NCBI GenBank assembly: GCA_016930595.1
Contig: JAFGGJ010000002.1
Coordinates: 39,698-103,697 of the forward strand
Origin: Planctomycetota bacterium
GTDB taxonomy: Bacteria > Planctomycetota > SZUA-567 > JAFGGJ01
Direction of reading: 5' to 3'
DNA: 64,000 nucleotides
Shown here: in pieces, positions 1 through 64,000 of the stretch
How positions within the stretch are numbered: the first letter of the stretch is position 1
Layout of the letters: each line of letters opens with the position of its first letter
Position numbers and translations under genes: made by a program
The notes under the pieces: model-generated
What the model saw: the letters and a program-made list of their open reading frames with translations, nothing else
Databases searched by the model: none
Told to the model about the DNA's origin: nothing

Positions 1-141
1 AAGGAGCTGGGGTATCCGACCGGATGGGTGGGTGTGCTTACGAACGCCGAGGTTGGGGGGACGGACGTCGACGGCTTTATAGACAGGACCCGGTCTAAGA
101 TAAGGGCGCTGGCCGTGGGGGATGCAGGGAAGGCTGGTTGA
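1..141 (+). CDS. 3' end of an upstream gene (partial, product unknown)
   Basis: Frame 1 is open from base 1 (KELGYPTGWVGVLTNAE...GDAGKAG) to TGA at 139-141 and overlaps the start of addB. Confidence 0.55.
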   Translation, partial: KELGYPTGWVGVLTNAEVGGTDVDGFIDRTRSKIRALAVGDAGKAG

Positions 142-2896
142 CGCGGTGTTCGTTGTGGCGGACGGCATAAGGCCGCTGACAGCGGCGTTCGCTTCGGGGG
201 TTGCGGAATACCGTGCGGCGCATCCGCTGGACCCGTACCTGGTGCTGGTGCCCGGGTACGCATGGGCAGACCGGCTGATGAAGCTGCTTGCAGGTTCGCT
301 CGAGAAGGATGCGAGGGGCCTGCCGTTGCCGGGGGGGGAATTCATAGATCTGAACACTGCGGCTGCGAGACTATGCCCGGGGGCTGCGGCGCGTGAGAGC
401 GATATTTATGCGGCCGCGCTGTCGGCGGCAAAGACCATGGGCGGAGAGGACGCCGCCTGGCCGTCGGTGATCAATTCGGTGGCTGCGGGCATGACGGGTG
501 CGATTGCGGCGGGTCTGACCGCCGGGGAACTGCGGAACGCCGCCGCGGACATGCCGGGGAACCGCAGGCTCGGGAACCTCGCGTCAGGACTGGCGGCATT
601 TGCACGGGAACTCGAAACCAGGGGCCGCATGTTGCCTGAGCAGGCAATGCTGCGCGCCGACGGCGGTGGAAGCCTCCGTGGCGGAGCGCTGTTCATCTTC
701 GGGTTCTACGACCTGTCGGCCGCCCAGGAGCGGCTGGCCAGGAGGATAGTGGCGGGATTCAGGGAGGGTGGACGCCCGGTGAGCGTGTTCATGCCGTCGC
801 CCGGAGGATACTGGGGTGATTTTGCGCGGCGGACGGAAGCTTTCTGGAGAGAGGTCCTGGATGAAGAGCCGCAGACCGTCGGCGAACCTTTCAAGGCGGC
901 TGGATCGTGGAAGGTATGCAGGGCGGCTTCACCCAGGGAAGAGGCGGCGGCGGCCATGGCGCTGGTGCGGGAAGCCGTCGAGCGGGGCATCGCGCCGGAA
1001 AGAATTGCCATTGTGGCAAGGGACCCGGAGCCGTACCTGCCAGTTCTCGAAGCGATGCTTGCAGAACATGGGATAAAGGCGGATTTCGGCAGGGAGAGAA
1101 AGCTTGCTTCGACGCCGGCAGGCATGTTCGCTGCGGCCATGTTCAAGCTGGGAGACATTGCGGCGCCGGCACTGAGGGAGGGGCGTGGAAACCACATGCC
1201 GGTGGCTGCGTTCCTGAGGATACTCGATCTGCCCGCGTGTTCGGAATGCGGCAGGATGGCTGCTTATTCCGGAGAAACGGTCACGGCCGGAATAATCACG
1301 GTGGGCGACCTGATGAGGATTGCTGGTGCGGGCGGCGGAACGGAAGAGCCGGCCGAGGTCCTGCTGAAGGGCCTTGCTGCGCTTGTGGATGAATTGGTTG
1401 CGGCCATAGCCGGGTGGGCGGCCGGGGACACGGTGGGGATGTTTGCCGCGATAAAGAAGTTCACCCGGCCGGATGCGTTCGGCGCGGCTGAGGTCGCGGC
1501 CCTCATGCAGGAGGCGGAAACATCCGGCGCCGGTTCGTGCGGGCTGCCGGTATTTCTGCTGGACAGGGCAAGGGTCGGGAGTTCCACCGGCGGCGTCCAC
1601 GTCCTGAGCGTGATGGCCGCCCGAGGTCTTGCGCCGGAATATGTGGTAGTAATGGGGGTGAGCGAAGGGACATTCCCCAGGAGAGCGGGAGGCGGGGGGC
1701 TGTTCGGCCATGAAATACGGCGGATGATGAATGACAGGCTGAACGGGGAAGGCACCAGGTTCGCCCTTGCCGGGGACGCCGTGGCGGAAGAACACATGCT
1801 GTTTCACATGACGGTGTCTTCGGCCGCGGGAGGCATCTTCACGTGTTCCGGGGACGGCGGACCTTCGAGAATGGTCCGGGACATGTTCGGAGACATCGAG
1901 TACGCGGACCCGGTACCATCGGGAGCCGTGGGCGGGAAAGTGCCTGGACCGGTGAAAAGAGGGCTGGGGGATTTTCTTCGGAACGCCGGGAGGGGCGATT
2001 TTTCCGCCAGGGAAGGGCTCATGCGGGCCGGAACGGTCAGCGGGCGCATTGTGTTGACTCCGTCGCAGATAGACGATTACCTGAAATGCCCGTACCTTGC
2101 CCTGCTGAGGCACATGCTGCAGATCGGAGAGCGGCACGACGATGTGTCCATGGAGCCGGTGCCGGCATGGCTGTGGGGCAGAGCGGTGCACAGAATGCTG
2201 GACGAGGCATTCGCCTCCGGCGGAAAGACTCCTGCTGGAGACCAGGTCGATGCCGCGGTCAAAGCGGCGACCGGGGTAGTGGACGCCATGGAGGCAGACG
2301 GAGTAGTCAGGAAAGGGGCGGTGTGGCAGGGGAAACGCGAAAGGGTGATCCGGCAGATAAGAACCTACGTGGCACAGGAGGCGCGTGAAAAAAGCGCCGG
2401 CAGCGTCAGGCGGGAATTCAAGTTCGAGCACGAACTGGACGGCGACGCCCTGCTGGTGGGGAGAATAGACAGAGTGGACGCGTACGAGGACGGTACATGC
2501 CGGCTGGTGGAATATAAGACGGGGCGTCCAGAAGGGGCGGACAAGTACGCTCAGCAGCTCGCGTTGTACAGGTACGCCCTGTCCCACGGGCATGAAACGG
2601 GAGAAGACGGCATTGAGGCTGAGATGGTCTACTTCGACAGGCCGCTCAGCGGGGATGTCCAGGTAATAAAAGGCAAAGCGCTGTCACTGGACGCGGTTGC
2701 GGAAGGCATAGGGGCCCTGGTGGAGGCCTACAGGGCAGGGGCTTTCGTGCGCTATCCCGTCGGGAAGAATACGTGCGACAGGTGCTACATGTACCACGTG
2801 TGCCTGGTTTCAGCGGCGGCACCGACGCAGATAAAAGATGATTCGGAAGCGGCGCGTGCCGTGGACCGGGCGAGGGAGTTTTTCGGTGTCAGGTAG
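122..2896 (+). CDS. addB: AddB/RexB-like nuclease subunit (inactive helicase fold plus PD-(D/E)XK nuclease with Fe-S staple)
   Basis: C-terminal LVGRIDRVD...LVEYKTG...QQLALY; Cys pattern YLKCPY ... CDRCxxxxxC; degenerate helicase motif VMAARGL; directly upstream of a UvrD-like gene. Confidence 0.85.
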   Translation: MQGRLVDAVFVVADGIRPLTAAFASGVAEYRAAHPLDPYLVLVPGYAWADRLMKLLAGSLEKDARGLPLPGGEFIDLNTAAARLCPGAAARESDIYAAALSAAKTMGGEDAAWPSVINSVAAGMTGAIAAGLTAGELRNAAADMPGNRRLGNLASGLAAFARELETRGRMLPEQAMLRADGGGSLRGGALFIFGFYDLSAAQERLARRIVAGFREGGRPVSVFMPSPGGYWGDFARRTEAFWREVLDEEPQTVGEPFKAAGSWKVCRAASPREEAAAAMALVREAVERGIAPERIAIVARDPEPYLPVLEAMLAEHGIKADFGRERKLASTPAGMFAAAMFKLGDIAAPALREGRGNHMPVAAFLRILDLPACSECGRMAAYSGETVTAGIITVGDLMRIAGAGGGTEEPAEVLLKGLAALVDELVAAIAGWAAGDTVGMFAAIKKFTRPDAFGAAEVAALMQEAETSGAGSCGLPVFLLDRARVGSSTGGVHVLSVMAARGLAPEYVVVMGVSEGTFPRRAGGGGLFGHEIRRMMNDRLNGEGTRFALAGDAVAEEHMLFHMTVSSAAGGIFTCSGDGGPSRMVRDMFGDIEYADPVPSGAVGGKVPGPVKRGLGDFLRNAGRGDFSAREGLMRAGTVSGRIVLTPSQIDDYLKCPYLALLRHMLQIGERHDDVSMEPVPAWLWGRAVHRMLDEAFASGGKTPAGDQVDAAVKAATGVVDAMEADGVVRKGAVWQGKRERVIRQIRTYVAQEAREKSAGSVRREFKFEHELDGDALLVGRIDRVDAYEDGTCRLVEYKTGRPEGADKYAQQLALYRYALSHGHETGEDGIEAEMVYFDRPLSGDVQVIKGKALSLDAVAEGIGALVEAYRAGAFVRYPVGKNTCDRCYMYHVCLVSAAAPTQIKDDSEAARAVDRAREFFGVR

Positions 2897-5800
2897 CGAC
2901 GCGCACTCGGGAAAGCTGGTGGACGAAGCCGAGCGCCGGCGGCTCGTGTCGGATTTCGGCACCGACCTTGTGGCGGTCGCCGGTGCGGGCACGGGCAAGA
3001 CGCGCCTGTTGACCGCGAGGGTGCTGAGGCTCGTGACGGAAGAGCGCATCACGCCTGATGAACTCTACATCGCCACGTTTACCGAAAAAGCGGCCGCAGA
3101 GATGCAGGAACGGCTGCTGAAGGGACTTGCCGAATTCGGAGACAGGGACCTGCTGCGCGGGATGGAGGAGAATCCCGCCGGCACGTTTCACGCCAGGGCC
3201 AGGGCCCTGCTGGAGGCGTTCAGGATGGAAGCGGGGCTGCCTCCGGGCTTTTCGGTCATGGACTCGGACGAACAGGCTTCGCTGTATTCGGAAGTGTTCA
3301 GGACGTATCTCGCAGCGGTCCTGGAAGAGGAAGGGGAAGCGTCGGAACAGGTGTTCCTGCTGTCGTCGCTGGGCATGAGCGCGCGGCGCATGGAAGAAGC
3401 GGCCGTCGAATACGCGAAGCACCGAGGGCGCGCCCCGGCGCTCGCGCTCGAGAATGCCTTGGGCGCCAGGCCGGCGCCGGACGCATCGCGAGACATCGTG
3501 TCCGGCGCTATCAGGGCCGCGCGCGATGCGGTGCATCTGGTCAGGGCCAATCCGGAAAAGCCCGGCTGGTGCAAGGCCGCCGCCGCCCTTGAGCGGGCCG
3601 TCGAACTGCTTGAGTCCCGGGACATGGAGGAAATTCTCGCAGGAAAGATATCGCTGGACCTGTACGAGTATTTCCTGGAGGCAAAGGCGGATATAAGCCT
3701 GACGAAGAACGACGCCAGGGGAAAGGCCATGGAAGCCATCGCCGTGCGGGAGGCAATAGGCAGCGATAAGCCTGGAGAACTGTCGGGGGCCAGGGGGGCG
3801 CTGGCGTCGCTGGAGCGGACGGTGCTGGATCATTTCACACGGGACATGGCCGGGCTGTTCGAGGGATACTTCTCGGCGTGCGAAAAGGAAAAGAGCCGCC
3901 GCGCTGCGTTGACGTTTGACGACCTGCTTGTGCGATTGAGGGACCTGATGAGAGACAACAGGGAAGTGCTCGCGGCCGTCAGCGGCAGGTTCAGGCACTT
4001 CCTGGTCGATGAGTTCCAGGACACCGATCCGATCCAGCTGGAGATAGTCAGGCTGGCGGCGGGAGGGCCTGGCGGGGGGAGGCTTTTCCTTGTGGGCGAC
4101 CCGCGGCAGTCGATATATCATTTTCGCGGAGCGGACCTGCGTGTCTACGCCGGGATGCGCGAACAGATGATCGGCGCGGGCGGGTCCGAAGTGAACCTGT
4201 GGCAGAACTTCCGGTCGGTGCCGGGTATACTCGGGTTCGTTAACGCCGTTTACAGCGAATGGGCGGAACGTCCCCCGCATGACATGAAATCCGGTGCCGA
4301 ACCGGCGCTTTCCTACAACCTTGAGCCCCACAGGAACAGCGCCGCCGGCAGCGTGGCGGTTCTTGTGCCGGACGGGCGGACACCAGGCGACGGGAGTCTT
4401 CTCACGCATGACGCTGTCAGGGGCGAGGCGGCGGCGCTGGCGAAGCACCTGTGCGGGATGATGGCCGCCGGACGGACGGTGATCGACCCGGCGAGCAACG
4501 AAGAGCGCCGGTTCGAATGGGGCGACGTGGCGATTATCCTGCAGCGCATGACGCATGTGCATGACTACGAAGAAGCCCTGGAAGACGCGGGCATCCCCTG
4601 CGTGCTCGAAGGGGCGCGCACGTTCTTCACAAAATTGGAAGTCCGTTCGCTGGGGGCGATCCTGCGGGCAGTCTGCTGGCCGGAAGACGCCGGGACGGTA
4701 ATGGGTGCGCTTTCTTCGTCGGTGCTTGCGGTGCCGGCGGAAGACGTCATGTCTTCGGTGCGCTCAGGCTGGAAGATCAGCCTGGCCGACCCGTTGCCGG
4801 ACGTGGCGTCGGAAACGCTGAAAGCGGCGGTGGAATATCTCAAGGTGTTCCTGCCGCTGGTTCCGCAGGGGCTGACGAGGCTGGTGGAAGCCGTCCTGGG
4901 GCGGGGCGGCCTGGGCGCCGCGTTCGGCGCCGCTGATCCGAGCGGAGCCCGGGCGTGGGCGCTGAGCGCATTTGCCGAGCTTGTAAGAAAAGAAGAAGCC
5001 GCCGGCCGGGGGCCCGGGGAAATACTGGCGAGGTTTCTTTCCGCCGGCGGCGCCGAACTGACCCTGCCGCAGGCGGTGAACGTTAATGCCGTGCATATCA
5101 CCACCGTGCACAAGGCAAAGGGCCTGGAGTGGCCGGTCGTGGTTGTGGCGGACCTGTTGGCGGATTCGGCCGGCGGCTCGGGCGGCAAGGTGACGTCGCT
5201 TTCCTCGCATGACGGGCGCTTTGCGCTGGCCGTGCCGCTTGACGGCGGCAAGAGACGGCTCGAAACGCCGCTGTTCGAAATGCTGGCGGCCGACGAGCGC
5301 GAGTACCAGGCGCAGGAATGGCTGCGCAAGCTTTACGTCGCGTTCACACGCGCGCGGGACCTGCTGGTGGTTTCGTGTGTGAGCGTACGCTTGTGCAAGA
5401 ACGCCCCGCCGTCGTCGGTGAGAGCCGTGGACCAACTGGTCGAAACGGCCGGGACATCGCCCGGGTCGGAAGTGGTGCGGGTCTGCGGGGAGCAGGTCCG
5501 GCGAAGGGGGACGCTCAGGGAAGCGGTTCTGGCGCTGGATGCACTGCCGGATGCGGTCGCGGCGGGAGACGCAGGAATATTGCCGGCGAGTTCTGTTCCG
5601 GCGGAGGGGGCGGTGTCGGAAGAAGCGGTCCTGTTGGGCGAAGCATTCCATGAGGGAGCGGCGATCTGGTTCAGGACGGGCGTCAGGCCCCGGGTCGCGT
5701 CATACGCCCCGCCGGGGGTGGACCACGACAGGGTCGAAGAACTGCTGGACAATCTGGAGGCACTGGATCTGCCGGCCCGGGTCGCCGGAGCAAAATCCGC

Positions 5801-6074
5801 GCTGGTGGAATGGCCGCTGCTGTCCGGAGACGGCGAAGTCTTCCGGGCGGATCTCTTACTGCTCGAGAACGACGGCTGGACGGTCGTGGAGCTGAAGTCG
5901 GACCGGGTTGCCGATGAGGACGTTCCGGCGACCGTGGAGATGTATCGGCGGGGGCAGGTGTTGAAGTACGTCCGGGCGTTGAAGGCTTCGGACGTCCCCG
6001 TGGCGGGGGCGTGCCTGGTTCTTGCCGGCGTGCCCCTGGCACGGAACCTGGATGTTCAGACGGCCGACGCCTGA
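2886..6074 (+). CDS. addA: AddA/UvrD-family ATP-dependent helicase-nuclease
   Basis: Walker A AGAGTGKT, TFTEKAA, LVDEFQDT, VGDPRQSIYHFRGAD, NFRS, TVHKAKGLEW, LYVAFTRAR; C-terminal nuclease RADLL...VELKS. Start taken at GTG 2886, overlapping the addB stop. Confidence 0.9.
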   Translation: MSGSDAHSGKLVDEAERRRLVSDFGTDLVAVAGAGTGKTRLLTARVLRLVTEERITPDELYIATFTEKAAAEMQERLLKGLAEFGDRDLLRGMEENPAGTFHARARALLEAFRMEAGLPPGFSVMDSDEQASLYSEVFRTYLAAVLEEEGEASEQVFLLSSLGMSARRMEEAAVEYAKHRGRAPALALENALGARPAPDASRDIVSGAIRAARDAVHLVRANPEKPGWCKAAAALERAVELLESRDMEEILAGKISLDLYEYFLEAKADISLTKNDARGKAMEAIAVREAIGSDKPGELSGARGALASLERTVLDHFTRDMAGLFEGYFSACEKEKSRRAALTFDDLLVRLRDLMRDNREVLAAVSGRFRHFLVDEFQDTDPIQLEIVRLAAGGPGGGRLFLVGDPRQSIYHFRGADLRVYAGMREQMIGAGGSEVNLWQNFRSVPGILGFVNAVYSEWAERPPHDMKSGAEPALSYNLEPHRNSAAGSVAVLVPDGRTPGDGSLLTHDAVRGEAAALAKHLCGMMAAGRTVIDPASNEERRFEWGDVAIILQRMTHVHDYEEALEDAGIPCVLEGARTFFTKLEVRSLGAILRAVCWPEDAGTVMGALSSSVLAVPAEDVMSSVRSGWKISLADPLPDVASETLKAAVEYLKVFLPLVPQGLTRLVEAVLGRGGLGAAFGAADPSGARAWALSAFAELVRKEEAAGRGPGEILARFLSAGGAELTLPQAVNVNAVHITTVHKAKGLEWPVVVVADLLADSAGGSGGKVTSLSSHDGRFALAVPLDGGKRRLETPLFEMLAADEREYQAQEWLRKLYVAFTRARDLLVVSCVSVRLCKNAPPSSVRAVDQLVETAGTSPGSEVVRVCGEQVRRRGTLREAVLALDALPDAVAAGDAGILPASSVPAEGAVSEEAVLLGEAFHEGAAIWFRTGVRPRVASYAPPGVDHDRVEELLDNLEALDLPARVAGAKSALVEWPLLSGDGEVFRADLLLLENDGWTVVELKSDRVADEDVPATVEMYRRGQVLKYVRALKASDVPVAGACLVLAGVPLARNLDVQTADA

Positions 6075-6099
6075 GCGGCACATGTTTTATGATATTGAC

Positions 6100-6127
6100 T
6101 TGCATGACTGTGTCTGCATGCTACATT
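6100..6127 (+). promoter_or_regulatory. possible sigma70-type promoter for the coiled-coil operon
   Basis: TTGCAT-16 nt-TACATT with TG at the extended -10 position, in an AT-richer intergenic gap. Confidence 0.35.
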
Positions 6128-6208
6128 TAATGGCGAGCGATAACGTGGGGGCTTCACCTGAACAATGGGCGGGGTATTGGTTTTTCGGGCCGCATTGGAG
6201 AGCATGAC

Positions 6209-6736
6209 ATGGCAGACAAGGCCAAGGCGAACAAGGTGGAAGAGGACGCTGTCGTGGAGCGCGCCAGGAACATGGCGGAAGAAGTAGCCGCCATAAGGGA
6301 TGCCGAGCAGTCCAGGTTGAAGGACATCCTGGCCGAAGCGGACCAGGTGTTACGGGAGACGATCACAATCGAAGCCGAGGTGACGCATCACAGTGTCCGG
6401 CGCACCGAACTTGAAAAAAGGCTGCGTGAACTGAAGGCCCGCGAAGAAGATGCGGAAGCCGCCATAAAGGAACTGGAAAAACAACTGGCCAAGTCCGAAA
6501 CAAAGGTTGGCGAAATGCAGAGCCGGAGCGAGGAGATGAGGCACGCCGTGGCCGACACCGACCAGGCGGTGGCGAAACTCGAAGTGGAACAGGACGCTCT
6601 CGGAAAGGAACTGGACAGGCTTGAGAAACAGAAGACCCGCCTGGATGACGACGTCAAGAGGTTGAAGAAGCTTCGCGAGGAATACATGTCCGCCATAGCC
6701 CAGTTCAAGGAAATGAAAGACAACCTTACTGGCTGA
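6209..6736 (+). CDS. coiled-coil protein A (paralog of 6773..7339)
   Basis: 175 aa, continuous heptad-like E/K/L/R-rich helix, no Pro; GGAGAG RBS. Confidence 0.85.
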   Translation: MADKAKANKVEEDAVVERARNMAEEVAAIRDAEQSRLKDILAEADQVLRETITIEAEVTHHSVRRTELEKRLRELKAREEDAEAAIKELEKQLAKSETKVGEMQSRSEEMRHAVADTDQAVAKLEVEQDALGKELDRLEKQKTRLDDDVKRLKKLREEYMSAIAQFKEMKDNLTG

Positions 6737-6772
6737 TCCCTGACAGTATCCGCCGAAAGGAGAAGACTTACC

Positions 6773-7339
6773 ATGGCAAAGAAGAAAGCTGCTAAGCCGA
6801 AGGCTGCTGCGAGCGCTGCAGGCAAGGGCAAGGCTCCCGTCGCCGCCGCCCAGGTTAACGAAGCGGTCATGCGGGCCAACGAGGCCATCAAGACCGTTGC
6901 CGCTTCCGAGACCGAGTGGAGGCTGGACCTGCTGAAGGAGAACGAGGATCTTTCCAGGGAGACGGTCGACACCGAGGTCGATATCCGCCGCCTTCTGGAT
7001 GAGCAGGCCAGGCTGAAGACGTATCTTGCCAAGCTGAAGAAGGAACAGGACGCCCTTGCCAAGTCGGTAACGGACCTTTCGGGCAAGGCCAACTCCGCCG
7101 AAAAGGAAAGCGCCCTCACAAAGGCCAAGCAGGCGGATCTCAAGGAAAACCTGGAGAAACTCGAAAAGACGATCTCCTCGCTTACGAGTGAAAACAACTC
7201 GCTCGACAAGGAAACCAAGAGGCTCGGCGGCCAGGCCAGCAAGCTGGACGAAGACGTGAAGCGGCTGCGCAAGCTGCGCGATGAATACGTGAAGACCATC
7301 GCGAAGTTCAAGGAAGAAAAGGACGACCTGCTGTCCTGA
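6773..7339 (+). CDS. coiled-coil protein B with Lys/Ala-rich head
   Basis: 188 aa; AAAGGAG RBS; C-terminus LDEDVKRLRKLRDEY nearly matches protein A (LDDDVKRLKKLREEY). Confidence 0.88.
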   Translation: MAKKKAAKPKAAASAAGKGKAPVAAAQVNEAVMRANEAIKTVAASETEWRLDLLKENEDLSRETVDTEVDIRRLLDEQARLKTYLAKLKKEQDALAKSVTDLSGKANSAEKESALTKAKQADLKENLEKLEKTISSLTSENNSLDKETKRLGGQASKLDEDVKRLRKLRDEYVKTIAKFKEEKDDLLS

Positions 7340-7374
7340 TCTCTCTCGCTTGCCGGCGGGATTGCTGTGGAGGT

Positions 7375-7409
7375 ATTGACCGACAGCCGTAAGGTGTCTG
7401 CCGGTCGAT
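7375..7409 (+). other. intercistronic stem-loop
   Basis: ATTGACCGACAG pairs with CTGCCGGTCGAT (one G-U, one mismatch) around an inner CC-GTAA-GG (GNRA loop); no U tract. Confidence 0.5.
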
Positions 7410-7440
7410 GCAATGGCGCACTGCCCACAAGGGGGGTATG

Positions 7441-10400
7441 ATGCCTGAAGATAATGACGACCGTCAAAGCGCCGAGGGTGTGCTGAAGAGGGCCGGGGAG
7501 CAGCTTGCTGTTCTCGGGCAGCGCGGCATTGACACGCAGAGCCTTAACAAACGGCTCGAGCAGGCCCAGATGAGTTTCGCCTCCGGCGACTACCATGACG
7601 CGGAACTGGCGGCGGGCGAAGTGATTGTGCTGGCGAAGGCGACGGCGGAGATGGCTCGCATGAGCGCCAACGTCGCCAAGCAGGAAGACGCCACGCGCCA
7701 GAAAGTCGCCGAAGCGGTGAAGGCCGAACTCGCCAAGGGCCTTCCGCAGAGCCCGGCGCTGGAAGCCTATCTCACCGGACGTTTCAGGGAGATGTTTGAA
7801 GACCTGCTCAGCGGCGATGAGTTCCAGCAGGCCGTGCTGGGTCTCGCCGGCGAGACGTTCAACAACCTGAGCGAGGAAAACGAGACGGTCACTCGCTCCG
7901 AGATGGACCAGAGGATCAGCGTTGCGGAGGAAAGAGCGACGTCGGAGGCATCCACGCTCGTCAGGCAGGCCATCGCCGGACTGCTGAATTCGTCGGAACT
8001 GGTGGAGAAGATCGACGCCGGCGCGCGCTCTGCAGCCGATACGGCCGTTTCGGAAATCCCGAGGTTCACGGAGGACGATGCCCAGGCCGTGGCTGAAAAG
8101 GTCGCGCGGAAGGCGATATCGGCGCTCCCGAAAGTCACCATGGAGGACGTCGAGAGTTCCGTCCGGACGGCCTTGGGGGAAGCCGGTTACGCATCGGCCG
8201 AAAAAGTGGCGGAAGATCTTGCCGCGCTCGAAGAGGTGGTCAAGGAGTCCGCAATATCGAACGAAGAAGTAACGGCGGTTGCGCAGAGGATCGCCGACAC
8301 CGCGGCGGCAAGAGCGGTGGCGTCGATGCCCGGCCAGGAGGATCTCGAAAAATTGGCGGAGGAAACCAAGGCCGAAGTCGAACAGCGGCTTTCCGCTTTC
8401 CCCAGCCCTGAAGAAGTGGCGCGTTCCGCCGCCGAAGCCGCCCACGAGGAAATAGTGGTCCTGTCAAAAGAGATACGCAAGCAGATGAACGCTCTCTCGT
8501 CAACCGTGGAATCGGTTGCGGGGCGCGAGGTGGTTTCTCCTGCCGAGCTCGAGGAGTCTGTCGGCGGCGTGAAAGAAAAACTCCGCGAGGAGCTGATTTC
8601 TTTTGCCGGGCGCGTGCAGGAGAAAGCCGAAGAGCTTGCGCAGGAAAACCAGGCAAGGATTGCGGCCCTGAAGGACGAAGTCGCCGCTGCCGCCGCGGCT
8701 GTCGAGACTCTCGATGAGATGGCGGGCGGGCTTGCGGCTTCCTTCGCCACCAAGGTGGACTTGGGCGGCCTGGAAGAAACCGTGAACGGAATTTCCGCAA
8801 CGGTAACGGCCCTGGAAGCCAGGATCGGGTCGTTCCCGGAGGAAGTGGCCGACAAGGAAGATGTCGCCGGCGTGTCCCTGGGGCAAAGCAGGTTGTCCGC
8901 CAAGGTGGACGCCATCGAGGAGAAACTGGGTATCCTGCCGGAAGAAGCCGCTCGCCAGGAGGATCTTGTCCCGATAAACAACGGTCTGGCGAACATCTCT
9001 TCCGAATTGAAAACGCTCGAGAAAAAGATCAGCATTCTTCCGCCCGAGGTCGTAAGCCGCGACGAGTATCTTGCGGCCATCAACCAGTTCCAGGAGACCA
9101 TCGGGGCGGTGGAATCCGCTCAGGCGAGCCTGGCGCTCCGTTCGGAGGTTGAGGAAGTCCTGGGGAACTACGTTCCGGCGGAAGCCCTTCGGACGCGTGT
9201 GAACGAAATAATCAGGCCCCAGATAGAAGAAACGCGCAGCTCCATACCGGAAGTGGAAGCCGTGCGGGATATTGCCCGCGTCGAAGCTGAAAACGCCGCG
9301 AGCAAAGTGCCGGTGTTCAATCCGCAGGACGTCGAAGAACGCGTGATGGACAAGGTGGCGCCCATGGTGGGTGCCCTGGTCGGTTCGGACCAGTTCATCA
9401 GCAACATTGAGATGATCATAAGCCAGCGGATCAATGACGTCATAGACGGCAAGGGCCTGGCTTCCGTGGACACGGTGGAAAAGCTTCTCGACAACAAGGT
9501 GAGCAACGCGGCCAAGAAATTCGTTACCGACAAGGAACTGGCGGAAGTCAAGAAGACGCTGTTGAAGAGGGGCGGCGAAGTGGACATTTCCGCCGCGGTG
9601 GAAGCTTTGAAGGCGGAAATGGGTACGGAGAAGCCTCTTTCGCCTGACGCGGTCAAGTCGCTGGTTGCAGAAGCCGTGCATGAGGCCCTGTCGTCGGGCG
9701 AGTTCGCCGAGAACCTCGGCGCGGCGCAGGACCTGTCCGGCGTGGACGAGATGGTGAAGGAAAATGTTGCGGTCGCCGTTTCCATGTTGCGCAAGGAACT
9801 GAAGGGATTTGTCCAGGAAGCGGCAGCCGGCCAGGAAGCGCCGGTCAACGCCGAAGCGGTCGGTGCCATTGTTGAAGAAAAACTGGCTGCCGCCGCATCC
9901 GCTCTCAGGGATGAACTGATGACCGCCGTGCAGAACGCCACGGAAGCAGCGGCGGCGGGGGTCGACGCCAAGGAGGTCGAGGGCATCGTGGCGAAGATCG
10001 TGGGCGAAAGTACTCCGTCCGGCGTGGACGAAGCGGCGGTGCACAGGATTATCGACGAGTCCGGGCTTGTCGATGAAGCCGGCGCAAAGTTTATTGCGGC
10101 CGAAGTCGTTTCGCATTCCGCGGCCAGCGCCGACGAAGAAAAAATAAAGAATATGGTTGAGGAGACCGTGGCTCAGAACCTCGGCGAATTCTTCCATCGC
10201 CTGCCCAAGAGCCCGCAATTGAAAGGGGTGATCAAAGAAGCCGTTGCTGCGGCCGCTCCTGCCGAAGGCCACGCTACGGCCACGGTTGATCCCGACGCTC
10301 TAAGGCCGGTCATACTCCAGATTGTCCAGGATGTTGTCCCGGCCCAGGCGGAAGGCGGAGGCCAGGTGGATCCGGAATCCCTGCGCCCCGTGATAGAGGG

Positions 10401-11181
10401 AATCGTGAAGGAACTGGCCCCGGCGGCCGCCGGTGTCCCCGAGGATCTGTCGCAGACTATCGAAAGCGAACTGCTCGGCTTCCTCAGCGACCCCGAGTAT
10501 ATCAAGAACCTGATACCCGTCCCTGACGGCCTCGACGTGGAAAAGATCGAGAAGATCGCCAAGCGCGAGGGCATGCAGGCCGTTATCCAGATATTCGATT
10601 CCGACGAGTTTGCCAAACGCGTGGCCGGCGTGGTCGGCGAAGGCGGCGGCGGGGGCGGCGGAGGCTTATCCGAAGAAGCCCTGCAGCACGAGGTGCGCGG
10701 GGCCATGGTGGAACTCATGGAGAGCGACCTGTTCATGGAGAAGATCAACATGGCCCTGATGCAGCAAGGCGCCGGCGGCGGGGAAGGCGGTGCCGGCGGG
10801 GCGGGCGTGGAGCAGGTTGCTTCCATGATAAAAGAGACCGCGGACCAGATACGTTCCGACCTTGCCGAGCGCATGGAAAAGGTGGAGAAAGTACTGCCGG
10901 ACATCGTCGGAAAGATTGTCGCGGAAAAAGGCGGCGGCGCAGATCCGAAACTTATCGAAGAACAGGTGACCGCGATCGTTGCCGACAAGGTTCTGGGGGA
11001 CAAGCTGGATCCGGAAGTGATTCAGGCCGAAATAAAGAACCAGACGCCCGAAGTGGTCAGGGAAATAGCCAACTCGGACGAATTCAAGGTCCTGCTGGAC
11101 GACAAGTTCAAGGTCATACTGAACTACCTGAAACAGGATGTCATCCCCAAGCAGGTCAAGAAACTCATGAAGAACCAGTGA
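7441..11181 (+). CDS. large acidic helical/coiled-coil protein with internal repeats
   Basis: About 1246 aa, Ala/Glu/Val-rich, no TM segment or signal peptide; recurring hxS[DPGS][EQ]F and hxTKxDh-like motifs; AAGGGGG RBS. Confidence 0.85.
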   Translation: MPEDNDDRQSAEGVLKRAGEQLAVLGQRGIDTQSLNKRLEQAQMSFASGDYHDAELAAGEVIVLAKATAEMARMSANVAKQEDATRQKVAEAVKAELAKGLPQSPALEAYLTGRFREMFEDLLSGDEFQQAVLGLAGETFNNLSEENETVTRSEMDQRISVAEERATSEASTLVRQAIAGLLNSSELVEKIDAGARSAADTAVSEIPRFTEDDAQAVAEKVARKAISALPKVTMEDVESSVRTALGEAGYASAEKVAEDLAALEEVVKESAISNEEVTAVAQRIADTAAARAVASMPGQEDLEKLAEETKAEVEQRLSAFPSPEEVARSAAEAAHEEIVVLSKEIRKQMNALSSTVESVAGREVVSPAELEESVGGVKEKLREELISFAGRVQEKAEELAQENQARIAALKDEVAAAAAAVETLDEMAGGLAASFATKVDLGGLEETVNGISATVTALEARIGSFPEEVADKEDVAGVSLGQSRLSAKVDAIEEKLGILPEEAARQEDLVPINNGLANISSELKTLEKKISILPPEVVSRDEYLAAINQFQETIGAVESAQASLALRSEVEEVLGNYVPAEALRTRVNEIIRPQIEETRSSIPEVEAVRDIARVEAENAASKVPVFNPQDVEERVMDKVAPMVGALVGSDQFISNIEMIISQRINDVIDGKGLASVDTVEKLLDNKVSNAAKKFVTDKELAEVKKTLLKRGGEVDISAAVEALKAEMGTEKPLSPDAVKSLVAEAVHEALSSGEFAENLGAAQDLSGVDEMVKENVAVAVSMLRKELKGFVQEAAAGQEAPVNAEAVGAIVEEKLAAAASALRDELMTAVQNATEAAAAGVDAKEVEGIVAKIVGESTPSGVDEAAVHRIIDESGLVDEAGAKFIAAEVVSHSAASADEEKIKNMVEETVAQNLGEFFHRLPKSPQLKGVIKEAVAAAAPAEGHATATVDPDALRPVILQIVQDVVPAQAEGGGQVDPESLRPVIEGIVKELAPAAAGVPEDLSQTIESELLGFLSDPEYIKNLIPVPDGLDVEKIEKIAKREGMQAVIQIFDSDEFAKRVAGVVGEGGGGGGGGLSEEALQHEVRGAMVELMESDLFMEKINMALMQQGAGGGEGGAGGAGVEQVASMIKETADQIRSDLAERMEKVEKVLPDIVGKIVAEKGGGADPKLIEEQVTAIVADKVLGDKLDPEVIQAEIKNQTPEVVREIANSDEFKVLLDDKFKVILNYLKQDVIPKQVKKLMKNQ

Positions 11182-11217
11182 CGGCCGGGCCCGGCTGTAC
11201 GTCCGGAAGGGTTTTTG

Positions 11218-11253
11218 ACGGAGCGCGCCGCATGGTGCGCTCCGTTTCATTTT
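11218..11253 (+). terminator. intrinsic terminator
   Basis: ACGGAGCGCGCC-GCAT-GGTGCGCTCCGT hairpin followed by TTCATTTT. Confidence 0.7.
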
Positions 11254-11327
11254 GCCGCGATAATTGCCGGAAACGTTGAGCGGTCTTCTGCGTCTAATAG
11301 CACGTAAGTGCGAAAGGAGGCGCTTCG

Positions 11328-13565
11328 ATGGCTGCGAACAGGCTGGGCGTGCCCGCCCGCTTCATGGTGGTTGTGGCTCTTGTTGCGGGGTTTTCCGTTC
11401 AATCGTATGCGGACGGTTTTGTGATCATTGTTCCTCCGCATCCGCCGGTGCCGATGCCGGTGCCTCGAATCGTCCAGCTCGCCGTGCGCAAGCACAACGT
11501 CACGGTGGACATCAAGGGCCCGGTGGTGACTACGGAGATCGACCAGGTCTTCTACAACCCGAACAATATCCAGCTGGAAGGCGAATACCTGTTCCCCATA
11601 CCGGAAGGAGCGTCGATAAAGGACTTCACTCTTTATATTAACGGCCAGCCCGTGAAAGCCGAACTGCTGGATGCCGACAAGGCCCGCAAGACCTACGAGG
11701 ACATAGTCCGGCGCATGCGCGACCCGGCGCTACTGGAATATTCGGGGCGGGGCCTGTTCAAAGCCAGGATATTTCCCATACCGGCCAGGGGCGAACGCAG
11801 GGTAGTGCTGCGCTATTCCGAAATACTCACGCCGGACGCCCAGGTGTGGAGCTACCGCTATCCCCTGAACACGGAGAAATTCTCCTCGGCGCCGCTTGAG
11901 GAGGTGTCCGTGGAAGTCAAGTGCCAGTCGAAGCGCCGGATCCAGGGCGTGTATTCCACCAGTCATCCGGGCGGTAGCCTCGAAAAGCAGAAAGACGGAA
12001 TGGGCTTCACGTACAGCTGGTCGGACCGGAACGTGACCCCGGACAGGGATTTCCTGCTGCATTTCATAACCGCCACGGGGGAAGTCGGTGCCGCGCCCGT
12101 CGTTTACCGTGAAGCCGGCGAAGACGGTTATTTCATGCTGCTTGTCGGCGTCGATGCGCCTCCCGCCGGGCGCCGGGCGATACCCAAGGACATAGTCTTC
12201 GTCATGGACACGTCCGGTTCGATGAGGGGCAAGAAGATCCGGCAGGCGAAGGATGCCCTGCGCTTCTGCCTCCAGGGACTTTCGGCGAACGATTCCTTCA
12301 ATGTCATTTCGTTCAGCACCGGGGTGCACGCCTTTTTCGAGAACATGGTGCAGGTTGCCGATACCCGCGTGAAGGAAGCCCTGCAGAAGGCCGACGAACT
12401 CGATGCTTCGGGCGGGACGAACATTGACGAGGCCCTTGCCGAAGCGCTGAAAATGGTCGGAGGCCAGGACGACCGCCCGGCCTACATAGTTTTCCTTACC
12501 GACGGCCAGCCCACCGTCGGCGAGACTTCTGTGGACGGGATAGCCGGGGCTGCCAGGAAAGGCAACCGGCGCAACGCGCGGATCTTCTCCTTTGGCGTGG
12601 GAGACAGGCTGAATGCCAAGCTGCTCGACGTGCTGACGAGAGACAGCCGCGGCGCAAAAGTGTACGTGGGCGAAGAGGAGGATCTTGAAGTAAAGCTGTC
12701 GTCGTTCTATTCCAAGATAGCGAACCCGGCGCTTTCGGACGTCAAGATGGAAGTCCGCGGCGTGGAAGTGTACGATGTGTTCCCGAGAGAGCTGCCGGAT
12801 CTCTTCTACGGCCAGGAACTTACTGTGTACGGCCGGTTCAAGGGCGAAGGCAAGGCGACCGTTGTACTGAAAGGCAAGCGCGGCGGCGAGGCTGCGGCCA
12901 TGGAATATGAAGCGGACTTCGCAAGCGAAAAGAACGCTGAGCCGGTACCTCGTCTCTGGGCCGCACAGAAAGTCGCCTTCCTGCTGGAAGACATCCGCCT
13001 GGAAGGCGAAACCGCGGCGCTGAAAGACGAAGTCGTGCGCCTGGCCCGCAAGTACGGCATAATCACGCCGTATACCAGCATGCTGGTGCTTGAAGACGAG
13101 GAAGTCCAGGGCCGCCCGCCCATCCTGCGCGAGGCGGTCAAGTCCGCGGCCGACGCCGCCCCCGCCAGCGCGCCCGCCGTCGAAAGGGAATTCAGGCAGA
13201 GGGCGGAAGAAGCCCGCAGGAATTTCGGCCATGAACTGGGTGCCGGCGCCGTGAGGGCCAGCAAGGATATCAATGACCTGAAAAAGGCCGAGGCGCTGAG
13301 CGGCGATATCGCCGGCATGAGCACGGGTGGGCGGTACATCGAGCAGGCGATCAGGCGTTTTGCCGGCAAGACGTTCTACAAGGTCGGCGATTACTGGCAG
13401 GATGCGGATTACAATTCGGCCGACATGAAGACCATAGACCTGAAGTTCCTCAGCGACGAGTACTTTGCCCTGGCGGCAAAATATTCCGAACTGGGCAAGT
13501 ATCTCGCTCTCGGCGACCAGGTTATCGTGGTTCTCGGCGGGAAGGCCTACAAGGTATCCCCGTAG
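11328..13565 (+). CDS. VIT plus von Willebrand A domain protein (inter-alpha-trypsin-inhibitor-like), secreted
   Basis: Signal-like N-terminus; VIT (FYNPNNIQLEGEYLFPIP); MIDAS DTSGSM, GGTNI, FLTDG; ITPYTSMLV; AAAGGAGG RBS. Confidence 0.9.
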   Translation: MAANRLGVPARFMVVVALVAGFSVQSYADGFVIIVPPHPPVPMPVPRIVQLAVRKHNVTVDIKGPVVTTEIDQVFYNPNNIQLEGEYLFPIPEGASIKDFTLYINGQPVKAELLDADKARKTYEDIVRRMRDPALLEYSGRGLFKARIFPIPARGERRVVLRYSEILTPDAQVWSYRYPLNTEKFSSAPLEEVSVEVKCQSKRRIQGVYSTSHPGGSLEKQKDGMGFTYSWSDRNVTPDRDFLLHFITATGEVGAAPVVYREAGEDGYFMLLVGVDAPPAGRRAIPKDIVFVMDTSGSMRGKKIRQAKDALRFCLQGLSANDSFNVISFSTGVHAFFENMVQVADTRVKEALQKADELDASGGTNIDEALAEALKMVGGQDDRPAYIVFLTDGQPTVGETSVDGIAGAARKGNRRNARIFSFGVGDRLNAKLLDVLTRDSRGAKVYVGEEEDLEVKLSSFYSKIANPALSDVKMEVRGVEVYDVFPRELPDLFYGQELTVYGRFKGEGKATVVLKGKRGGEAAAMEYEADFASEKNAEPVPRLWAAQKVAFLLEDIRLEGETAALKDEVVRLARKYGIITPYTSMLVLEDEEVQGRPPILREAVKSAADAAPASAPAVEREFRQRAEEARRNFGHELGAGAVRASKDINDLKKAEALSGDIAGMSTGGRYIEQAIRRFAGKTFYKVGDYWQDADYNSADMKTIDLKFLSDEYFALAAKYSELGKYLALGDQVIVVLGGKAYKVSP

Positions 13566-13718
13566 CAGGTTTCGAGGCGTGCGGGGCCGGCCGTACAGGA
13601 GCCGGTCCCGCTGCCGTTTTCAGGCGGCGCATCGTATGCCGGTGTTGCCGTGACAGCCCCCCCCGTTTCTTTCCGCAAGGCGCAGGTTTGAAGTGCGCCT
13701 TTTCCTCCCCGGCGTCGA

Positions 13719-13746
13719 TTGACCGCACGGCGGACCCGGTTACCAT
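13719..13746 (+). promoter_or_regulatory. possible sigma70 promoter
   Basis: TTGACC-16 nt-TACCAT upstream of gdh. Confidence 0.4.
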
Positions 13747-13780
13747 ATCACGTTGACACAGCGTCGAAAGGAGGCTGTCC

Positions 13781-14986
13781 GTGCCAGTCATAAACTTCAG
13801 CAGCGTCAGGAAGTACGTGGATGTCCCCGATGATGCCGAAAGGATACTGTCCCGTCCCGAAAAGCAGCAGATATACAATCTTAACGTGCATCATGACCAG
13901 GGGCTGCTGGTGCAGACGGATGCCTACGTCGTCTACTACAGCACCGTGCGCGGCCCCGCCAAGGGCGGCATACGTTTCTGGCATGATGTCAACCTGGAAG
14001 AAACCACTACTCTCGCAGAACTCATGGTCTGGAAGACGGCCCTTACCGGTATTCCTTTCGGCGGGGGCAAGTCCGGCATAAGGGCCGACCACCACAAGCT
14101 GACTCGCTTCCAGAAGACCGTCATCATGAAGGAATTCATCCACCTGTTGCGCAACGACGTTGTGGAAGGCACCTACATACCGGCTCCCGACATGGGCACC
14201 AACCCCATAGACATGGCTGTCATTTTCGGTGAAACGCATATCACGGAATGCGTTACGGGCAAGCCGGTCGGAGTAGGGGGATTGCCGGGCAGGCTTCAGG
14301 CGACGGGCCGCGGCGTGTCCACCATCGCCGACATGACCGCCGCCCACCTGCTCAACAAGCCGGTTGAGGATATCTCCGTCGCCATACAGGGCTTCGGCAA
14401 CGTCGGTTCATGGACCGCCCATTTTCTTTACGGGAAAGGCGCCAGGGTGGTCGCCGTCAGCGACATCGACGGCGGCATTGCCGATTCCAAGGGCCTGAAC
14501 GTCCCCGAACTGATGGCGCACAAGACCGAAGGCAATCCCGTGGTGGACCTGCCCGGCTCGGCGCGCATATCCAATGAAGAACTCCTGGCCATGGATGTCG
14601 ATATACTTATTCCGGCGGCCGCCGGTGAAGTGATAGTCCCCGCCAACGCCGCCGATATCCGGGCCAAGGCCGTCGTCGAAGGCGCCAATCATCCCGTTGT
14701 TGCCGAGGCGGATCCCATCCTGCGCGAGAATAACATTCTGGTCGTGCCGGATATTCTCACCAATGCCGGCGGCGTTGTCGCCAGCTACGTCGAATGGCAC
14801 AAGGGCAAGAGCGGGGCACTTTCCGGCGAGCAGGAGACTTTCGAGGTCGTCGATAAACTGCTGGGCGACGCTTTTCTCCACATGAAAGACCTCGCCGGCG
14901 ACAGCACCGACGACCTCCGCAACGCCGCCATGGCGCTTGCGGCGGGCAAGGTGGTCCAGTCCATGAAGGAAAGAGGGTGGATATAG
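13781..14986 (+). CDS. gdhA: Glu/Leu/Phe/Val dehydrogenase (glutamate dehydrogenase)
   Basis: GPAKGGIRF, GGGKSG, PAPDMGT, TGKP, IQGFGNVG, EGAN, PDILTNAGGV. Confidence 0.92.
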   Translation: MPVINFSSVRKYVDVPDDAERILSRPEKQQIYNLNVHHDQGLLVQTDAYVVYYSTVRGPAKGGIRFWHDVNLEETTTLAELMVWKTALTGIPFGGGKSGIRADHHKLTRFQKTVIMKEFIHLLRNDVVEGTYIPAPDMGTNPIDMAVIFGETHITECVTGKPVGVGGLPGRLQATGRGVSTIADMTAAHLLNKPVEDISVAIQGFGNVGSWTAHFLYGKGARVVAVSDIDGGIADSKGLNVPELMAHKTEGNPVVDLPGSARISNEELLAMDVDILIPAAAGEVIVPANAADIRAKAVVEGANHPVVAEADPILRENNILVVPDILTNAGGVVASYVEWHKGKSGALSGEQETFEVVDKLLGDAFLHMKDLAGDSTDDLRNAAMALAAGKVVQSMKERGWI

Positions 14987-14987
14987 C

Positions 14988-15875
14988 GTGGCTCGAGACA
15001 ACTTCGCAACACGTCTGAACGCGGCCGTCCGGGATTACGGTCCGCTCTGCGTCGGCATCGATCCCTTCTTCCCCAGCCTGCCTCCGGAACTGCGTGAACG
15101 CGTGGTTACCAGGACCGAAGAGGCCGCCGCCGTCGGCATCTTCGCCGACTCGATTATCGACGCTGTCGAGGGTATCGTCGGCGTGCTCAAGTTCCAGGTC
15201 GGCTATTTCGAAAAATACGGGGCGGCCGGTTACGTTGAGCTCGAAAGCGCCGTCAGGCGGGCCAGGAACGCCGGTTTTGTGGTTATAGCCGACGCAAAAA
15301 GAGGCGATATCGGTTCCACCATGAAGGCTTATGCCGACTTCTACATGGAAGTCCTCGACGTCGATGCCGTTACACTCAACCCGTACATGGGCAGCGACGT
15401 CGTCAAGCCGTTCCTGCCCTATGCCGAAAGAGGCAAGGGCGCTTTCCTGCTGAGCCGTACGTCCAACGCCGCCGCAGCGGAACTGCAGGAAGTCTCGGCG
15501 CGCGAAGGCCACCCCTACTACCTGTACCTTACCGAGCGCGTCCTGAGCTGGCAGCAGGACCTGGAACCGGACAACGACGGCTACCTGCCTTTCGGCATCG
15601 TGGCGGGTGCCACCGCCCCTGAAGAAATGGCCCTGCTCAGAAGCAGGTTCCCCCAGCTCCCCATGCTGGTCCCAGGGTTTGGTTTTCAGGGCGGTTCCGC
15701 CGAAGATACCGCCCCCGCTTTTGACGGCAACGGCACCGGGGCCGTCGTCAATTCCAGCCGGGGCATTATCTACGCTTTTGCCGGAGATTCCGTGCCCCGT
15801 GATTGGCGCGAAGCGATAAGCGACGCCGCTCGTTCGGCCCAGGTGGCGCTGAAGAACGCAGCCAATGCTTCCTGA
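14988..15875 (+). CDS. pyrF: orotidine-5'-phosphate decarboxylase
   Basis: LCVGIDP, DAKRGDIGST, TLNPYMG, LVPGFGFQGG, NSSRGI. Confidence 0.95.
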   Translation: MARDNFATRLNAAVRDYGPLCVGIDPFFPSLPPELRERVVTRTEEAAAVGIFADSIIDAVEGIVGVLKFQVGYFEKYGAAGYVELESAVRRARNAGFVVIADAKRGDIGSTMKAYADFYMEVLDVDAVTLNPYMGSDVVKPFLPYAERGKGAFLLSRTSNAAAAELQEVSAREGHPYYLYLTERVLSWQQDLEPDNDGYLPFGIVAGATAPEEMALLRSRFPQLPMLVPGFGFQGGSAEDTAPAFDGNGTGAVVNSSRGIIYAFAGDSVPRDWREAISDAARSAQVALKNAANAS

Positions 15876-17124
15876 ATGTCCGCGGCAGGCCGGCCCGGCC
15901 GACATGGCGCGGCTTACCGACGGCATCCCGGGTACCGGGGGCGGGATGAAATTCCGGCCTGAGGATTTCATGGTGACCGAAATCCCCCTGTATGAAGCCT
16001 CGGGGCAGGGCACCCATCTCTACCTCACCGTCCGCAAGACCGGCCTGACCACGCATGCCGCGATCGACAGGATTGCCAGGAGCCTCGGCAGGAAGAGTCG
16101 CGACGTGGGTTATGCCGGACTCAAGGACGCCGCGGCCGTCGCCGTTCAGCGGCTGTCCATTGAGCATGTCGATGAAAAAGCGGTGGAACGCCTGTCGGTG
16201 CCCGGCGTCGAAATCATCGATGTCCAGCGCCACCATAACAAGCTAAAGCCGGGCCACCTGGCGGGCAACCGTTTTCGTATCGTTATCAGGGGCGCGCGGC
16301 ATGGTTCCGCCGCTGACGCGCAGAAATCGATGGACGTGCTTGCCGTCCGGGGCGTTCCCAACCACTTTGGTGAACAGCGGTTCGGCGGGTACCAGTCCGG
16401 CCATCTTGCCGGGAGAGCATTGGTCAACGACGATGCGGACGCGTTTCTCCGGGTTCTCATGCTGCCTGCCGGCTGGCGGGATTTCGAACCGGACGCCGGT
16501 GCCGCCAGAACGGCGTTTTCCGAAGGACGCTTTGACGACGCTCTTAGGACCCTGCCTGTCTTCCTCCATGACGAACGCCTGCTTCTTGCCGAATTCGTCA
16601 GGTCCGGCAACGCCCGCAGCGCGATGCTTTCCGTCCGGCAGCGCATGCGCCGTTTCTACATGAACGCGTGGCAGTCGCACCTTTTCAATGAAGTCCTGCG
16701 CAGGCGGGGCGTTGACGGTATCGATACCATTGCCGAAGGAGACCTGGCCTATATTCATTCCAAGGGAGCCGTATTCCTTGTCGATGATCCCGCTGCTGAA
16801 GCGGAGCGCGTGCGGACGGCTGAGATTTCCCCTTCAGGTCCCATGTTCGGCCGCAAGACGATACTGGCCCGGGGCGCTCCCGGCGACGTGGAACGCGCCG
16901 TCATGCGGGACGAAGGCATTTCTGCGGATACCTTCCGCTCCAGGCACCTCAAGGCGCTTGTCGGAGAAAGGCGGCCTCTCAGGGTTCCCATGCGCGACGT
17001 GCAGCCGGTGTCGGAACCGGAAGCCGGCGTTATCCTGCTTGAATTCTCCCTCCCTCCCGGCTCCTACGCCACGAACGTGGTGAGAGAAGTCACTAAGACT
17101 TCCGTTTCTTCGGACTGCTGCTAG
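15865..17124 (+). CDS. truD: tRNA pseudouridine(13) synthase
   Basis: PEDFMVTE, YAGLKD, GNRFRI, PNHFGEQRFG, FSLPPGSYAT. Confidence 0.93.
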   Translation: MLPECPRQAGPADMARLTDGIPGTGGGMKFRPEDFMVTEIPLYEASGQGTHLYLTVRKTGLTTHAAIDRIARSLGRKSRDVGYAGLKDAAAVAVQRLSIEHVDEKAVERLSVPGVEIIDVQRHHNKLKPGHLAGNRFRIVIRGARHGSAADAQKSMDVLAVRGVPNHFGEQRFGGYQSGHLAGRALVNDDADAFLRVLMLPAGWRDFEPDAGAARTAFSEGRFDDALRTLPVFLHDERLLLAEFVRSGNARSAMLSVRQRMRRFYMNAWQSHLFNEVLRRRGVDGIDTIAEGDLAYIHSKGAVFLVDDPAAEAERVRTAEISPSGPMFGRKTILARGAPGDVERAVMRDEGISADTFRSRHLKALVGERRPLRVPMRDVQPVSEPEAGVILLEFSLPPGSYATNVVREVTKTSVSSDCC

Positions 17125-17150
17125 AATACCCGTACAGGGAGGTGACGCAC

Positions 17151-17696
17151 ATGATTACCAGGCAGGAGTATGACGATGCCAGGGACCTGGCGCTGGAATA
17201 CCTCGACGCGGTTGGTATCGCCGTGGCCGACGAAGAGCGCGAGCGGATAGAAGTGGCCGACTTCGGCCTATCAGACCTGTTGCACACCGGCCTCGAGCTC
17301 CTCGTGTACGTCAACACCGACCGGGTCTGCGCAAAGGAACTGGTCCTCTTCCCGGGCCAGACCTGCCCCGAACACATGCATCCTCCCGTGCAGGGCGAAC
17401 CGGGCAAGGAAGAGACCTTCCGTTGCAGGTCCGGCGAAGTCTACCTGTACGTCCCGGGCGAGCCGGCTGTCGCCCCCAGGGCATCGGCGCCCCCGGGCAG
17501 CAAAGACAGCTACACCGTCTGGCATGAAGTCATCCTTCGCCCCGGCGACCAGTACACGCTCCGCCCGCAAACGCTTCACTGGTTCCAGGCCGGGCCGGAA
17601 GGCGCCGTTGTGTCGGAGTTTTCCACGAAAAGCCGGGACGATTCCGATATCTTCACCGACCACGATGTCCAAAGAACGACTGAAATCAAAGACTGA
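17151..17696 (+). CDS. D-lyxose/D-mannose isomerase family cupin
   Basis: CAKELVLFPGQTCPEHMHP, GKEETFRCR, HWFQAG, VSEFSTKSRD. Confidence 0.88.
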   Translation: MITRQEYDDARDLALEYLDAVGIAVADEERERIEVADFGLSDLLHTGLELLVYVNTDRVCAKELVLFPGQTCPEHMHPPVQGEPGKEETFRCRSGEVYLYVPGEPAVAPRASAPPGSKDSYTVWHEVILRPGDQYTLRPQTLHWFQAGPEGAVVSEFSTKSRDDSDIFTDHDVQRTTEIKD

Positions 17697-18599
17697 CTAG
17701 CCGCTCCCGGCGTCCTTCAGAAAGAACCGGAACTTGTTCCCCGTCCATATCCGCTTCAGGATCCGCTGGTACAGTTTCTTCAGCGGCCCCGGCGGCTGCC
17801 GGTACCTGGAATACGTGAAGCACGCTGCCGCATGAAGACCCGCTTGCCCGGCGAGGTTCATGAACGCCCTGTGCGTGAATTCGAAGTAGTGATGAGGCGA
17901 ATGTACCCGCGTCTTCTTGATGCCGGCCTGCTCCATCCACCTCTTGAATCGCAGGTCCGCGCCCATTATGTTCGGGATTTCCACCACCAGCAGGCCGCCG
18001 GGAGCCATCCGTTTCCGCAATGCCTTCATGAACAGTGCCGGGTCCGGCGTGTGCTCCAGCACGTGGCACGCCGCAACGACATCATATCTTCCCCGCACCG
18101 GTGCCGTGGTAATGTCTTCGCAATGTACGTTCAAGCCATGGCCCCGGCATGCCGTCACGCAGACGGTCGAAATGTCTATCCCGCAGGTATCCCACCCGGT
18201 CTCGCGCGCCGCGAGCAGCAGCCTGCCGGTATTGCAGCCGACGTCCAGGACCGAACCCTTCCTGCCCAGCAGGCGTTCGGCCTGCTCAAGCAGGTCGATA
18301 TTATGGAAGTACGTGGGGGCGTGCCCACGGAAATCACCTTCGTTCCCCGGTGCCGCGTCCGTGCGCCCATCCGTCTGCTCGTACATTTCTTCATGGAATT
18401 TTTCGTCGTACAGCGGCCTTGGCGACAGGTACAGCACGTCGCAGTTCTTGCACTGAACGAACCCGTGATCCAGGTCCACAACGTACTTGTGGAACGTCCT
18501 GCGGTACGGACTGCCGCATATTGGACACGCGGGAATCTCCTGCCACTCCCATCTCGTGTCGGCGGTGGTGCTTTCCCCTGTGGCGGGAGCTTTTCCCAT
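17697..18599 (-). CDS. class I SAM-dependent methyltransferase with N-terminal Zn-binding motif
   Basis: CPICG...CKNC; VLDVGCNTG; HVLEH; LVVEIPN. Confidence 0.85.
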   Translation of the reverse strand: MGKAPATGESTTADTRWEWQEIPACPICGSPYRRTFHKYVVDLDHGFVQCKNCDVLYLSPRPLYDEKFHEEMYEQTDGRTDAAPGNEGDFRGHAPTYFHNIDLLEQAERLLGRKGSVLDVGCNTGRLLLAARETGWDTCGIDISTVCVTACRGHGLNVHCEDITTAPVRGRYDVVAACHVLEHTPDPALFMKALRKRMAPGGLLVVEIPNIMGADLRFKRWMEQAGIKKTRVHSPHHYFEFTHRAFMNLAGQAGLHAAACFTYSRYRQPPGPLKKLYQRILKRIWTGNKFRFFLKDAGSG

Positions 18600-18757
18600 C
18601 CGAGTCTCCTGTCGCCGTTGATTCTACTTGCCGGACCGGTGTTCCGCAACGTTTCGGCGTCGCTTTCGACACATGCGGCAGCCGTTTGTGCTTTACATCG
18701 GAATCCGTTCGCCGAAAATCACCTCTTACCGGATGAACGCATGTATTCGGAGGAACC

Positions 18758-21193
18758 ATGATTACGCGTACGTCTCTCTGTGGGCGCTGGGCGCTGGGCG
18801 GGACTGACCCGGGAGCCGGGGAAAGAAGGGGCTACCAGTCCGCTCCCGCCTGGGAAGCCTTCGATGCCCTTGTCCCCGGGGCCGTTCCCAACGACCTCGT
18901 AAAGGCGGGGCTTATTCCAGATCCGCGCTGGTGCAGGAATCCCGACGACGTTTCCTGGGTGGGACGGCGTGACTGGTGGCTTTTCAGGCGGTTTATCGCT
19001 CCGCCGGGCAGGCGCCACGCGCTTGTTTTTCACGGCGTTGACACTTTTGCGGAAGTCTTTATCGATGGCGAGCACGTTGCTTCGCTCGACAACCAGTTCG
19101 TTCCTCACGAAATTGACGTGACCGACCGCGTGAAGCCGGGCGTTGAGCATTCCATAAGCGTCAAGCTGGAAGCCCCCGAGCACGCCACGGCGAGGATTGC
19201 CGGCCGCCCGCTCAGTTTCTGCAACGGCTGGTACCACAGGCTTTACGCGCGCAAGGCACAGATGTCTTACGGCTGGGACTGGGCGCGCTACGTTCCCACG
19301 CTCGGGATACTGCGCCCCGTCGAAATCATCGGCGTTGACGGCCCCTCCGTTAAAGACGTCTGGATCAGGACGGTTTCCATCGACGGCGGTTCTGCTGTCA
19401 TCGAAATAGCCGCTGCCATAGACAACCCCGGCGATGAGCACCGCGTGGAAATCGAATTCTCAGCGGCCTCCGATACCGGCTCCCGGATTGCTTTCTCCGA
19501 CCTCGTCGTCCTTCAGTCGGGCATGACGGAATATTCAACGAGGATCGAAGTGAGAACCCCCGCCCTCTGGTGGCCTCTGGGATACGGTCGCCCTGCTTTG
19601 TACCGGGGTAATTTCTCCCTGCGCCGGCAGGATTCCCCCGTCGCCTCCATGCCGGTTTCGTTCGGCATCAGGCAGGTTGAACTCGTGCTCGAAAAGGACG
19701 GGTGCCGCACCTTCTTCTTCCGCATCAACGGCAGGGACGTGTTCTGCCAGGGCGCCAATTGGGTTCCCCTCGATGTCGAATTCACCTCTTCCGCCGAAAA
19801 ATACCGCGCCGCTTTCGAAATGCTCAAACATGCCAACCTGAACATGCTCCGTGTATGGGGCGGCGGTATCATCGAAGATCCTCTCTTCTACGACCTTGCC
19901 GATTCCAACGGCGTCATGCTCTGGCACGACATGATGTTCGCGTGCGGCGAATATCCCAGGGATGACGAGTTCAGGGACAAGGTCAAGGCCGAAGTCGCCC
20001 GCATAACGGCGAACCTCAGAAACCATCCATCTGTCGTGCTCTGGTGCGGCAACAATGAGAACGCGTGGCTCGAATCCGATCATCCCCTGTATACCGTCGA
20101 CCTCCCCGACGCCGTGCGCGGCTCCGACCCGGACAGGCCTTATTGGCCTTCCAGTCCCTATTCGCCGGACGGGATGCCGCCCAACTCACAGGATGCCGGC
20201 GATTGCCACGACTGGGCCTGCTGGCATGGGGCCAGGGGCCTGCCGGCGGTGGAAGAGAATCACTGCCTGTTCCTCAGCGAATACGGGTGTCAGGCCCCGC
20301 CGGACCTTGCCACGGTCAGACGTATCATCCCGGAACAGGACATCGGCCGCCTGGGTCCTTCATGGTCGCTCCGCATGGGCGTCGTTGAACTGCTCGCCTG
20401 CGTCGGTGCCCCCTGGATCGGCCACGCCCCCCGCGATATGCACCGGATGCTGAAAGCCATGTGGTGCGCCCAGCGTGAAATCGACTGCCGCGCCTACTAC
20501 CTGCATCGTTCCCGGATGCTTCGTGCCGACGGCGGTTCCGGCGGCGTCCTTGTCTGGGCGTTCGGCGAAGCCTGGCCCGCAGTCAACTGGTCCATCCTGG
20601 ACTATCTCATGCACCCCAAGGCCGCGTATTATGGTATCCGGCGCGCCTGCCGTTCCGTTTCCATGACCCACGTCGTCGACGGCGGCTCCGTAAGGACCAC
20701 CCTCAGCAACCAGTCTTCTGAAACCGTCCGGGGAGTCATGACTGTAAGGCTGTGCGATCTGAGCGGTGCCGCCCTTGCCGAAGCTTCCGCGGAAGTCGCG
20801 GCTTCACCGATGAGCGTCGCCGGAGGGCCCCGGCTGGATAACCCGGCCGGCGCGGTTGTCAGCGTTTTCTCTTTTGCTGTCGATGGAGCGGCCGTTAGCG
20901 ATCTTCAGTGGCTCGTGCCCGTGGCGACACAGGATCTCCCCGACGCTTCCCTCGCCGCAGAATGGCTGGACGACTTCACTCTCTCGGTTCGGAATGACGG
21001 CGGCTGCATCGCGAGAATGGTCCAGGTCCGGGACGAAGTCGGGTGCGGCGTGCTCTGGAACGACGATTCTTTCGATCTGCTGCCGGGTGAAGGTCGCTTT
21101 CTCGCGGGCCGTCTAATACCGGGGATGGCGCCTTATCGCCGTTCCCCGGTCCTGGTGTCAGCCGAGAACTGCGGGATGCGGAGGGTGACTTGA
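18758..21193 (+). CDS. GH2 beta-mannosidase-like glycoside hydrolase
   Basis: RKAQMSYGWDW, GANWVP, MLRVWGGG, WCGNNE, SEYG. Confidence 0.9.
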   Translation: MITRTSLCGRWALGGTDPGAGERRGYQSAPAWEAFDALVPGAVPNDLVKAGLIPDPRWCRNPDDVSWVGRRDWWLFRRFIAPPGRRHALVFHGVDTFAEVFIDGEHVASLDNQFVPHEIDVTDRVKPGVEHSISVKLEAPEHATARIAGRPLSFCNGWYHRLYARKAQMSYGWDWARYVPTLGILRPVEIIGVDGPSVKDVWIRTVSIDGGSAVIEIAAAIDNPGDEHRVEIEFSAASDTGSRIAFSDLVVLQSGMTEYSTRIEVRTPALWWPLGYGRPALYRGNFSLRRQDSPVASMPVSFGIRQVELVLEKDGCRTFFFRINGRDVFCQGANWVPLDVEFTSSAEKYRAAFEMLKHANLNMLRVWGGGIIEDPLFYDLADSNGVMLWHDMMFACGEYPRDDEFRDKVKAEVARITANLRNHPSVVLWCGNNENAWLESDHPLYTVDLPDAVRGSDPDRPYWPSSPYSPDGMPPNSQDAGDCHDWACWHGARGLPAVEENHCLFLSEYGCQAPPDLATVRRIIPEQDIGRLGPSWSLRMGVVELLACVGAPWIGHAPRDMHRMLKAMWCAQREIDCRAYYLHRSRMLRADGGSGGVLVWAFGEAWPAVNWSILDYLMHPKAAYYGIRRACRSVSMTHVVDGGSVRTTLSNQSSETVRGVMTVRLCDLSGAALAEASAEVAASPMSVAGGPRLDNPAGAVVSVFSFAVDGAAVSDLQWLVPVATQDLPDASLAAEWLDDFTLSVRNDGGCIARMVQVRDEVGCGVLWNDDSFDLLPGEGRFLAGRLIPGMAPYRRSPVLVSAENCGMRRVT

Positions 21194-23175
21194 CTGTTGC
21201 ACGCGGCAGGTTGTGCATGGCAGGGTTTTTCCCCCTGGTAGTCTCTGCCTTCTTCCTGTTCCCGCAGGGTTGCGGCGGGCCACGAACGCGCCCCGCCGGG
21301 CCCGATACCGCCGAACTCGTACGGCTAAAAATGGCCGTCATCGGTAAGACCCTGGACGGCAATACCCTTGCCGAAAATGATCCCGCCTATATCAGCCCGC
21401 AGGACGCCCGCAGAAAGCTCGCGGAACTCCTGGGCGCACAGTCTCCTCCCGCGGGAGAACGGGAGGATCCCTCCCAACGGCAGCCCCTTCCCGAACCCTA
21501 TACGCCTCCTCCTGTTATCGATCTTGCCAGGTCCGCGCCCGTAAGGATCTCGGTCGCGGATGCTTCCGGCAGGTCGTGCCCCTTTCTTCTCAATGTCCAG
21601 GCTGCAGGTATGAATATCCTGCCGGGCCCTTCCGGTCATGGCGAGTACCACCGGGGGGCACACAGCTTCAGAGTGCCCGTGGGGCCCGTCCGTATCGAAG
21701 TCCGCGGGGGGCATTTCCGCCGGACTTTCGTATCCGAAGCGGTCGTCAAGCCGGGCGGCAGTCTCAAGTTGCGCGCTCGTCTTGAAAGCGGTCTCCTCAC
21801 GACCATCACCCGGCAGGGGTTTTCTCCCGCAAGGCTTCTTTTCCTTGGCGACGCTTCGGAGCGCTCCACCGATCTAGGGTCCATCGAACGGGTGTGGCAG
21901 ACGGCGATCCTGGCCGCGGAGCCGGGGGCGGGCGGCGACACGCTCACCGGTGCGGTCGCACCCTCCTGGCCGGGCTACGGTCGCCACCTTCTGCTCGGTG
22001 GCGACGGCCTTGCGGATATCTCCCGCACCTGGCGCAGTTCTGCCGGCAGCATGCCCGGCGGTCCTTTCCTGTCGGACAGCTCCGTTGCCTGGTCCGCCGT
22101 CATACTGCCCGGCTCCGGATCCCGCATGTTCAGTCCCAAGCGGGCCTACCTGCTCTGGCACGGCCTGAAAGAACGCTTCCCCACCGCCGGCCTTTTCGAA
22201 GAACTCCTCCCCGCGGAACTCCCGGTTCTCTACTCGGCCGGCCTTTCCAGGGCAGTGTGCGTCCCTCCCACGCCCGAAGGGCTCGGTCTTTTCGCACGCC
22301 TGTCTTCCGTCTACCCGGAATTGCTCCCCGCTCCGCCCGCTCCGTTGCCGGGCGAAGCTTTCCCCAATGTCCTTGTCTGGGGCCGGCCCGAATCCCCGGC
22401 CGACGCGCTCGATATCCTGAACAAGGGCGCATATTCCGTCTGCCACGGCATTTTCATCACCGCCTTGCTGGGCGGTCAGCCCCCTGGACCCGTGGAACCC
22501 CCCGCCGCGGGTACGCCTCTCTGGTTCGATATCAACGTCCTTACCGCAGCCCTGTCCGGTGCAGCCATCGATGAAGTCCTCGTGTACCGCAATTCCGAAG
22601 TCATCCATCGTGAACGGGGCCATCCCAACCAGACCAGCATGCGCATTACGGTTCCGGTTGCGGACCCAGGGCCCGCAAGGTATTGGGTGGCCGCCATGGG
22701 TCATGCCGCGGAATCCCCCCGCCTTCCCGTGCCGGGCGCAGCCCCCCGGGCTTTCCGGGATAACCTGCTCCTCGGCCTCACGGCCCCTTTTTCCCTCGGG
22801 CGCCCCGGCAGCCTCCTTCCACAGCCCCTGCAGGTCGTTGTCACGGTAAAGGACCTTGCTGGAAATCCGGTCAGGGATGCCGAGATCGTTGGTGGGGCGC
22901 AATCCGTCCGGACGGCCGCTGACGGCAGGGCTTCCGTCTTGTGGGCGCCGGGAAACAGGCTGCAGGTCCGTTGCGGTGATACCCTTACTCCCGTGGAGCC
23001 CTTTTTTGCGCCCGAGCTCTTCGAGCTTTACCAGGCCGCACACAGCGGCTCGATCGACTGGTCCGGCCCGGAATATGCCAACCGCGTCCGGACCGTGCTT
23101 GCTTCCAGGGCGTTCTCTGTAAGGCTTCCGCTTCGTCTCGAACAGGCTCAGAACCGCCCCTCAAAAACCCCTTGA
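21190..23175 (+). CDS. hypothetical exported protein or lipoprotein
   Basis: 661-aa ORF coupled to the GH2 stop; hydrophobic N-terminus ending QGC; Ig/beta-sandwich-like segments (VRISVADASG, VVVTVKDLAGNPV). Confidence 0.65.
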   Translation: MTVARGRLCMAGFFPLVVSAFFLFPQGCGGPRTRPAGPDTAELVRLKMAVIGKTLDGNTLAENDPAYISPQDARRKLAELLGAQSPPAGEREDPSQRQPLPEPYTPPPVIDLARSAPVRISVADASGRSCPFLLNVQAAGMNILPGPSGHGEYHRGAHSFRVPVGPVRIEVRGGHFRRTFVSEAVVKPGGSLKLRARLESGLLTTITRQGFSPARLLFLGDASERSTDLGSIERVWQTAILAAEPGAGGDTLTGAVAPSWPGYGRHLLLGGDGLADISRTWRSSAGSMPGGPFLSDSSVAWSAVILPGSGSRMFSPKRAYLLWHGLKERFPTAGLFEELLPAELPVLYSAGLSRAVCVPPTPEGLGLFARLSSVYPELLPAPPAPLPGEAFPNVLVWGRPESPADALDILNKGAYSVCHGIFITALLGGQPPGPVEPPAAGTPLWFDINVLTAALSGAAIDEVLVYRNSEVIHRERGHPNQTSMRITVPVADPGPARYWVAAMGHAAESPRLPVPGAAPRAFRDNLLLGLTAPFSLGRPGSLLPQPLQVVVTVKDLAGNPVRDAEIVGGAQSVRTAADGRASVLWAPGNRLQVRCGDTLTPVEPFFAPELFELYQAAHSGSIDWSGPEYANRVRTVLASRAFSVRLPLRLEQAQNRPSKTP

Positions 23176-23200
23176 CACGTTTCTCAGGCTCCCCTATAAT
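23172..23200 (+). promoter_or_regulatory. perfect-consensus sigma70 promoter
   Basis: TTGACA (23172-23177), 17 nt, TATAAT (23195-23200). Confidence 0.85.
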
Positions 23201-23247
23201 CTCAAAACCTGTGCTGGTGGTATTTTGGGCTTTCGGAAGGAGTGTTC

Positions 23248-23907
23248 ATGGGTGAGCCTGAGGATAGAAGCCTCGGCAGACTCCTCGTTGACGCCGGCCT
23301 CATTACGCCCAAACAGCTCGAAGAAGCTCTGGCCTACCAGAAATCCATAGGCGGCAGGCTGGGGCGTATCCTCGTCAAGCTCGGCGCACTTATGGAAGAC
23401 AAACTCCTCCAGTTCGTCGCTGACCAGCAGGGCCTCGAAGTCATCAGCCTCAAGGGCTGGGAGCCCGATACCAAGCTTCTCAGCCTTGCTCCGCGGGATT
23501 TCTGGGAAAACCACGGCATTCTCCCCTATGCCGTTGAACATTCCACCCTCAAGGTCGCCATGAGCGACGCCAGCGATATCCCTGCCATCGATGACCTCCG
23601 CTTCACGACTTCCCTGGAAGTCGTCCCTGTCCTCGCCAGCGAACGCGAGCTTCAGACCCTCATCAACAAGCATTTCTATAAGGACGGCGAAGCCGCGTCC
23701 AGAAAACGCGCCCCCAGAGTCGATGTGCGCGATATCGCCAGGGAAGTCGAAGCAAGAGGCGCTGTTCGTGGTGAACGTGAACACATGCTTGCCGATTTGC
23801 TCAACACCAACCCGGCTCGTCTGGTCAAGGCCATGGCCTCCCTCCTTGTCAAGAAGGGCGTCCTGGACCCCGAAGACCTCTCAAGCGAGCTTGAAGAGAC
23901 TACTTGA
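23248..23907 (+). CDS. stand-alone MshEN/GspE-PilB N-terminal domain protein, no ATPase
   Basis: Two MshEN-type motifs SLGRLLVDAGLITPKQLEEALAYQ and RLGRILVKLG; LKVAMSD; C-terminal LLVKKGVL. Confidence 0.85.
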   Translation: MGEPEDRSLGRLLVDAGLITPKQLEEALAYQKSIGGRLGRILVKLGALMEDKLLQFVADQQGLEVISLKGWEPDTKLLSLAPRDFWENHGILPYAVEHSTLKVAMSDASDIPAIDDLRFTTSLEVVPVLASERELQTLINKHFYKDGEAASRKRAPRVDVRDIAREVEARGAVRGEREHMLADLLNTNPARLVKAMASLLVKKGVLDPEDLSSELEETT

Positions 23908-23927
23908 ACCGCTGATGGAGTGCTCGG

Positions 23928-24947
23928 ATGAAAACCGTCTCCTTTGAGCAGCTCTTGCAGGAAATAAACCAGGCGGTAGGGCCTTCCCCGCCGGGCGCCA
24001 GGCCCGTGCTTGAAGCCGCCGTCGAGCAGATTCGTGGCCACCTTGCCGCAGGTGAACCCGTCGAGCTTGCTTCCGATATCACGGTTCAGCCTTCCGCCGG
24101 CGTCGCCGTCGCAGAAGCGGCCGAAGGCAAGGTCTATAAGATCCTGCTCGTTGTCGGCGCCGTCGATTTCTTCACCAATACCATGGTCCAGCGCCTTACC
24201 GGCCCCCTTACCACCGTTGCCGTTGCTGAAGGTCCGGATGCCGCATGGAAAAAAGTTGAGTCCGACGATCCGGACCTCGTTATCATCGACAGTACCGTTG
24301 AACAGCCCCGCTCCCTGGTCTCCAGGATCAAGGAAACTCTCGGCACCAGCCTTATCGCCGTTCTCCTCATCTACCCCGAAGGCGCCGATCCGAACGCCGT
24401 GGCCGGCCTCAAGGCCTGTGAAGACGAAAGCCTCGTCGAGCCCTTTGAACTCGATGAGCTCGTTGGTCTTGTCGAAGATGAGCTTACGCGCAAGGAAGAA
24501 GAAGAAGCCTTCTTCGACCATGAAATACATTTCCAGCTCCAGACCGCCGAACAGCACGTTGAACAGGCCAACGACCTTATCGCACGCCTCGTCGACCAGG
24601 TGAAGATGTCTGACGAGAGCAAGGCCGCCGTCAGCGTCGCTTTTCGCGAAGCTATCGATAATGCCGCCAGGCACGGTAATAAAAATCAGGAAAACCGTAT
24701 CATTGACGTCATTTACCTGCTGGACAAGGAAAAGGCCACCATTACCGTTGAAGATGAGGGCGACGGTTTCGATACCGAAATGTTCATCACTCGCGGCCGC
24801 GAAGGTAACGCCGTCGCAGCCGCACGCGAAAGAAATCAGGCTGGCCGCGTCGGTGGTCTCGGTATCATGCTGATGCTCAAGTGTCTCGATGATCTTGAGT
24901 ATAACGCCGTGGGCAACCTCATAAAGCTTACGAAGTTTGTGGCGTGA
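23928..24947 (+). CDS. HU-like N-terminus plus atypical receiver plus RsbW/SpoIIAB-type anti-sigma kinase
   Basis: REC-like PDLVIID...VEPF; HATPase N box EAIDNAARHG, DEGDGFD, GGLGI, GN. Confidence 0.85.
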   Translation: MKTVSFEQLLQEINQAVGPSPPGARPVLEAAVEQIRGHLAAGEPVELASDITVQPSAGVAVAEAAEGKVYKILLVVGAVDFFTNTMVQRLTGPLTTVAVAEGPDAAWKKVESDDPDLVIIDSTVEQPRSLVSRIKETLGTSLIAVLLIYPEGADPNAVAGLKACEDESLVEPFELDELVGLVEDELTRKEEEEAFFDHEIHFQLQTAEQHVEQANDLIARLVDQVKMSDESKAAVSVAFREAIDNAARHGNKNQENRIIDVIYLLDKEKATITVEDEGDGFDTEMFITRGREGNAVAAARERNQAGRVGGLGIMLMLKCLDDLEYNAVGNLIKLTKFVA

Positions 24948-24969
24948 CCCCTCAGGAAGGACTTGCACA

Positions 24970-25974
24970 ATGGCTGCCATAGATTTCAAGGTCCGGAATG
25001 TCAAGAGCCCTGAGGGCGCTGCTGCCGCCGTTGCAGAAGTTACCGGCTCCATCGACGCTACTACCATCAACCAGTTCCAGACTATCATGGATAAGCTGGT
25101 GCAGAAGGGCGTCAAGAACCTCATGCTCGATTGCACCAATATCAAGTATATCAACTCCACGGGCCTTGGCACCCTCCTCAAGTACGTCGATACCTTCTCC
25201 GGTGTCGGCGGCAACCTGGTCTTCATTCGCGTGCCCAGCAAAGTCATGCTTGTCATGGAAATGCTCGGCTTCAACGCTCTCTTCAATATCTATGAAGAAG
25301 AAGACGATGCCCTCCAGTTCCTCGGTGCGAGCGGCGCCGTAGAGGAAGCCCCCGCCGAAGCCGTTGCCCCCGAAATGCCTTCCCTCCAGACCCCCGTCCC
25401 GGGGCCCGCTCCCGTTTCTCCCATCGCACCCGCACCCGCCCCGGTGGCCGCCGCTCCTCCGGCCGCCGTCCCCGCCAGGAAAGTTTCTTTTCCCCTCGAA
25501 GCCGAATGCTCGCGGTGCGGCCAGAAACTTGAAATACCCGGCGAAGGCACTTTCCGTTGCCCGCGCTGCGCCCAGATGTGCGCCGTCAACGGCTCCGGCT
25601 CCGTTGAATTCCCTGCCACAAGGCTTCCTGCGCCCGTAGAAGTCTCCGTCCCGGCCACCGCCGGCTTCGCAGGCGTAGTCGCCGCACTGGCGGAAGGGCT
25701 CGCCATTACCATCGGTCTCAACTCCGACAAGTCCCAGCAGATTCGTGAAGATATCGGCGGCATCATCTCCGCCATGGTTGAAAACTCCTACAGCGGCGAC
25801 GCCACCAGTGCCATCAATATCCTTCTCATGCCCAGCGAAACCGGCCTCCGTTCCGAAATCGTCGATAACGGCTCCGGCACGGATCTCAGCTCCATGCAGA
25901 CCGGCGCCGATGATGTCAGGGTTACGCCGCATCCTGTCAAGGGCAGTGTTTACGCCTTGCTCTACAACAAGTAG
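24970..25974 (+). CDS. STAS anti-anti-sigma factor plus Pro linker, Zn ribbon and degenerate RsbW-like domain
   Basis: GSIDA, LDCTNIKYINSTGLG (STAS phospho-Ser motif); CSRC...CPRC; C-terminal VENSY...IVDNGSG. Confidence 0.85.
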   Translation: MAAIDFKVRNVKSPEGAAAAVAEVTGSIDATTINQFQTIMDKLVQKGVKNLMLDCTNIKYINSTGLGTLLKYVDTFSGVGGNLVFIRVPSKVMLVMEMLGFNALFNIYEEEDDALQFLGASGAVEEAPAEAVAPEMPSLQTPVPGPAPVSPIAPAPAPVAAAPPAAVPARKVSFPLEAECSRCGQKLEIPGEGTFRCPRCAQMCAVNGSGSVEFPATRLPAPVEVSVPATAGFAGVVAALAEGLAITIGLNSDKSQQIREDIGGIISAMVENSYSGDATSAINILLMPSETGLRSEIVDNGSGTDLSSMQTGADDVRVTPHPVKGSVYALLYNK

Positions 25975-25992
25975 GCTTTCGGGAGATTGTGA

Positions 25993-27459
25993 ATGACACC
26001 TGCACCAAGTTCCCGCAGCGGTCGCGGAAAGCCCATCGGTGAAATCCTTCTCGAAAACGGCGCCATTCAGCCCGAACAGCTCGCCCGCGCCATCGCCGAA
26101 CAGAACGGTTCCTACGACCTCATCGGCCGTATCCTGATTAAGCAGGGCGCCTGCGGCCAAGCGGCTATCCTGGCGGCCCTTCAGGCCCAGTATCGTGTTA
26201 CCAACGTCGAGATCACCCGCGTCCCGCTCGATTCGGAAGCCATCTCCAAGGTCACTAAGGATATCTGTGAAAAAGGCCGCCTTATCCCCTTTGACCTCAT
26301 CGGAAGCACTATTTGTGTCGCCATGACGAACGTGCTGAACCGTAAGGGCATTAGCGCCGTCGAAGAAGCCAGTGATTGCAAGGTCAAGGCTTTCTCAGCC
26401 TCGTGGGTCGACATCAAGAAAGTTATCAAGGCTTACTTTGACGAAAGCGGCAAGGGTGTTCAGATATCTCAGCACGCCGACGGCGATGCCTTCGACCTCG
26501 TGGACGCGCCCGTCGCCGATTCGGAACCTTCCGTTGCTGCCGCCCCCGCTCCGCCGCCGCCCGCTGCTCCGCCTCCAGCGGCCAAGCCTGCCCCGGTTTC
26601 CGCTGCCCCGCCCCCCCCTCCGCCTCCAGTTGCTCCGCCCGCCCCTGCTCCGTCACCGGAAGCCGATGTTGCCGTCGTTCCTTTTGGCGGAAGCGGTGCC
26701 GGCAAGAAAAAGAAAAAACGCTCCGGCAAGCGCGATACCATGCGCATGCTCAAGGCCCAATTGATGAAGGACAAGGGCGAAGCCCCCAAGGCCGAAAAGC
26801 CCCAGCCGCCGTCCGCTCCTCCCAAGGAAGATATTGTCGTTCCCGCTGCTCCTCCCCCGCCTCCGCCGGTCTCCGCTCCCGCTCCTGTTGCCGAAGAGCC
26901 CGCTGCCGATGTGCCCGCTGGCGCCAAGCTCTCCGGTAGCGTCGTCTACCAGCCCGTTCCCGAATGGAGCGCCTACGGGGCGCCGCCCGCCGAAGGACTC
27001 GTGCCTTCCAGGCCTGCCTCGGATGACGCTGAGCCCGCTATAGTAAAGAAGCTTCGCGAAACCGGCCACAAGGGTTCCGCCGACCATGAAGTTCTTGATG
27101 CTCTGCCCGTCGGCGAGCTCTTTGCCCCGTCCCTGGACGACTACAAAGTCACGGTTTCCGCCCTCGCCGCCCTTGAAGATGTCGTCATCGAAGAAGAACC
27201 TCTGGCGCCGCCTGAGCCCGAACCAGCCCCCGAACCCGAACCGCTGGAACTCAAACCTGCTCCCACTCCCCAGCCGGCCGCCCCCATGCCCACCATTGAA
27301 GCTCCGGTGGTTTCCGCAAGCCCCAAGATCCGGGCCGCCATCGCCGTTTCGCAGCAGGAATCCGTCGCGCTGGCGCCGCGTGAAGGCGAAGACCGCGAAG
27401 CCTCTTTCCGCTCCAGGTTCCTCTCTTCCAGGGTCGTCAAGGCCGTGGCGGTCGAATAA
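25993..27459 (+). CDS. MshEN/GspE N-terminal domain protein with long Pro-rich tail, no ATPase
   Basis: PIGEILLENGAI...LARAIAEQ, LIGRILIKQG, LIPF, VAMTN; the rest is Pro/Ala/Glu low-complexity with a KKKKKR patch. Confidence 0.8.
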   Translation: MTPAPSSRSGRGKPIGEILLENGAIQPEQLARAIAEQNGSYDLIGRILIKQGACGQAAILAALQAQYRVTNVEITRVPLDSEAISKVTKDICEKGRLIPFDLIGSTICVAMTNVLNRKGISAVEEASDCKVKAFSASWVDIKKVIKAYFDESGKGVQISQHADGDAFDLVDAPVADSEPSVAAAPAPPPPAAPPPAAKPAPVSAAPPPPPPPVAPPAPAPSPEADVAVVPFGGSGAGKKKKKRSGKRDTMRMLKAQLMKDKGEAPKAEKPQPPSAPPKEDIVVPAAPPPPPPVSAPAPVAEEPAADVPAGAKLSGSVVYQPVPEWSAYGAPPAEGLVPSRPASDDAEPAIVKKLRETGHKGSADHEVLDALPVGELFAPSLDDYKVTVSALAALEDVVIEEEPLAPPEPEPAPEPEPLELKPAPTPQPAAPMPTIEAPVVSASPKIRAAIAVSQQESVALAPREGEDREASFRSRFLSSRVVKAVAVE

Positions 27460-27475
27460 CCTTTCCCCGTTCCGC

Positions 27476-27504
27476 TTGACCACTCACGCCTTTTGTGTTA
27501 TATT
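27476..27504 (+). promoter_or_regulatory. sigma70 promoter of the tRNA pair
   Basis: TTGACC-17 nt-TATATT with extended -10 TG. Confidence 0.75.
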
Positions 27505-27531
27505 CTTTCTGCTTTCCATTAGATGCAAGGC

Positions 27532-27605
27532 TGCCCTGTCGTCTAATGGTAGGACGCCTGACTCTGGATCAGGTAGTCTACGTTCGAATCGTAGCAGGGC
27601 AGCCA
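27532..27605 (+). tRNA. tRNA-Gln (anticodon CTG)
   Basis: Acceptor TGCCCTG/CAGGGCA; anticodon stem CCTGA/TCAGG with loop CTCTGGA; T arm CTACG-TTCGAAT-CGTAG; encoded CCA. Confidence 0.96.
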
Positions 27606-27618
27606 GTAATGCCCGGGT

Positions 27619-27696
27619 GTCCCCATCGTCTAGCCCGGCCCAGGACGGTAGGTTCTCAGCCTACAAACCGGGGTTCGAATCCCCGTGGGGATACCA
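27619..27696 (+). tRNA. tRNA-Glu (anticodon CTC)
   Basis: Acceptor GTCCCCA/TGGGGAT; anticodon stem GTAGG/CCTAC with loop TTCTCAG; T arm CGGGG-TTCGAAT-CCCCG; encoded CCA. Confidence 0.95.
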
Positions 27697-27820
27697 TTCC
27701 TTTCAGCAGCTCCTGCCTTTTTGGGAATTTTCCACGGTTAGCCGTTGTGAATGATCTCCAAGACCCTATCATGCCGCGCGAGGCCGCGGCATGTTCGGCC
27801 TTACGGCAGGAGACCTGGAC

Positions 27821-30139
27821 ATGAAGATTTCTTCCCATGCTGAACCTGATTTTGAAACGGCCTGTTCCTGGTGGAACGATCTTCCCGCCGTCTGGACCCC
27901 CGTCGGCTGGCCCGACCATCTCTTTCGCTTCAACGTGTTCTGGAACGGCATGATCCTCGCTCAGCCTGACGTCAACCGCCGTACCCAGGCATGGAACGGC
28001 CTCGGCGTGCAGGTTGCTTTCATCCCCCACTTCACACCCGATGTCGCAGCCAATCTCTACGCCTATCTCCGCCAGGATGACGGCATGGTGACCCAGGGCT
28101 GGCTGGATCACGACGCTCCCGTCCTCTGGTCCGAATGGCCCAAGGACGGTGTCCTTTACAGGCACCAGGTCTTCGCCCACGTCCCCGGCGGCGGCGCCAT
28201 CGCTTCGGGCGATGAACCCCTTTTCGCCTGGGTCAGGCTCATTCTCGAAGACACCTGTTCCGCACTTCCACTCGAAGACGTTTCCGGGTTCAACGTCATT
28301 ATCCAGGCGCCCCACGTCTCCACGCGCATGTCCATGCGCGATAACGTGATCTTTATGTACGGACAGATGGACTATCCCCGTGCCCTTGCCCCGGATTCCG
28401 ACGCTTATGACGGCTCCTCAGCCTTCCGCCTTCTTGAAGACGGCGGCAAAGTCAGGATGGGCCTTCCCCGGGGACAGAACTGCCGCGTCGTTTTCAATCC
28501 CCCGGAATCCGATGAGTCCAAACCTTACCGGCAGAGGCAGCCTTGGTACCGCCTGCATGTCGGCCTTGACACCCTGAAAGGTGCCCACGCGGACCTCCTT
28601 ATCCCCATGCTTCCCTGCGACAGGGACGTTTTCGACCGTGAACTTGCACTCGGCTTCGACGCCGCGCTCGCTGAAGCCGACGCTTTCTGGGGCCGTACGC
28701 CCCATACCGCCGCTTCCGTCTCCGTTCCGGAGACTTTCATCGCAGGGGCTTTCAGGCACAGCGTCCGTCTCAGTCGCGTCATCTCGGAAACGGATCCAGC
28801 CACCGGCTACCGCTGCAAGCTCAGCGGCTCCTTCACCTACGCCGATCTCTGGACCACGCCGATGGCCATGGACCTCACCATGATGATGGACGTCCTCGGC
28901 TGGCACGATACCGTTGCGGGTTACCTGGATGTCTTCAAGCGGGAACAGGGTACCGTAAAACCCCCCGGTTCCGCATATCCCATGCACCCGGGGTATCTCA
29001 GCACTCCGGCGGCCTACAAGTCCGTTGACTGGTTATCCGACAACGGCGCCGTCCTCTACACCATCTGCGAACATGCCCTGTTGTCCGGCGACGAAGCCTT
29101 CGCATCGCGCTTCCTCGATACCGTCATCCACTCGTGCGAGTGGATAAGAGACGCCCGTTCCATCACCGGCCACGGCGGCTTCGAAAAGATTCTGCCTCCC
29201 GCCGTCGCCACTGACAGGGGCACCGAGATCCAGTCCGTCTGGGCCGCCGGCTGGAACTTCAAGGGCCTTGCCGCCGCCGTCAGGCTCCTCAGGCGCCTTG
29301 ATCACCCGCGCGCGGATGAATTCAGCGCCGAAGCCGCCTCGTACAAGGCCGACTTTGTCAAGGCGCTGCGTCTCAAGTGCGCGCACATGCCTTCCTGGAC
29401 CGACGAAGCCGGCGTCTCCCATGTGTTTGTCCCGACGGCCCTTCACGGCGACGCAAAGGACGAAAGCCGCCACGCCTTCTACCTCGACGCGGGCCCTCTC
29501 TTCCTCGTCTTCTCCGGCCTCATGGACGCGTCCGACGTTCTTGTCCAGGACGCCCTGGCGTGGTTCCGTCACGGTCCCCAGAGGAAATTCTGCAGGCATG
29601 ATTCCAATTGCTGGCAGGTCCCCGTCCTCGATCACGAAATTTCCTCCTGCGAGCCGTGCTATTCCTGGAACGTCTTCATCAGTCACCAGGCGGCCGACCG
29701 CTGCAATTTCCTCGAAGGCATGTACAGCCTCTTTGCAGGCTCCCTTTCCCGTAAGACCTTCGTTTCCTGCGAGACTCGCGGCGGGGTCACGGGCAATGTC
29801 TTTTCGGCGCCGCTCGCCGTTTTCCTGGCTCGCCTCGCCGTCATCGATGACCAGGTCGAAGAGAATGCTCTGCATCTCCTCCGTCTTATGCCCTCTGCAT
29901 GGCTCCGCCCCGGCGCGAATTCCTCTTTCGATAATATGCCCACGGAATTCGGCCCCGTCACCCTTTCGACCGCCGTGTCCTCCGACGGCTCCCGCCTCGA
30001 CGTCTCCTTCGACACGGCCTTCAGGCATGCTCCCGCGGGCGTCTTCCTCCACGTGCCTCCTCCCGCCTCCGGAGCGGACGTCTTCGTCAACGGCGCTCCG
30101 GCGCGGCCGGCCGGCGGTTCCGGACTCGTCCGGTTGTGA
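27821..30139 (+). CDS. hypothetical protein, likely (alpha/alpha)6 six-hairpin glycosidase-like
   Basis: 772 aa; AGGAG RBS; WxSDNGAVL..I.EH..L.GD; C-terminal LHLLRLMPSAWL...PTEFGPV as in GH95/GH78-like barrels. Confidence 0.6.
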   Translation: MKISSHAEPDFETACSWWNDLPAVWTPVGWPDHLFRFNVFWNGMILAQPDVNRRTQAWNGLGVQVAFIPHFTPDVAANLYAYLRQDDGMVTQGWLDHDAPVLWSEWPKDGVLYRHQVFAHVPGGGAIASGDEPLFAWVRLILEDTCSALPLEDVSGFNVIIQAPHVSTRMSMRDNVIFMYGQMDYPRALAPDSDAYDGSSAFRLLEDGGKVRMGLPRGQNCRVVFNPPESDESKPYRQRQPWYRLHVGLDTLKGAHADLLIPMLPCDRDVFDRELALGFDAALAEADAFWGRTPHTAASVSVPETFIAGAFRHSVRLSRVISETDPATGYRCKLSGSFTYADLWTTPMAMDLTMMMDVLGWHDTVAGYLDVFKREQGTVKPPGSAYPMHPGYLSTPAAYKSVDWLSDNGAVLYTICEHALLSGDEAFASRFLDTVIHSCEWIRDARSITGHGGFEKILPPAVATDRGTEIQSVWAAGWNFKGLAAAVRLLRRLDHPRADEFSAEAASYKADFVKALRLKCAHMPSWTDEAGVSHVFVPTALHGDAKDESRHAFYLDAGPLFLVFSGLMDASDVLVQDALAWFRHGPQRKFCRHDSNCWQVPVLDHEISSCEPCYSWNVFISHQAADRCNFLEGMYSLFAGSLSRKTFVSCETRGGVTGNVFSAPLAVFLARLAVIDDQVEENALHLLRLMPSAWLRPGANSSFDNMPTEFGPVTLSTAVSSDGSRLDVSFDTAFRHAPAGVFLHVPPPASGADVFVNGAPARPAGGSGLVRL

Positions 30140-30173
30140 TGCCAGCTCCACCGGCCGCTCCTTCCTGTATCTC

Positions 30174-30202
30174 TTGACACTGTTCCACTCCGCCAATACC
30201 AT
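30174..30202 (+). promoter_or_regulatory. sigma70 promoter
   Basis: TTGACA-17 nt-TACCAT upstream of the kinase RBS (GGAGG). Confidence 0.7.
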
Positions 30203-30223
30203 GTTTTTCGGGAGGTGCTTGCT

Positions 30224-33200
30224 TTGGCGCGGGATTGCCCTCATTGCGGCGGGGAACTTCCGGGCCCTCCGGCTTCTCTTCCCGAATGCTGCCCTTTCTG
30301 CGGCGTTCCCCTCGCTTCACGCCCTTCTGATGAAACGATGTCCCTCGACCGCGCTGCTTCCGCGGCTTCCACGCTCGATGCCCCGGCCCGTTCCCGCCAG
30401 GCCCAAGAATTCCTCCGGACTTCCGTCGCGGGCCACAGGATTCTCGGTGAACTTGGACGCGGCGGCATGGGCCTTGTCTTCCTCGCGCACGAACCCGGTC
30501 TCGAACGGCCCGTGGCGCTCAAACTCGTTGATCCGGACCTCGCCGGTCCCCCCTCCCCGGGCGATTCCTCCGCTTACCTCTTCCGCTTCACCGAAGAAGC
30601 CCGCATCACCGGCCGGCTCCAGCATCCCGGCATCGTCCCAGTCTACCGCATGGGTTCCGACGAGGACGGCCGCTGTTTCTACACGATGCGCCCCGTTACC
30701 GAAGGCAGAACCCTCAAGCAGATACTCCGCGAACTTGCCGATGGAGGGCCCGCCGCAGCGGAACGCTGGTCCGTCCGCCGCCTCGTTGAAATACTCCGCT
30801 CCGTCTGCCTTACCGTCGCCTACGCGCATCACTGCGGTGTCATTCACCGCGACCTCAAGCCCGCCAATATCGTCGTCGGCGATTATGGCGAAGTCCTCGT
30901 CATCGACTGGGGGCTCGCCAGGCCGTGCAATGCTCCTTCCACGGCGGAAGCCGACACTCTTTCTGCATCCGCAGCCGGCGTCCCATCTTCCGATCGCATC
31001 GGCGTCGTCTCGAAACGCGGCGATTTCCAGCTCACGCTCGACGGCGAGATCGTCGGCACCCCCGCCTACATGTCTCCCGAACAGTCCCGCGGCGACCTCG
31101 GCGCCGTCTCCACGGCTTCTGACGTCTATGCCCTCGGCGCCATCCTCTATGAAATGCTTGCCCTCTCTCCGCCTTTCATCGCCGACAATCTCGCGGATCT
31201 CCTTGCCGCCGTCGCCTCCGGCGACATTCAGCCGCCTTCCGAGCGTTCCCCATGGCGTGATATACCTGAAGACCTCGCAGCCGTTGCTCTCAAAGCCATG
31301 GCGAACGCACCCTCCGACCGTTTCGCGTCTGCGCGCCTCATGGCCGATACCCTGGGCAATTGGCTCGACGGCGTCAGCCGCTGGAGAATCGCCGAAAGAA
31401 TCGACCTCTCCTCCCCTGCCGCCGCTTCCTGCTTCATCAGCCTCGGCAGCTCCCGCCGCCGCTTCGCCGTCAGGGACGGCGTCGTCTGCCTGAACAGCGG
31501 CGAAATCACCCTCATCTATGACAGGCGTTTCTCCGGCTGGATGCGCATGTCCTGCACCGCCTGGTGTGAAGGCAGGCGGGCCACGGAATTGTCCCTTGTC
31601 CTCTGTGCCGCCTCTCCGGACCGCATCCGCCACGCGGGGGAAGACGGTTACTGTCTCCAGTTCGGCGGCAAGGATCTCACCTGCCTCAACTTCGCACGCC
31701 ATCAGCAGGATGTGCTCCATATCCCGGACGTCTGCCCCAGGCCCGGCAGGAAATACTCCCTAATGGCGCAGGTCCTTGACGGCGAAGTTTCTTTCCATGT
31801 CAACGGCGAAGAAATTGCCTGCTGGCGCGACCCTTCCCCCCTCTTTGGCGGCTACGTGGGCTTCTACGGTTTCGGCAGCGGCGCCCGTTTCAGCGACGTT
31901 GTCGTCCAGACGCTCGGCAAACCCACCCTCGTTTCCGTCCTCGAAACACCCGATGCCTATTTCAGCGACGGCCTCTTTTCCAGGGCGCTCGACATGTATT
32001 CCGAAATCAGCCGCTCTCATCCCCGCAGGATCGAAGGCCTGCGCGCCGCCTACAAGGCCGCTCTCTGCATGATGATGCTCGACGACGTCTCCGGTGCCGT
32101 CGCCGCCTTCCGCAGGATGCAGCAGAAACCCGCTTCCGTTCCCCTTGGCGTGCTCGGCCACGTCCAGCTCCTTGAACGCGTCCATGACGAAGCCGCGGCC
32201 TGCGACTTCCTCCTCTCGTGGGCGCGCGGCGTTGAAAATCCTTCGCCGGCCTGGGCCGAAGTCGCCGTTTTTGCCTTCGACCGGGCCAGGGCGCATGTCT
32301 CGCGCCCCGATGAATCCTCCTCGTCTCCTTTCTTCGACACTTGGTTCGAATCCGCCCTCAGGCTCGTACGTGATCGCGATGAACTTGCCGTACGCGCAAG
32401 TCCGCGGTATTTCAACCGCCTCCTTTCCCGTTGGATCCGGCACCGCGTCGTCGCCTTCGACCCCTCCCGGGCCGAATCTACCGGCGGCGCGCCGTCCATT
32501 GCCGAGCTCAAGGCGCTTTTCTTCTGGCCGTCTTTCGACGTCCGCCCCGGTATGTTTCTGGAATCGGCCGACGCCTTCCTCCGTCTCGGTCGCCCGGATG
32601 CCGCACGTCTCATTTTCAACGCCGTTTTCTCCTGGTACCCGGACAGGGCGGATCTGCGTTTTTCTGCCCTGAGCGGCATAGGCCGCTCCTTCGTCGGCAC
32701 CCTGCACCTTGACACTGGAATAAGCTTCTTCGAAAAAGCCGCTGAAGTCGACTCAGCTCCTCCCGGCAACGTCTTGACCGCTCTGGATTACTGTGCCGCC
32801 GCCTGCTCTTGTGCCGGCCGGTATGATAAAGCCCTCTCCTGTTACCGCAGGATCGTCGCAAAACGGCCCTGGGCCAGGGCGGCTTCCCGCAAAGCACTTC
32901 TCTCGATCGGTGACGTCCTCATGGCCGACGGCGATTACTCCGCCGCCTTCGAGTGGTTCGTGTCCGTTCCGGAACTTGCCAGGCACCACAAGACCGCTTC
33001 TGCCGCCGCGCATTCCGGAGCCGGGCTGGCCCTCATCATGATGGGTCGCCTTGATGATGCCAGGGACTGGTTCGAACGGCGCCTGTTCGACCGTTCGAGC
33101 CGAGGCGTCACGGAAACCGGCTGTGTCCGGGCCGCCGGGCTGCTTCGTTCCATCGGCCGCCACGCCGAAGCCCTCGAATACCTTGATGCCGTCCGCTCTG

Positions 33201-33835
33201 CAAAGTCGGCGCGTGGCGAATTGCGCACTCTCCTGCTCGCCGAAACCGCCGAAACTCTCAGCCGCATGGGCCGTCATGAAGATGCTGCCTCCGCCCTCGA
33301 AGACTGCCGGCACGGCGCCGCTTCCGTCCGCATTTCTTTTTCCCTTCACATCGCTTCCGCCCACCTGCTGCGCCGCAGCGGACGCCTTGCCGAAGCCCTC
33401 GATGGTTATGCCTCACTTGCCTCTTCGGCGCACGTCTCCGCGGCGCGGGAAGCCGCCGCCTGGGTCGGACTCATCGAACTGAAAAACGATCCGGCCTGCC
33501 TCCCGGTGCTTTCAGACCGCTTTCTCGGCGTGGCCCTGGCTGAACTGGATGATCTGGAAAACAACGCCTGGGCCGCGAACTGGTGGGCGCTCGCCATGAT
33601 GGGCTTCCCCGGCGGCGCGGCGATGGACTTCCCAGCGGAAGCGTTCCACGGGCGTGCCGTGTCGGGCTGGGTCTCCGGCGGCGAAGGTTCGTGGGCGGCC
33701 GACGAAAGCGGCGTTCCCATTACGCCGGCGGAAGCGCTCCGCAGGACTCCACTGCTGCATCGGGACCGCTTCCGCGAAATGCTCCGCTTCCGCGCCTCTT
33801 TCGACCCTGCTTGGACGAAATTCGCCTCGCCATAA
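30224..33835 (+). CDS. Hanks-type Ser/Thr kinase (Zn ribbon, kinase, lectin-like beta domain, TPRs), PknD-like
   Basis: CPHC/CPFC; LGRGGMG, VALK, HPGIVPVY, HRDLKPAN, DWGLA, GTPAYMSPEQ; TPR-like helices. TTG start chosen 8 nt after GGAGG. Confidence 0.92.
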   Translation: MARDCPHCGGELPGPPASLPECCPFCGVPLASRPSDETMSLDRAASAASTLDAPARSRQAQEFLRTSVAGHRILGELGRGGMGLVFLAHEPGLERPVALKLVDPDLAGPPSPGDSSAYLFRFTEEARITGRLQHPGIVPVYRMGSDEDGRCFYTMRPVTEGRTLKQILRELADGGPAAAERWSVRRLVEILRSVCLTVAYAHHCGVIHRDLKPANIVVGDYGEVLVIDWGLARPCNAPSTAEADTLSASAAGVPSSDRIGVVSKRGDFQLTLDGEIVGTPAYMSPEQSRGDLGAVSTASDVYALGAILYEMLALSPPFIADNLADLLAAVASGDIQPPSERSPWRDIPEDLAAVALKAMANAPSDRFASARLMADTLGNWLDGVSRWRIAERIDLSSPAAASCFISLGSSRRRFAVRDGVVCLNSGEITLIYDRRFSGWMRMSCTAWCEGRRATELSLVLCAASPDRIRHAGEDGYCLQFGGKDLTCLNFARHQQDVLHIPDVCPRPGRKYSLMAQVLDGEVSFHVNGEEIACWRDPSPLFGGYVGFYGFGSGARFSDVVVQTLGKPTLVSVLETPDAYFSDGLFSRALDMYSEISRSHPRRIEGLRAAYKAALCMMMLDDVSGAVAAFRRMQQKPASVPLGVLGHVQLLERVHDEAAACDFLLSWARGVENPSPAWAEVAVFAFDRARAHVSRPDESSSSPFFDTWFESALRLVRDRDELAVRASPRYFNRLLSRWIRHRVVAFDPSRAESTGGAPSIAELKALFFWPSFDVRPGMFLESADAFLRLGRPDAARLIFNAVFSWYPDRADLRFSALSGIGRSFVGTLHLDTGISFFEKAAEVDSAPPGNVLTALDYCAAACSCAGRYDKALSCYRRIVAKRPWARAASRKALLSIGDVLMADGDYSAAFEWFVSVPELARHHKTASAAAHSGAGLALIMMGRLDDARDWFERRLFDRSSRGVTETGCVRAAGLLRSIGRHAEALEYLDAVRSAKSARGELRTLLLAETAETLSRMGRHEDAASALEDCRHGAASVRISFSLHIASAHLLRRSGRLAEALDGYASLASSAHVSAAREAAAWVGLIELKNDPACLPVLSDRFLGVALAELDDLENNAWAANWWALAMMGFPGGAAMDFPAEAFHGRAVSGWVSGGEGSWAADESGVPITPAEALRRTPLLHRDRFREMLRFRASFDPAWTKFASP

Positions 33836-33849
33836 CCTTCCTGCTTCCC

Positions 33850-34070
33850 GCCTCCACCCACCCCAATCGCCTGTGGCGCGCGTGCCTCCGGCAAGGAAGC
33901 GCATTCTTCGCGCAGGCACGGGGTGAGTGGGCGTTGGGAGCGGAGCGACCAAGCCCGAGCCGTGGGCTCTTGCATGGGTACAGTGCGTCTTACATACAGG
34001 CCGCAGGCGCAGGGGTGGGTGGGGCCCCCGCCCCCGGGGATCCCGGACCGCCATGGCGTACTGTGCCATG
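33850..34070. other. highly structured intergenic palindromic element (ncRNA or ssDNA-folding element; family unknown)
   Basis: CCACCCACCCC (33854-64)/GGGGTGGGTGG (34012-22) and CGCCTGTGGC (33868-77)/GCCGCAGGCG (34000-09) enclose three hairpins; a further hairpin lies at 34052-34070. Confidence 0.6.
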
Positions 34071-34275
34071 CGCGGCCGGCGATTAATGGAGTCTTGAGGG
34101 AATCGGAGGCGCAAACGGTGCTTTTCCTCTTGCGCCGTTATCGCGCCGAATGACCGGTGTTTTTTTGTGTTTTGCCTGGACTTGGCGTCCGCGTGGATTA
34201 ATATATGTAAATCGGGGTAAAATATGAGAACCGGGGGAAGCGGAAAGCGTCTAATAGGAAAGACGGGAGGATGCT

Positions 34276-35757
34276 ATGGCGAACGTGAAGGCTTTTGCGA
34301 TGCTGGCTGCGGCGCTTGTTCTGGCCGGCTGTCTCGAAACAGACGACCTTAACCGGCGCGTGGGCCAGCTCGATCAGAAAGTCAGCGACCTGACGGTCAA
34401 GCTCGACAAGGCGCTCCAGGAACTGGAAGCTGCCAGGGTGCAGTTGAAAGTCGCGGAAGCGGGCCAGGCGGCGCGGGAATCGCAGATCGAAGAACTTGTC
34501 GCGGCAAACCGGAAACTGAAAGAAAGGACCGACGAACTCGAAGCCAAGGTCAACGCCGTCAAGGCGGGGGAATTCGTCCCACAGTACAGCTCCAAGCCCC
34601 TGGTGAAACTCCTCGGCCATTCCGACTCCCAGGTAAGCAGCCAGGCTATGCAGATACTCAAGAAGCTCGCCGACCCCGAATCCATAGACGACATAATCGC
34701 CATTGCGGAAAGCCGCGCCACCGCAACGACGCGCGCCAACGCGGTTCTGTCCCTGGCGGGCTTCAAGGATAAGCGGGTGGAAGCGCTCCTCGTCAAAATG
34801 ATGCAGGATCCCGACAGTAACGTCAGGCGTGCGGTGTACCAGGCGTGCGGCGAAGTGGGCATGGAAGGATTGCTGGACCCGCTCCTGAAAGCGCTGGACG
34901 CGGAACTCGCGGCACCCGTCACACACGGGTCTTACAACTACGAACTGCGCTATCTCGTGGAAGCCGTCGGCAAGTTCAGCGATATCAAGGCCGGGAAAAA
35001 ACTCCTCGCTCTGGCGGCAAGCCCTGACAGGCACCTCCGCCAGTACGTTTCGCAGGCATTATACCGTTACAGCAACCCCGAACTGGTGCCCGACGTGGTC
35101 GAATTCCTCAAGAAAACCGCAGTGGATACAACGGACAGCGAAGCGTATTCGCTCGTCCAGATGATTGTGCAGATGCTGCAGAGGATGAGGGATCCGCGGG
35201 GTACGGAAGCCATAATGTTCCTCCTGGGCAGCAAGGATTCCAGGATTCGCCAGACGGCCGCTTCCGCTCTCAGGGGAATGGCGGCCGCTGAACACGTGCC
35301 CGCCCTGGCCGGAATGCTCGAATCCCGCCAGGCGCCGAATGGACAGCCCCTGGCGTCGGCTGAGCTCCGGTCCGTGGTTGGCGTCGTGAGTTCGCTGGGC
35401 GACGGCAGGGCCGCCAAGGCCCTTCTCTCCCTGGTCGGCGACAATGACATGTCGCTGGCGTATTCCGCAGCGACTGCCATGATGCAGTGCCGTGATCCCA
35501 GGCTCACCGAAGAAATGGTCAAAGCCTGGGAAAAGTGCCGCGAAGGCTCCCCCAAGCAGTACCTGAAAAGAGTGCTCATGTCGGGCAACTTCCCCGTCGA
35601 ATGGGTGGAGCATGACAATGCATTCGTTATAGACACCGAAAGGCTCAAGCTGATAAAGGAAGGAAAGGATCCCGGCACGCCGGTGCCGCCGGTCAGGCTG
35701 CCCGGCGTCAGCCCCGGCATCAGGAACGGGTTCACGCCCACGGAAAACCAGTTCTAG
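34276..35757 (+). CDS. lipoprotein with N-terminal coiled coil and HEAT repeats
   Basis: Lipobox LAGC; heptad segment; repeated L..LL.D.D..VR..A...L units; GGGAGG RBS. Confidence 0.85.
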   Translation: MANVKAFAMLAAALVLAGCLETDDLNRRVGQLDQKVSDLTVKLDKALQELEAARVQLKVAEAGQAARESQIEELVAANRKLKERTDELEAKVNAVKAGEFVPQYSSKPLVKLLGHSDSQVSSQAMQILKKLADPESIDDIIAIAESRATATTRANAVLSLAGFKDKRVEALLVKMMQDPDSNVRRAVYQACGEVGMEGLLDPLLKALDAELAAPVTHGSYNYELRYLVEAVGKFSDIKAGKKLLALAASPDRHLRQYVSQALYRYSNPELVPDVVEFLKKTAVDTTDSEAYSLVQMIVQMLQRMRDPRGTEAIMFLLGSKDSRIRQTAASALRGMAAAEHVPALAGMLESRQAPNGQPLASAELRSVVGVVSSLGDGRAAKALLSLVGDNDMSLAYSAATAMMQCRDPRLTEEMVKAWEKCREGSPKQYLKRVLMSGNFPVEWVEHDNAFVIDTERLKLIKEGKDPGTPVPPVRLPGVSPGIRNGFTPTENQF

Positions 35758-35796
35758 GACCGGGCCCGCAGGCGGCTGCTCCAGAGTGCGGCCGGG

Positions 35797-37062
35797 TCAG
35801 GTCCTGAGCTGGCCGGAGCCGCGCGCTATCCACTTGTAGATGGTGAGTTCCTCCAGGCCCATCGGGCCACGGGCGTGTATGCGGTCAGTCGAAATGCCGA
35901 TTTCCGCCCCCAGCCCGAATTCGAACCCGTCGCTGAAACGCGTCGACGCGTTGTGGAAGACGCAGGCCGAATCTACGCCGGCGATGAAGCGCTCCGCCGC
36001 GGCTTTGTCGCTTGTCACGATCGCATCGGTGTGGCCGGAACCGTGGGTGTTGATGAAGCGCACGGCGTCGTCAAGACTGTCAACGACGCCGACGGCGAGG
36101 ATGAGGTCCAGGTATTCGGTCGCCCAGTCTTCGTCGGCGGCCGGGGAGGCGGGGATCTTGGCGCGTGAGAGGATATCAAGGGCGCGGGCGTCGGCGCGGA
36201 TCTCGACGCCCGCGGCGGCCAGACGCTTTCCCGCACGCGGCAGGAAGGAACCGGCGGCGTCCGCGTGCACGAGCAGGTTTTCCATGGCGTTGCAGACGGC
36301 GGGCCGCTGGACCTTCGCGTTGAAGACGATCTCGTCGGCCATGTCCGGGTCGGCGTCGGAATGGACGTAGACGTGGCAGACGCCTTCATAGTGCTTGATG
36401 ACGGGGATGGTGCTTTCTTCGACGACGCGCCTGATGAGCCCCTTGCCGCCGCGCGGCACGACGAGGTCAACGAAGCGGTTGAGCGTGAGGAGGCGGCCGA
36501 CGACGGCGCGGTCGGAAACGGGGACCACGGTGACGGCGCCGGCCGGGAGGCCGGCGGACGCGAGGGCGGTGGACATGATTTCGCCGAGAGCGACGTTGGA
36601 ATGAATCGCTTCGCTGCCGCCGCGCAGGATGGACGCGTTGCCGCTCTTGAGGCACAGGGAAGCGGCGTCAACGGTGACGTTGGGACGGCTTTCGAAGATG
36701 ATGGCGATGACGCCGATGGGGACGCGCACCCGAGTGACGACCAGGCCGTTGGGCCGGACGCTTTCGGAGAGCACGTCGCCGACGGGGTCGGGGAGCGACG
36801 CGACCTGTTCGACGCCCGCAGCCATTTTTTCAATGCGGGTTTCGTCGAGAGCGAGGCGGTCGAGCACGGCGGACGAGAGGCCCGCGGAACGGCCGGCGTC
36901 GAGGTCGACGGAATTGGCTTCGATGATGCGGGAAGCGCCGGCGCGGAGGCCGTGAGCGACGGCGTCGAGGGCGGAGTTCTTCTGCGCGGTGGACGCCGTG
37001 GCGAGAACGCGGGAAGCTTCCCTTGCTGCCGCGGCGGCGGCGGAAACGTCGAAACCGGTCAT
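35797..37062 (-). CDS. proA: glutamate-5-semialdehyde dehydrogenase
   Basis: VPIGVIAIIFESRPNVT, LKSGNA, PRGGKGL, CNAMENLL, NASTRFSDG, GAEIGIST, HARGPMGL. Confidence 0.96.
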   Translation of the reverse strand: MTGFDVSAAAAAAREASRVLATASTAQKNSALDAVAHGLRAGASRIIEANSVDLDAGRSAGLSSAVLDRLALDETRIEKMAAGVEQVASLPDPVGDVLSESVRPNGLVVTRVRVPIGVIAIIFESRPNVTVDAASLCLKSGNASILRGGSEAIHSNVALGEIMSTALASAGLPAGAVTVVPVSDRAVVGRLLTLNRFVDLVVPRGGKGLIRRVVEESTIPVIKHYEGVCHVYVHSDADPDMADEIVFNAKVQRPAVCNAMENLLVHADAAGSFLPRAGKRLAAAGVEIRADARALDILSRAKIPASPAADEDWATEYLDLILAVGVVDSLDDAVRFINTHGSGHTDAIVTSDKAAAERFIAGVDSACVFHNASTRFSDGFEFGLGAEIGISTDRIHARGPMGLEELTIYKWIARGSGQLRT

Positions 37063-37208
37063 GGCGTATCTCCAGTAACGGAAACCGAGCATCTGCATTA
37101 TACTGGAACGCCGCGGGGAAACACGCGAAGAGAAGCGGGGCCGCCGGGCGAATTGCGTTCGCGCGGCAATCGTGAATAATGTAGGGAAACCGAGACGGGA
37201 GGACCGAG

Positions 37209-38270
37209 TTGCTTAAGACGATCGAGTACGCGGGAAATGTGCCGGCGGTGCGGATAATAGACCAGAGGAGACTGCCGGACGAACTGGTCTACCTGGATCT
37301 GAGGACGAAGGAGGAACTCTACGACGCGATCAAGACGCTCGCTGTCCGGGGCGCTCCGGCAATAGGGATAGCCGCGGGATACGGGCTGGCGCGTGAGGCG
37401 GCGGAAAGCGCCCGTTCCGGCGCCGGGGCGGACGAGGTGCGGAGGATACTGCGCGAGACGGGTGAATACCTGGCCCGCAGCAGGCCGACGGCGGTGAACC
37501 TCTTCCACGCGATAGACAGGATAACGGCGGCGGCCGAAAGGAGCACGGCGGGGAGCGGAGAGGAGCTTGCGGCGGAGGTTGCCACGGAAGCCGCAGCGAT
37601 ACATGAAGAGGACCTGGAGGCGTCACGGCGGATGGGGGAATACGGGGCGAATCTTATTGCGGACGGCGCTTCCTGCCTGACTCACTGCAACGCCGGCGGC
37701 CTTGCGACGGGAGGCCTCGGCACGGCGCTGGCAGTCTTCTACGCCGCCGCGGAACAGGGGAAGAAGGTGCGCGTGTACGCAGACGAGACAAGACCGCTGC
37801 TGCAGGGGGCCCGCCTGACGGCGTTCGAGCTGAAAGAAAACGGGATACCCGTCACGGTGATAACCGACAACATGGCGGGGTTCTTGATGAAGCAGGGGAA
37901 GGTGGACGCCGTGTTCGTCGGGGCGGACCGGATAGCGGCGAACGGGGATGCCGCGAACAAGATCGGGACGTACGGCGTGGCAGTGCTGGCAAAACAGCAC
38001 GGGGTGCCGTTCTACGTGGTGGCACCCATCAGCACGTTCGACACGAAGCTGGGCAGCGGGGAGGAGATACCGATAGAAGAGCGGGCCGCCGACGAGGTAA
38101 AGGGATTCCGGGAAATGCGGTGGGCGCCGGAAGGGGTGGAAACCTGGAACCCCGCGTTCGACGTGACTCCGGCCCGCTTCATAACCGCCATAGTGACGGA
38201 AAAGGGTGTTCTGAAAGCTCCGTATGAAGCGGCGATAAGAAACGCCTGCGGTGACAGCGGCGGGAAGTGA
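37209..38270 (+). CDS. mtnA: S-methyl-5-thioribose-1-phosphate isomerase
   Basis: DQRRLP, VRGAPAIG, RPTAVNL, THCNAGGLAT, ETRPLLQGARLT, GADRIA, NKIGTY, NPAFDVTP. Confidence 0.96.
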   Translation: MLKTIEYAGNVPAVRIIDQRRLPDELVYLDLRTKEELYDAIKTLAVRGAPAIGIAAGYGLAREAAESARSGAGADEVRRILRETGEYLARSRPTAVNLFHAIDRITAAAERSTAGSGEELAAEVATEAAAIHEEDLEASRRMGEYGANLIADGASCLTHCNAGGLATGGLGTALAVFYAAAEQGKKVRVYADETRPLLQGARLTAFELKENGIPVTVITDNMAGFLMKQGKVDAVFVGADRIAANGDAANKIGTYGVAVLAKQHGVPFYVVAPISTFDTKLGSGEEIPIEERAADEVKGFREMRWAPEGVETWNPAFDVTPARFITAIVTEKGVLKAPYEAAIRNACGDSGGK

Positions 38271-38287
38271 ACTGGCGCTGATGTAAT

Positions 38288-38339
38288 AAAACGGGATAGG
38301 CCCCGGTTCTTTGGAACCGGGGGCCTGTCCCTATGTTTT
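38288..38339. terminator. bidirectional terminator between convergent genes
   Basis: GGGATAGGCCCCGGTTC-TTTG-GAACCGGGGGCCTGTCCC flanked by AAAA and TTTT. Confidence 0.75.
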
Positions 38340-38353
38340 CGAAGAGGTGAAAA

Positions 38354-38665
38354 TCAGGCAAAAAGCCGGTCGAGCATCATGCCGACGGGTTCGACGACCG
38401 GCATCTGCTCAATGGCACTCGACGCCCCCGACAGGGTGATTGCGAAGCCGATGATGTAGACGACGAAGCCGACTACCCAGATGAGGAAGGCTTTCTTGCA
38501 ATCCTGCCAGTTCATGATGGCGAAAACGAGGGCCACGATACCGACGAGAAGCGAGGCGATGCCCCAGCCTACGCTGGCCTTAAAGGCCTTGATGAGAATC
38601 ATGATCCAGCCGACCAGCATGACGATGGCGCCGGCTATGATCAACAAACCGCCAACTGCTGTCAT
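38354..38665 (-). CDS. small three-TM membrane protein
   Basis: MTAVGGLL...AFKASVGWGIASLL...NWQDCKKAF; AAAGGAG RBS. Confidence 0.75.
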   Translation of the reverse strand: MTAVGGLLIIAGAIVMLVGWIMILIKAFKASVGWGIASLLVGIVALVFAIMNWQDCKKAFLIWVVGFVVYIIGFAITLSGASSAIEQMPVVEPVGMMLDRLFA

Positions 38666-38848
38666 AGGTCTTCTCCTTTCCCCAACGGGGGCAAAACATA
38701 AAGCAACACAACATGTAAGAAGCCATTCTAACAGCGGCGGTTGTCCAGTCAATGAATATGTCCGAAAAATGACAACCCTGATAAATGCCTAAATTTCGGC
38801 GGATAAAAGGACATGGCTCAAGGTGCAGCCCATGTGGAGGGGAACAGG

Positions 38849-39868
38849 CTAGCCAAAGGGGCGGGGAGGGGCGATTGCGAGGCGGGTGGTTTCTATTTCG
38901 TCCGCGGGGGAAACTTCGATAAAGCGCCAGACCTCTTCCGACGGAGGGCGGAAGGCGACCATGGGGACAAGGTCGTCCCTGCGGTGGCGGGAGTAGCGGG
39001 CGGTGATTTCAGCGGCCTTGTAGACGTGTTCTTCGCGGACGTCGCCGCGTATAAGGGTGTCCGGGCCGGTGTCTTCGGCGGTGCGGACGATGACGTCGCC
39101 GTCGCGGGCCAGGGCCATGATGCGCGAGTTGTCCTTTTCGTTGCGGCCGATGACGGCCTTGGTGTCATGGCCGAGCCTGAAGTGACGACCGCACTTGAGC
39201 AGTTCGATGTCGCTGGCGGCAGGGGAATCGGAGTACTGGAGGAGTTCCTTGAAGCGGAGGGAGAAGCCAGGGTCGGTGAGGAGGCAGCCGCCGGCGGGAC
39301 TGGTGAAGCCCGAAATACCGAATTCGGCGGCGAGGTCGAGCTGCGGCCTGCGCGTGCGCCCGCGGAAAGCCATGAGGAGAGAGCGGTCGACGAGCCCGGA
39401 TTTTTCGGGCACGGTTTCGGGGAGGTGGGCGGCGGAGAGCGGGCGGAGGACGAGGCCTTCGACACCGGCATCGCGGTCGATGATGCTCACGGCGTCGGCC
39501 CGCTGGCTCATGGGCCGCTGGCCGATGACTTCGCCGGTGACAATGAAGTCGCAGCGGTGTTCTTTCATGAGCCGGTGCGCGATACGGAGCTGGCAGATGC
39601 GGCAGTCGATGCATGGATTGAGATTCTTGCCGAAACCGTGGCGCGGGCTCCGGACGGATGCGAGGATGGAGGGTGTGAGGTCGTGGAAATGGAGTTCAAC
39701 GCCGGCACAGCGGGCGACGTCGCAGGCCGGGTTGCCGCCGGTATAGGGCTGGAAGATGTGAGAAAAGTGGACGGCGAAGATATCGACGTTCTGGCGCTTC
39801 ATGAGCGCCAGGGCAAGGGCGCTGTCGAGGCCGCCGGAAACAAGCGTAACAGCTCGGGACAAGGGCAC
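38849..39868 (-). CDS. PP-loop tRNA sulfurtransferase, ThiI/MnmA-like (DUF814-type C-terminus)
   Basis: SGGLDS, GKNLNPCIDC, TGEVIGQRPMSQ, PAGGCLLTD, GRHFRL, IGRNE. Confidence 0.85.
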   Translation of the reverse strand: MPLSRAVTLVSGGLDSALALALMKRQNVDIFAVHFSHIFQPYTGGNPACDVARCAGVELHFHDLTPSILASVRSPRHGFGKNLNPCIDCRICQLRIAHRLMKEHRCDFIVTGEVIGQRPMSQRADAVSIIDRDAGVEGLVLRPLSAAHLPETVPEKSGLVDRSLLMAFRGRTRRPQLDLAAEFGISGFTSPAGGCLLTDPGFSLRFKELLQYSDSPAASDIELLKCGRHFRLGHDTKAVIGRNEKDNSRIMALARDGDVIVRTAEDTGPDTLIRGDVREEHVYKAAEITARYSRHRRDDLVPMVAFRPPSEEVWRFIEVSPADEIETTRLAIAPPRPFG

Positions 39869-39880
39869 TCCTTTCGAACT

Positions 39881-40708
39881 TCAGAGGTCCATGGAACCTG
39901 AGCGGAGGCCTTCGAGGTCGACGGTGACATGGGCGTAGCCTGCACCGTGGAGGATGTCCGTAATGCGGCGGCGGAGGGAGACGTTGAGGGGGACGTCGAA
40001 GTAGGAGTCATGGAGTTCGAGGCGCGCGAGCGGCATGGGGCCGGAGAGACTCTGTACCATGTAGTCGCGCACGCGCACACCTTTCGGAAAAAGGGGCCTG
40101 AGGGCGGTTTCCGCGGCTTCGACACGGTCGAGGCGGACGGGCTCGAGCTGTTTGCCGTAGGGGATCCTGGTGGCGAGGCAGGAGAAAGAGGGTTTTTCGG
40201 CGGTGGGAAGGCCGAGATCCCTGGAGAGGCGGCGGACGTCATCGCGCGAGAGGCGCGCGTCGGCGAGAGGAGATACGATGCCGAGTTCATGGGCGGCCTT
40301 GAGCCCCGGGCGCGGAGCGGAGACGTCGTCGGCGTTGGAGCCGTCGGCGACGGTCTTGAAGCCTGCCAGGCGCGCTTCGGCTATGATGGCCGACAGAACG
40401 GCCTTCTTGCAGTAATAGCAGCGGTCAGGGGGGTTGCAGGAAATTTCGGTGATATCGTTGACGGCGACGTTGACGACGGCCTGGGAGACGTGGAGGGATT
40501 CGGCGATTTCGACGGCTTCTTCGATTTCGACCTGCGGGACGAAGGCGGTCTTGACGGTGACGAGGAGCACGTTGTCCTTGCCGAGGACGTTAACGGCGAC
40601 GGCGGCCAGGAGGGTGCTGTCCACGCCGCCGGAGAAGGCGACGGCCAGTTTGTCGAAGGAAGAGAGGGAATGTTTCAGCGAGGAGTACTTGCGGGAAAGA
40701 TCATCCAT
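39881..40708 (-). CDS. larE: LarE-family ATP-dependent sulfur transferase
   Basis: AFSGGVDS, NPPDRCYYCK, DGSNADD..RPG, KPSFSCLATRIPYG, GLRSGSM. Confidence 0.9.
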   Translation of the reverse strand: MDDLSRKYSSLKHSLSSFDKLAVAFSGGVDSTLLAAVAVNVLGKDNVLLVTVKTAFVPQVEIEEAVEIAESLHVSQAVVNVAVNDITEISCNPPDRCYYCKKAVLSAIIAEARLAGFKTVADGSNADDVSAPRPGLKAAHELGIVSPLADARLSRDDVRRLSRDLGLPTAEKPSFSCLATRIPYGKQLEPVRLDRVEAAETALRPLFPKGVRVRDYMVQSLSGPMPLARLELHDSYFDVPLNVSLRRRITDILHGAGYAHVTVDLEGLRSGSMDL

Positions 40709-40718
40709 GGCGGGTTCC

Positions 40719-41174
40719 TTAGATATGGAAAGGAAAACGATGCTCAGGCGTGGGACCCGTACGGCGGCCCTTGTGCGTGAGATCGAGCAGGGTAACGGAA
40801 GAGAGGTGCTGTCGGAGGGCCTGTTCAAGGCCGTCCCAGAGGAAGCGTGCGGAACATTCGGACGCCCTGGGGCAGGGAGGCGACGAGGACACGGAAGGAG
40901 AACAGGGGGCGAGAGCGAAGTCCTCGACTTCGCGCACGATGTCCCAGGCGGAGACGAGGGCCGGATCCCTGGCGAGACGGCAGCCGCCGCCGGCGCCCCT
41001 GCGCAGTTCGACGAAACCTGCGGAACGGAGTCTGCGGAGAATATTGTCGACGTATTGGGGGCTGAGTCCCTGGCCGCCGGCGATATCGGCCAGGGGCGTC
41101 ATGCCCATGCCGTAACGCCTTGCGAGTTCGACAAGGACGCGCACCGCGTAGCGGCTCCTGGTGGAGAGTTTCAC
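40719..41174 (-). CDS. Rrf2 family (IscR/CymR-like) transcriptional regulator
   Basis: KLSTRSRYAVR, LADIA, RGAGGG, three Cys (APC...CPRASEC), W..L; GTG start overlaps the upstream stop. Confidence 0.88.
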   Translation of the reverse strand: MKLSTRSRYAVRVLVELARRYGMGMTPLADIAGGQGLSPQYVDNILRRLRSAGFVELRRGAGGGCRLARDPALVSAWDIVREVEDFALAPCSPSVSSSPPCPRASECSARFLWDGLEQALRQHLSSVTLLDLTHKGRRTGPTPEHRFPFHI

Positions 41175-41575
41175 GCCGAATGCTCCATGGCGTCGAACGA
41201 GCAGGCAAGGATGCACGCCTGGCAGAGGACGCACTGTTCGCGGTTGAAAACGATTTGAAAGTCCTGGTCGACGGCGAGTGCCCCGGAAGGACATACCCCG
41301 ACGCAGGCGCCGCAATGGACGCAGCGGTCTTCGTTCTTGCGGATTTCGTGGGAGAGGGCGTCGATTTCGATGTGCTGGCCCTTGAGGTACTGGAGGCCTT
41401 TCTGGATATCGTTGCGCGTGCCGGTGAGTTCGATGAGGGCCCTGCCGTGCTCGTTGGGTTCGATGCGGGCCTGGAGGATGTTGACGACGAGATCGAATTC
41501 CTTGACCAGGCGGTAGATGATGGCGTCCCTGGCCTGTTCCGGGGGGAAGTGGAGGTGGACTGTTTTCTTGATCAC
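41171..41575 (-). CDS. NIL domain plus 2x[4Fe-4S] ferredoxin (partner of the DUF39 enzyme)
   Basis: IIYRLVKEFDLVVNILQARI; CVHCGACVGVCP; CVLCQACILAC. Confidence 0.9.
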   Translation of the reverse strand: MIKKTVHLHFPPEQARDAIIYRLVKEFDLVVNILQARIEPNEHGRALIELTGTRNDIQKGLQYLKGQHIEIDALSHEIRKNEDRCVHCGACVGVCPSGALAVDQDFQIVFNREQCVLCQACILACSFDAMEHSA

Positions 41576-41589
41576 GGGAAACCTCCGTC

Positions 41590-42816
41590 CTAATGCGCCT
41601 TGAGTTTGAGCGGGGAGAATTCCGGGGCGTCGGGGTCGTCCGGACCCGGGATCGGCGCGACGGGTTCCGACAGGAGGAATCGGCCGGAGGAGATCCAGTC
41701 CTTGAGGATGAGAGCTATATCGCGTGCCTTCCGGTAACTCGACAGCGAAGCGGTGACGACCTTCTTGCCTTCAACGGTTATGGAGCCCGAGCGGAGCGAG
41801 GCGTAGTCAACGGAGCCGAGAGTGCGCGCCACGGCGTTGGGATAGTCCCGGGAATAATCGACGATGGGCGCGGTGATATCGGAATCGCGGACGGCGGTGA
41901 AGGCGGCAATTTCCGGGGAGAGCACAGGTATGGGCAGTCCGAAGCCGACGGCGAGACTGGTGCCGTAGCCCGTGACGCTGGCGCCGCGCAGGAATTCCGG
42001 GGACATGTGCTTGAGATCGCCGATGAGCGCAAGGGTGCCGGCGCCGCCCAGGGGAATACCCTTGGCGCTGCGCGGAGTTCTGGGGGCGTGCTGGGTGCCG
42101 TGCCAGATGACGTAACCCTGCGCTCCCCCGAGAAAGACCCTCGTGCCGATGCCCACCGTCCTGTAGTAAGGGTCGTTGAGCAGTGGGGAAAGCTGGCCGG
42201 CGGAGGAGTAATTGGCGTTGGCGATCCTGGGCAGAAGCATGCCCATGTAGGTGTAAATGGTGCGGTCGCCGACGTTAACGGCGACGTTGTAGTTCTGGTA
42301 GCTGTTCCTGGGGTTGAGGAGGAGGGCCTGGTTGAGATCGGAGAGCTTGATATAGCCGTGGGCTTCTTTGGCGGGATAACAGTCGGTGCCGTAGCCTGAG
42401 GCGCGGAATTCGACGCGCCGGCCCGCGACGAGGTCTTCGATAACGTGGCCTCCACCGTAGCGGAATTCGCCCGGGTAGATCCTGTTGGCGGGGTCGTCTT
42501 CCTGGAGTTCGGCTGCGCCGATGTACAGGTCCACGGCGGCGAGGCCGCAGTAGGCTGGTACGCCGTTGAGGGAGGCTTTGTTCATCTTGATCTTGGGCTT
42601 GGTGTGGCCGGTGTTGAGCATGGCGCCGGACGAGCACATGATGCCAAAGGTTCCGGTGGTGACGACGTCGACGGAACGGGCGGCTTTTTCCGGGCCGTCT
42701 TCCTGTACGATGTCGATGATTTCTTCGGCGGTGACGACAACGGCTTTGCCGGAGGCGATGCGTTCGTTGATTTCCTTGAACGACTTGACCGGTCCGCAGT
42801 CTTTCTTGACCGTCAT
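41590..42816 (-). CDS. DUF39 homocysteine biosynthesis enzyme (L-aspartate semialdehyde sulfurtransferase), no CBS domains
   Basis: EINERI..GKAVV.TAEE, DVVTTGTFGIMCSSGA, YGGGHVIEDL, GTDCYP, NPRNSYQNY, SPLLNDP. Confidence 0.9.
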   Translation of the reverse strand: MTVKKDCGPVKSFKEINERIASGKAVVVTAEEIIDIVQEDGPEKAARSVDVVTTGTFGIMCSSGAMLNTGHTKPKIKMNKASLNGVPAYCGLAAVDLYIGAAELQEDDPANRIYPGEFRYGGGHVIEDLVAGRRVEFRASGYGTDCYPAKEAHGYIKLSDLNQALLLNPRNSYQNYNVAVNVGDRTIYTYMGMLLPRIANANYSSAGQLSPLLNDPYYRTVGIGTRVFLGGAQGYVIWHGTQHAPRTPRSAKGIPLGGAGTLALIGDLKHMSPEFLRGASVTGYGTSLAVGFGLPIPVLSPEIAAFTAVRDSDITAPIVDYSRDYPNAVARTLGSVDYASLRSGSITVEGKKVVTASLSSYRKARDIALILKDWISSGRFLLSEPVAPIPGPDDPDAPEFSPLKLKAH

Positions 42817-42891
42817 GGCAGATCCTTTCGAGTTGCGGCAACGTCGCGGCATGAAGATATCCAGGGGAACGTGAGGAAGGCGATCATGGGA

Positions 42892-43827
42892 TCAGTGCTC
42901 CGGGGAGGGGAAAAGGTCCGTGGAAAGGTAGCGTTCGCCCCAGTCGCAGGCGACGGTGACGACATTGCGGCCGGGCTTGAGCGAAGAGGCGACCTTGAGA
43001 GCGGCCCAGACGTTCGCACCGGAAGAAAAGCCGCAGAACACGGCTTCTTCGCGGGCCAGCAGCCGGGCGGTGTGGACGGCGTCGGCCTGCGTAACCGGCA
43101 TGACGTCGTCCACCAGGGACATGTCGAGGACGTCAGGGACGAAACCGGCGCCGATGCCCTGGAGACCGTGGGGACCGGGCTCTCCCCCGGAAAGGACCGG
43201 GCTGTCGGCCGGCTCGACGGCGATGATTTTTGCGGAGGAGCGCTTTTCCCTGAGAAACCTGGCGACGCCGGCAAGCGTGCCGCCGGTGCCCACGCCCGCC
43301 ACGAAAGCATCCACTTGCCCGTCCGTATCGTGCCAGATTTCGCGCGCGGTGGTGCGGTAATGAATGTCGGGATTGGCTGGATTGCTGAACTGCTGGGGGA
43401 GGAAAGCAGCGGTTTCGCCGGCGATCCTGGAGGCGAGAGCAATGGCTCCGGCCATGCCTTCTTCGCCGGCGGAGAGGGCAATTTCGGCGCCGAGTGCGGA
43501 GAGTATTCTGCGGCGTTCAAGGGACATGGTGGACGGCATGGTGAGTATGAGCTTGTAGCCGCGCACGGCGGCGACCATGGCCAGGCCGATGCCCGTGTTG
43601 CCGGAGGTGGGTTCGACAATGGTGCCGCCCGGCTTGAGCGCACCGGATTTTTCAGCGGCGTCTATCATGGCGAGGGCAATGCGGTCCTTGATGCTGGCCA
43701 TGGGGTTCATGTATTCGAGCTTGACAAGGACGTCTGCAGAGGAGGGGCTATTGAGCCTGTTGAGGCGGACGATGGGGGTGGCGCCGATAAGGTCGAGCAC
43801 GGAGGGATTGATTTTATGCGATGGCAT
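42892..43827 (-). CDS. cysK: cysteine synthase A
   Basis: NPMASIKDR, EPTSGNTG, QQFSNPAN, GVGTGGT, QGIGAGF, GERYLST. Confidence 0.96.
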   Translation of the reverse strand: MPSHKINPSVLDLIGATPIVRLNRLNSPSSADVLVKLEYMNPMASIKDRIALAMIDAAEKSGALKPGGTIVEPTSGNTGIGLAMVAAVRGYKLILTMPSTMSLERRRILSALGAEIALSAGEEGMAGAIALASRIAGETAAFLPQQFSNPANPDIHYRTTAREIWHDTDGQVDAFVAGVGTGGTLAGVARFLREKRSSAKIIAVEPADSPVLSGGEPGPHGLQGIGAGFVPDVLDMSLVDDVMPVTQADAVHTARLLAREEAVFCGFSSGANVWAALKVASSLKPGRNVVTVACDWGERYLSTDLFPSPEH

Positions 43828-43865
43828 TGAAAACTCCCGCGCTTGGCTATTTGTTCACGCAAAAC

Positions 43866-43893
43866 AGTATAACACAATCACGGAAGTTGTCAA
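43866..43893 (-). promoter_or_regulatory. sigma70 promoter of the sulfur operon
   Basis: Minus strand TTGACA-16 nt-TATACT with extended -10 TG. Confidence 0.7.
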
Positions 43894-43905
43894 TGCCCGC
43901 ACAAG

Positions 43906-43935
43906 GAAAAATCCCCGGCACGGAAAAACCGGGGA
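43906..43935 (-). terminator. intrinsic terminator after iolB
   Basis: Minus strand TCCCCGG-loop-CCGGGGA followed by TTTTT. Confidence 0.6.
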
Positions 43936-43957
43936 CGGAAAAGCGATTCAAGCGGGA

Positions 43958-44770
43958 TCAGAGGCACTTGATGATGTTTTCGGCGCCTTTTATCCACGCG
44001 TGCTCGGGGTCGTCGAACGGCTGGAGGACGCGGCCCGTGCCGGCGAGTATCCAGAGGTAGTAGAGTTGGTAGCCGGGGGCGGCGGCGACGGGGTGGTAGC
44101 CGCGCGGCATGATGGTGGTGTCGCAGTCCTGGAGGACGAAGACTTCGTCCATGCTGCGGTCGTCAGTGTAGATGCGCTGAAAGCCGAAGCCCTGGGAGGG
44201 CTTGAGGCGGAAGTGGTAGACTTCTTCCATGTTCACTTCGAGCGGGAGCCTGTCTTCGTCATGGCGGTGCGGGGGGAAGCTGGACCAGTTGCCGGGGGGG
44301 TTGAAAGTCTCGCCCAGGACTATCCGGCTGGCCGGGGTGCGGAGGTCGATGATATCGTGGACCTGGCGCCGCCAGTTATGAGCGCCCACGGTCTTGACTT
44401 TGACGTCGTCAGGAAGGATGAGGCGGACGTCGCCGTCGCCGGCCGCGGCGACACGGCACACGGCAGTTTCCGCTGGCAGCCCGGTGCCTTTTATTTCGAA
44501 GGAGCTGTTCCTGGGCACGAAGACGGCGCTGGCCTTGCCGCTGAAGACGTCGGGGCGTGAGCCGATGTTCTTCATTTCTATGTCGTCGGCCTTGATATCA
44601 ACGGTGCCGGAGAGTACGACAAGGGCGACTTCATTTTCGCCGGTCTTTTCGGCGAGGCTGCCGGAGCCGTCCGTCCTGAAGACGGCGAGGGAGATGTATT
44701 CGAGGTCGCCGTCGCCCGGGGCGCATATTTCGGTAAGGCCGTCGGGGAGGTCTTTGCGGACAAGGTACAT
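43958..44770 (-). CDS. iolB: 5-deoxy-glucuronate isomerase
   Basis: GETFNPPGNWSSFPPHRHD, EEVYHF, GFGFQRIYT, PRGYHPV, YYLWILAG; true start is MYLVRKD, not the 754-aa ORF start. Confidence 0.92.
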   Translation of the reverse strand: MYLVRKDLPDGLTEICAPGDGDLEYISLAVFRTDGSGSLAEKTGENEVALVVLSGTVDIKADDIEMKNIGSRPDVFSGKASAVFVPRNSSFEIKGTGLPAETAVCRVAAAGDGDVRLILPDDVKVKTVGAHNWRRQVHDIIDLRTPASRIVLGETFNPPGNWSSFPPHRHDEDRLPLEVNMEEVYHFRLKPSQGFGFQRIYTDDRSMDEVFVLQDCDTTIMPRGYHPVAAAPGYQLYYLWILAGTGRVLQPFDDPEHAWIKGAENIIKCL

Positions 44771-44968
44771 GGGGCGGCTCCTTTCGTTCAGCGGCCGGGA
44801 AGGTGCATTATAACAGGGGCGTCCCGGTCGGCAAAGGCACGGCGAAGAAGTGAGGAATCCGGGGGCTTGACATCTCCGAAGGCATGTTACACTATATAGA
44901 TGATAGCGCCGGGCAACGCAATAAACAGCCACGGTCAGGCGGCGTCCCGCTGTTCGAGAGGTGCAACC

Positions 44969-45424
44969 ATGAAATTGAGCGATCATCTGTCTGAGAGTCT
45001 TGTCATCGCGGAGATGCAGAGCAGCACAAAGGACGAGGCGATCCGGGAACTTGCACGGCTGCTGGACGGGAACGACAGGGTGCTGGATTTCGATCGGTAC
45101 GTGAAGGACGTTTTCGACCGGGAGAAGGAGGGTTCGACGGGAATCGGGCGGGGAGCGGCCATACCGCACGCACGCACGGACGCACTGAGGAATTTCGTGG
45201 TGGCCGTGGGGAGGTCGAAGAAGGGCGTAGACTTCGACGCAATAGACGGAAAGCCTGTGAAGGTGGTTATCCTGATGGGTACGCCCAAGGAAAAGGTGCG
45301 TTCGTACCTGGTGTTTCTTGCACACGTGAGCCACCTGATCAAAAAGCAGGGATTTCTGGAATCCATCCTGGCCGCTGCGGATGCGAAGACGATCGTGGAG
45401 CTCTTCCGGGAGCAGGAAAACTGA
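44969..45424 (+). CDS. PTS EIIA component (Fru/Ntr family)
   Basis: REKEGSTGIGRGAAIPHAR (phospho-His), GVDFDAIDGKPV. Confidence 0.92.
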   Translation: MKLSDHLSESLVIAEMQSSTKDEAIRELARLLDGNDRVLDFDRYVKDVFDREKEGSTGIGRGAAIPHARTDALRNFVVAVGRSKKGVDFDAIDGKPVKVVILMGTPKEKVRSYLVFLAHVSHLIKKQGFLESILAAADAKTIVELFREQEN

Positions 45425-45457
45425 CCGGGGGCAGCCCCGGACACCATTGAGGCGGAC

Positions 45458-46723
45458 ATGTGGCACGAGATTCTGAATTTCTTTCATGAAACGCAGAACT
45501 GGCTTCTCGTAGGCCTGGTTCTGCTCGTCGGGTACGGAGCGGGCAAACTCGCCAAGCTGGCCAGGCTGCCTTCGGTGATAGGGTACCTGGTGACCGGGGT
45601 GGTGCTGGGCGGATCGCTGATGGACGTCATAGACCTGCACACGAGCGAGCAGCTCGGGCTGATAACGGATTTCGGGCTTGCGATTGTGGCGTTCATGATA
45701 GGCACGGAACTTTCCCGCAAGATACTGCAGCGGATAGGGAAGGAACTGGTATCGACCCTGCTGTTCGAGGCGTTCGGGGCGGTGATATTGACGTTCGCGG
45801 CATGCGTGCTGCTGGCCGGAATGATACTGCCGGATGGGATGAAGGTAATGCCCGTGGCGCTGATATTCGGGGCGCTTGCCGCCGCCACAGCGCCAGCGGG
45901 AACGGTGGCAGTGATACAGGAGTACCGGGCGCGCGGGCCCATAACGAAAATGCTGCTGGCGATAGTGGGGCTGGATGACGGTCTTGCGATCATGACTTAT
46001 GCGTTCACCGTTGCGGCGGCCAAGATGCTGCTGGGCGGCAAGCTGTCGTTCGGAGGCGTGGTTACGGGGCCCATAGTGGAGATAGTGGGGGCATTGGTCC
46101 TGGGGACGGTGGGGGGGATGTTCCTGACAGCGATAATAAGTCGGGTGAAGTCGAGAGGAGAATTGCTGGTCATTACGCTGGGGACGGTATTCCTTGTGAC
46201 GGGCCTTGCGAACATAATGCACCTGTCGCTGATACTGGCGAACCTGGCGGTGGGGACGACGTTGACGAACATATCATCGAGGGAGACGGAACGTTCGTAC
46301 GGGGTGGTGGAGCAGATATCGCTGCCCGTGTATATATTGTTCTTCGTGGTTGCGGGAGCTCACCTGGACCTGCGGGTGCTGGCGGCGACGGGGCTGATGG
46401 TTCCGGTCTACATAGTGGGCAGAAGCGCCGGGAAGATATCCGGGGCCTACGCCGGAACGACCATCGGGGGGTCGAACGCCACGATGCGCAAAAACCTGGG
46501 TCTTGGGCTGCTGTCGCAGGCGGGGGTGGCGGTCGGGCTGTCGCTGATGGTGTCGCGGGACCTGGCTGAATTCGGAGAGGCCGGGCGCGCTATAGGGCTG
46601 GTCGTGATAAACACGATTGCGGCGACGACGATATTTTTCGAAATAGTGGGACCGATATTCACGAAGATAGCGCTTGACAAGGGCGGGGAGATAAACGCCG
46701 CGAACCCGACGGGAGAGACATGA
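45458..46723 (+). CDS. cation:proton antiporter, copy 1
   Basis: About 12 TM segments; LPSVIGYL, ATAPAGT, VGLDD, FFVVAGAHL, GRSAGK, SQAGVAVGL, FEIVGP. Confidence 0.9.
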   Translation: MWHEILNFFHETQNWLLVGLVLLVGYGAGKLAKLARLPSVIGYLVTGVVLGGSLMDVIDLHTSEQLGLITDFGLAIVAFMIGTELSRKILQRIGKELVSTLLFEAFGAVILTFAACVLLAGMILPDGMKVMPVALIFGALAAATAPAGTVAVIQEYRARGPITKMLLAIVGLDDGLAIMTYAFTVAAAKMLLGGKLSFGGVVTGPIVEIVGALVLGTVGGMFLTAIISRVKSRGELLVITLGTVFLVTGLANIMHLSLILANLAVGTTLTNISSRETERSYGVVEQISLPVYILFFVVAGAHLDLRVLAATGLMVPVYIVGRSAGKISGAYAGTTIGGSNATMRKNLGLGLLSQAGVAVGLSLMVSRDLAEFGEAGRAIGLVVINTIAATTIFFEIVGPIFTKIALDKGGEINAANPTGET

Positions 46724-47061
46724 TGAAACTCCTTGTTGTTGTCCTGAACGAACGTGAAAACCTGGACGACCTTATGGAAGCGCTGCTGGCGCTGGAGGTC
46801 AACGGGCTGACGTCGGTGGAGTCGGAGGAAGTGGTGTCGCTGCTGGCCCAGGAAGTGCCGATATTCGCAGGCCTGCGGCACATGCTGACCGGTCCCCGCG
46901 AGCACAATATGACGGTGTTCGGCCTGTCGGACAAGGACGACGTCCTTGTGCGGCTGGCGGAGTCGCTGAAAGAGGTGGGGGTGGACATGAACGCGTCCGG
47001 GTTCGGTTACGCCTTCTGCGTGCCGGTGGAAGGTGCAGCAGGAGGCGCCCTGGAGGACTAG
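46720..47061 (+). CDS. PII-like small protein, copy 1
   Basis: KLLVVVLN...VPIFAGLR...GYAFCVPVE, a PII/GlnB-like ferredoxin-fold pattern; overlaps the antiporter stop. Confidence 0.8.
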   Translation: MMKLLVVVLNERENLDDLMEALLALEVNGLTSVESEEVVSLLAQEVPIFAGLRHMLTGPREHNMTVFGLSDKDDVLVRLAESLKEVGVDMNASGFGYAFCVPVEGAAGGALED

Positions 47062-47216
47062 GGGCGTTCCGCAAGCGCCTCGCCGGAACGATGGCGCAAC
47101 GTAAGTGCTGTTGAATAAACGGGTTTCCCACGTAGAATAGCAGGTGCGTCGGACGTGAACGTCCGGCCGGGACTCCGGGCGAGCGGCCCGGACAGGGAGA
47201 AGCCACCGGCACCGCC

Positions 47217-48506
47217 ATGTGGGAAACTTTCCTGACGGTTCTGCACGAAACGCACAACTGGCTGCTCATAGGGGCGGCCATTCTGCTGGGGTTTCTGAGC
47301 GGCAAGGCCGCCAGACTGGTCAGGCTTCCTTCGATAATAGGCTACCTGCTTGCCGGCGTGGCGCTGGGCGTGTCGGTAACGGATATCATCGACCTGCACA
47401 CGGGTGAGGAACTGGGGCTCATTACGGACCTCGGCCTGTCGATAGTGGCGTTCATGATAGGCACGGAGCTGTCGCGCAGGATACTGAAGCGCATGGGCCG
47501 GGAACTGACGATGATACTGTTCTCGCAGTTCCTGGGGGCGGTGGCCGCGGTGACGGTGGCTGTGTGGCTGCTGGCGGAATGGATACTGCCGGCGGACATA
47601 CCGGCGGGTGCGGCAGCTCTGGTTTTTGGAGCGATTGCGGCCGCTACGGCTCCGGCGGGCACGGTGGCGGTGATACAGGAATACCGTTCCAAGGGGGACG
47701 TCACGAGGATGTTGCTGGCGGTGGTGGGACTCGATGACGGGCTTGCGATAGTAGCGTATGCGTTTGCGGTGGCGATAGCCCGGATGTTTCTGGGAGGAGG
47801 CTTTTCGGCCGGGGCGGTGCTTGCCGGGCCGGGGCTGGAGGTGTTCGGGGCGCTGATCGTCGGGTCGATAGGAGGCGCGGTGCTCGCAGCGGCGTCCAGC
47901 AGGCTGAAGGGCCGGGGGGAAGTGCTGACGGTGACGCTCGGGACGATATTCCTGGTGACGGGGCTTGCGAACGTGTTTCATTTTTCGCTGATACTGGCCA
48001 ACCTCGCCGTGGGCACGGCGGTGGCGAATATATCGTCCAGGGAGACGGAACGCACGTATGCGGCGGTGGAACAGGTGTCGCTCCCGGTGTACATACTGTT
48101 TTTCGTGGTGGCCGGGGCGCACCTTGACCTGAGGGTGCTTATGACGATGGGGCTGCTGGTGCCGGTATACATTATCGCCAGGAGCCTGGGCAAGGTTACG
48201 GGGAGCTGGCTGGGGGCGACTATCGCAAATGCCGGTACCGTGATGCGGAAGTACCTGGGGTTCGGGTTGTTGTCGCAGGCGGGAGTGGCCGTGGGGTTGT
48301 CGCTTCTGGTGTCGCGGGAACTCGCAGGGTACGAGGAGGAAGGCGGCCGGATGCTGGGGATAATAGCGATAAACGCGGTGGCGGCTTCGACGATATTTTT
48401 TGAAATAGTGGGGCCCATAGCGACAAAGATGGCGCTGGTGAAGGCCGGCGAAGTGGACATGGGAGGGAAGGAAGAGGAGGACGGGAAGGAAGAGGAGGAT
48501 AGATGA
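47217..48506 (+). CDS. cation:proton antiporter, copy 2
   Basis: Colinear paralog of 45458..46723 with the same motifs. Confidence 0.9.
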   Translation: MWETFLTVLHETHNWLLIGAAILLGFLSGKAARLVRLPSIIGYLLAGVALGVSVTDIIDLHTGEELGLITDLGLSIVAFMIGTELSRRILKRMGRELTMILFSQFLGAVAAVTVAVWLLAEWILPADIPAGAAALVFGAIAAATAPAGTVAVIQEYRSKGDVTRMLLAVVGLDDGLAIVAYAFAVAIARMFLGGGFSAGAVLAGPGLEVFGALIVGSIGGAVLAAASSRLKGRGEVLTVTLGTIFLVTGLANVFHFSLILANLAVGTAVANISSRETERTYAAVEQVSLPVYILFFVVAGAHLDLRVLMTMGLLVPVYIIARSLGKVTGSWLGATIANAGTVMRKYLGFGLLSQAGVAVGLSLLVSRELAGYEEEGGRMLGIIAINAVAASTIFFEIVGPIATKMALVKAGEVDMGGKEEEDGKEEEDR

Positions 48507-48841
48507 GACTGCTGGTGGTGGTTCTGAATGAACGCGAGCATCTTGACGACGTGCTGGAAGCGTTGCTGACGCTGGACGTCCAGGGCGTTACTTCGGTTGA
48601 AAGCGAGGAGGTGATAAGCCTGCTCGCTCAGGAAGTGCCCATTTTCGCGGGGCTCAGGCACATGCTGACGGGCCCCAGGGAGCACAACATGACGATATTC
48701 AGCGTGTCGCAGAACGACGACGTGCTGGAGAAGTTCCGGGCGATGTTGAACGAGGTCGGGGTGGACATGAATAAAGAGGGATTCGGTTACGCGTTCACCG
48801 TGCCGGTTGAAGGCATGGCGGGGACGTTCCCCGAGGATTGA
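48503..48841 (+). CDS. PII-like small protein, copy 2
   Basis: Paralog of 46720..47061, sharing SLLAQEVPIFAGLRHMLTGPREHNMT exactly. Confidence 0.8.
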   Translation: MRLLVVVLNEREHLDDVLEALLTLDVQGVTSVESEEVISLLAQEVPIFAGLRHMLTGPREHNMTIFSVSQNDDVLEKFRAMLNEVGVDMNKEGFGYAFTVPVEGMAGTFPED

Positions 48842-48940
48842 CGCATGGCGCGGGTCTGCCGGCTCGCACGTTGCAGGCGGACACGCCCTGCGGTAAACTG
48901 GTGGCTGCCCGGGCGCTAAGCGCCGAGGGCGGGAGAGCGG

Positions 48941-50641
48941 ATGCAGATCAGGAAAATATCCCGGACCTACAAGACGGTGAGGCGCCTGTCGGAGATAGTG
49001 GGCGTGCTCGTCAAGTTCGGCTTCACCGACATAGTGGACCGGATAGGTCTCGGCGGCCTGCTGCCTGCCTCAAAGCGGCTCGTGGGGACGACGGAACTCT
49101 CGTCGAAGGAACGCGCTGCACTCCGGATGCGCCGCGTTCTCGAAGAACTCGGGCCGACGTTCGTCAAGCTGGGCCAGATGCTTTCCACCCGCCCGGATAT
49201 TCTGCCGCCGGAAATGATAGACGAACTCCGCAACCTCCAGGAAAGTGTGAACCCCCTGACCTACGAGACCGTCAGGAAAGAGCTGGTGGAAGGCATCGGG
49301 GGGAAGCTCGAAGACATTTTCGAAAGCGTGGACAGCGAGCCCATGGCGTCGGGATCCCTGGCTCAGGTGCACAGGGCCAGGCTGAAGGACGGCAGGAAGG
49401 TCGTCGTCAAGGTTCGCAGGCCGGGCTGCATGGAGTTTTTCGAAGGCGATATCGAGGTGTTGTCGTTCGTGGCCAAGCTGCTCGAGGACCATATCGAGGA
49501 AGCCAAGCTGTACAGGCCGTCGGGACTCGTCGAGGAATTCGCCGCGGCGGTCACCAGGGAGATGGATTTTCTGCACGAGGCCACGGTGATAGAGAATTTC
49601 CACAAGCACCTCGACGGAAACTACGATGTGGTGCTGCCGGAGGTCGTCTGGGAGGCGACGTCGAGTTCGGTTATAACCATGAGCGAAGTGGAAGGCGAAA
49701 GCCTCGGCAGGGCTCTCAAGTCGAACAGGCCGCCGGACCGCCGTCTTATGAGGTTGATAATAAGAGTCTTCCTGACGCAGTACTTCGAGATGGGGCTGTT
49801 CCATGCCGATCCCCATCCGGGCAACCTGCGGCTCTGCGCCGATGGGCGCAAACTGGGACTGATAGACTTCGGCGCGGTCGGAATGCTTTCCGGGAGGGCG
49901 CTTACCGACATAGCTCTCCTGTACGTCGCTGTCAGCGATAACGAGCCCGAGCTTGCCGTCGCCGTGCTGGAGGAAGTGCTGACGGACAGCCTTCAGCCGC
50001 TGCCGGAGGGCGTCGAGAGAGAATTGCGCTGGCTTCTTGGCTACTACAGCGGCCTGCCGGCGCGCGAGGTGGAAGTCGAAAAGATCTTCGCGGAAATCGT
50101 CGATATCGCACGCAAATACCACCTGACGCTTCCTTCGGAGTGGGTGCTGCTGGCGAGGTCGATGTCGATTCTTTTCAGCCTGGTGCGCGAGATCGACCCC
50201 GACATAAACGTGCTGGAAGAGGTAAAGCCGTATACGGGCAAGGTTGTCGGCAGGATCCTGTCGCCGAAAAAGGCCGGGAAAGCTATGGAGGTGTCGGCCT
50301 ACAGGACGATGCGGCTCCTGGGGGACCTGCCCCGGGTGGGCCGTTTTGCATTGAGGCGCGTGCTGGGGGGCAAGTTCTCGCTGGACCTGCGTCATGAAGG
50401 AATTCAGGGGCTGGTAAGCGAGCTGGAAAGCGCCAGCAACAGGCTTTCCTTCAGCATTGTCATTGCGGCGGTGATAATGGGCTCGGCCACGATCATGTCG
50501 AGCGGAGTGGGCCCGAAGTGGGAATTCCTGGGTCAGATAGGGCTCGAAAACGTCTCTCTCCTCGGCATGGGGGGGTTCCTGGTTGCCGGATTGATGGGCA
50601 TGGCACTGGCCCTGGCTATATATCGGTCGGGCAAATTATAG
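48941..50641 (+). CDS. AarF/ABC1/UbiB family atypical kinase
   Basis: LGPTFVKLGQMLSTRPD, ASGSLAQVH, VKVRRPG, FHADPHPGN, IDFG; two C-terminal TMs. Confidence 0.92.
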   Translation: MQIRKISRTYKTVRRLSEIVGVLVKFGFTDIVDRIGLGGLLPASKRLVGTTELSSKERAALRMRRVLEELGPTFVKLGQMLSTRPDILPPEMIDELRNLQESVNPLTYETVRKELVEGIGGKLEDIFESVDSEPMASGSLAQVHRARLKDGRKVVVKVRRPGCMEFFEGDIEVLSFVAKLLEDHIEEAKLYRPSGLVEEFAAAVTREMDFLHEATVIENFHKHLDGNYDVVLPEVVWEATSSSVITMSEVEGESLGRALKSNRPPDRRLMRLIIRVFLTQYFEMGLFHADPHPGNLRLCADGRKLGLIDFGAVGMLSGRALTDIALLYVAVSDNEPELAVAVLEEVLTDSLQPLPEGVERELRWLLGYYSGLPAREVEVEKIFAEIVDIARKYHLTLPSEWVLLARSMSILFSLVREIDPDINVLEEVKPYTGKVVGRILSPKKAGKAMEVSAYRTMRLLGDLPRVGRFALRRVLGGKFSLDLRHEGIQGLVSELESASNRLSFSIVIAAVIMGSATIMSSGVGPKWEFLGQIGLENVSLLGMGGFLVAGLMGMALALAIYRSGKL

Positions 50642-50731
50642 GGTAATTGTTGGGTTATCGCTTGATAATCAGGTCTGAACGTCCGATAATAAGAGTGTGG
50701 TTGTGGGTGAATTCCTCGGTGGAGGCGTAGC

Positions 50732-51532
50732 ATGAGCATACGCAGGGTTTCAGGCTGCCTGCTCTTTGCGCTGCCGGTTCTGCTGGCGGCGGGATGCAGC
50801 AGGTACAACAGGAATGCGGAGAGTTTCGAGGTGCTGGGCGGGTACTGGGCCATCAGCATCGAGACTGCGGAGAGCGCGTTCGCCGGAGGCGACAACTGGA
50901 ACCTCCTGTCCGACGCCGGACTGGACGACGAATGCGACACGTATTACGGCGAGTTCTTCTACCATAAGGGGCAGGATTCCTATGGGCTGGGTTTCGGTAC
51001 GTGGTCCAGTTCGGGGCAGGCGACGCTGGGCAGCGACCTGGTGTATGGCGGCACGACGTTCACGAACGGCAGCACGGTCCACTCGTCGGTGGACATGAAC
51101 CAGTACCGCCTTATCGTGTCCTCACGCGAACAGCAGCAGACTCAGCAGGCGTTGTCGGCCATCTCGTTCGTGATCGAATACCTCGACTTCAGCATAGACA
51201 TGTATGACGTGGGCGCTCCAGCCACCAGGGCCACGTTCGACGACAGCGCGATGATGTTTCTTTTCGGCTACGCCTACGAATGGGGGACGGGGACGGGACA
51301 GGTTTATTTCGTAGACGCCAAGTACATGAACCTGGACTGGGTGCGCATCGGCCACACCGGCGGGGAATACCTGGACGTTACAGGCGGGGTGAAATGGACG
51401 ATGGGCAGCACGACGTCGAATTCGACCATCATGGTGGGCTACCGGTACCTGGACATGGACCTGGATAATTCCGGCGACACACTGAAATTTTCGATGGAAG
51501 GCCCGGTGCTGGGCTTTACCGCCAAGTTCTGA
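50732..51532 (+). CDS. outer-membrane beta-barrel-like protein with lipobox
   Basis: LLAAGC lipobox; alternating aromatic strands (MVGYRYLDMD); C-terminal GPVLGFTAKF. Confidence 0.7.
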   Translation: MSIRRVSGCLLFALPVLLAAGCSRYNRNAESFEVLGGYWAISIETAESAFAGGDNWNLLSDAGLDDECDTYYGEFFYHKGQDSYGLGFGTWSSSGQATLGSDLVYGGTTFTNGSTVHSSVDMNQYRLIVSSREQQQTQQALSAISFVIEYLDFSIDMYDVGAPATRATFDDSAMMFLFGYAYEWGTGTGQVYFVDAKYMNLDWVRIGHTGGEYLDVTGGVKWTMGSTTSNSTIMVGYRYLDMDLDNSGDTLKFSMEGPVLGFTAKF

Positions 51533-51560
51533 CGGCGGCAGGAGTTACCGGGGGCGCGGC

Positions 51561-52220
51561 CTAAAGCGCCCCCGCGACGGCTTCTTCCAGGGACAGGGTG
51601 CTCCTGCAGCCCCAGCGGACGAGCAGCGCCATTAGTGCCGGCGTCTTGAAGTGGCCGTGAGCGAAAGCGCTGTAGTAAAGGCGGGCTTCCCTGTAACATG
51701 CGACCCCCGTGAGCGCCTTGATGCCGTCCCTCTCCACAATGGGGCCGAGCGCGGAACCACCGCCCACGATGTAGATGTGCTCTTCGCCGTAACCCTTTGC
51801 CATGGCCGCGTCTATGATTCCGGCGGCGGCGCACCTGCCGCAGCGGGCGCAGCGGTCATGGATGCCTTTGTTCTCCCGGATGCAGCCGTCAACCGCGGTG
51901 ATGCAGTGCGGCAGGAAAATGCCGCGGCGCCGGTGCGGAACGGCGTCGAAAAGAGGCCGGGAAACACGGTTCCAGATCCCGGCCCAGACGAAGTCACGGA
52001 GCATCCAGCCTTTGTCGTTATAGGCAATTTCGACCGGGTCTTCGACCACGGTGATGCCGCGCCGGGCGAGAGCGCCGGCGATCAGGGCTTCCCGTTCTTC
52101 AACGGCGGCGATTACGCCGTCCAGCGGGACGTCTCCCGCCGGCGAACCCGCCATTATTTCATCTGCGATCGCCGCGGCTTTACGATACACGCCGGGGGCA
52201 TCGAGAACGACATCGGGCAT
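51561..52220 (-). CDS. DUF116 family Cys-rich protein
   Basis: FLPHCI...C, CARCGRC, YIVGGGS, GVACYRE. Confidence 0.75.
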   Translation of the reverse strand: MPDVVLDAPGVYRKAAAIADEIMAGSPAGDVPLDGVIAAVEEREALIAGALARRGITVVEDPVEIAYNDKGWMLRDFVWAGIWNRVSRPLFDAVPHRRRGIFLPHCITAVDGCIRENKGIHDRCARCGRCAAAGIIDAAMAKGYGEEHIYIVGGGSALGPIVERDGIKALTGVACYREARLYYSAFAHGHFKTPALMALLVRWGCRSTLSLEEAVAGAL

Positions 52221-52304
52221 TCGTGTATGCTCCGCAAGGCTGACGGGACTATCTTAGGCTTCCTGCGGCAACGGGTCAAGGCCATGGGAAGGTCACCGCT
52301 GGTG

Positions 52305-52341
52305 AAAAGAAACCGGAGCGTCCCCCGCGGGAACGCTCCGG
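52305..52341 (-). terminator. intrinsic terminator after the PKD gene
   Basis: CCGGAGCGT...ACGCTCCGG hairpin followed on the minus strand by TTTCTTTT. Confidence 0.7.
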
Positions 52342-52361
52342 CCTGTAATACACAATCGTTC

Positions 52362-54527
52362 TTACTGCAGTATGCCTACCACGATCGGGTTTCGAGTGTT
52401 GCCCTGGTAACCGTCGCTGCAGAAGGAAAGGTCGACTCTGTCATTGGCTACGACCGCTGCGCCGTAATTGTTCGCGGGCGTGGCGACCCAGTCGGCAATG
52501 AGCGTCGTGCACGGCCAGAAGAACGGGTGAGGCGGGTTTTCGTCATTGGACATGGCGATGTCGGGCGCCAGCCACGGTCCGCCCTGCATGTAGTCGGTGC
52601 CGGTGTCCCACGTGGGCGCGCCGGTATTCCACGTGACGACGGCTTCATCCCAGGCGGACGTACACCTGTACATGCTCAGCGTGTCGGAAGCGCCGCCGGC
52701 GCCGTTTTCACGGTAGCAGAAGATAATAAGGCCGGCGCTGAGGATCGTGTCGGAACCGACTTCGGCGGTGACGTCGCACTGCCAGAGGAGGTGCTGGGTC
52801 TCGCCGGTATACCCGTCGCAGTGTATGTGGTTGTCTCCGTAATTGGTGTCCGGAGAACCTTCATGGATACTGGCGTCCTGGTCGCCGGCGGTGGTGCCGT
52901 GGTCCAGGAAGTGGCTGAGGTACGAGTGGCCGGAGCCGGTGTCTACGACGGTTATAATCATGGAGGCGAGGTCCGTGGACGCTCCGTCATCAACCTTTAT
53001 CGTAACCATGTAGATGCCTTCGGCGGTGAAGTCATGCGTGATGGTCGGATCGGTGGCGACAGCGGGATATTGCGGGCCGGTCCCGTCGCCGAAGTTCCAT
53101 TCGTGGCCGATGATGGCTCCGGTGGAATCGGAAGCGTCGGCCGTAATGGTGGCAGGGAAGGATCCGGCGTTTATATAGTAGACGTAGGGGAGGGCCGGCG
53201 TTTCGCCGCCGATGTGGTTCTGGGCGTTTGGATCTATAATGGCGCCAGCGGTTGTCTTGCAGTTCGCCAGGAGCGGCGGGGCATTCGCCGTGATCGTCAC
53301 GACGTCATACGCGTAAGTGGTGCCGTCGAAGATGCGCAGCCACAGGTAATACGTGCCAGGTGTGCTGTAGGTGTGCGTCAGCGGGACGGCGTCGGTGGTG
53401 GCTGAAGCGGATATGTTTTCCCACGTCGCTCCGGTGGGATCGGTCGGGCTCGTGTGTTCAAAGGCCCATGCGTATTCGGTGATGGTGCCCACGGAATGCT
53501 CGTTGCTCATCTGCACCAGCACCGGCGCATTGGCCGTCAGGGTCAGGTAGTCGGCGACGCCGCCCGGCGGCGCCGTGTTCGAATAAATGACCGCTGCAAG
53601 GTCTGCGACGACGAAGCTCTGCGAGACGGTATCCGTAAAGCCGTTCTCGTCCGTGATGGTGAGCGACACGGAATACGTGTTTTCCGCACTGTAGGTGTGC
53701 TGGATGGTGGGGCTGGCGGTGTCGGCGGTGCCGTCGCCGAAGTCCCAGTGGTAGTTGGTGATGGTCGTGTTGTTGGCGGTGCAGCCGGAAGCGTCGAAGT
53801 CCACGGGAATGCCGGGTGCGCCGCTGCCGGGCATGGTGAAGGAAGCGGTGAGTTCCACGACCTTGACCGCTATGGTGTCGGTGCCCGAGCCGGGGGCGTC
53901 GGTGGTTATCCGGACGGCGGCGATGTAGTCGTTGGCGGCCGCGTAGGTGTAGTTGTACGTGGCCGTGGGCGGCGTGGTGCTGGCGTCGGCGGAGAAGGGG
54001 CCGGCGCCGTAGTTGAAGTCCCATTCGTAAAGCGTTATGTTCGCCCCGGGTCCGGGGTTGCTTCCGGAGGCGTCGAACGTTACCTGGTCGTCCGCCGCGC
54101 TTACCCGGCCGATGCACACGATGTTGGGAGTCGAGGTGACGCTCGCAGCCGGAAAGACCTGGATCGTCCGGGTGGTCGTCGCGGTTGCGCCTTCGTCATC
54201 GGTTACGCGCAGCCAAACGACGTAAGTCCCGGGCGAGTTATACGTGTTATTGGTGGTGGGGCTGCCTCCGCTTGCCGTGATGTTGGGCGTCATGCCGTCA
54301 AAGTCGAAGTCCCATTCGTACAGCGAAATGGCGCCGCCGTCGGGATCGCTCGAAGCCGAAGCGTCCATGTTGACCAGAATCGGATAAGTGGTGCTGGTCT
54401 GAGGACTTGCCGTAAATGAAGCGTTGGGCGGAGCTTCGTTCTTCCCGAGGCCGACCAGTTGGCCTCCACAGCCCGCAAGAATCACCAGGGCGATTGCAAT
54501 GGCCGTTATTGATAGAAACGCACGCAT
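52362..54527 (-). CDS. multi-PKD-domain lipoprotein with C-terminal DNRLRE-like domain
   Basis: LAGC lipobox; repeated DAS.S...YxW[DN]FGDG...HTY...G.Y.V.L; DASIHEGSPDTNYG, WDE..VTWN. Confidence 0.85.
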   Translation of the reverse strand: MRAFLSITAIAIALVILAGCGGQLVGLGKNEAPPNASFTASPQTSTTYPILVNMDASASSDPDGGAISLYEWDFDFDGMTPNITASGGSPTTNNTYNSPGTYVVWLRVTDDEGATATTTRTIQVFPAASVTSTPNIVCIGRVSAADDQVTFDASGSNPGPGANITLYEWDFNYGAGPFSADASTTPPTATYNYTYAAANDYIAAVRITTDAPGSGTDTIAVKVVELTASFTMPGSGAPGIPVDFDASGCTANNTTITNYHWDFGDGTADTASPTIQHTYSAENTYSVSLTITDENGFTDTVSQSFVVADLAAVIYSNTAPPGGVADYLTLTANAPVLVQMSNEHSVGTITEYAWAFEHTSPTDPTGATWENISASATTDAVPLTHTYSTPGTYYLWLRIFDGTTYAYDVVTITANAPPLLANCKTTAGAIIDPNAQNHIGGETPALPYVYYINAGSFPATITADASDSTGAIIGHEWNFGDGTGPQYPAVATDPTITHDFTAEGIYMVTIKVDDGASTDLASMIITVVDTGSGHSYLSHFLDHGTTAGDQDASIHEGSPDTNYGDNHIHCDGYTGETQHLLWQCDVTAEVGSDTILSAGLIIFCYRENGAGGASDTLSMYRCTSAWDEAVVTWNTGAPTWDTGTDYMQGGPWLAPDIAMSNDENPPHPFFWPCTTLIADWVATPANNYGAAVVANDRVDLSFCSDGYQGNTRNPIVVGILQ

Positions 54528-54819
54528 CTGGTATCCTCCCTAACTGCAGATTCCCAAAGAAACTTACCCACGGAAATATTATATCGCGCGGGTAAAGCAA
54601 TTGCAATATTGTAGTGGGTTTAAAGGACTAATGCGCGGACAAATAAAATAATGGGGCGAAAAAGATATTCGTGGTATAGACGTTCAACAATGGCTTGTAT
54701 CCCGTTGCGGTGAAGCGTTCCCGCCGGCCATACCGGCTTTATTCTTGCCCGGCGGAGAACCTGCGTTACAATCCCCGGTTGCGCAAACGACGCTCTTTTC
54801 ATTGCACGGGGAACGATCC

Positions 54820-55716
54820 ATGCTCCTTTCGGGCTTTTCATTCGTCAGAAACGCGAACAGGCTCTACTACCCCGTGGCCGAGTCGGTAAGGTCCATTCTG
54901 CCGGCCGTGGATGAATTCGTGCTCGTATACTGTGCCGGCGACGAAGACGACAACACGCTGGAAGTCATATCCGCCATAGGGGATAAAAAACTGCGTATAC
55001 TCGAACGACCGTGGCCCGGCAGGGAGGAAGCCGGCGATCACGTGTATTCATACCTGACGAACCAGGCCCTCGACGAGTGTTCGGGCGAGTGGTGCTTCTA
55101 CCTGCAGGCGGACGAAGTGGCGCATGAGGACGACCTGCCTGCCTTGCGCAAACGTTGCGAATCCCTGGCGCAAGACGGGCGCGTCCAGGCCATGCTTTTC
55201 GACTATCTCCACTTCTGGGGAGATTACCGCCACTACCACAGGAGCCACGGCTGGTACAGGAAAGAGATAAGGATAGTGAGGAACGGCATAGGGTTGCGGT
55301 CGAAGGGAGACGCTCAGTCGTTCAGGTTCAGGGACGGCGGGAAGGCGGTTGCGGCCGAATCCGGCGCCCGGATTTTTCACTACGGATACACGAGGCCGCC
55401 GGACGTGATGAAGAACAAGGTGAACCGGGCGAGCGCGGTCTATCACGGGGAAGGGGGACCTGAGATGGGAGAGGCGGAATTCGACTACGGGCCGCTGGAG
55501 CGCCTGGCGGTGTTCGAGGGGACGCATCCTGCGGTTATGAAGGATCGCATAGCCGCTCTGAGCTGGCAGGGCAGCTTGAGGGAAACCGACCCGCCCGGCA
55601 TGAAACGTTCTTGCCACAAGCACGAACGCCTCAAGTACAGGATGCTCACGGCACTGGAAAACGCGACCGGCTGGGACCTGGGACACAAAAACTACCGGAA
55701 GATTATCAGGGGGTAA
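54820..55716 (+). CDS. glycosyltransferase family 2
   Basis: SGFSFVRNA..LYYP..ES..SILP, YLQADE, HFWGDY, IFHYG. Confidence 0.85.
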   Translation: MLLSGFSFVRNANRLYYPVAESVRSILPAVDEFVLVYCAGDEDDNTLEVISAIGDKKLRILERPWPGREEAGDHVYSYLTNQALDECSGEWCFYLQADEVAHEDDLPALRKRCESLAQDGRVQAMLFDYLHFWGDYRHYHRSHGWYRKEIRIVRNGIGLRSKGDAQSFRFRDGGKAVAAESGARIFHYGYTRPPDVMKNKVNRASAVYHGEGGPEMGEAEFDYGPLERLAVFEGTHPAVMKDRIAALSWQGSLRETDPPGMKRSCHKHERLKYRMLTALENATGWDLGHKNYRKIIRG

Positions 55717-56501
55717 TGGGAATGCCGGACGAGCGGGAGAAAATTTCGGTGACCGTCGTTACCCTGAACGAAGAGAAGAACATCGGACCGTGCCTGGAGA
55801 GCGTCGCGTGGGCGGATGAAGTGATAGTCCTCGACAGCGGCAGCACGGATCGCACGGTTGCAATCGCCAGGGAGCACACCGACAAGGTTCACGTGGAAGA
55901 ATGGCGCGGGTACGGCGGACAGAAGAACCGCGCCGTGGAACTCGCCTCTGGACCGTGGGTGTTGTCACTGGACGCGGATGAGCGCGTTTCGCCGGATCTG
56001 GCGGAAGAAATCCGCCGGGCGGCGGAAAACAAATCAGCGGTCGCATACCAGATCCGCAGAAAAAACTACTACCGCGGGCAGTGGATAAGACACGGCGGCT
56101 GGTGGCCCGACTGGACCACGCGCCTGTTCCGCAAGGGTAAGGCGGCCTTCAGCGAGCCGCGCGTGCACGAGTCGCTGCAGGTCCGGGGGGAGACCGGGCG
56201 GTTGAGCGGTGTCATCGAGCACCATTCGTTCCGGTCCGCGGCGGATTTCCTGGAACGCGCGCGCAGCTACGCAGTGCTTGGCGCGCAGGATCGCTTCGAG
56301 CGGCGGAAGAAGGCCGGCCTGTTCAGCGCCGTGGGCCGCGCGAAGTTCATGTTCTTCAAGACCTATCTCCTGCGGGCGGGCTTCCTGGACGGCGCAGCGG
56401 GAATGCTGATAGCCGTTTCGAACGCAATTGGGGTCTTCTACAGGTACATGCTGCTGCGCGAAATGTGGCGGGATGCAGAACGCAATGGACGCGGGGATTG
56501 A
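55716..56501 (+). CDS. glycosyltransferase family 2 (WaaE/KdtX-like)
   Basis: TLNEEKNI..CLESV, DSGSTD, LSLDADE, VHE, GFLDG. Confidence 0.9.
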   Translation: MGMPDEREKISVTVVTLNEEKNIGPCLESVAWADEVIVLDSGSTDRTVAIAREHTDKVHVEEWRGYGGQKNRAVELASGPWVLSLDADERVSPDLAEEIRRAAENKSAVAYQIRRKNYYRGQWIRHGGWWPDWTTRLFRKGKAAFSEPRVHESLQVRGETGRLSGVIEHHSFRSAADFLERARSYAVLGAQDRFERRKKAGLFSAVGRAKFMFFKTYLLRAGFLDGAAGMLIAVSNAIGVFYRYMLLREMWRDAERNGRGD

Positions 56502-56508
56502 GGCCCGG

Positions 56509-57312
56509 ATGAAAACCAGCATCATCGTCGCAACGTACAACGCCCCGGAATATCTCCGGAAGGTCCTGGCCGGTTTCCTGGTGCAGACCGTCCGGCCGCA
56601 TGAATTGGTGATTGCCGACGACGGTTCCGGACCGGAGACCGCCGGCGTGGTGAAGGAGTATTCCGAAAAGGTGGATTTCCCGGTGATGCACACCTGGCAG
56701 GAAGACCGCGGCTTCCGCGTCGCCGCCGCCAGGAACAACGCCACCAGGAAGGCTACCGGCGACTACCTCATATACGTGGACGGCGATTGCATACCGGGGC
56801 CGCGTTTCGTAGAGGATCACATGAGAGTCGCAGCGCGGGACCGTTTCATCCAGGGCAAGAGGATAATGGTTACGCAGGCGGGAAAAGACGATGTGGACGG
56901 CAGCGAAAGCCTCGGTGAACTGATCAGGCTGCTGTTGTCGAGGAAGATAAAAAAGGCGCATCACCTGCTGCGGATTCCGGGGCTTGCTGTGAAGAAGAGG
57001 GGCATGAGGGGAATCCGCAGTTGCAACTTCGCCCTTCACCGGGATAACCTCGAGAAGGTCAATGGCTGGAACGAGGAGTTCGAAGGCTGGGGCAGGGAGG
57101 ACAGCGAACTGGCCGTGCGGTTGGTGCGCGTCGGCGTGGAACGGCGGGACCTGCTCTTTTCCGGCATCGTGTTCCACCTGCCTCACGAAGAACACGACCA
57201 GGACGGCCTGGCGAACAACAACCGGTTGCTGAAAGAAGCCTGGGAAGGCCCCACTTTCGTCAAGCGGGGACTCGAACGGAACGAAACCGGGCCGGACGGC
57301 GCTCAGACCTGA
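56509..57312 (+). CDS. glycosyltransferase family 2 with galactosyltransferase-like C-terminus
   Basis: IIVATYN, ADDGS, QEDRGFR, DGDCIP, NGWNEEFEGWGREDSEL. Confidence 0.9.
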   Translation: MKTSIIVATYNAPEYLRKVLAGFLVQTVRPHELVIADDGSGPETAGVVKEYSEKVDFPVMHTWQEDRGFRVAAARNNATRKATGDYLIYVDGDCIPGPRFVEDHMRVAARDRFIQGKRIMVTQAGKDDVDGSESLGELIRLLLSRKIKKAHHLLRIPGLAVKKRGMRGIRSCNFALHRDNLEKVNGWNEEFEGWGREDSELAVRLVRVGVERRDLLFSGIVFHLPHEEHDQDGLANNNRLLKEAWEGPTFVKRGLERNETGPDGAQT

Positions 57313-58424
57313 GGGGCCACCGCCGTAGTGTCGCCTTCCACAAAGCTGACGGGGATTATCTCGGTGCGGAATGCGTCGTAGCCCCGCTGGACGCGTTCCA
57401 GGATGAGTTCTCCGGCGGCAACGCCCATGTCCCTGGCGTTGAAATCTACTCCCGTCAGCACCTTGCCGGCGGTTTTCTCGCCCGCGGCAAACCCGACCAC
57501 GCTCACGTCCTCAGGGACGTTCACGCCGTTTTCGTTAAGATAGGTGATCGCTCCTTCGGCGTCCCCTCCGCCGAAGCACACGATGGCCGTGGCCCTGCGC
57601 CCGTTTTCCCAGAATTCCCGGATGCTTGCATGGGCGTCTTCGATGGTCCTTTCCACCACCCGCAGGGCGTGGCTTTCGTCCCGGACGTCGATGCCCGCCA
57701 TTTCCATGCCTATCCTGAAGCCGGCGAACCGTTCACGCGCCGCCGTGTCGATGTAATGCTTGTCTTCGGGGTCGGGCTCCGACCTCAAAAGGCCCCCCAG
57801 GAATACGATCTGCCTGTGGCCGAAGTCGAGCAGATGCTTGGTCATCAGCAGGCTTCCCTTTAAATTGTCCGCCACGACGGAATCGTAGCCCAGGCCGCTT
57901 GCGTCGTGGTCGACGAAGATCATGGGCTTCCCGACCTTCCGCAGCAGCGATATGAACTGCTTGCCCACGGGGCCTATGACGACGTAGCCGTCGACAAGGT
58001 CTTCGTGCAGGTTGGCTGATTCATCCGCGTGGCCCAGCCCGCTTTCGTTTATCACCAGGAGGCTGCGGTCAGCGCCAGCGAGCGCTTCCTGTATCCCCGC
58101 CAGGACGTTGGCATAGAAGCCCTTCCCCATGTATGTGCCGGCATGCATGGGCGCCAGGAACCCCACGACGTGCGTCATGCCGTCGGCATGGCGGGCCGGT
58201 TTGTCCACCACGAATATCCCGCGCCCCTGCTCGGATCGGAGCACGCCGCGGTCCACCAGCCGGTAAAGAGCCCTTTCCACCGTGGATTTGGCCACGTTGA
58301 AATTCTGCGACAATTCCCGGATCGACGGTATGCGCCCGCCTCGGGGGATTTCGCCCAGGGCTATTTTTTTCACGATCGATTCGGCGACGTGCATGTAATA
58401 CGGCGTGCGTTTGCTGTCGGGCAC
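57303..58424 (-). CDS. GntR HTH plus LacI-type sugar-binding regulator (AraR-like)
   Basis: PSIRELS..FNV..STVERA...L...G...QGRGIFV; DNLKG, HLLDFGHRQI, VPEDVSVVGF. Confidence 0.9.
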   Translation of the reverse strand: MPDSKRTPYYMHVAESIVKKIALGEIPRGGRIPSIRELSQNFNVAKSTVERALYRLVDRGVLRSEQGRGIFVVDKPARHADGMTHVVGFLAPMHAGTYMGKGFYANVLAGIQEALAGADRSLLVINESGLGHADESANLHEDLVDGYVVIGPVGKQFISLLRKVGKPMIFVDHDASGLGYDSVVADNLKGSLLMTKHLLDFGHRQIVFLGGLLRSEPDPEDKHYIDTAARERFAGFRIGMEMAGIDVRDESHALRVVERTIEDAHASIREFWENGRRATAIVCFGGGDAEGAITYLNENGVNVPEDVSVVGFAAGEKTAGKVLTGVDFNARDMGVAAGELILERVQRGYDAFRTEIIPVSFVEGDTTAVAPQV

Positions 58425-58550
58425 GTGGTATTCCTTTCCCGGACACCATGACGGTCCCCGGTGTTTCATTATAGGCGGCTTCGGTATTCTGCAACCGTCT
58501 GTACGCCTGCCGGCCGCCGGATCGTCGCCCCGCCGCCCCTTTCGGTAACT

Positions 58551-58925
58551 CTACTTGCCGTCAGATGTTCCGGATATCGCTATGGATACGATACCCTTGC
58601 GGATGAGCGTCCGCAGGAACATCAGGACCGCTTTTTCAGCTTCCGGCCGGGATACCTTGTGTTTCGACGCGAATTTCTTTATGATGTCCCGGACAGTTCT
58701 GCGCCCGTCGCAGAGTTCCACTATTTCGACTCCGAACGAATCCAGCTCGAAATCCCGCGTGACGAACTGCGGCAGCCGGAGCATCCAGCGCTGCCACCGG
58801 GATGTCTCGAACATCACCGTCAGCCGCTGGCCGCCGTCGTCCAGCGGCTTGCGATCCTGTATTTCGGCCACCACGGGACGGGCGTCGAGCGCCTGGCCCC
58901 TGGAAAGTTTCTCCTGTTTCGCCAT
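58551..58925 (-). CDS. PqqD/RRE family protein
   Basis: FELDSFGVEIVELCDGRRTVRDII..F...AEKAVLMFLRTLIRKG. Confidence 0.8.
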   Translation of the reverse strand: MAKQEKLSRGQALDARPVVAEIQDRKPLDDGGQRLTVMFETSRWQRWMLRLPQFVTRDFELDSFGVEIVELCDGRRTVRDIIKKFASKHKVSRPEAEKAVLMFLRTLIRKGIVSIAISGTSDGK

Positions 58926-59006
58926 GTCCGGTCGTGTCCCCGTCCGCAAATGAACCGCGCGCAGTTGTTATTATTGTACCTGTACGCCGTGGCATACCAC
59001 GAAACT

Positions 59007-59996
59007 TCACCCCTCGCCGACGGCGGAATCCTCCGCCCAGTGCAGGCCGTTCATGATTTCTTCGATCAGCGGCTCGAATTCTTTTCCCCCGCACGCCACG
59101 CCTATATAGACGAGCCGGTTCAGCGCCGCGTCATGATACAGCCTCACCCGCTGTCCAGGCGGCGTTCTCCACAGGAACAGCCTGAGCGGCAGGCGGAGAC
59201 GGGTCTCCGTCGTATATCCCTTCGCCGTTCCCTCCTCCAGCGGTTCGAAAACCGGGCCGCCCCTGCTGAACCGCTTCCTGTATCCGGGGCGGTAGAGCGA
59301 GCGGCCTTCTTCCAGCAGCCGGACCATCCACGCTTCCAGGTCCATTCTGGCCAGGGCGAGTTCCGCGGGATAGATCTCGCGCAGGACCATGCCGGGCCGC
59401 GTCGTCCACGACCGTTCGTCCGCCAGCCGGACCGTCATGTCTCCCAGGTTCAGGGTCCAGTGTTTCAGCGTGTAGCCTGCCGGCGACACGAAGCTCATTC
59501 CGAAAAACGCCCATTTCCAGGGAGTGTCCCGTTCCTGGTCGCTGAAGCGGGCGAGCGTTATCTTGCGGAAAGTTTCGTCGTCGCCGGGGCTTTCATGGTG
59601 GTAGGCGATTTCAAAAACCCTGTCCGTCGCGGGACAGTAACCCACGCAGTGATCCCGCCCCGTTTCCCTGTTCCTGTACAGCAGCAATCCCTCCAGGGAT
59701 GAATTTTCAATTTCCTTCGCCGACTTCGTCACGTCGGCGCCGGCTATCCTGGAAAGCTGCCTTATGGCGAAATCACGCGCGCGGAACCTGCGGCGCGTAA
59801 CGGAATTCCACAGGATTTCCAGCCGGGGCCGGGCGGCGTCCGAAAGACAGATCACGCCCTTCCTGTAGTGGCCGTCTATTTTGTAGGGACGCAGGTCCGG
59901 GCGGACTTCGGTCAGCATCCCCATCCAGCCCAGCGGGATCGTCGCCGCCGTCGGCGCGGCGGATTTCTTCCTGTTTCTGCTTTTTCGAGCCGACAC
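59007..59996 (-). CDS. hypothetical protein (possibly two PsbP/DcrB-like domains)
   Basis: 329-aa ORF co-oriented within the cluster; two similar starts, WMGMLTEVRPD and FFGMSFVSPAG. Confidence 0.65.
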   Translation of the reverse strand: MSARKSRNRKKSAAPTAATIPLGWMGMLTEVRPDLRPYKIDGHYRKGVICLSDAARPRLEILWNSVTRRRFRARDFAIRQLSRIAGADVTKSAKEIENSSLEGLLLYRNRETGRDHCVGYCPATDRVFEIAYHHESPGDDETFRKITLARFSDQERDTPWKWAFFGMSFVSPAGYTLKHWTLNLGDMTVRLADERSWTTRPGMVLREIYPAELALARMDLEAWMVRLLEEGRSLYRPGYRKRFSRGGPVFEPLEEGTAKGYTTETRLRLPLRLFLWRTPPGQRVRLYHDAALNRLVYIGVACGGKEFEPLIEEIMNGLHWAEDSAVGEG

Positions 59997-60033
59997 GGCG
60001 CCCCCCGGTTCCCTGGGTCGCGTTCCCCGGCGT

Positions 60034-62262
60034 TCACGAACTGTAACGGTTCAGGTCGATTCCGCTTACCTGGAAGTGCAGTATGAGCGAAAGGACGTTC
60101 CACAGGAACACTGCCAGCAACTCTCCCATTATCAGGCCTATGAATACCAGGCGCACCCTGTCGTACGTGGATTTGCCGCCGTACCTGACCACTACCTTCT
60201 TCGCGGCCCACCCGATGAAGAAACTGAACCACAGGCGCGACATTAACGGGTTCACCAGCATTATGTAGCCTATCGGATGCGGGAACCAGAACAGCGTCTG
60301 CCGCAGCAGCATGGAAATCGCCGTCCATGCCGCTCCTATCGCGTACCATATCAGCGTCGTGGCACGGAAGCTCGGCGGCGAAGTGGCCGCATTGTACGCC
60401 TGGCGCACGATCCCGGAAGGCCCCTGCGAATAGAACCAGTTGTCCATCTGCTGGCCGCCTTCCATGTAGGCAAGGAATATCGTGAACGCCAGCGACACGA
60501 GCACCGTTACGGCCAGGCTCACCACCATGTTCAGGTGATACTTCCCGCGCCCGGCACGCGTATCCTCGCGCATCTTGCCGGCGTTCAGCAGGCTTGGCGC
60601 AAGGAACGTCTTTATGTCAAGGAACAGCACCTGGTATATGGGGATCAGCGGCCCTATGAAAGTCGCCGAACTCGGGAAATACTTCCCCATGCCCAGCATC
60701 TTGTACGAATGGAAAAAGCTCGCGTGCGACTGGAACCAGTAAATGCCGCCTTCGGCCACTATCCGCATCAGCCCCAGCGTGATCAGCGTCAGGAAGCCCA
60801 CTATGAGCATCGAGAAAATCATGGTCGAGAAATATCCAGGAGCGTCTCCGGGCGCCGCGGCGCGGGCGTCGTAATTGCGCCAGTTCCAGTTCAGCCACAG
60901 GGTCACCACCGCCAGCGATACCGCCAGCCCTATGACCGGCAGCATCAGCTTGATCCGCTCGCCTCCCCTCTTGCCCTTTGCATAGATGAAATACTGCCGG
61001 ATGCTCCTGTACAGGCTCACCGCGCTGAAGAGCAGGATGCCTCCCGCCCCCTGTGCCGATATCGGGTTGTCCATCCACAGCCAGTCCGTGGGGAAATCGT
61101 TCATGTTGCGGCCGTACCCCAGCCACACCGCCACCAGCAGCATGAACTTGGCGAACAGAAAATAAAACCACGCCGAAAAACTGATCTCTGTGGGCAGCAG
61201 GAACGCTATGCCTATCGCTGTGAATATGATCAGGAATGTCAGCGGATGGCTGTATCCCCCCGTCAGCCCTTCCACGAAACTGCCTTGCAGTATCTGCTCG
61301 GTGCGCCATGACGACATCCCCAGGGTTATCTTGCTGAGCCCCGTGATCCATTCCGCGGCGACCATCGCGTTCCAGCTTATTACGAGGAAACTCAAGGCGA
61401 ACCCCGCCCAGAAGCCCGGCGCCTTGAACACCTTCGGCACCCAGCTCCTTTCCTCCCCAGGTTCCGGTATCACCGCCTCCGGCAGCTTTGCAAGCGGGAA
61501 TATCAGTTTCTCTCGCCCTGACCAGTACCCCAGCACGATCTGTGTCAGGCTGTAAAACATGCCGTAGGCTCCCGCTATGAAGATCATCCAGTAGCCCAGC
61601 GGCTTCAGCCATACCCCCCAAGGCACTTCCTTGAACACCTCCCACCGGAAAGCCCATTTCTCCGCCGACGGCGCCGATTCCGCCGGCCGCGGCACCGGCA
61701 GCCCTTCGCGGAACACCCGCACCGCAGCGGGATCCGATATGTAGAGGTCCTTGTTCATGTACGGCAGCAGTTGCTCGTCCCAGCCCGCCTGGGGCGTGTT
61801 CCACTCGGGGTTCCACGGCGCGGTCATCATGGGGACGAGCTGGTCCACCAGGCCGTACGTCGAAATGCCCGCAGTAACGAGCAGCGTCGCAAACACGCAC
61901 ACCAGCTCCGCTCGGCTCAACTTGACGAACAGGTTGTCCATCGGCACTGATAACCATTTCATCGCCATCTGCAGCCCGCGCAGCGCGGGGTTGACGGCTA
62001 TCACCAGCAGTATCAGCATGCCGAAAGCCAGCACCGGGATCATCGTCGAACTCGGGTACACGTGCCGGTACGTTTCTGCGAGTATCGTCACCACGGCCTG
62101 TCCCACGCACAGCAGCAGCGACAGCGGCAGCACCAGCCACAGCCGCACTCTCGTCGGGCTTTCGCTCGGCAGCAGCGCCGAGATGTCCGGGCTTTCGGCC
62201 GCAGGCTGGTTTTCCCAGTCCACGCGTTCCAGGTCGACACGCTTGTACGCTGTTTCGCTCAT
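60034..62262 (-). CDS. DUF6785/DUF6784-type polytopic membrane protein (OPT-related)
   Basis: About 16-18 TM segments; LSRAEL, W...EKLIFPL, IGIAFLLP.EISFS.W, RIVAEGG, WFPHPIGY, RYGG...Y....FIGLIMGE. Confidence 0.75.
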   Translation of the reverse strand: MSETAYKRVDLERVDWENQPAAESPDISALLPSESPTRVRLWLVLPLSLLLCVGQAVVTILAETYRHVYPSSTMIPVLAFGMLILLVIAVNPALRGLQMAMKWLSVPMDNLFVKLSRAELVCVFATLLVTAGISTYGLVDQLVPMMTAPWNPEWNTPQAGWDEQLLPYMNKDLYISDPAAVRVFREGLPVPRPAESAPSAEKWAFRWEVFKEVPWGVWLKPLGYWMIFIAGAYGMFYSLTQIVLGYWSGREKLIFPLAKLPEAVIPEPGEERSWVPKVFKAPGFWAGFALSFLVISWNAMVAAEWITGLSKITLGMSSWRTEQILQGSFVEGLTGGYSHPLTFLIIFTAIGIAFLLPTEISFSAWFYFLFAKFMLLVAVWLGYGRNMNDFPTDWLWMDNPISAQGAGGILLFSAVSLYRSIRQYFIYAKGKRGGERIKLMLPVIGLAVSLAVVTLWLNWNWRNYDARAAAPGDAPGYFSTMIFSMLIVGFLTLITLGLMRIVAEGGIYWFQSHASFFHSYKMLGMGKYFPSSATFIGPLIPIYQVLFLDIKTFLAPSLLNAGKMREDTRAGRGKYHLNMVVSLAVTVLVSLAFTIFLAYMEGGQQMDNWFYSQGPSGIVRQAYNAATSPPSFRATTLIWYAIGAAWTAISMLLRQTLFWFPHPIGYIMLVNPLMSRLWFSFFIGWAAKKVVVRYGGKSTYDRVRLVFIGLIMGELLAVFLWNVLSLILHFQVSGIDLNRYSS

Positions 62263-62263
62263 T

Positions 62264-64000
62264 CTAGTACCCCAGTGTGGTCGTGCTCTTCACTATAAGC
62301 GCTATCGCCACCGAAGCCATGCCTACCAGTCCCACGCCCGCCATGAAGCCCGCGACCACTATCGCTATGTATCGCTTGAACGTCTGGTGCCCGAACTTCC
62401 GCTGCAGGTAGAACCTCCCGATAAGCGCCCCGATGAATTCCGGCAGTATCTGCCCGGGCGTGGTCTGTCCCAGTCCGCGCACCGCCCCGTAGACCAGGAA
62501 CGTGGGCAGGTTCAGAAAACTCAACAGTATGAACGACAGCAGCCCCGATCCCAGCCCCCACCCGATTATGTCCCATTTTATCGCTTCCAGGAACTGGCTC
62601 GACCCTTCCATTGTCGATGTCACCGTCAGGCTGAAATTCAGCGCGTTCAGGTGCCACACTTCCTGCGTGAACGGGTACGTCTCGCTCGGGATCGGCGCTA
62701 TGCGCCATATCAGCTCGCTGAACAGCAGCGTGGTCAGCGCCACTATGGGATACGCCAGGAGCTCGACCTTTATGACCCCCGTCAGCTTGGTCCCCGTCAG
62801 CTCCAGTATCCGGAAGCCTCTCACCGCCCCGGCGTAGTCCGTCATCGGGATCGGCGCGAACCATATCGCCGCCCCCTTGTAGCCGGAAAGAATGAACGCC
62901 GCCTCCCGCACCAGCGGTATCGCCACCGTCTGCCCCACCATGCCTTCGAGCTTGGCGTTCGTGTAGCTTATGATCGGCTGGTACAGGAACGCAAACCCCA
63001 GGAAGAACAGCCACGGGAACCGCCCCTTCCCCGTCACCGGGTCGCCCGGCATCAGGTACGTGCAGATCCCTATGTACGTGATCGTGCTCAGGAGGTATAT
63101 CCCCAGCGACATCAGTATGGATATGTCCCCGCGCTCCCTGTCGCGGCTCAGCAGTTCCCTCCATATCTGCCCGAAGCCCTTCCTTTCCGCCGCCCCTTCC
63201 TCGCCCCCAGCACCTATCCACCTCATGAACATGGGCTTCAGTATCCGCGAAGATATGCTCACCAGGAATATCGCGAACATCAGCCCTATGCTGAACGACA
63301 GGTAGAAATCGATGTGGTTGCTGAAAAGCGTGTCCACCACCCCCATGCCCGGCTGCCACGTCGTCAGCATGCCGTTGTGATACAGGATGGGATTCAGTAT
63401 CCATGTCACTATCAGCCCTATGAATCCCCCGACCACCGCCCAGAACGGCAGCACCATCCCCACGATCACGAGCGTCAGGTCGAACACCAGGTTCAGCGGC
63501 ACCGCCGGCATGAAATCCCTGGTGCTTACCGCCGCCGTCAGGTCCAGCCACGGGATCGGGATTATCTTCACCGGGTGGTTGAACAGCACCGATGTCACCG
63601 CCGGAACGCCCGCGTATATGGCGCCGAAGGCCAGCCCCATCACGCCCCCGAGGGAAAAACACCGCCACCGCCACCTCTGCGTTTCGTCTCCCGAATCCGC
63701 CAGCGCCGTCACCCCCAGCGCTCCCACCGGCGCCATCGGGAAGGGCAGTTTCTCGACGTGCGACGTCAGCCGGTACAGCGCATATCCCAGCCCGAAGTGG
63801 TCTATCCGCCCCAGCAGCAGGGTCCCGAATATGAACGCCATCGGCGGCAGCCAGTGGCGCGTGAAGAACGTCCTCCCAGTCTGCTCGATCACTTCCTTCG
63901 ACGGCGCTATCCACGCCGGAATCTCCGACGCCACCCCCATCCCCACCGTCGCCGGCGACTGCACCAGGTACTGGTACCACAGGAAGTTCTGGAAAGGCAT
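62264..64000 (-). CDS. OPT-like peptide transporter (5' end outside the window)
   Basis: Multi-TM; VEKLPFPMAPVGA, SGYKGAAIWFAP, IWRIAPIPSETYP, AGFMAGVGL; open to the window edge. Confidence 0.75.
   Translation of the reverse strand: MPFQNFLWYQYLVQSPATVGMGVASEIPAWIAPSKEVIEQTGRTFFTRHWLPPMAFIFGTLLLGRIDHFGLGYALYRLTSHVEKLPFPMAPVGALGVTALADSGDETQRWRWRCFSLGGVMGLAFGAIYAGVPAVTSVLFNHPVKIIPIPWLDLTAAVSTRDFMPAVPLNLVFDLTLVIVGMVLPFWAVVGGFIGLIVTWILNPILYHNGMLTTWQPGMGVVDTLFSNHIDFYLSFSIGLMFAIFLVSISSRILKPMFMRWIGAGGEEGAAERKGFGQIWRELLSRDRERGDISILMSLGIYLLSTITYIGICTYLMPGDPVTGKGRFPWLFFLGFAFLYQPIISYTNAKLEGMVGQTVAIPLVREAAFILSGYKGAAIWFAPIPMTDYAGAVRGFRILELTGTKLTGVIKVELLAYPIVALTTLLFSELIWRIAPIPSETYPFTQEVWHLNALNFSLTVTSTMEGSSQFLEAIKWDIIGWGLGSGLLSFILLSFLNLPTFLVYGAVRGLGQTTPGQILPEFIGALIGRFYLQRKFGHQTFKRYIAIVVAGFMAGVGLVGMASVAIALIVKSTTTLGY

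What the first reader, a model, noticed from the sequence alone, without database searches (positions are those of the whole stretch)
33850..34070. Multi-hairpin palindromic element with G-runs and a GCGNAGC mini-hairpin at the skew flip
Seen: nested long-range stems (11 bp perfect, plus 10 bp with one G-T) close a junction. Inside are hairpins CGTGCCT/AGGCACG (33881-33920), GGGCGTTGG/CCAAGCCC capped by GA-GCGGAGC-GA (33929-33956) and GAGCC-GTG-GGCTC (33957-33969). Then come GGGGTGGGTGGGG-CCCCCGCCCCC-GGGG (G-quadruplex-capable), CATGGC/GCCATG, and an AT-rich tract near 34160-34230. It does not look like a tRNA, 6S, SRP, tmRNA or riboswitch that I recognise. Known: d(GCGNAGC) is an exceptionally stable ssDNA mini-hairpin found in phage origins and promoters. 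Inference: a cis-acting initiation or loading site producing the local skew, a new ncRNA, or a REP/MITE-like repeat.
Basis: partly seen in the sequence, partly recalled or inferred. Interest (0 to 1): 0.8.

Follow-up and report, generated by a model that had tools for sequence, protein, structure and literature searches.

The report
Hairpin repeats marking sawtooth skew boundaries
A cluster of hairpin-forming DNA repeats sits exactly where the G-versus-C strand bias flips, and similar repeats mark dozens of such flips that cut this bacterial genome into sawtooth domains of about 35 kb, a pattern otherwise known from animal chromosomes with many replication origins.

Summary
The described stems and hairpins are real and fold better than shuffles (RNA z -3.2, ssDNA z -4.2). 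No Rfam family matches.

The element is not unique. It is a mosaic of genome-specific repeats: a 67-nt core unit (75 copies), module B (17) and module C (17). Two mini-hairpins covary, units form inverted pairs, and almost all copies are intergenic. The genome's one Y1/HUH gene scores as a REP-associated tyrosine transposase, and the same repeats lie beside it. So it is REP/BIME-like.

The skew flip is also real, and it is not a gene-strand effect. The genome shows a sawtooth: 19 sharp up-jumps against 1 down-jump, and 78 of 80 segments decline linearly. G at four-fold sites swings from 0.17 to 0.67. Repeat clusters mark the up-jumps: 59 of 62 repeat-bearing contig ends have up-jump polarity and none the opposite.

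Whether the repeats cause the jumps or only settle there is open. About half of the boundaries lack them, and genes and tRNAs are not co-oriented with the domains. I found no description of this pattern in bacteria.

The parts
33854..33920 (-). Core REP-like unit (about 67 nt). It starts on the + strand with CCACCCACCCC and contains two small covarying hairpins.
   Evidence: nhmmer hit C37:73551-73617(-), E 1.9e-14, one of 75 hits. Covariation.
33922..33998 (+). Module B (about 77 nt). A GTGG lies directly 5' of the GGCGTTGG...CCAAGCC hairpin. It also contains the GAGCC-GTG-GGCTC hairpin.
   Evidence: nhmmer hit C37:73619-73695(+), E 5.6e-22, one of 17 copies. Hairpins appear in the folds.
33999..34023 (+). 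The terminal 25 nt of a + oriented core unit, ending in GGGGTGGGTGG. It is the inverted partner of 33854-33878 and closes the long-range stem.
   Evidence: Inverted repeats I6 and I9. The same 25-mer matches many core termini.
34034..34161 (+). Module C (about 128 nt, listed copies 81-95% identical to the window copy). It has its own hairpins, CATGGC/GCCATG and GCGCAA.../...TTGCGC, and a weak terminator-like end.
   Evidence: nhmmer hit C37:73731-73858(+), one of 17 hits. Terminator-like site at 34143-34160 followed by a T run.
34162..34275 (.). Unique AT-rich spacer upstream of the HEAT-repeat gene. It is not repeated elsewhere in the genome.
   Evidence: BLAST coverage falls to 1, the locus itself, from 34166 onward.
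33621..34120 (.). GC-skew up-jump. The 250-nt windows go from -0.14 to +0.17, and the cumulative G-C minimum is at 33871.
   Evidence: part 6.
30215..33835 (+). Upstream gene, a Ser/Thr protein kinase with TPR repeats. It lies on the + strand although that strand is C-rich here.
   Evidence: Pfam Pkinase E 6e-30 and TPR families. Its + strand skew is -0.15.
34276..35757 (+). Downstream gene, a HEAT-repeat protein, also on the + strand.
   Evidence: Pfam HEAT_2 E 4.6e-32.

Best explanation
The element at 33854-34161 is one cluster of genome-specific, REP/BIME-like hairpin repeats. It consists of an inverted pair of 'core' termini enclosing module B, followed by module C. These are non-coding, intergenic, hairpin-forming units of the kind that a REP-associated tyrosine transposase (RAYT, an HUH/Y1 single-strand DNA nuclease) cuts and rejoins. 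This genome has exactly one such gene, and the same repeats lie next to it.

The cluster lies precisely on one of the sharp GC-skew up-jumps that divide the genome into N-shaped (sawtooth) skew domains, median about 33-39 kb. Clusters of this family and at least four other repeat families mark those boundaries genome-wide with a fixed polarity.

The most likely mechanism is that the boundaries are fixed sites from which DNA unwinding and synthesis proceed outward in both directions. The strand whose 5' end is next to the boundary is then preferentially single-stranded and becomes G-rich. Every position between two boundaries is traversed from one side or the other, which gives the linear decline. 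Hairpin repeats that move through single-stranded DNA collect at these sites in the orientation that this polarity dictates.

Shown: the repeat nature, hairpin covariation, presence of a RAYT, the mutational and strand-independent nature of the skew, the sawtooth, and its coincidence with the repeat clusters.

Inferred: mobilisation by the RAYT, outward-diverging synthesis, and that the repeats are settlers rather than the cause.
For: Repeat nature:
- The 441-nt gap has 63 matches in the own genome.
- There are 75 core units at E<1e-3, and 17 hits each for modules B and C.
- 70 of 75 core, 17 of 17 B and 17 of 17 C copies overlap a called gene by 30% or less.

Structure is maintained:
- Hairpin 1 arms are TGCC/GGCA 32, CGCC/GGCG 11 and TGCT/AGCA 4, with 4 of 51 mismatched.
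- Hairpin 2 is GCC..GGC 28 and GGC..GCC 14, with 4 other.

Inverted pairs:
- Adjacent units are (-,+) 14, (+,-) 3, (-,-) 7 and (+,+) 4.
- There are 7 tight pairs of 131-148 nt, and I saw no flanking target duplication by eye.

RAYT:
- There is 1 Y1_Tnp match in the genome.
- It scores 105.7 bits on NCBIfam NF047646 against a cutoff of 80.
- Its 3' flank, C38:1-530, is covered 5-19-fold by the same repeats.

Sawtooth:
- 19 up-jumps against 1 down-jump.
- 78 of 80 segments have a negative slope.
- 25 of 25 segments with both boundaries certified have a negative slope, r from -0.67 to -0.98. |slope| scales as L^(-0.75 +/- 0.11) and there is no flat middle.

The skew is mutational and independent of gene strand:
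- Four-fold-site GC skew runs from -0.59/-0.45 to +0.45/+0.64 for + and - genes.
- G frequency runs from 0.17 to 0.67.

Coincidence with repeats:
- Of 62 repeat-bearing contig ends, 59 have up-jump polarity, 3 are flat and 0 are opposite.
- Away from contig ends, 6 of 19 core clusters lie within 1 kb of a strong internal jump, against 19 of 970 intergenic gaps.
- Families P1-P4 have their 5' side 301 nt or less from a contig end in 48 of 55 copies, and the 3' side in 0 of 55.

Sign: in the relative G007 the G-rich strand carries 186 of 279 genes, so the leading strand is G-rich in this class.

Literature: IS200/IS605 Y1 transposases excise from and insert into the lagging-strand template (passages read in PMC3333891 and PMC6006769).
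Against: - 11 of 19 assembled internal up-jumps carry no multi-copy repeat, so repeats are not required for a jump.
- Some clusters lie up to 7 kb from a boundary with no local jump: C40:30037, C93:60378, C15:5554.
- There is no co-orientation of genes with the domains. The fraction on the + strand is 0.50, 0.51, 0.47, 0.49 and 0.48 across domain quintiles.
- tRNA genes are 14 co-oriented, 19 head-on and 5 neutral. This is unexpected if the domains reflect stable fork direction.
- AT skew at four-fold sites has the same sign as GC skew here but the opposite sign in the relative G007, so the mutational signature differs from that relative's replication skew.
- The canonical 5' GT[AG]G-plus-hairpin geometry of REPs is not evident for the core unit.
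- The RAYT is flanked by repeats on one visible side only, and the contig ends 590 nt from the gene.
- No related genome was available to show gain, loss or movement of copies.
- Gene calls come from my own simple ORF scorer.
Confidence: 0.6

Rival explanations
1. The repeat clusters are themselves the cis-acting initiators. The hairpins, or G-rich tails extruded in single-stranded DNA, are nicked by the HUH nuclease or used as priming sites, and outward strand-displacement or bidirectional replication starts there. The repeats therefore cause the skew jumps.
For: - The cumulative-skew minimum falls inside or within about 50 nt of the cluster at C37:73568, C18:9287, C11:20115, C67:31615 and C37:25565.
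- Units are arranged (-,+) 14 against (+,-) 3, so the G-rich 3' tail always points outward.
- G-quadruplex motifs are enriched near boundaries: 56 of 403 fall in 4.5% of the sequence, 39 on the outward-reading strand against 17.
- 59 of 62 repeat-bearing contig ends are polar.
- HUH nucleases leave a free 3'-OH. This is known chemistry of the family, from recall and from passages in PMC6006769.
Against: - 11 of 19 internal jumps have no multi-copy repeat.
- Two of those carry a different palindromic array, and two others carry another motif.
- Several clusters sit where there is no jump.
- RAYT homologues occur in the relative G003, which shows no sawtooth in 400 kb.
- The elements' own C-rich left arm and G-rich right arm help to pin the local minimum on them.
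Confidence: 0.22
2. The skew flip is an ordinary gene-orientation or transcription effect, and the element is an unrelated intergenic repeat.
For: A convergent gene pair lies 1.9 kb to the right, at 35757/35797.
Against: - Both genes flanking the element are on the + strand, yet their skews are -0.15 and +0.02.
- Skew changes smoothly through long runs of same-strand genes.
- Four-fold-site skew shifts by about 1.05 for genes of either strand.
- Gene strand is 50:50 in every quintile of the domains.
Confidence: 0.02
3. The units are a multi-copy family of small structured RNAs, or conserved 3'/5' UTR elements such as terminators or stabilisers.
For: - Compensatory changes occur in two hairpins.
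- RNA fold z is -3.2.
- Module C has a weak terminator-like end.
Against: - There is no Rfam match in the window or in 14 other boundary loci.
- Units occur as palindromic inverted pairs and next to genes of either orientation.
- Their orientation follows the skew boundary and not the neighbouring gene.
- The compensatory changes represent few independent events, because the copies fall into subfamilies.
Confidence: 0.05
4. The modules are MITEs, that is deletion derivatives, of a classical cut-and-paste (DDE) insertion sequence.
For: Terminal inverted repeats CCACCCACCCC/GGGGTGGGTGG bound 131-148-nt pairs.
Against: - I saw no flanking direct duplication in the 7 tight pairs.
- The architecture is a modular mosaic with many solo units.
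- The units have hairpins that covary.
- I did not search for a parent IS.
Confidence: 0.05
5. The sawtooth, and with it the 'flip', is an artefact of metagenome assembly or binning, such as chimeric joins at repeats.
For: The genome is a 96-contig draft, 82% complete. Many contigs break at these repeats.
Against: - The gradual declines lie inside contigs of unique sequence.
- 11 internal jumps lie in unique intergenic DNA.
- 78 of 80 segments share the same slope sign, which does not depend on contig orientation.
- Contamination is 0.98%.
Confidence: 0.03

Closest known systems
REP / BIME / REPIN elements with their RAYT (TnpA_REP) nuclease, as in Escherichia coli, Pseudomonas and Stenotrophomonas
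   Same: - Short intergenic hairpin repeats in tens of copies.
- Inverted pairs and mosaic clusters with linkers.
- Stems kept by compensatory change.
- A single-copy Y1/HUH gene that scores as RAYT, with repeats beside it.
- No target duplication seen.
   Different: - The units are longer (67 nt, with 77- and 128-nt companion modules) than the 30-40-nt REPs described in PMC3333891.
- The GTGG lies at the 3' end of the core unit and not 5' of the hairpin foot.
- The clusters are confined to skew-domain boundaries with a fixed polarity. I did not see this described for REPs: 0 papers contain both terms, and there is no mention of skew in PMC6006769.
N-domains of mammalian genomes: skew profiles with upward jumps at replication origins and a linear decline between them (recalled: Touchon 2005, Huvet 2007; the concept is named in the search listing)
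   Same: - Sharp upward jumps greatly outnumber downward ones.
- The decline between jumps is near-linear.
- The amplitude is largely independent of domain length (exponent -0.75).
   Different: - This is a bacterium with DnaA and a beta clamp.
- Domains are about 35 kb, not about 1 Mb.
- The amplitude is far larger, about +/-0.55 at four-fold sites.
- No origin mapping exists for this organism.
Skew inversion at a bacterial oriC
   Same: The sign of the flip is the same, C-rich to G-rich reading 5' to 3'. It lies in an intergenic position with an AT-rich tract next to it.
   Different: - There are dozens of flips per genome and not one.
- There is no DnaA-box enrichment: 1 of 21 exact boxes falls in boundary regions that make up 6.4% of the genome.
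- dnaA and dnaN are not at boundaries.
- Genes do not diverge from the site.
Orientation bias of IS200/IS605 insertions relative to fork direction (passages in PMC3333891 and PMC6006769; PMC5027513 abstract only)
   Same: Y1/HUH elements act on one strand in single-stranded DNA, so their orientation reports the strand asymmetry of the locus.
   Different: The repeats here are not spread along the arms. They are concentrated at the points where polarity switches.
Skew gradients of vertebrate mitochondrial DNA, where time spent single-stranded gives a linear gradient (recalled: Reyes 1998, Faith and Pollock 2003)
   Same: Skew at synonymous sites changes linearly with position. The discontinuities fall at hairpin-type initiation sites.
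   Different: Here the skew crosses zero and changes sign within each domain, and there are many domains on one chromosome.

Membership tests
REP/BIME/REPIN-RAYT system | Short repeat, many copies, mostly between genes | tested here: met
   There are 75 core units. 70 of 75 overlap a called gene by 30% or less. B and C are 17 of 17 each.
REP/BIME/REPIN-RAYT system | Imperfect palindrome whose stem is preserved among copies | tested here: met
   Two mini-hairpins show compensatory arm changes. 47 of 51 and 42 of 46 scorable copies are fully paired. The number of independent events is small because the copies form subfamilies.
REP/BIME/REPIN-RAYT system | Conserved GT[AG]G tetranucleotide 0-2 nt 5' of the hairpin foot (PMC3333891 and PMC6006769) | tested here: inconclusive
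   In the core unit GTGG occurs twice, but at the 3' end after the hairpins (alignment). In module B a GTGG or GTTG lies directly 5' of a hairpin. PMC6006769 notes that some RAYT classes lack the consensus.
REP/BIME/REPIN-RAYT system | Units paired in inverted orientation and clustered in mosaics | tested here: met
   There are 14 (-,+) adjacencies, and 7 tight pairs of 131-148 nt. Mosaics of core, B, C and P modules appear.
REP/BIME/REPIN-RAYT system | A RAYT gene, typically single copy | tested here: met
   There is 1 PF01797 match in the genome. NF047646 scores 105.7 bits against a cutoff of 80, and IS200 only 27.1 against 55. The genome is 82% complete.
REP/BIME/REPIN-RAYT system | RAYT gene flanked on both sides by its cognate REPs (REPtron) | tested here: inconclusive
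   The 3' side, C38:1-530, is full of module C and core fragments. The 5' side, 1095-1280, has one 54-nt match only. The contig ends 590 nt beyond the gene.
REP/BIME/REPIN-RAYT system | The nuclease binds and cuts the repeat as single-stranded DNA | not testable with these tools
   This needs biochemistry.
Bacterial chromosomal origin (oriC type) | Cluster of DnaA boxes | tested here: not met
   1 of 21 exact boxes and 3 of 38 one-wildcard boxes lie in boundary regions that make up 6.4% of the genome. None is in the window element.
Bacterial chromosomal origin (oriC type) | Skew changes from C-rich to G-rich | tested here: met
Bacterial chromosomal origin (oriC type) | Genes, especially tRNA and ribosomal genes, co-oriented away from the site | tested here: not met
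   Gene strand is about 50:50 in all domain quintiles. tRNAs are 14 co-oriented, 19 head-on and 5 neutral.
N-domain type skew domain | Sharp up-jumps, no matching down-jumps, linear decline, amplitude independent of length | tested here: met
   19 up against 1 down. At a looser threshold the counts are 26 against 14. 78 of 80 and 25 of 25 slopes are negative. The length exponent is -0.75 +/- 0.11, and the middle-third slope is as steep as the whole.
N-domain type skew domain | Jumps coincide with mapped replication initiation | not testable with these tools
   Only assembled contigs of one DNA run were served, and no read depth.
DDE-type MITE | Terminal inverted repeats plus a target-site duplication | tested here: not met
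   The termini are inverted repeats, but I saw no duplication by eye in the flanks of the 7 tight pairs.
Any Rfam RNA family | Covariance-model match | tested here: not met
   No hit reaches gathering score in the window other than two tRNAs. The best hits in the region have E of 1.7 or more. There are 0 hits at E<=0.1 in 14 other boundary loci.

The most novel reading that the evidence does not exclude
This bacterium copies its chromosome from many dispersed, DnaA-box-free initiation sites, roughly 70-100 of them about 35 kb apart. The sites are marked, and perhaps specified, by polar clusters of REP-like hairpins that its RAYT-type HUH nuclease can nick. That would make it a prokaryotic counterpart of eukaryotic multi-origin replication, leaving N-domains in the sequence, and it would give the long-enigmatic REP/RAYT systems a role in DNA synthesis.
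Probability: 0.22. Interest if true: 0.97.

Novelty: new variant of a known kind. Interest (0 to 1): 0.86.

Why it matters
REP elements and their single-copy RAYT nucleases are widespread, but their function is unsettled. Bacterial chromosomes are taken to have a single origin, with a step-shaped skew.

Here a REP-like system is tied with strict polarity to the break points of a sawtooth skew. That skew is as strong as the replication skew of a related genome.

If the boundaries are sites of diverging DNA synthesis, this is the first sequence footprint of dispersed initiation in a bacterium, and it links HUH-nuclease repeats to that process. If they are not, an unknown, position-dependent, strand-asymmetric mutational process of very large effect needs explaining.

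Either way, the genome offers dozens of precisely mapped sites for testing.

Tried and rejected
- Rfam at gathering and at permissive thresholds found nothing relevant.
- A genome-contig scan with an IUPAC pattern built from the core terminus was too loose.
- No copies were found in 40 same-class relatives by DNA search.
- A metagenome-contig scan with the upstream kinase found only one distant relative, 33% identical in the kinase domain. No orthologous locus or empty site could be compared.
- A viral-contig scan with a conserved 28-mer of module C gave 0 matches.
- Sequencing runs: there is one DNA holder, a sediment metagenome that may be the source sample, and no RNA holder is listed. Laying its contigs gave only short unitigs over the repeats and no piece spanning the stretch. 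It therefore gave no check of the junction and no depth profile.
- Earlier findings of this scan: none for this genome or sequence. One unrelated note concerns a skew jump at tRNA genes in an archaeon.
- The protein atlas did not help with taxonomy.
- A search for a motif shared by repeat-free jumps, using 9-mers, found none. DnaA boxes are not enriched.
- Unusual replication genes were not found in this 82%-complete genome: family-B polymerases, PrimPol and PolC. The control for PF03175 rang nowhere, so that search is uninformative. rpoB was not found.
- The tandem array of core units on contig C85 is not CRISPR-like, because the stretches between units are the same in each period.
- Literature: 'GC skew' + sawtooth + bacteria gave 1 irrelevant paper. 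'GC skew' + multiple origins + bacterial chromosome gave 10 papers, none describing this by title or abstract. Passages of SkewDB (PMC8941118) mention only possible multiple origins or assembly problems in one Salmonella record. RAYT + GC skew gave 0 papers. Skew + 'upward jumps' + bacteria gave 2 papers, both on eukaryotes.
- Supplementary files of papers were not opened.
Full report
**1. The observation**

The region lies in a 440-nt gap. On one side is a + strand Ser/Thr-kinase/TPR gene (30215-33835). On the other is a + strand HEAT-repeat gene (34276-35757).

- The 11-nt perfect inverted repeat is 33854-33864 / 34012-34022.
- The 10-nt repeat at 90% is 33868-33877 / 34000-34009.
- The arms 33881-33900 / 33901-33920 are 75% complementary.
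- The two small hairpins of 33929-33969 appear in the minimum-energy folds.

Folding is better than for dinucleotide shuffles.
- RNA, + strand: z -3.2, with 1 of 200 shuffles as good.
- RNA, - strand: z -2.6.
- ssDNA over 33845-34165: z -4.19, with 0 of 100 as good.

No Rfam family matches at gathering score. The best permissive hits have E of 1.7 or more.

**2. It is a repeat, and a mosaic one**

The gap has 63 matches in its own genome, which is 3.40 Mb in 96 contigs and 82% complete. Many matches are at contig ends. Coverage by copies runs from 33850 to about 34160 and then drops to the locus itself.

Three modules can be separated.

(a) A core unit of about 67 nt.
- Written so that it ends in GGGGTGGGTGG, it carries two mini-hairpins and a G-rich tail.
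- A profile built from it finds 75 copies at E<1e-3.
- The 11-mer tail occurs 47 times, against 6.4 expected from base composition.

(b) Module B, about 77 nt, with 17 copies.

(c) Module C, about 128 nt, with 17 hits. Listed copies are 81-95% identical to the window copy.

The window's element is laid out as follows.
- Core unit on the - strand: 33854-33920.
- Module B: 33922-33998.
- The last 25 nt of a + oriented core unit: 33999-34023.
- Module C: 34034-34161.

The 'long-range stems' are therefore the two inverted termini of a core pair that encloses module B.

**3. The kind of repeat**

The two mini-hairpins keep their pairing through compensatory changes.
- Hairpin 1 arms are TGCC/GGCA in 32 copies, CGCC/GGCG in 11 and TGCT/AGCA in 4, with 4 of 51 mismatched.
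- Hairpin 2 is GCC..GGC in 28 and GGC..GCC in 14, with 4 other (55 distinct copies).
- The copies fall into subfamilies, so the number of independent events is small.

Units often form inverted pairs. Adjacent units are (-,+) 14 times, (+,-) 3, (-,-) 7 and (+,+) 4. Seven tight pairs measure 131-148 nt, and I saw no flanking duplication by eye.

Nearly all copies are intergenic by my own ORF-based gene calls: 70 of 75 core, 17 of 17 B and 17 of 17 C.

The genome has exactly one Y1/HUH gene, of 167 aa, at C38:591-1094.
- It has the HVH and Y motifs.
- It scores 105.7 bits on NCBIfam 'REP-associated tyrosine transposase' against a cutoff of 80.
- It scores only 27.1 bits on the IS200 model against a cutoff of 55.
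- Its 3' flank is packed with module C and core fragments. Its 5' flank is not, and the contig ends 590 nt from the gene.

These features match the REP/BIME/REPIN-RAYT systems as described in PMC3333891 and PMC6006769 (passages read). Three differences stand out:
- The units are longer.
- The GTGG sits 3' of the core hairpins and not 5' of the foot.
- Flanking by repeats is shown on one side of the gene only.

The GCGNAGC mini-hairpin is not a conserved feature. It is present in 5 of the 15 module-B copies that cover that position, and the motif occurs 3,341 times in the genome.

**4. The skew flip is real and is part of a genome-wide sawtooth**

In the window the skew falls smoothly from +0.21 (1-4 kb) to -0.17 (28-32 kb). 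It jumps to +0.19 by 36-40 kb and falls again to -0.15 (60-64 kb). The minimum of cumulative G-C is at 33871, inside the element.

This is not a gene-strand effect.
- Both flanking genes are on the + strand.
- Skew changes gradually through long runs of same-strand genes.

Genome-wide the picture is the same.
- Sharp changes of more than 0.25 between adjacent 4-kb windows are up-jumps 19 times and a down-jump once.
- At a looser threshold the counts are 26 and 14.
- Of 80 segments of 15 kb or more, bounded by contig ends or strong jumps, 78 have a negative slope. This sign does not depend on contig orientation.
- In the 25 segments whose two boundaries are both certified, all slopes are negative, with r from -0.67 to -0.98.
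- In those 25, |slope| scales with length to the power -0.75 +/- 0.11, and the middle third is as steep as the whole.

The amplitude is therefore roughly fixed and the profile stretches with the domain. This is the shape of the 'N-domains' of mammalian chromosomes (recalled literature).

The asymmetry is mutational.
- At four-fold degenerate sites, the + strand GC skew runs from -0.59 to +0.45 for + genes and from -0.45 to +0.64 for - genes.
- G frequency runs from 0.17 to 0.67 and C from 0.67 to 0.17.

I sampled two same-class relatives over 400 kb each, and neither shows the pattern.
- G007 has a uniform skew of about -0.18, with 186 of 279 genes on the G-rich strand.
- G003 has a weak skew.

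**5. The repeats mark the up-jumps**

Contigs of 12 kb or more start G-rich (49 of 71, against 13 C-rich) and end C-rich (51 of 71, against 6 G-rich).

I split the contig ends by whether the last 400 nt hold a repeat, and measured the skew in the next 4 kb.

| Contig ends | Up-jump polarity | Flat | Opposite |
|---|---|---|---|
| With repeat (62) | 59 | 3 | 0 |
| Without repeat (80) | 44 | 17 | 19 |

That assemblies break at repeats is trivial. That the breaks all have the same skew polarity is not.

Away from contig ends, 6 of 19 core clusters lie within 1 kb of a strong internal jump, against 19 of 970 intergenic gaps. Of 14 internal high-copy repeat loci, 6 have a right-minus-left skew difference above 0.2 and none below -0.2. 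The comparison figure is 4.9% of 628 gaps.

Four further repeat families, P1 to P4 (21, 16, 9 and 9 copies), are almost confined to contig ends. 48 of 55 copies have their 5' side 301 nt or less from an end, and none has its 3' side there. The internal copies at jumps point away from the jump. Their neighbouring genes have either orientation.

The palindromic 12-mer TTAACCGGTTAA occurs 8 times. Four occurrences are at two repeat-free jumps, and four are within about 60 nt of contig ends.

A boundary is therefore a mirror-symmetric mosaic of modules whose arms point outward. The RAYT gene itself lies at the start of a contig that begins G-rich.

**6. What argues against simple readings**

Eleven of the 19 internal jumps that were assembled through have no multi-copy repeat. 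This sample is biased, because repeat-rich boundaries break the assembly. No shared 9-mer was found among them.

The following do not fit an ordinary origin:
- DnaA boxes are not enriched. 1 of 21 falls in boundary regions that make up 6.4% of the genome.
- dnaA and dnaN are present but not at boundaries.
- Genes are 50:50 on the two strands in every quintile of a domain.
- tRNA genes are 14 co-oriented, 19 head-on and 5 neutral.
- The L16 ribosomal gene lies on a strand with skew about -0.06.

The last three are unlike the 2:1 bias of relative G007, and unexpected if the domains record a stable fork direction under the usual selection.

At four-fold sites the AT skew has the same sign as the GC skew here, and the opposite sign in G007.

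No unusual polymerase or primase genes were found in this incomplete genome. RAYT homologues occur in 11 of 17 genomes of one related family. G003, which has no sawtooth in the part sampled, is one of them.

**7. Interpretation**

Identity is well supported. The element is a REP/BIME-like cluster in a genome with a RAYT.

Its position is also well supported. It lies on one of roughly 70 polar boundaries of N-shaped skew domains, with a median segment of 33 kb overall and 39 kb for certified ones.

The sign fits any process that unwinds DNA outward from the boundary and leaves the 5'-proximal strand single-stranded. In this class the G-rich strand is the leading strand, and here the G-rich strand reads 5' to 3' away from the boundary. 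Three such processes are bidirectional replication, nick-primed strand displacement, and transfer-like single-strand production.

The length scaling favours a process that covers every position from one side or the other, as replication does, over sporadic events of limited range.

I hold that the repeats are more likely settlers than cause. Y1/HUH elements use single-stranded DNA at forks, and about half of the boundaries lack them. The causal reading remains live at about one in five.

**8. Novelty**

The element is a new variant of a known kind of repeat. I found no description in bacteria of the sawtooth or of its coupling to REP-like clusters in the library searched. Supplements were not opened.

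No close relatives exist in the collections searched, so gain, loss and conservation could not be tested.

Noticed in passing
whole genome G000; window 1-64000: There is a genome-wide sawtooth (N-shaped) GC skew: 19 sharp up-jumps against 1 down-jump, and 78 of 80 segments have a negative slope. G frequency at four-fold sites ranges from 0.17 to 0.67 by position, independent of gene strand. Two same-class relatives, sampled over 400 kb each, lack the pattern.
   Followed up: yes
G000 contig ends, e.g. C37:1-114, C33:1-112, C2:1-81, C52:1-135, C84:1-123: Four further repeat families, P1-P4 (110-135 nt; 21, 16, 9 and 9 copies), lie almost only at contig ends. Their 5' side always faces the end: 48 of 55 copies, against 0 of 55 for the 3' side. 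There is no Rfam match and the neighbouring gene orientation is mixed. They may be the ends of longer unresolved boundary structures.
   Followed up: partly
G000 C39:9668-9687, C71:61736-61755, and within about 60 nt of the ends of C44, C57, C68 and C85: The palindromic 12-mer TTAACCGGTTAA, part of a short TTAACCGG array, occurs 8 times in the genome. Every occurrence is at a repeat-free skew up-jump or at a contig end.
   Followed up: partly
G000 C26:69512-69581 and C57:70490-70765: Clusters of the motif GGGACAGT(TG), in direct and inverted copies, lie in the intergenic DNA beside two strong up-jumps that carry none of the main repeat families.
   Followed up: no
G000 C85:3013-3385 (locus L161): There is a tandem array of four core units with a period of 82 nt, followed by one inverted unit. 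The stretches between units are identical, so this is a tandem duplication and not a CRISPR-like array.
   Followed up: partly
window 27532-27602 and 27619-27693: Two tRNA genes, Gln and Glu by aragorn, lie on the + strand where that strand is C-rich. They would be head-on to the putative fork direction of the domain.
   Followed up: partly
G000 C38:591-1094 (locus L015): The single RAYT gene lies at the G-rich start of its contig, which means at a domain boundary. Its closest homologues in public data are 70%, 65% and 63% identical and come from metagenomes. One 48% homologue is labelled Planctomycetota by its source.
   Followed up: partly
G000 C22:4177-5328 and C60:223-1455: Matches to a DNA polymerase III alpha-type (PolC-model) profile, all below its cutoff, lie at the end of one contig and the start of another. 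This may be one gene interrupted by a contig break.
   Followed up: no
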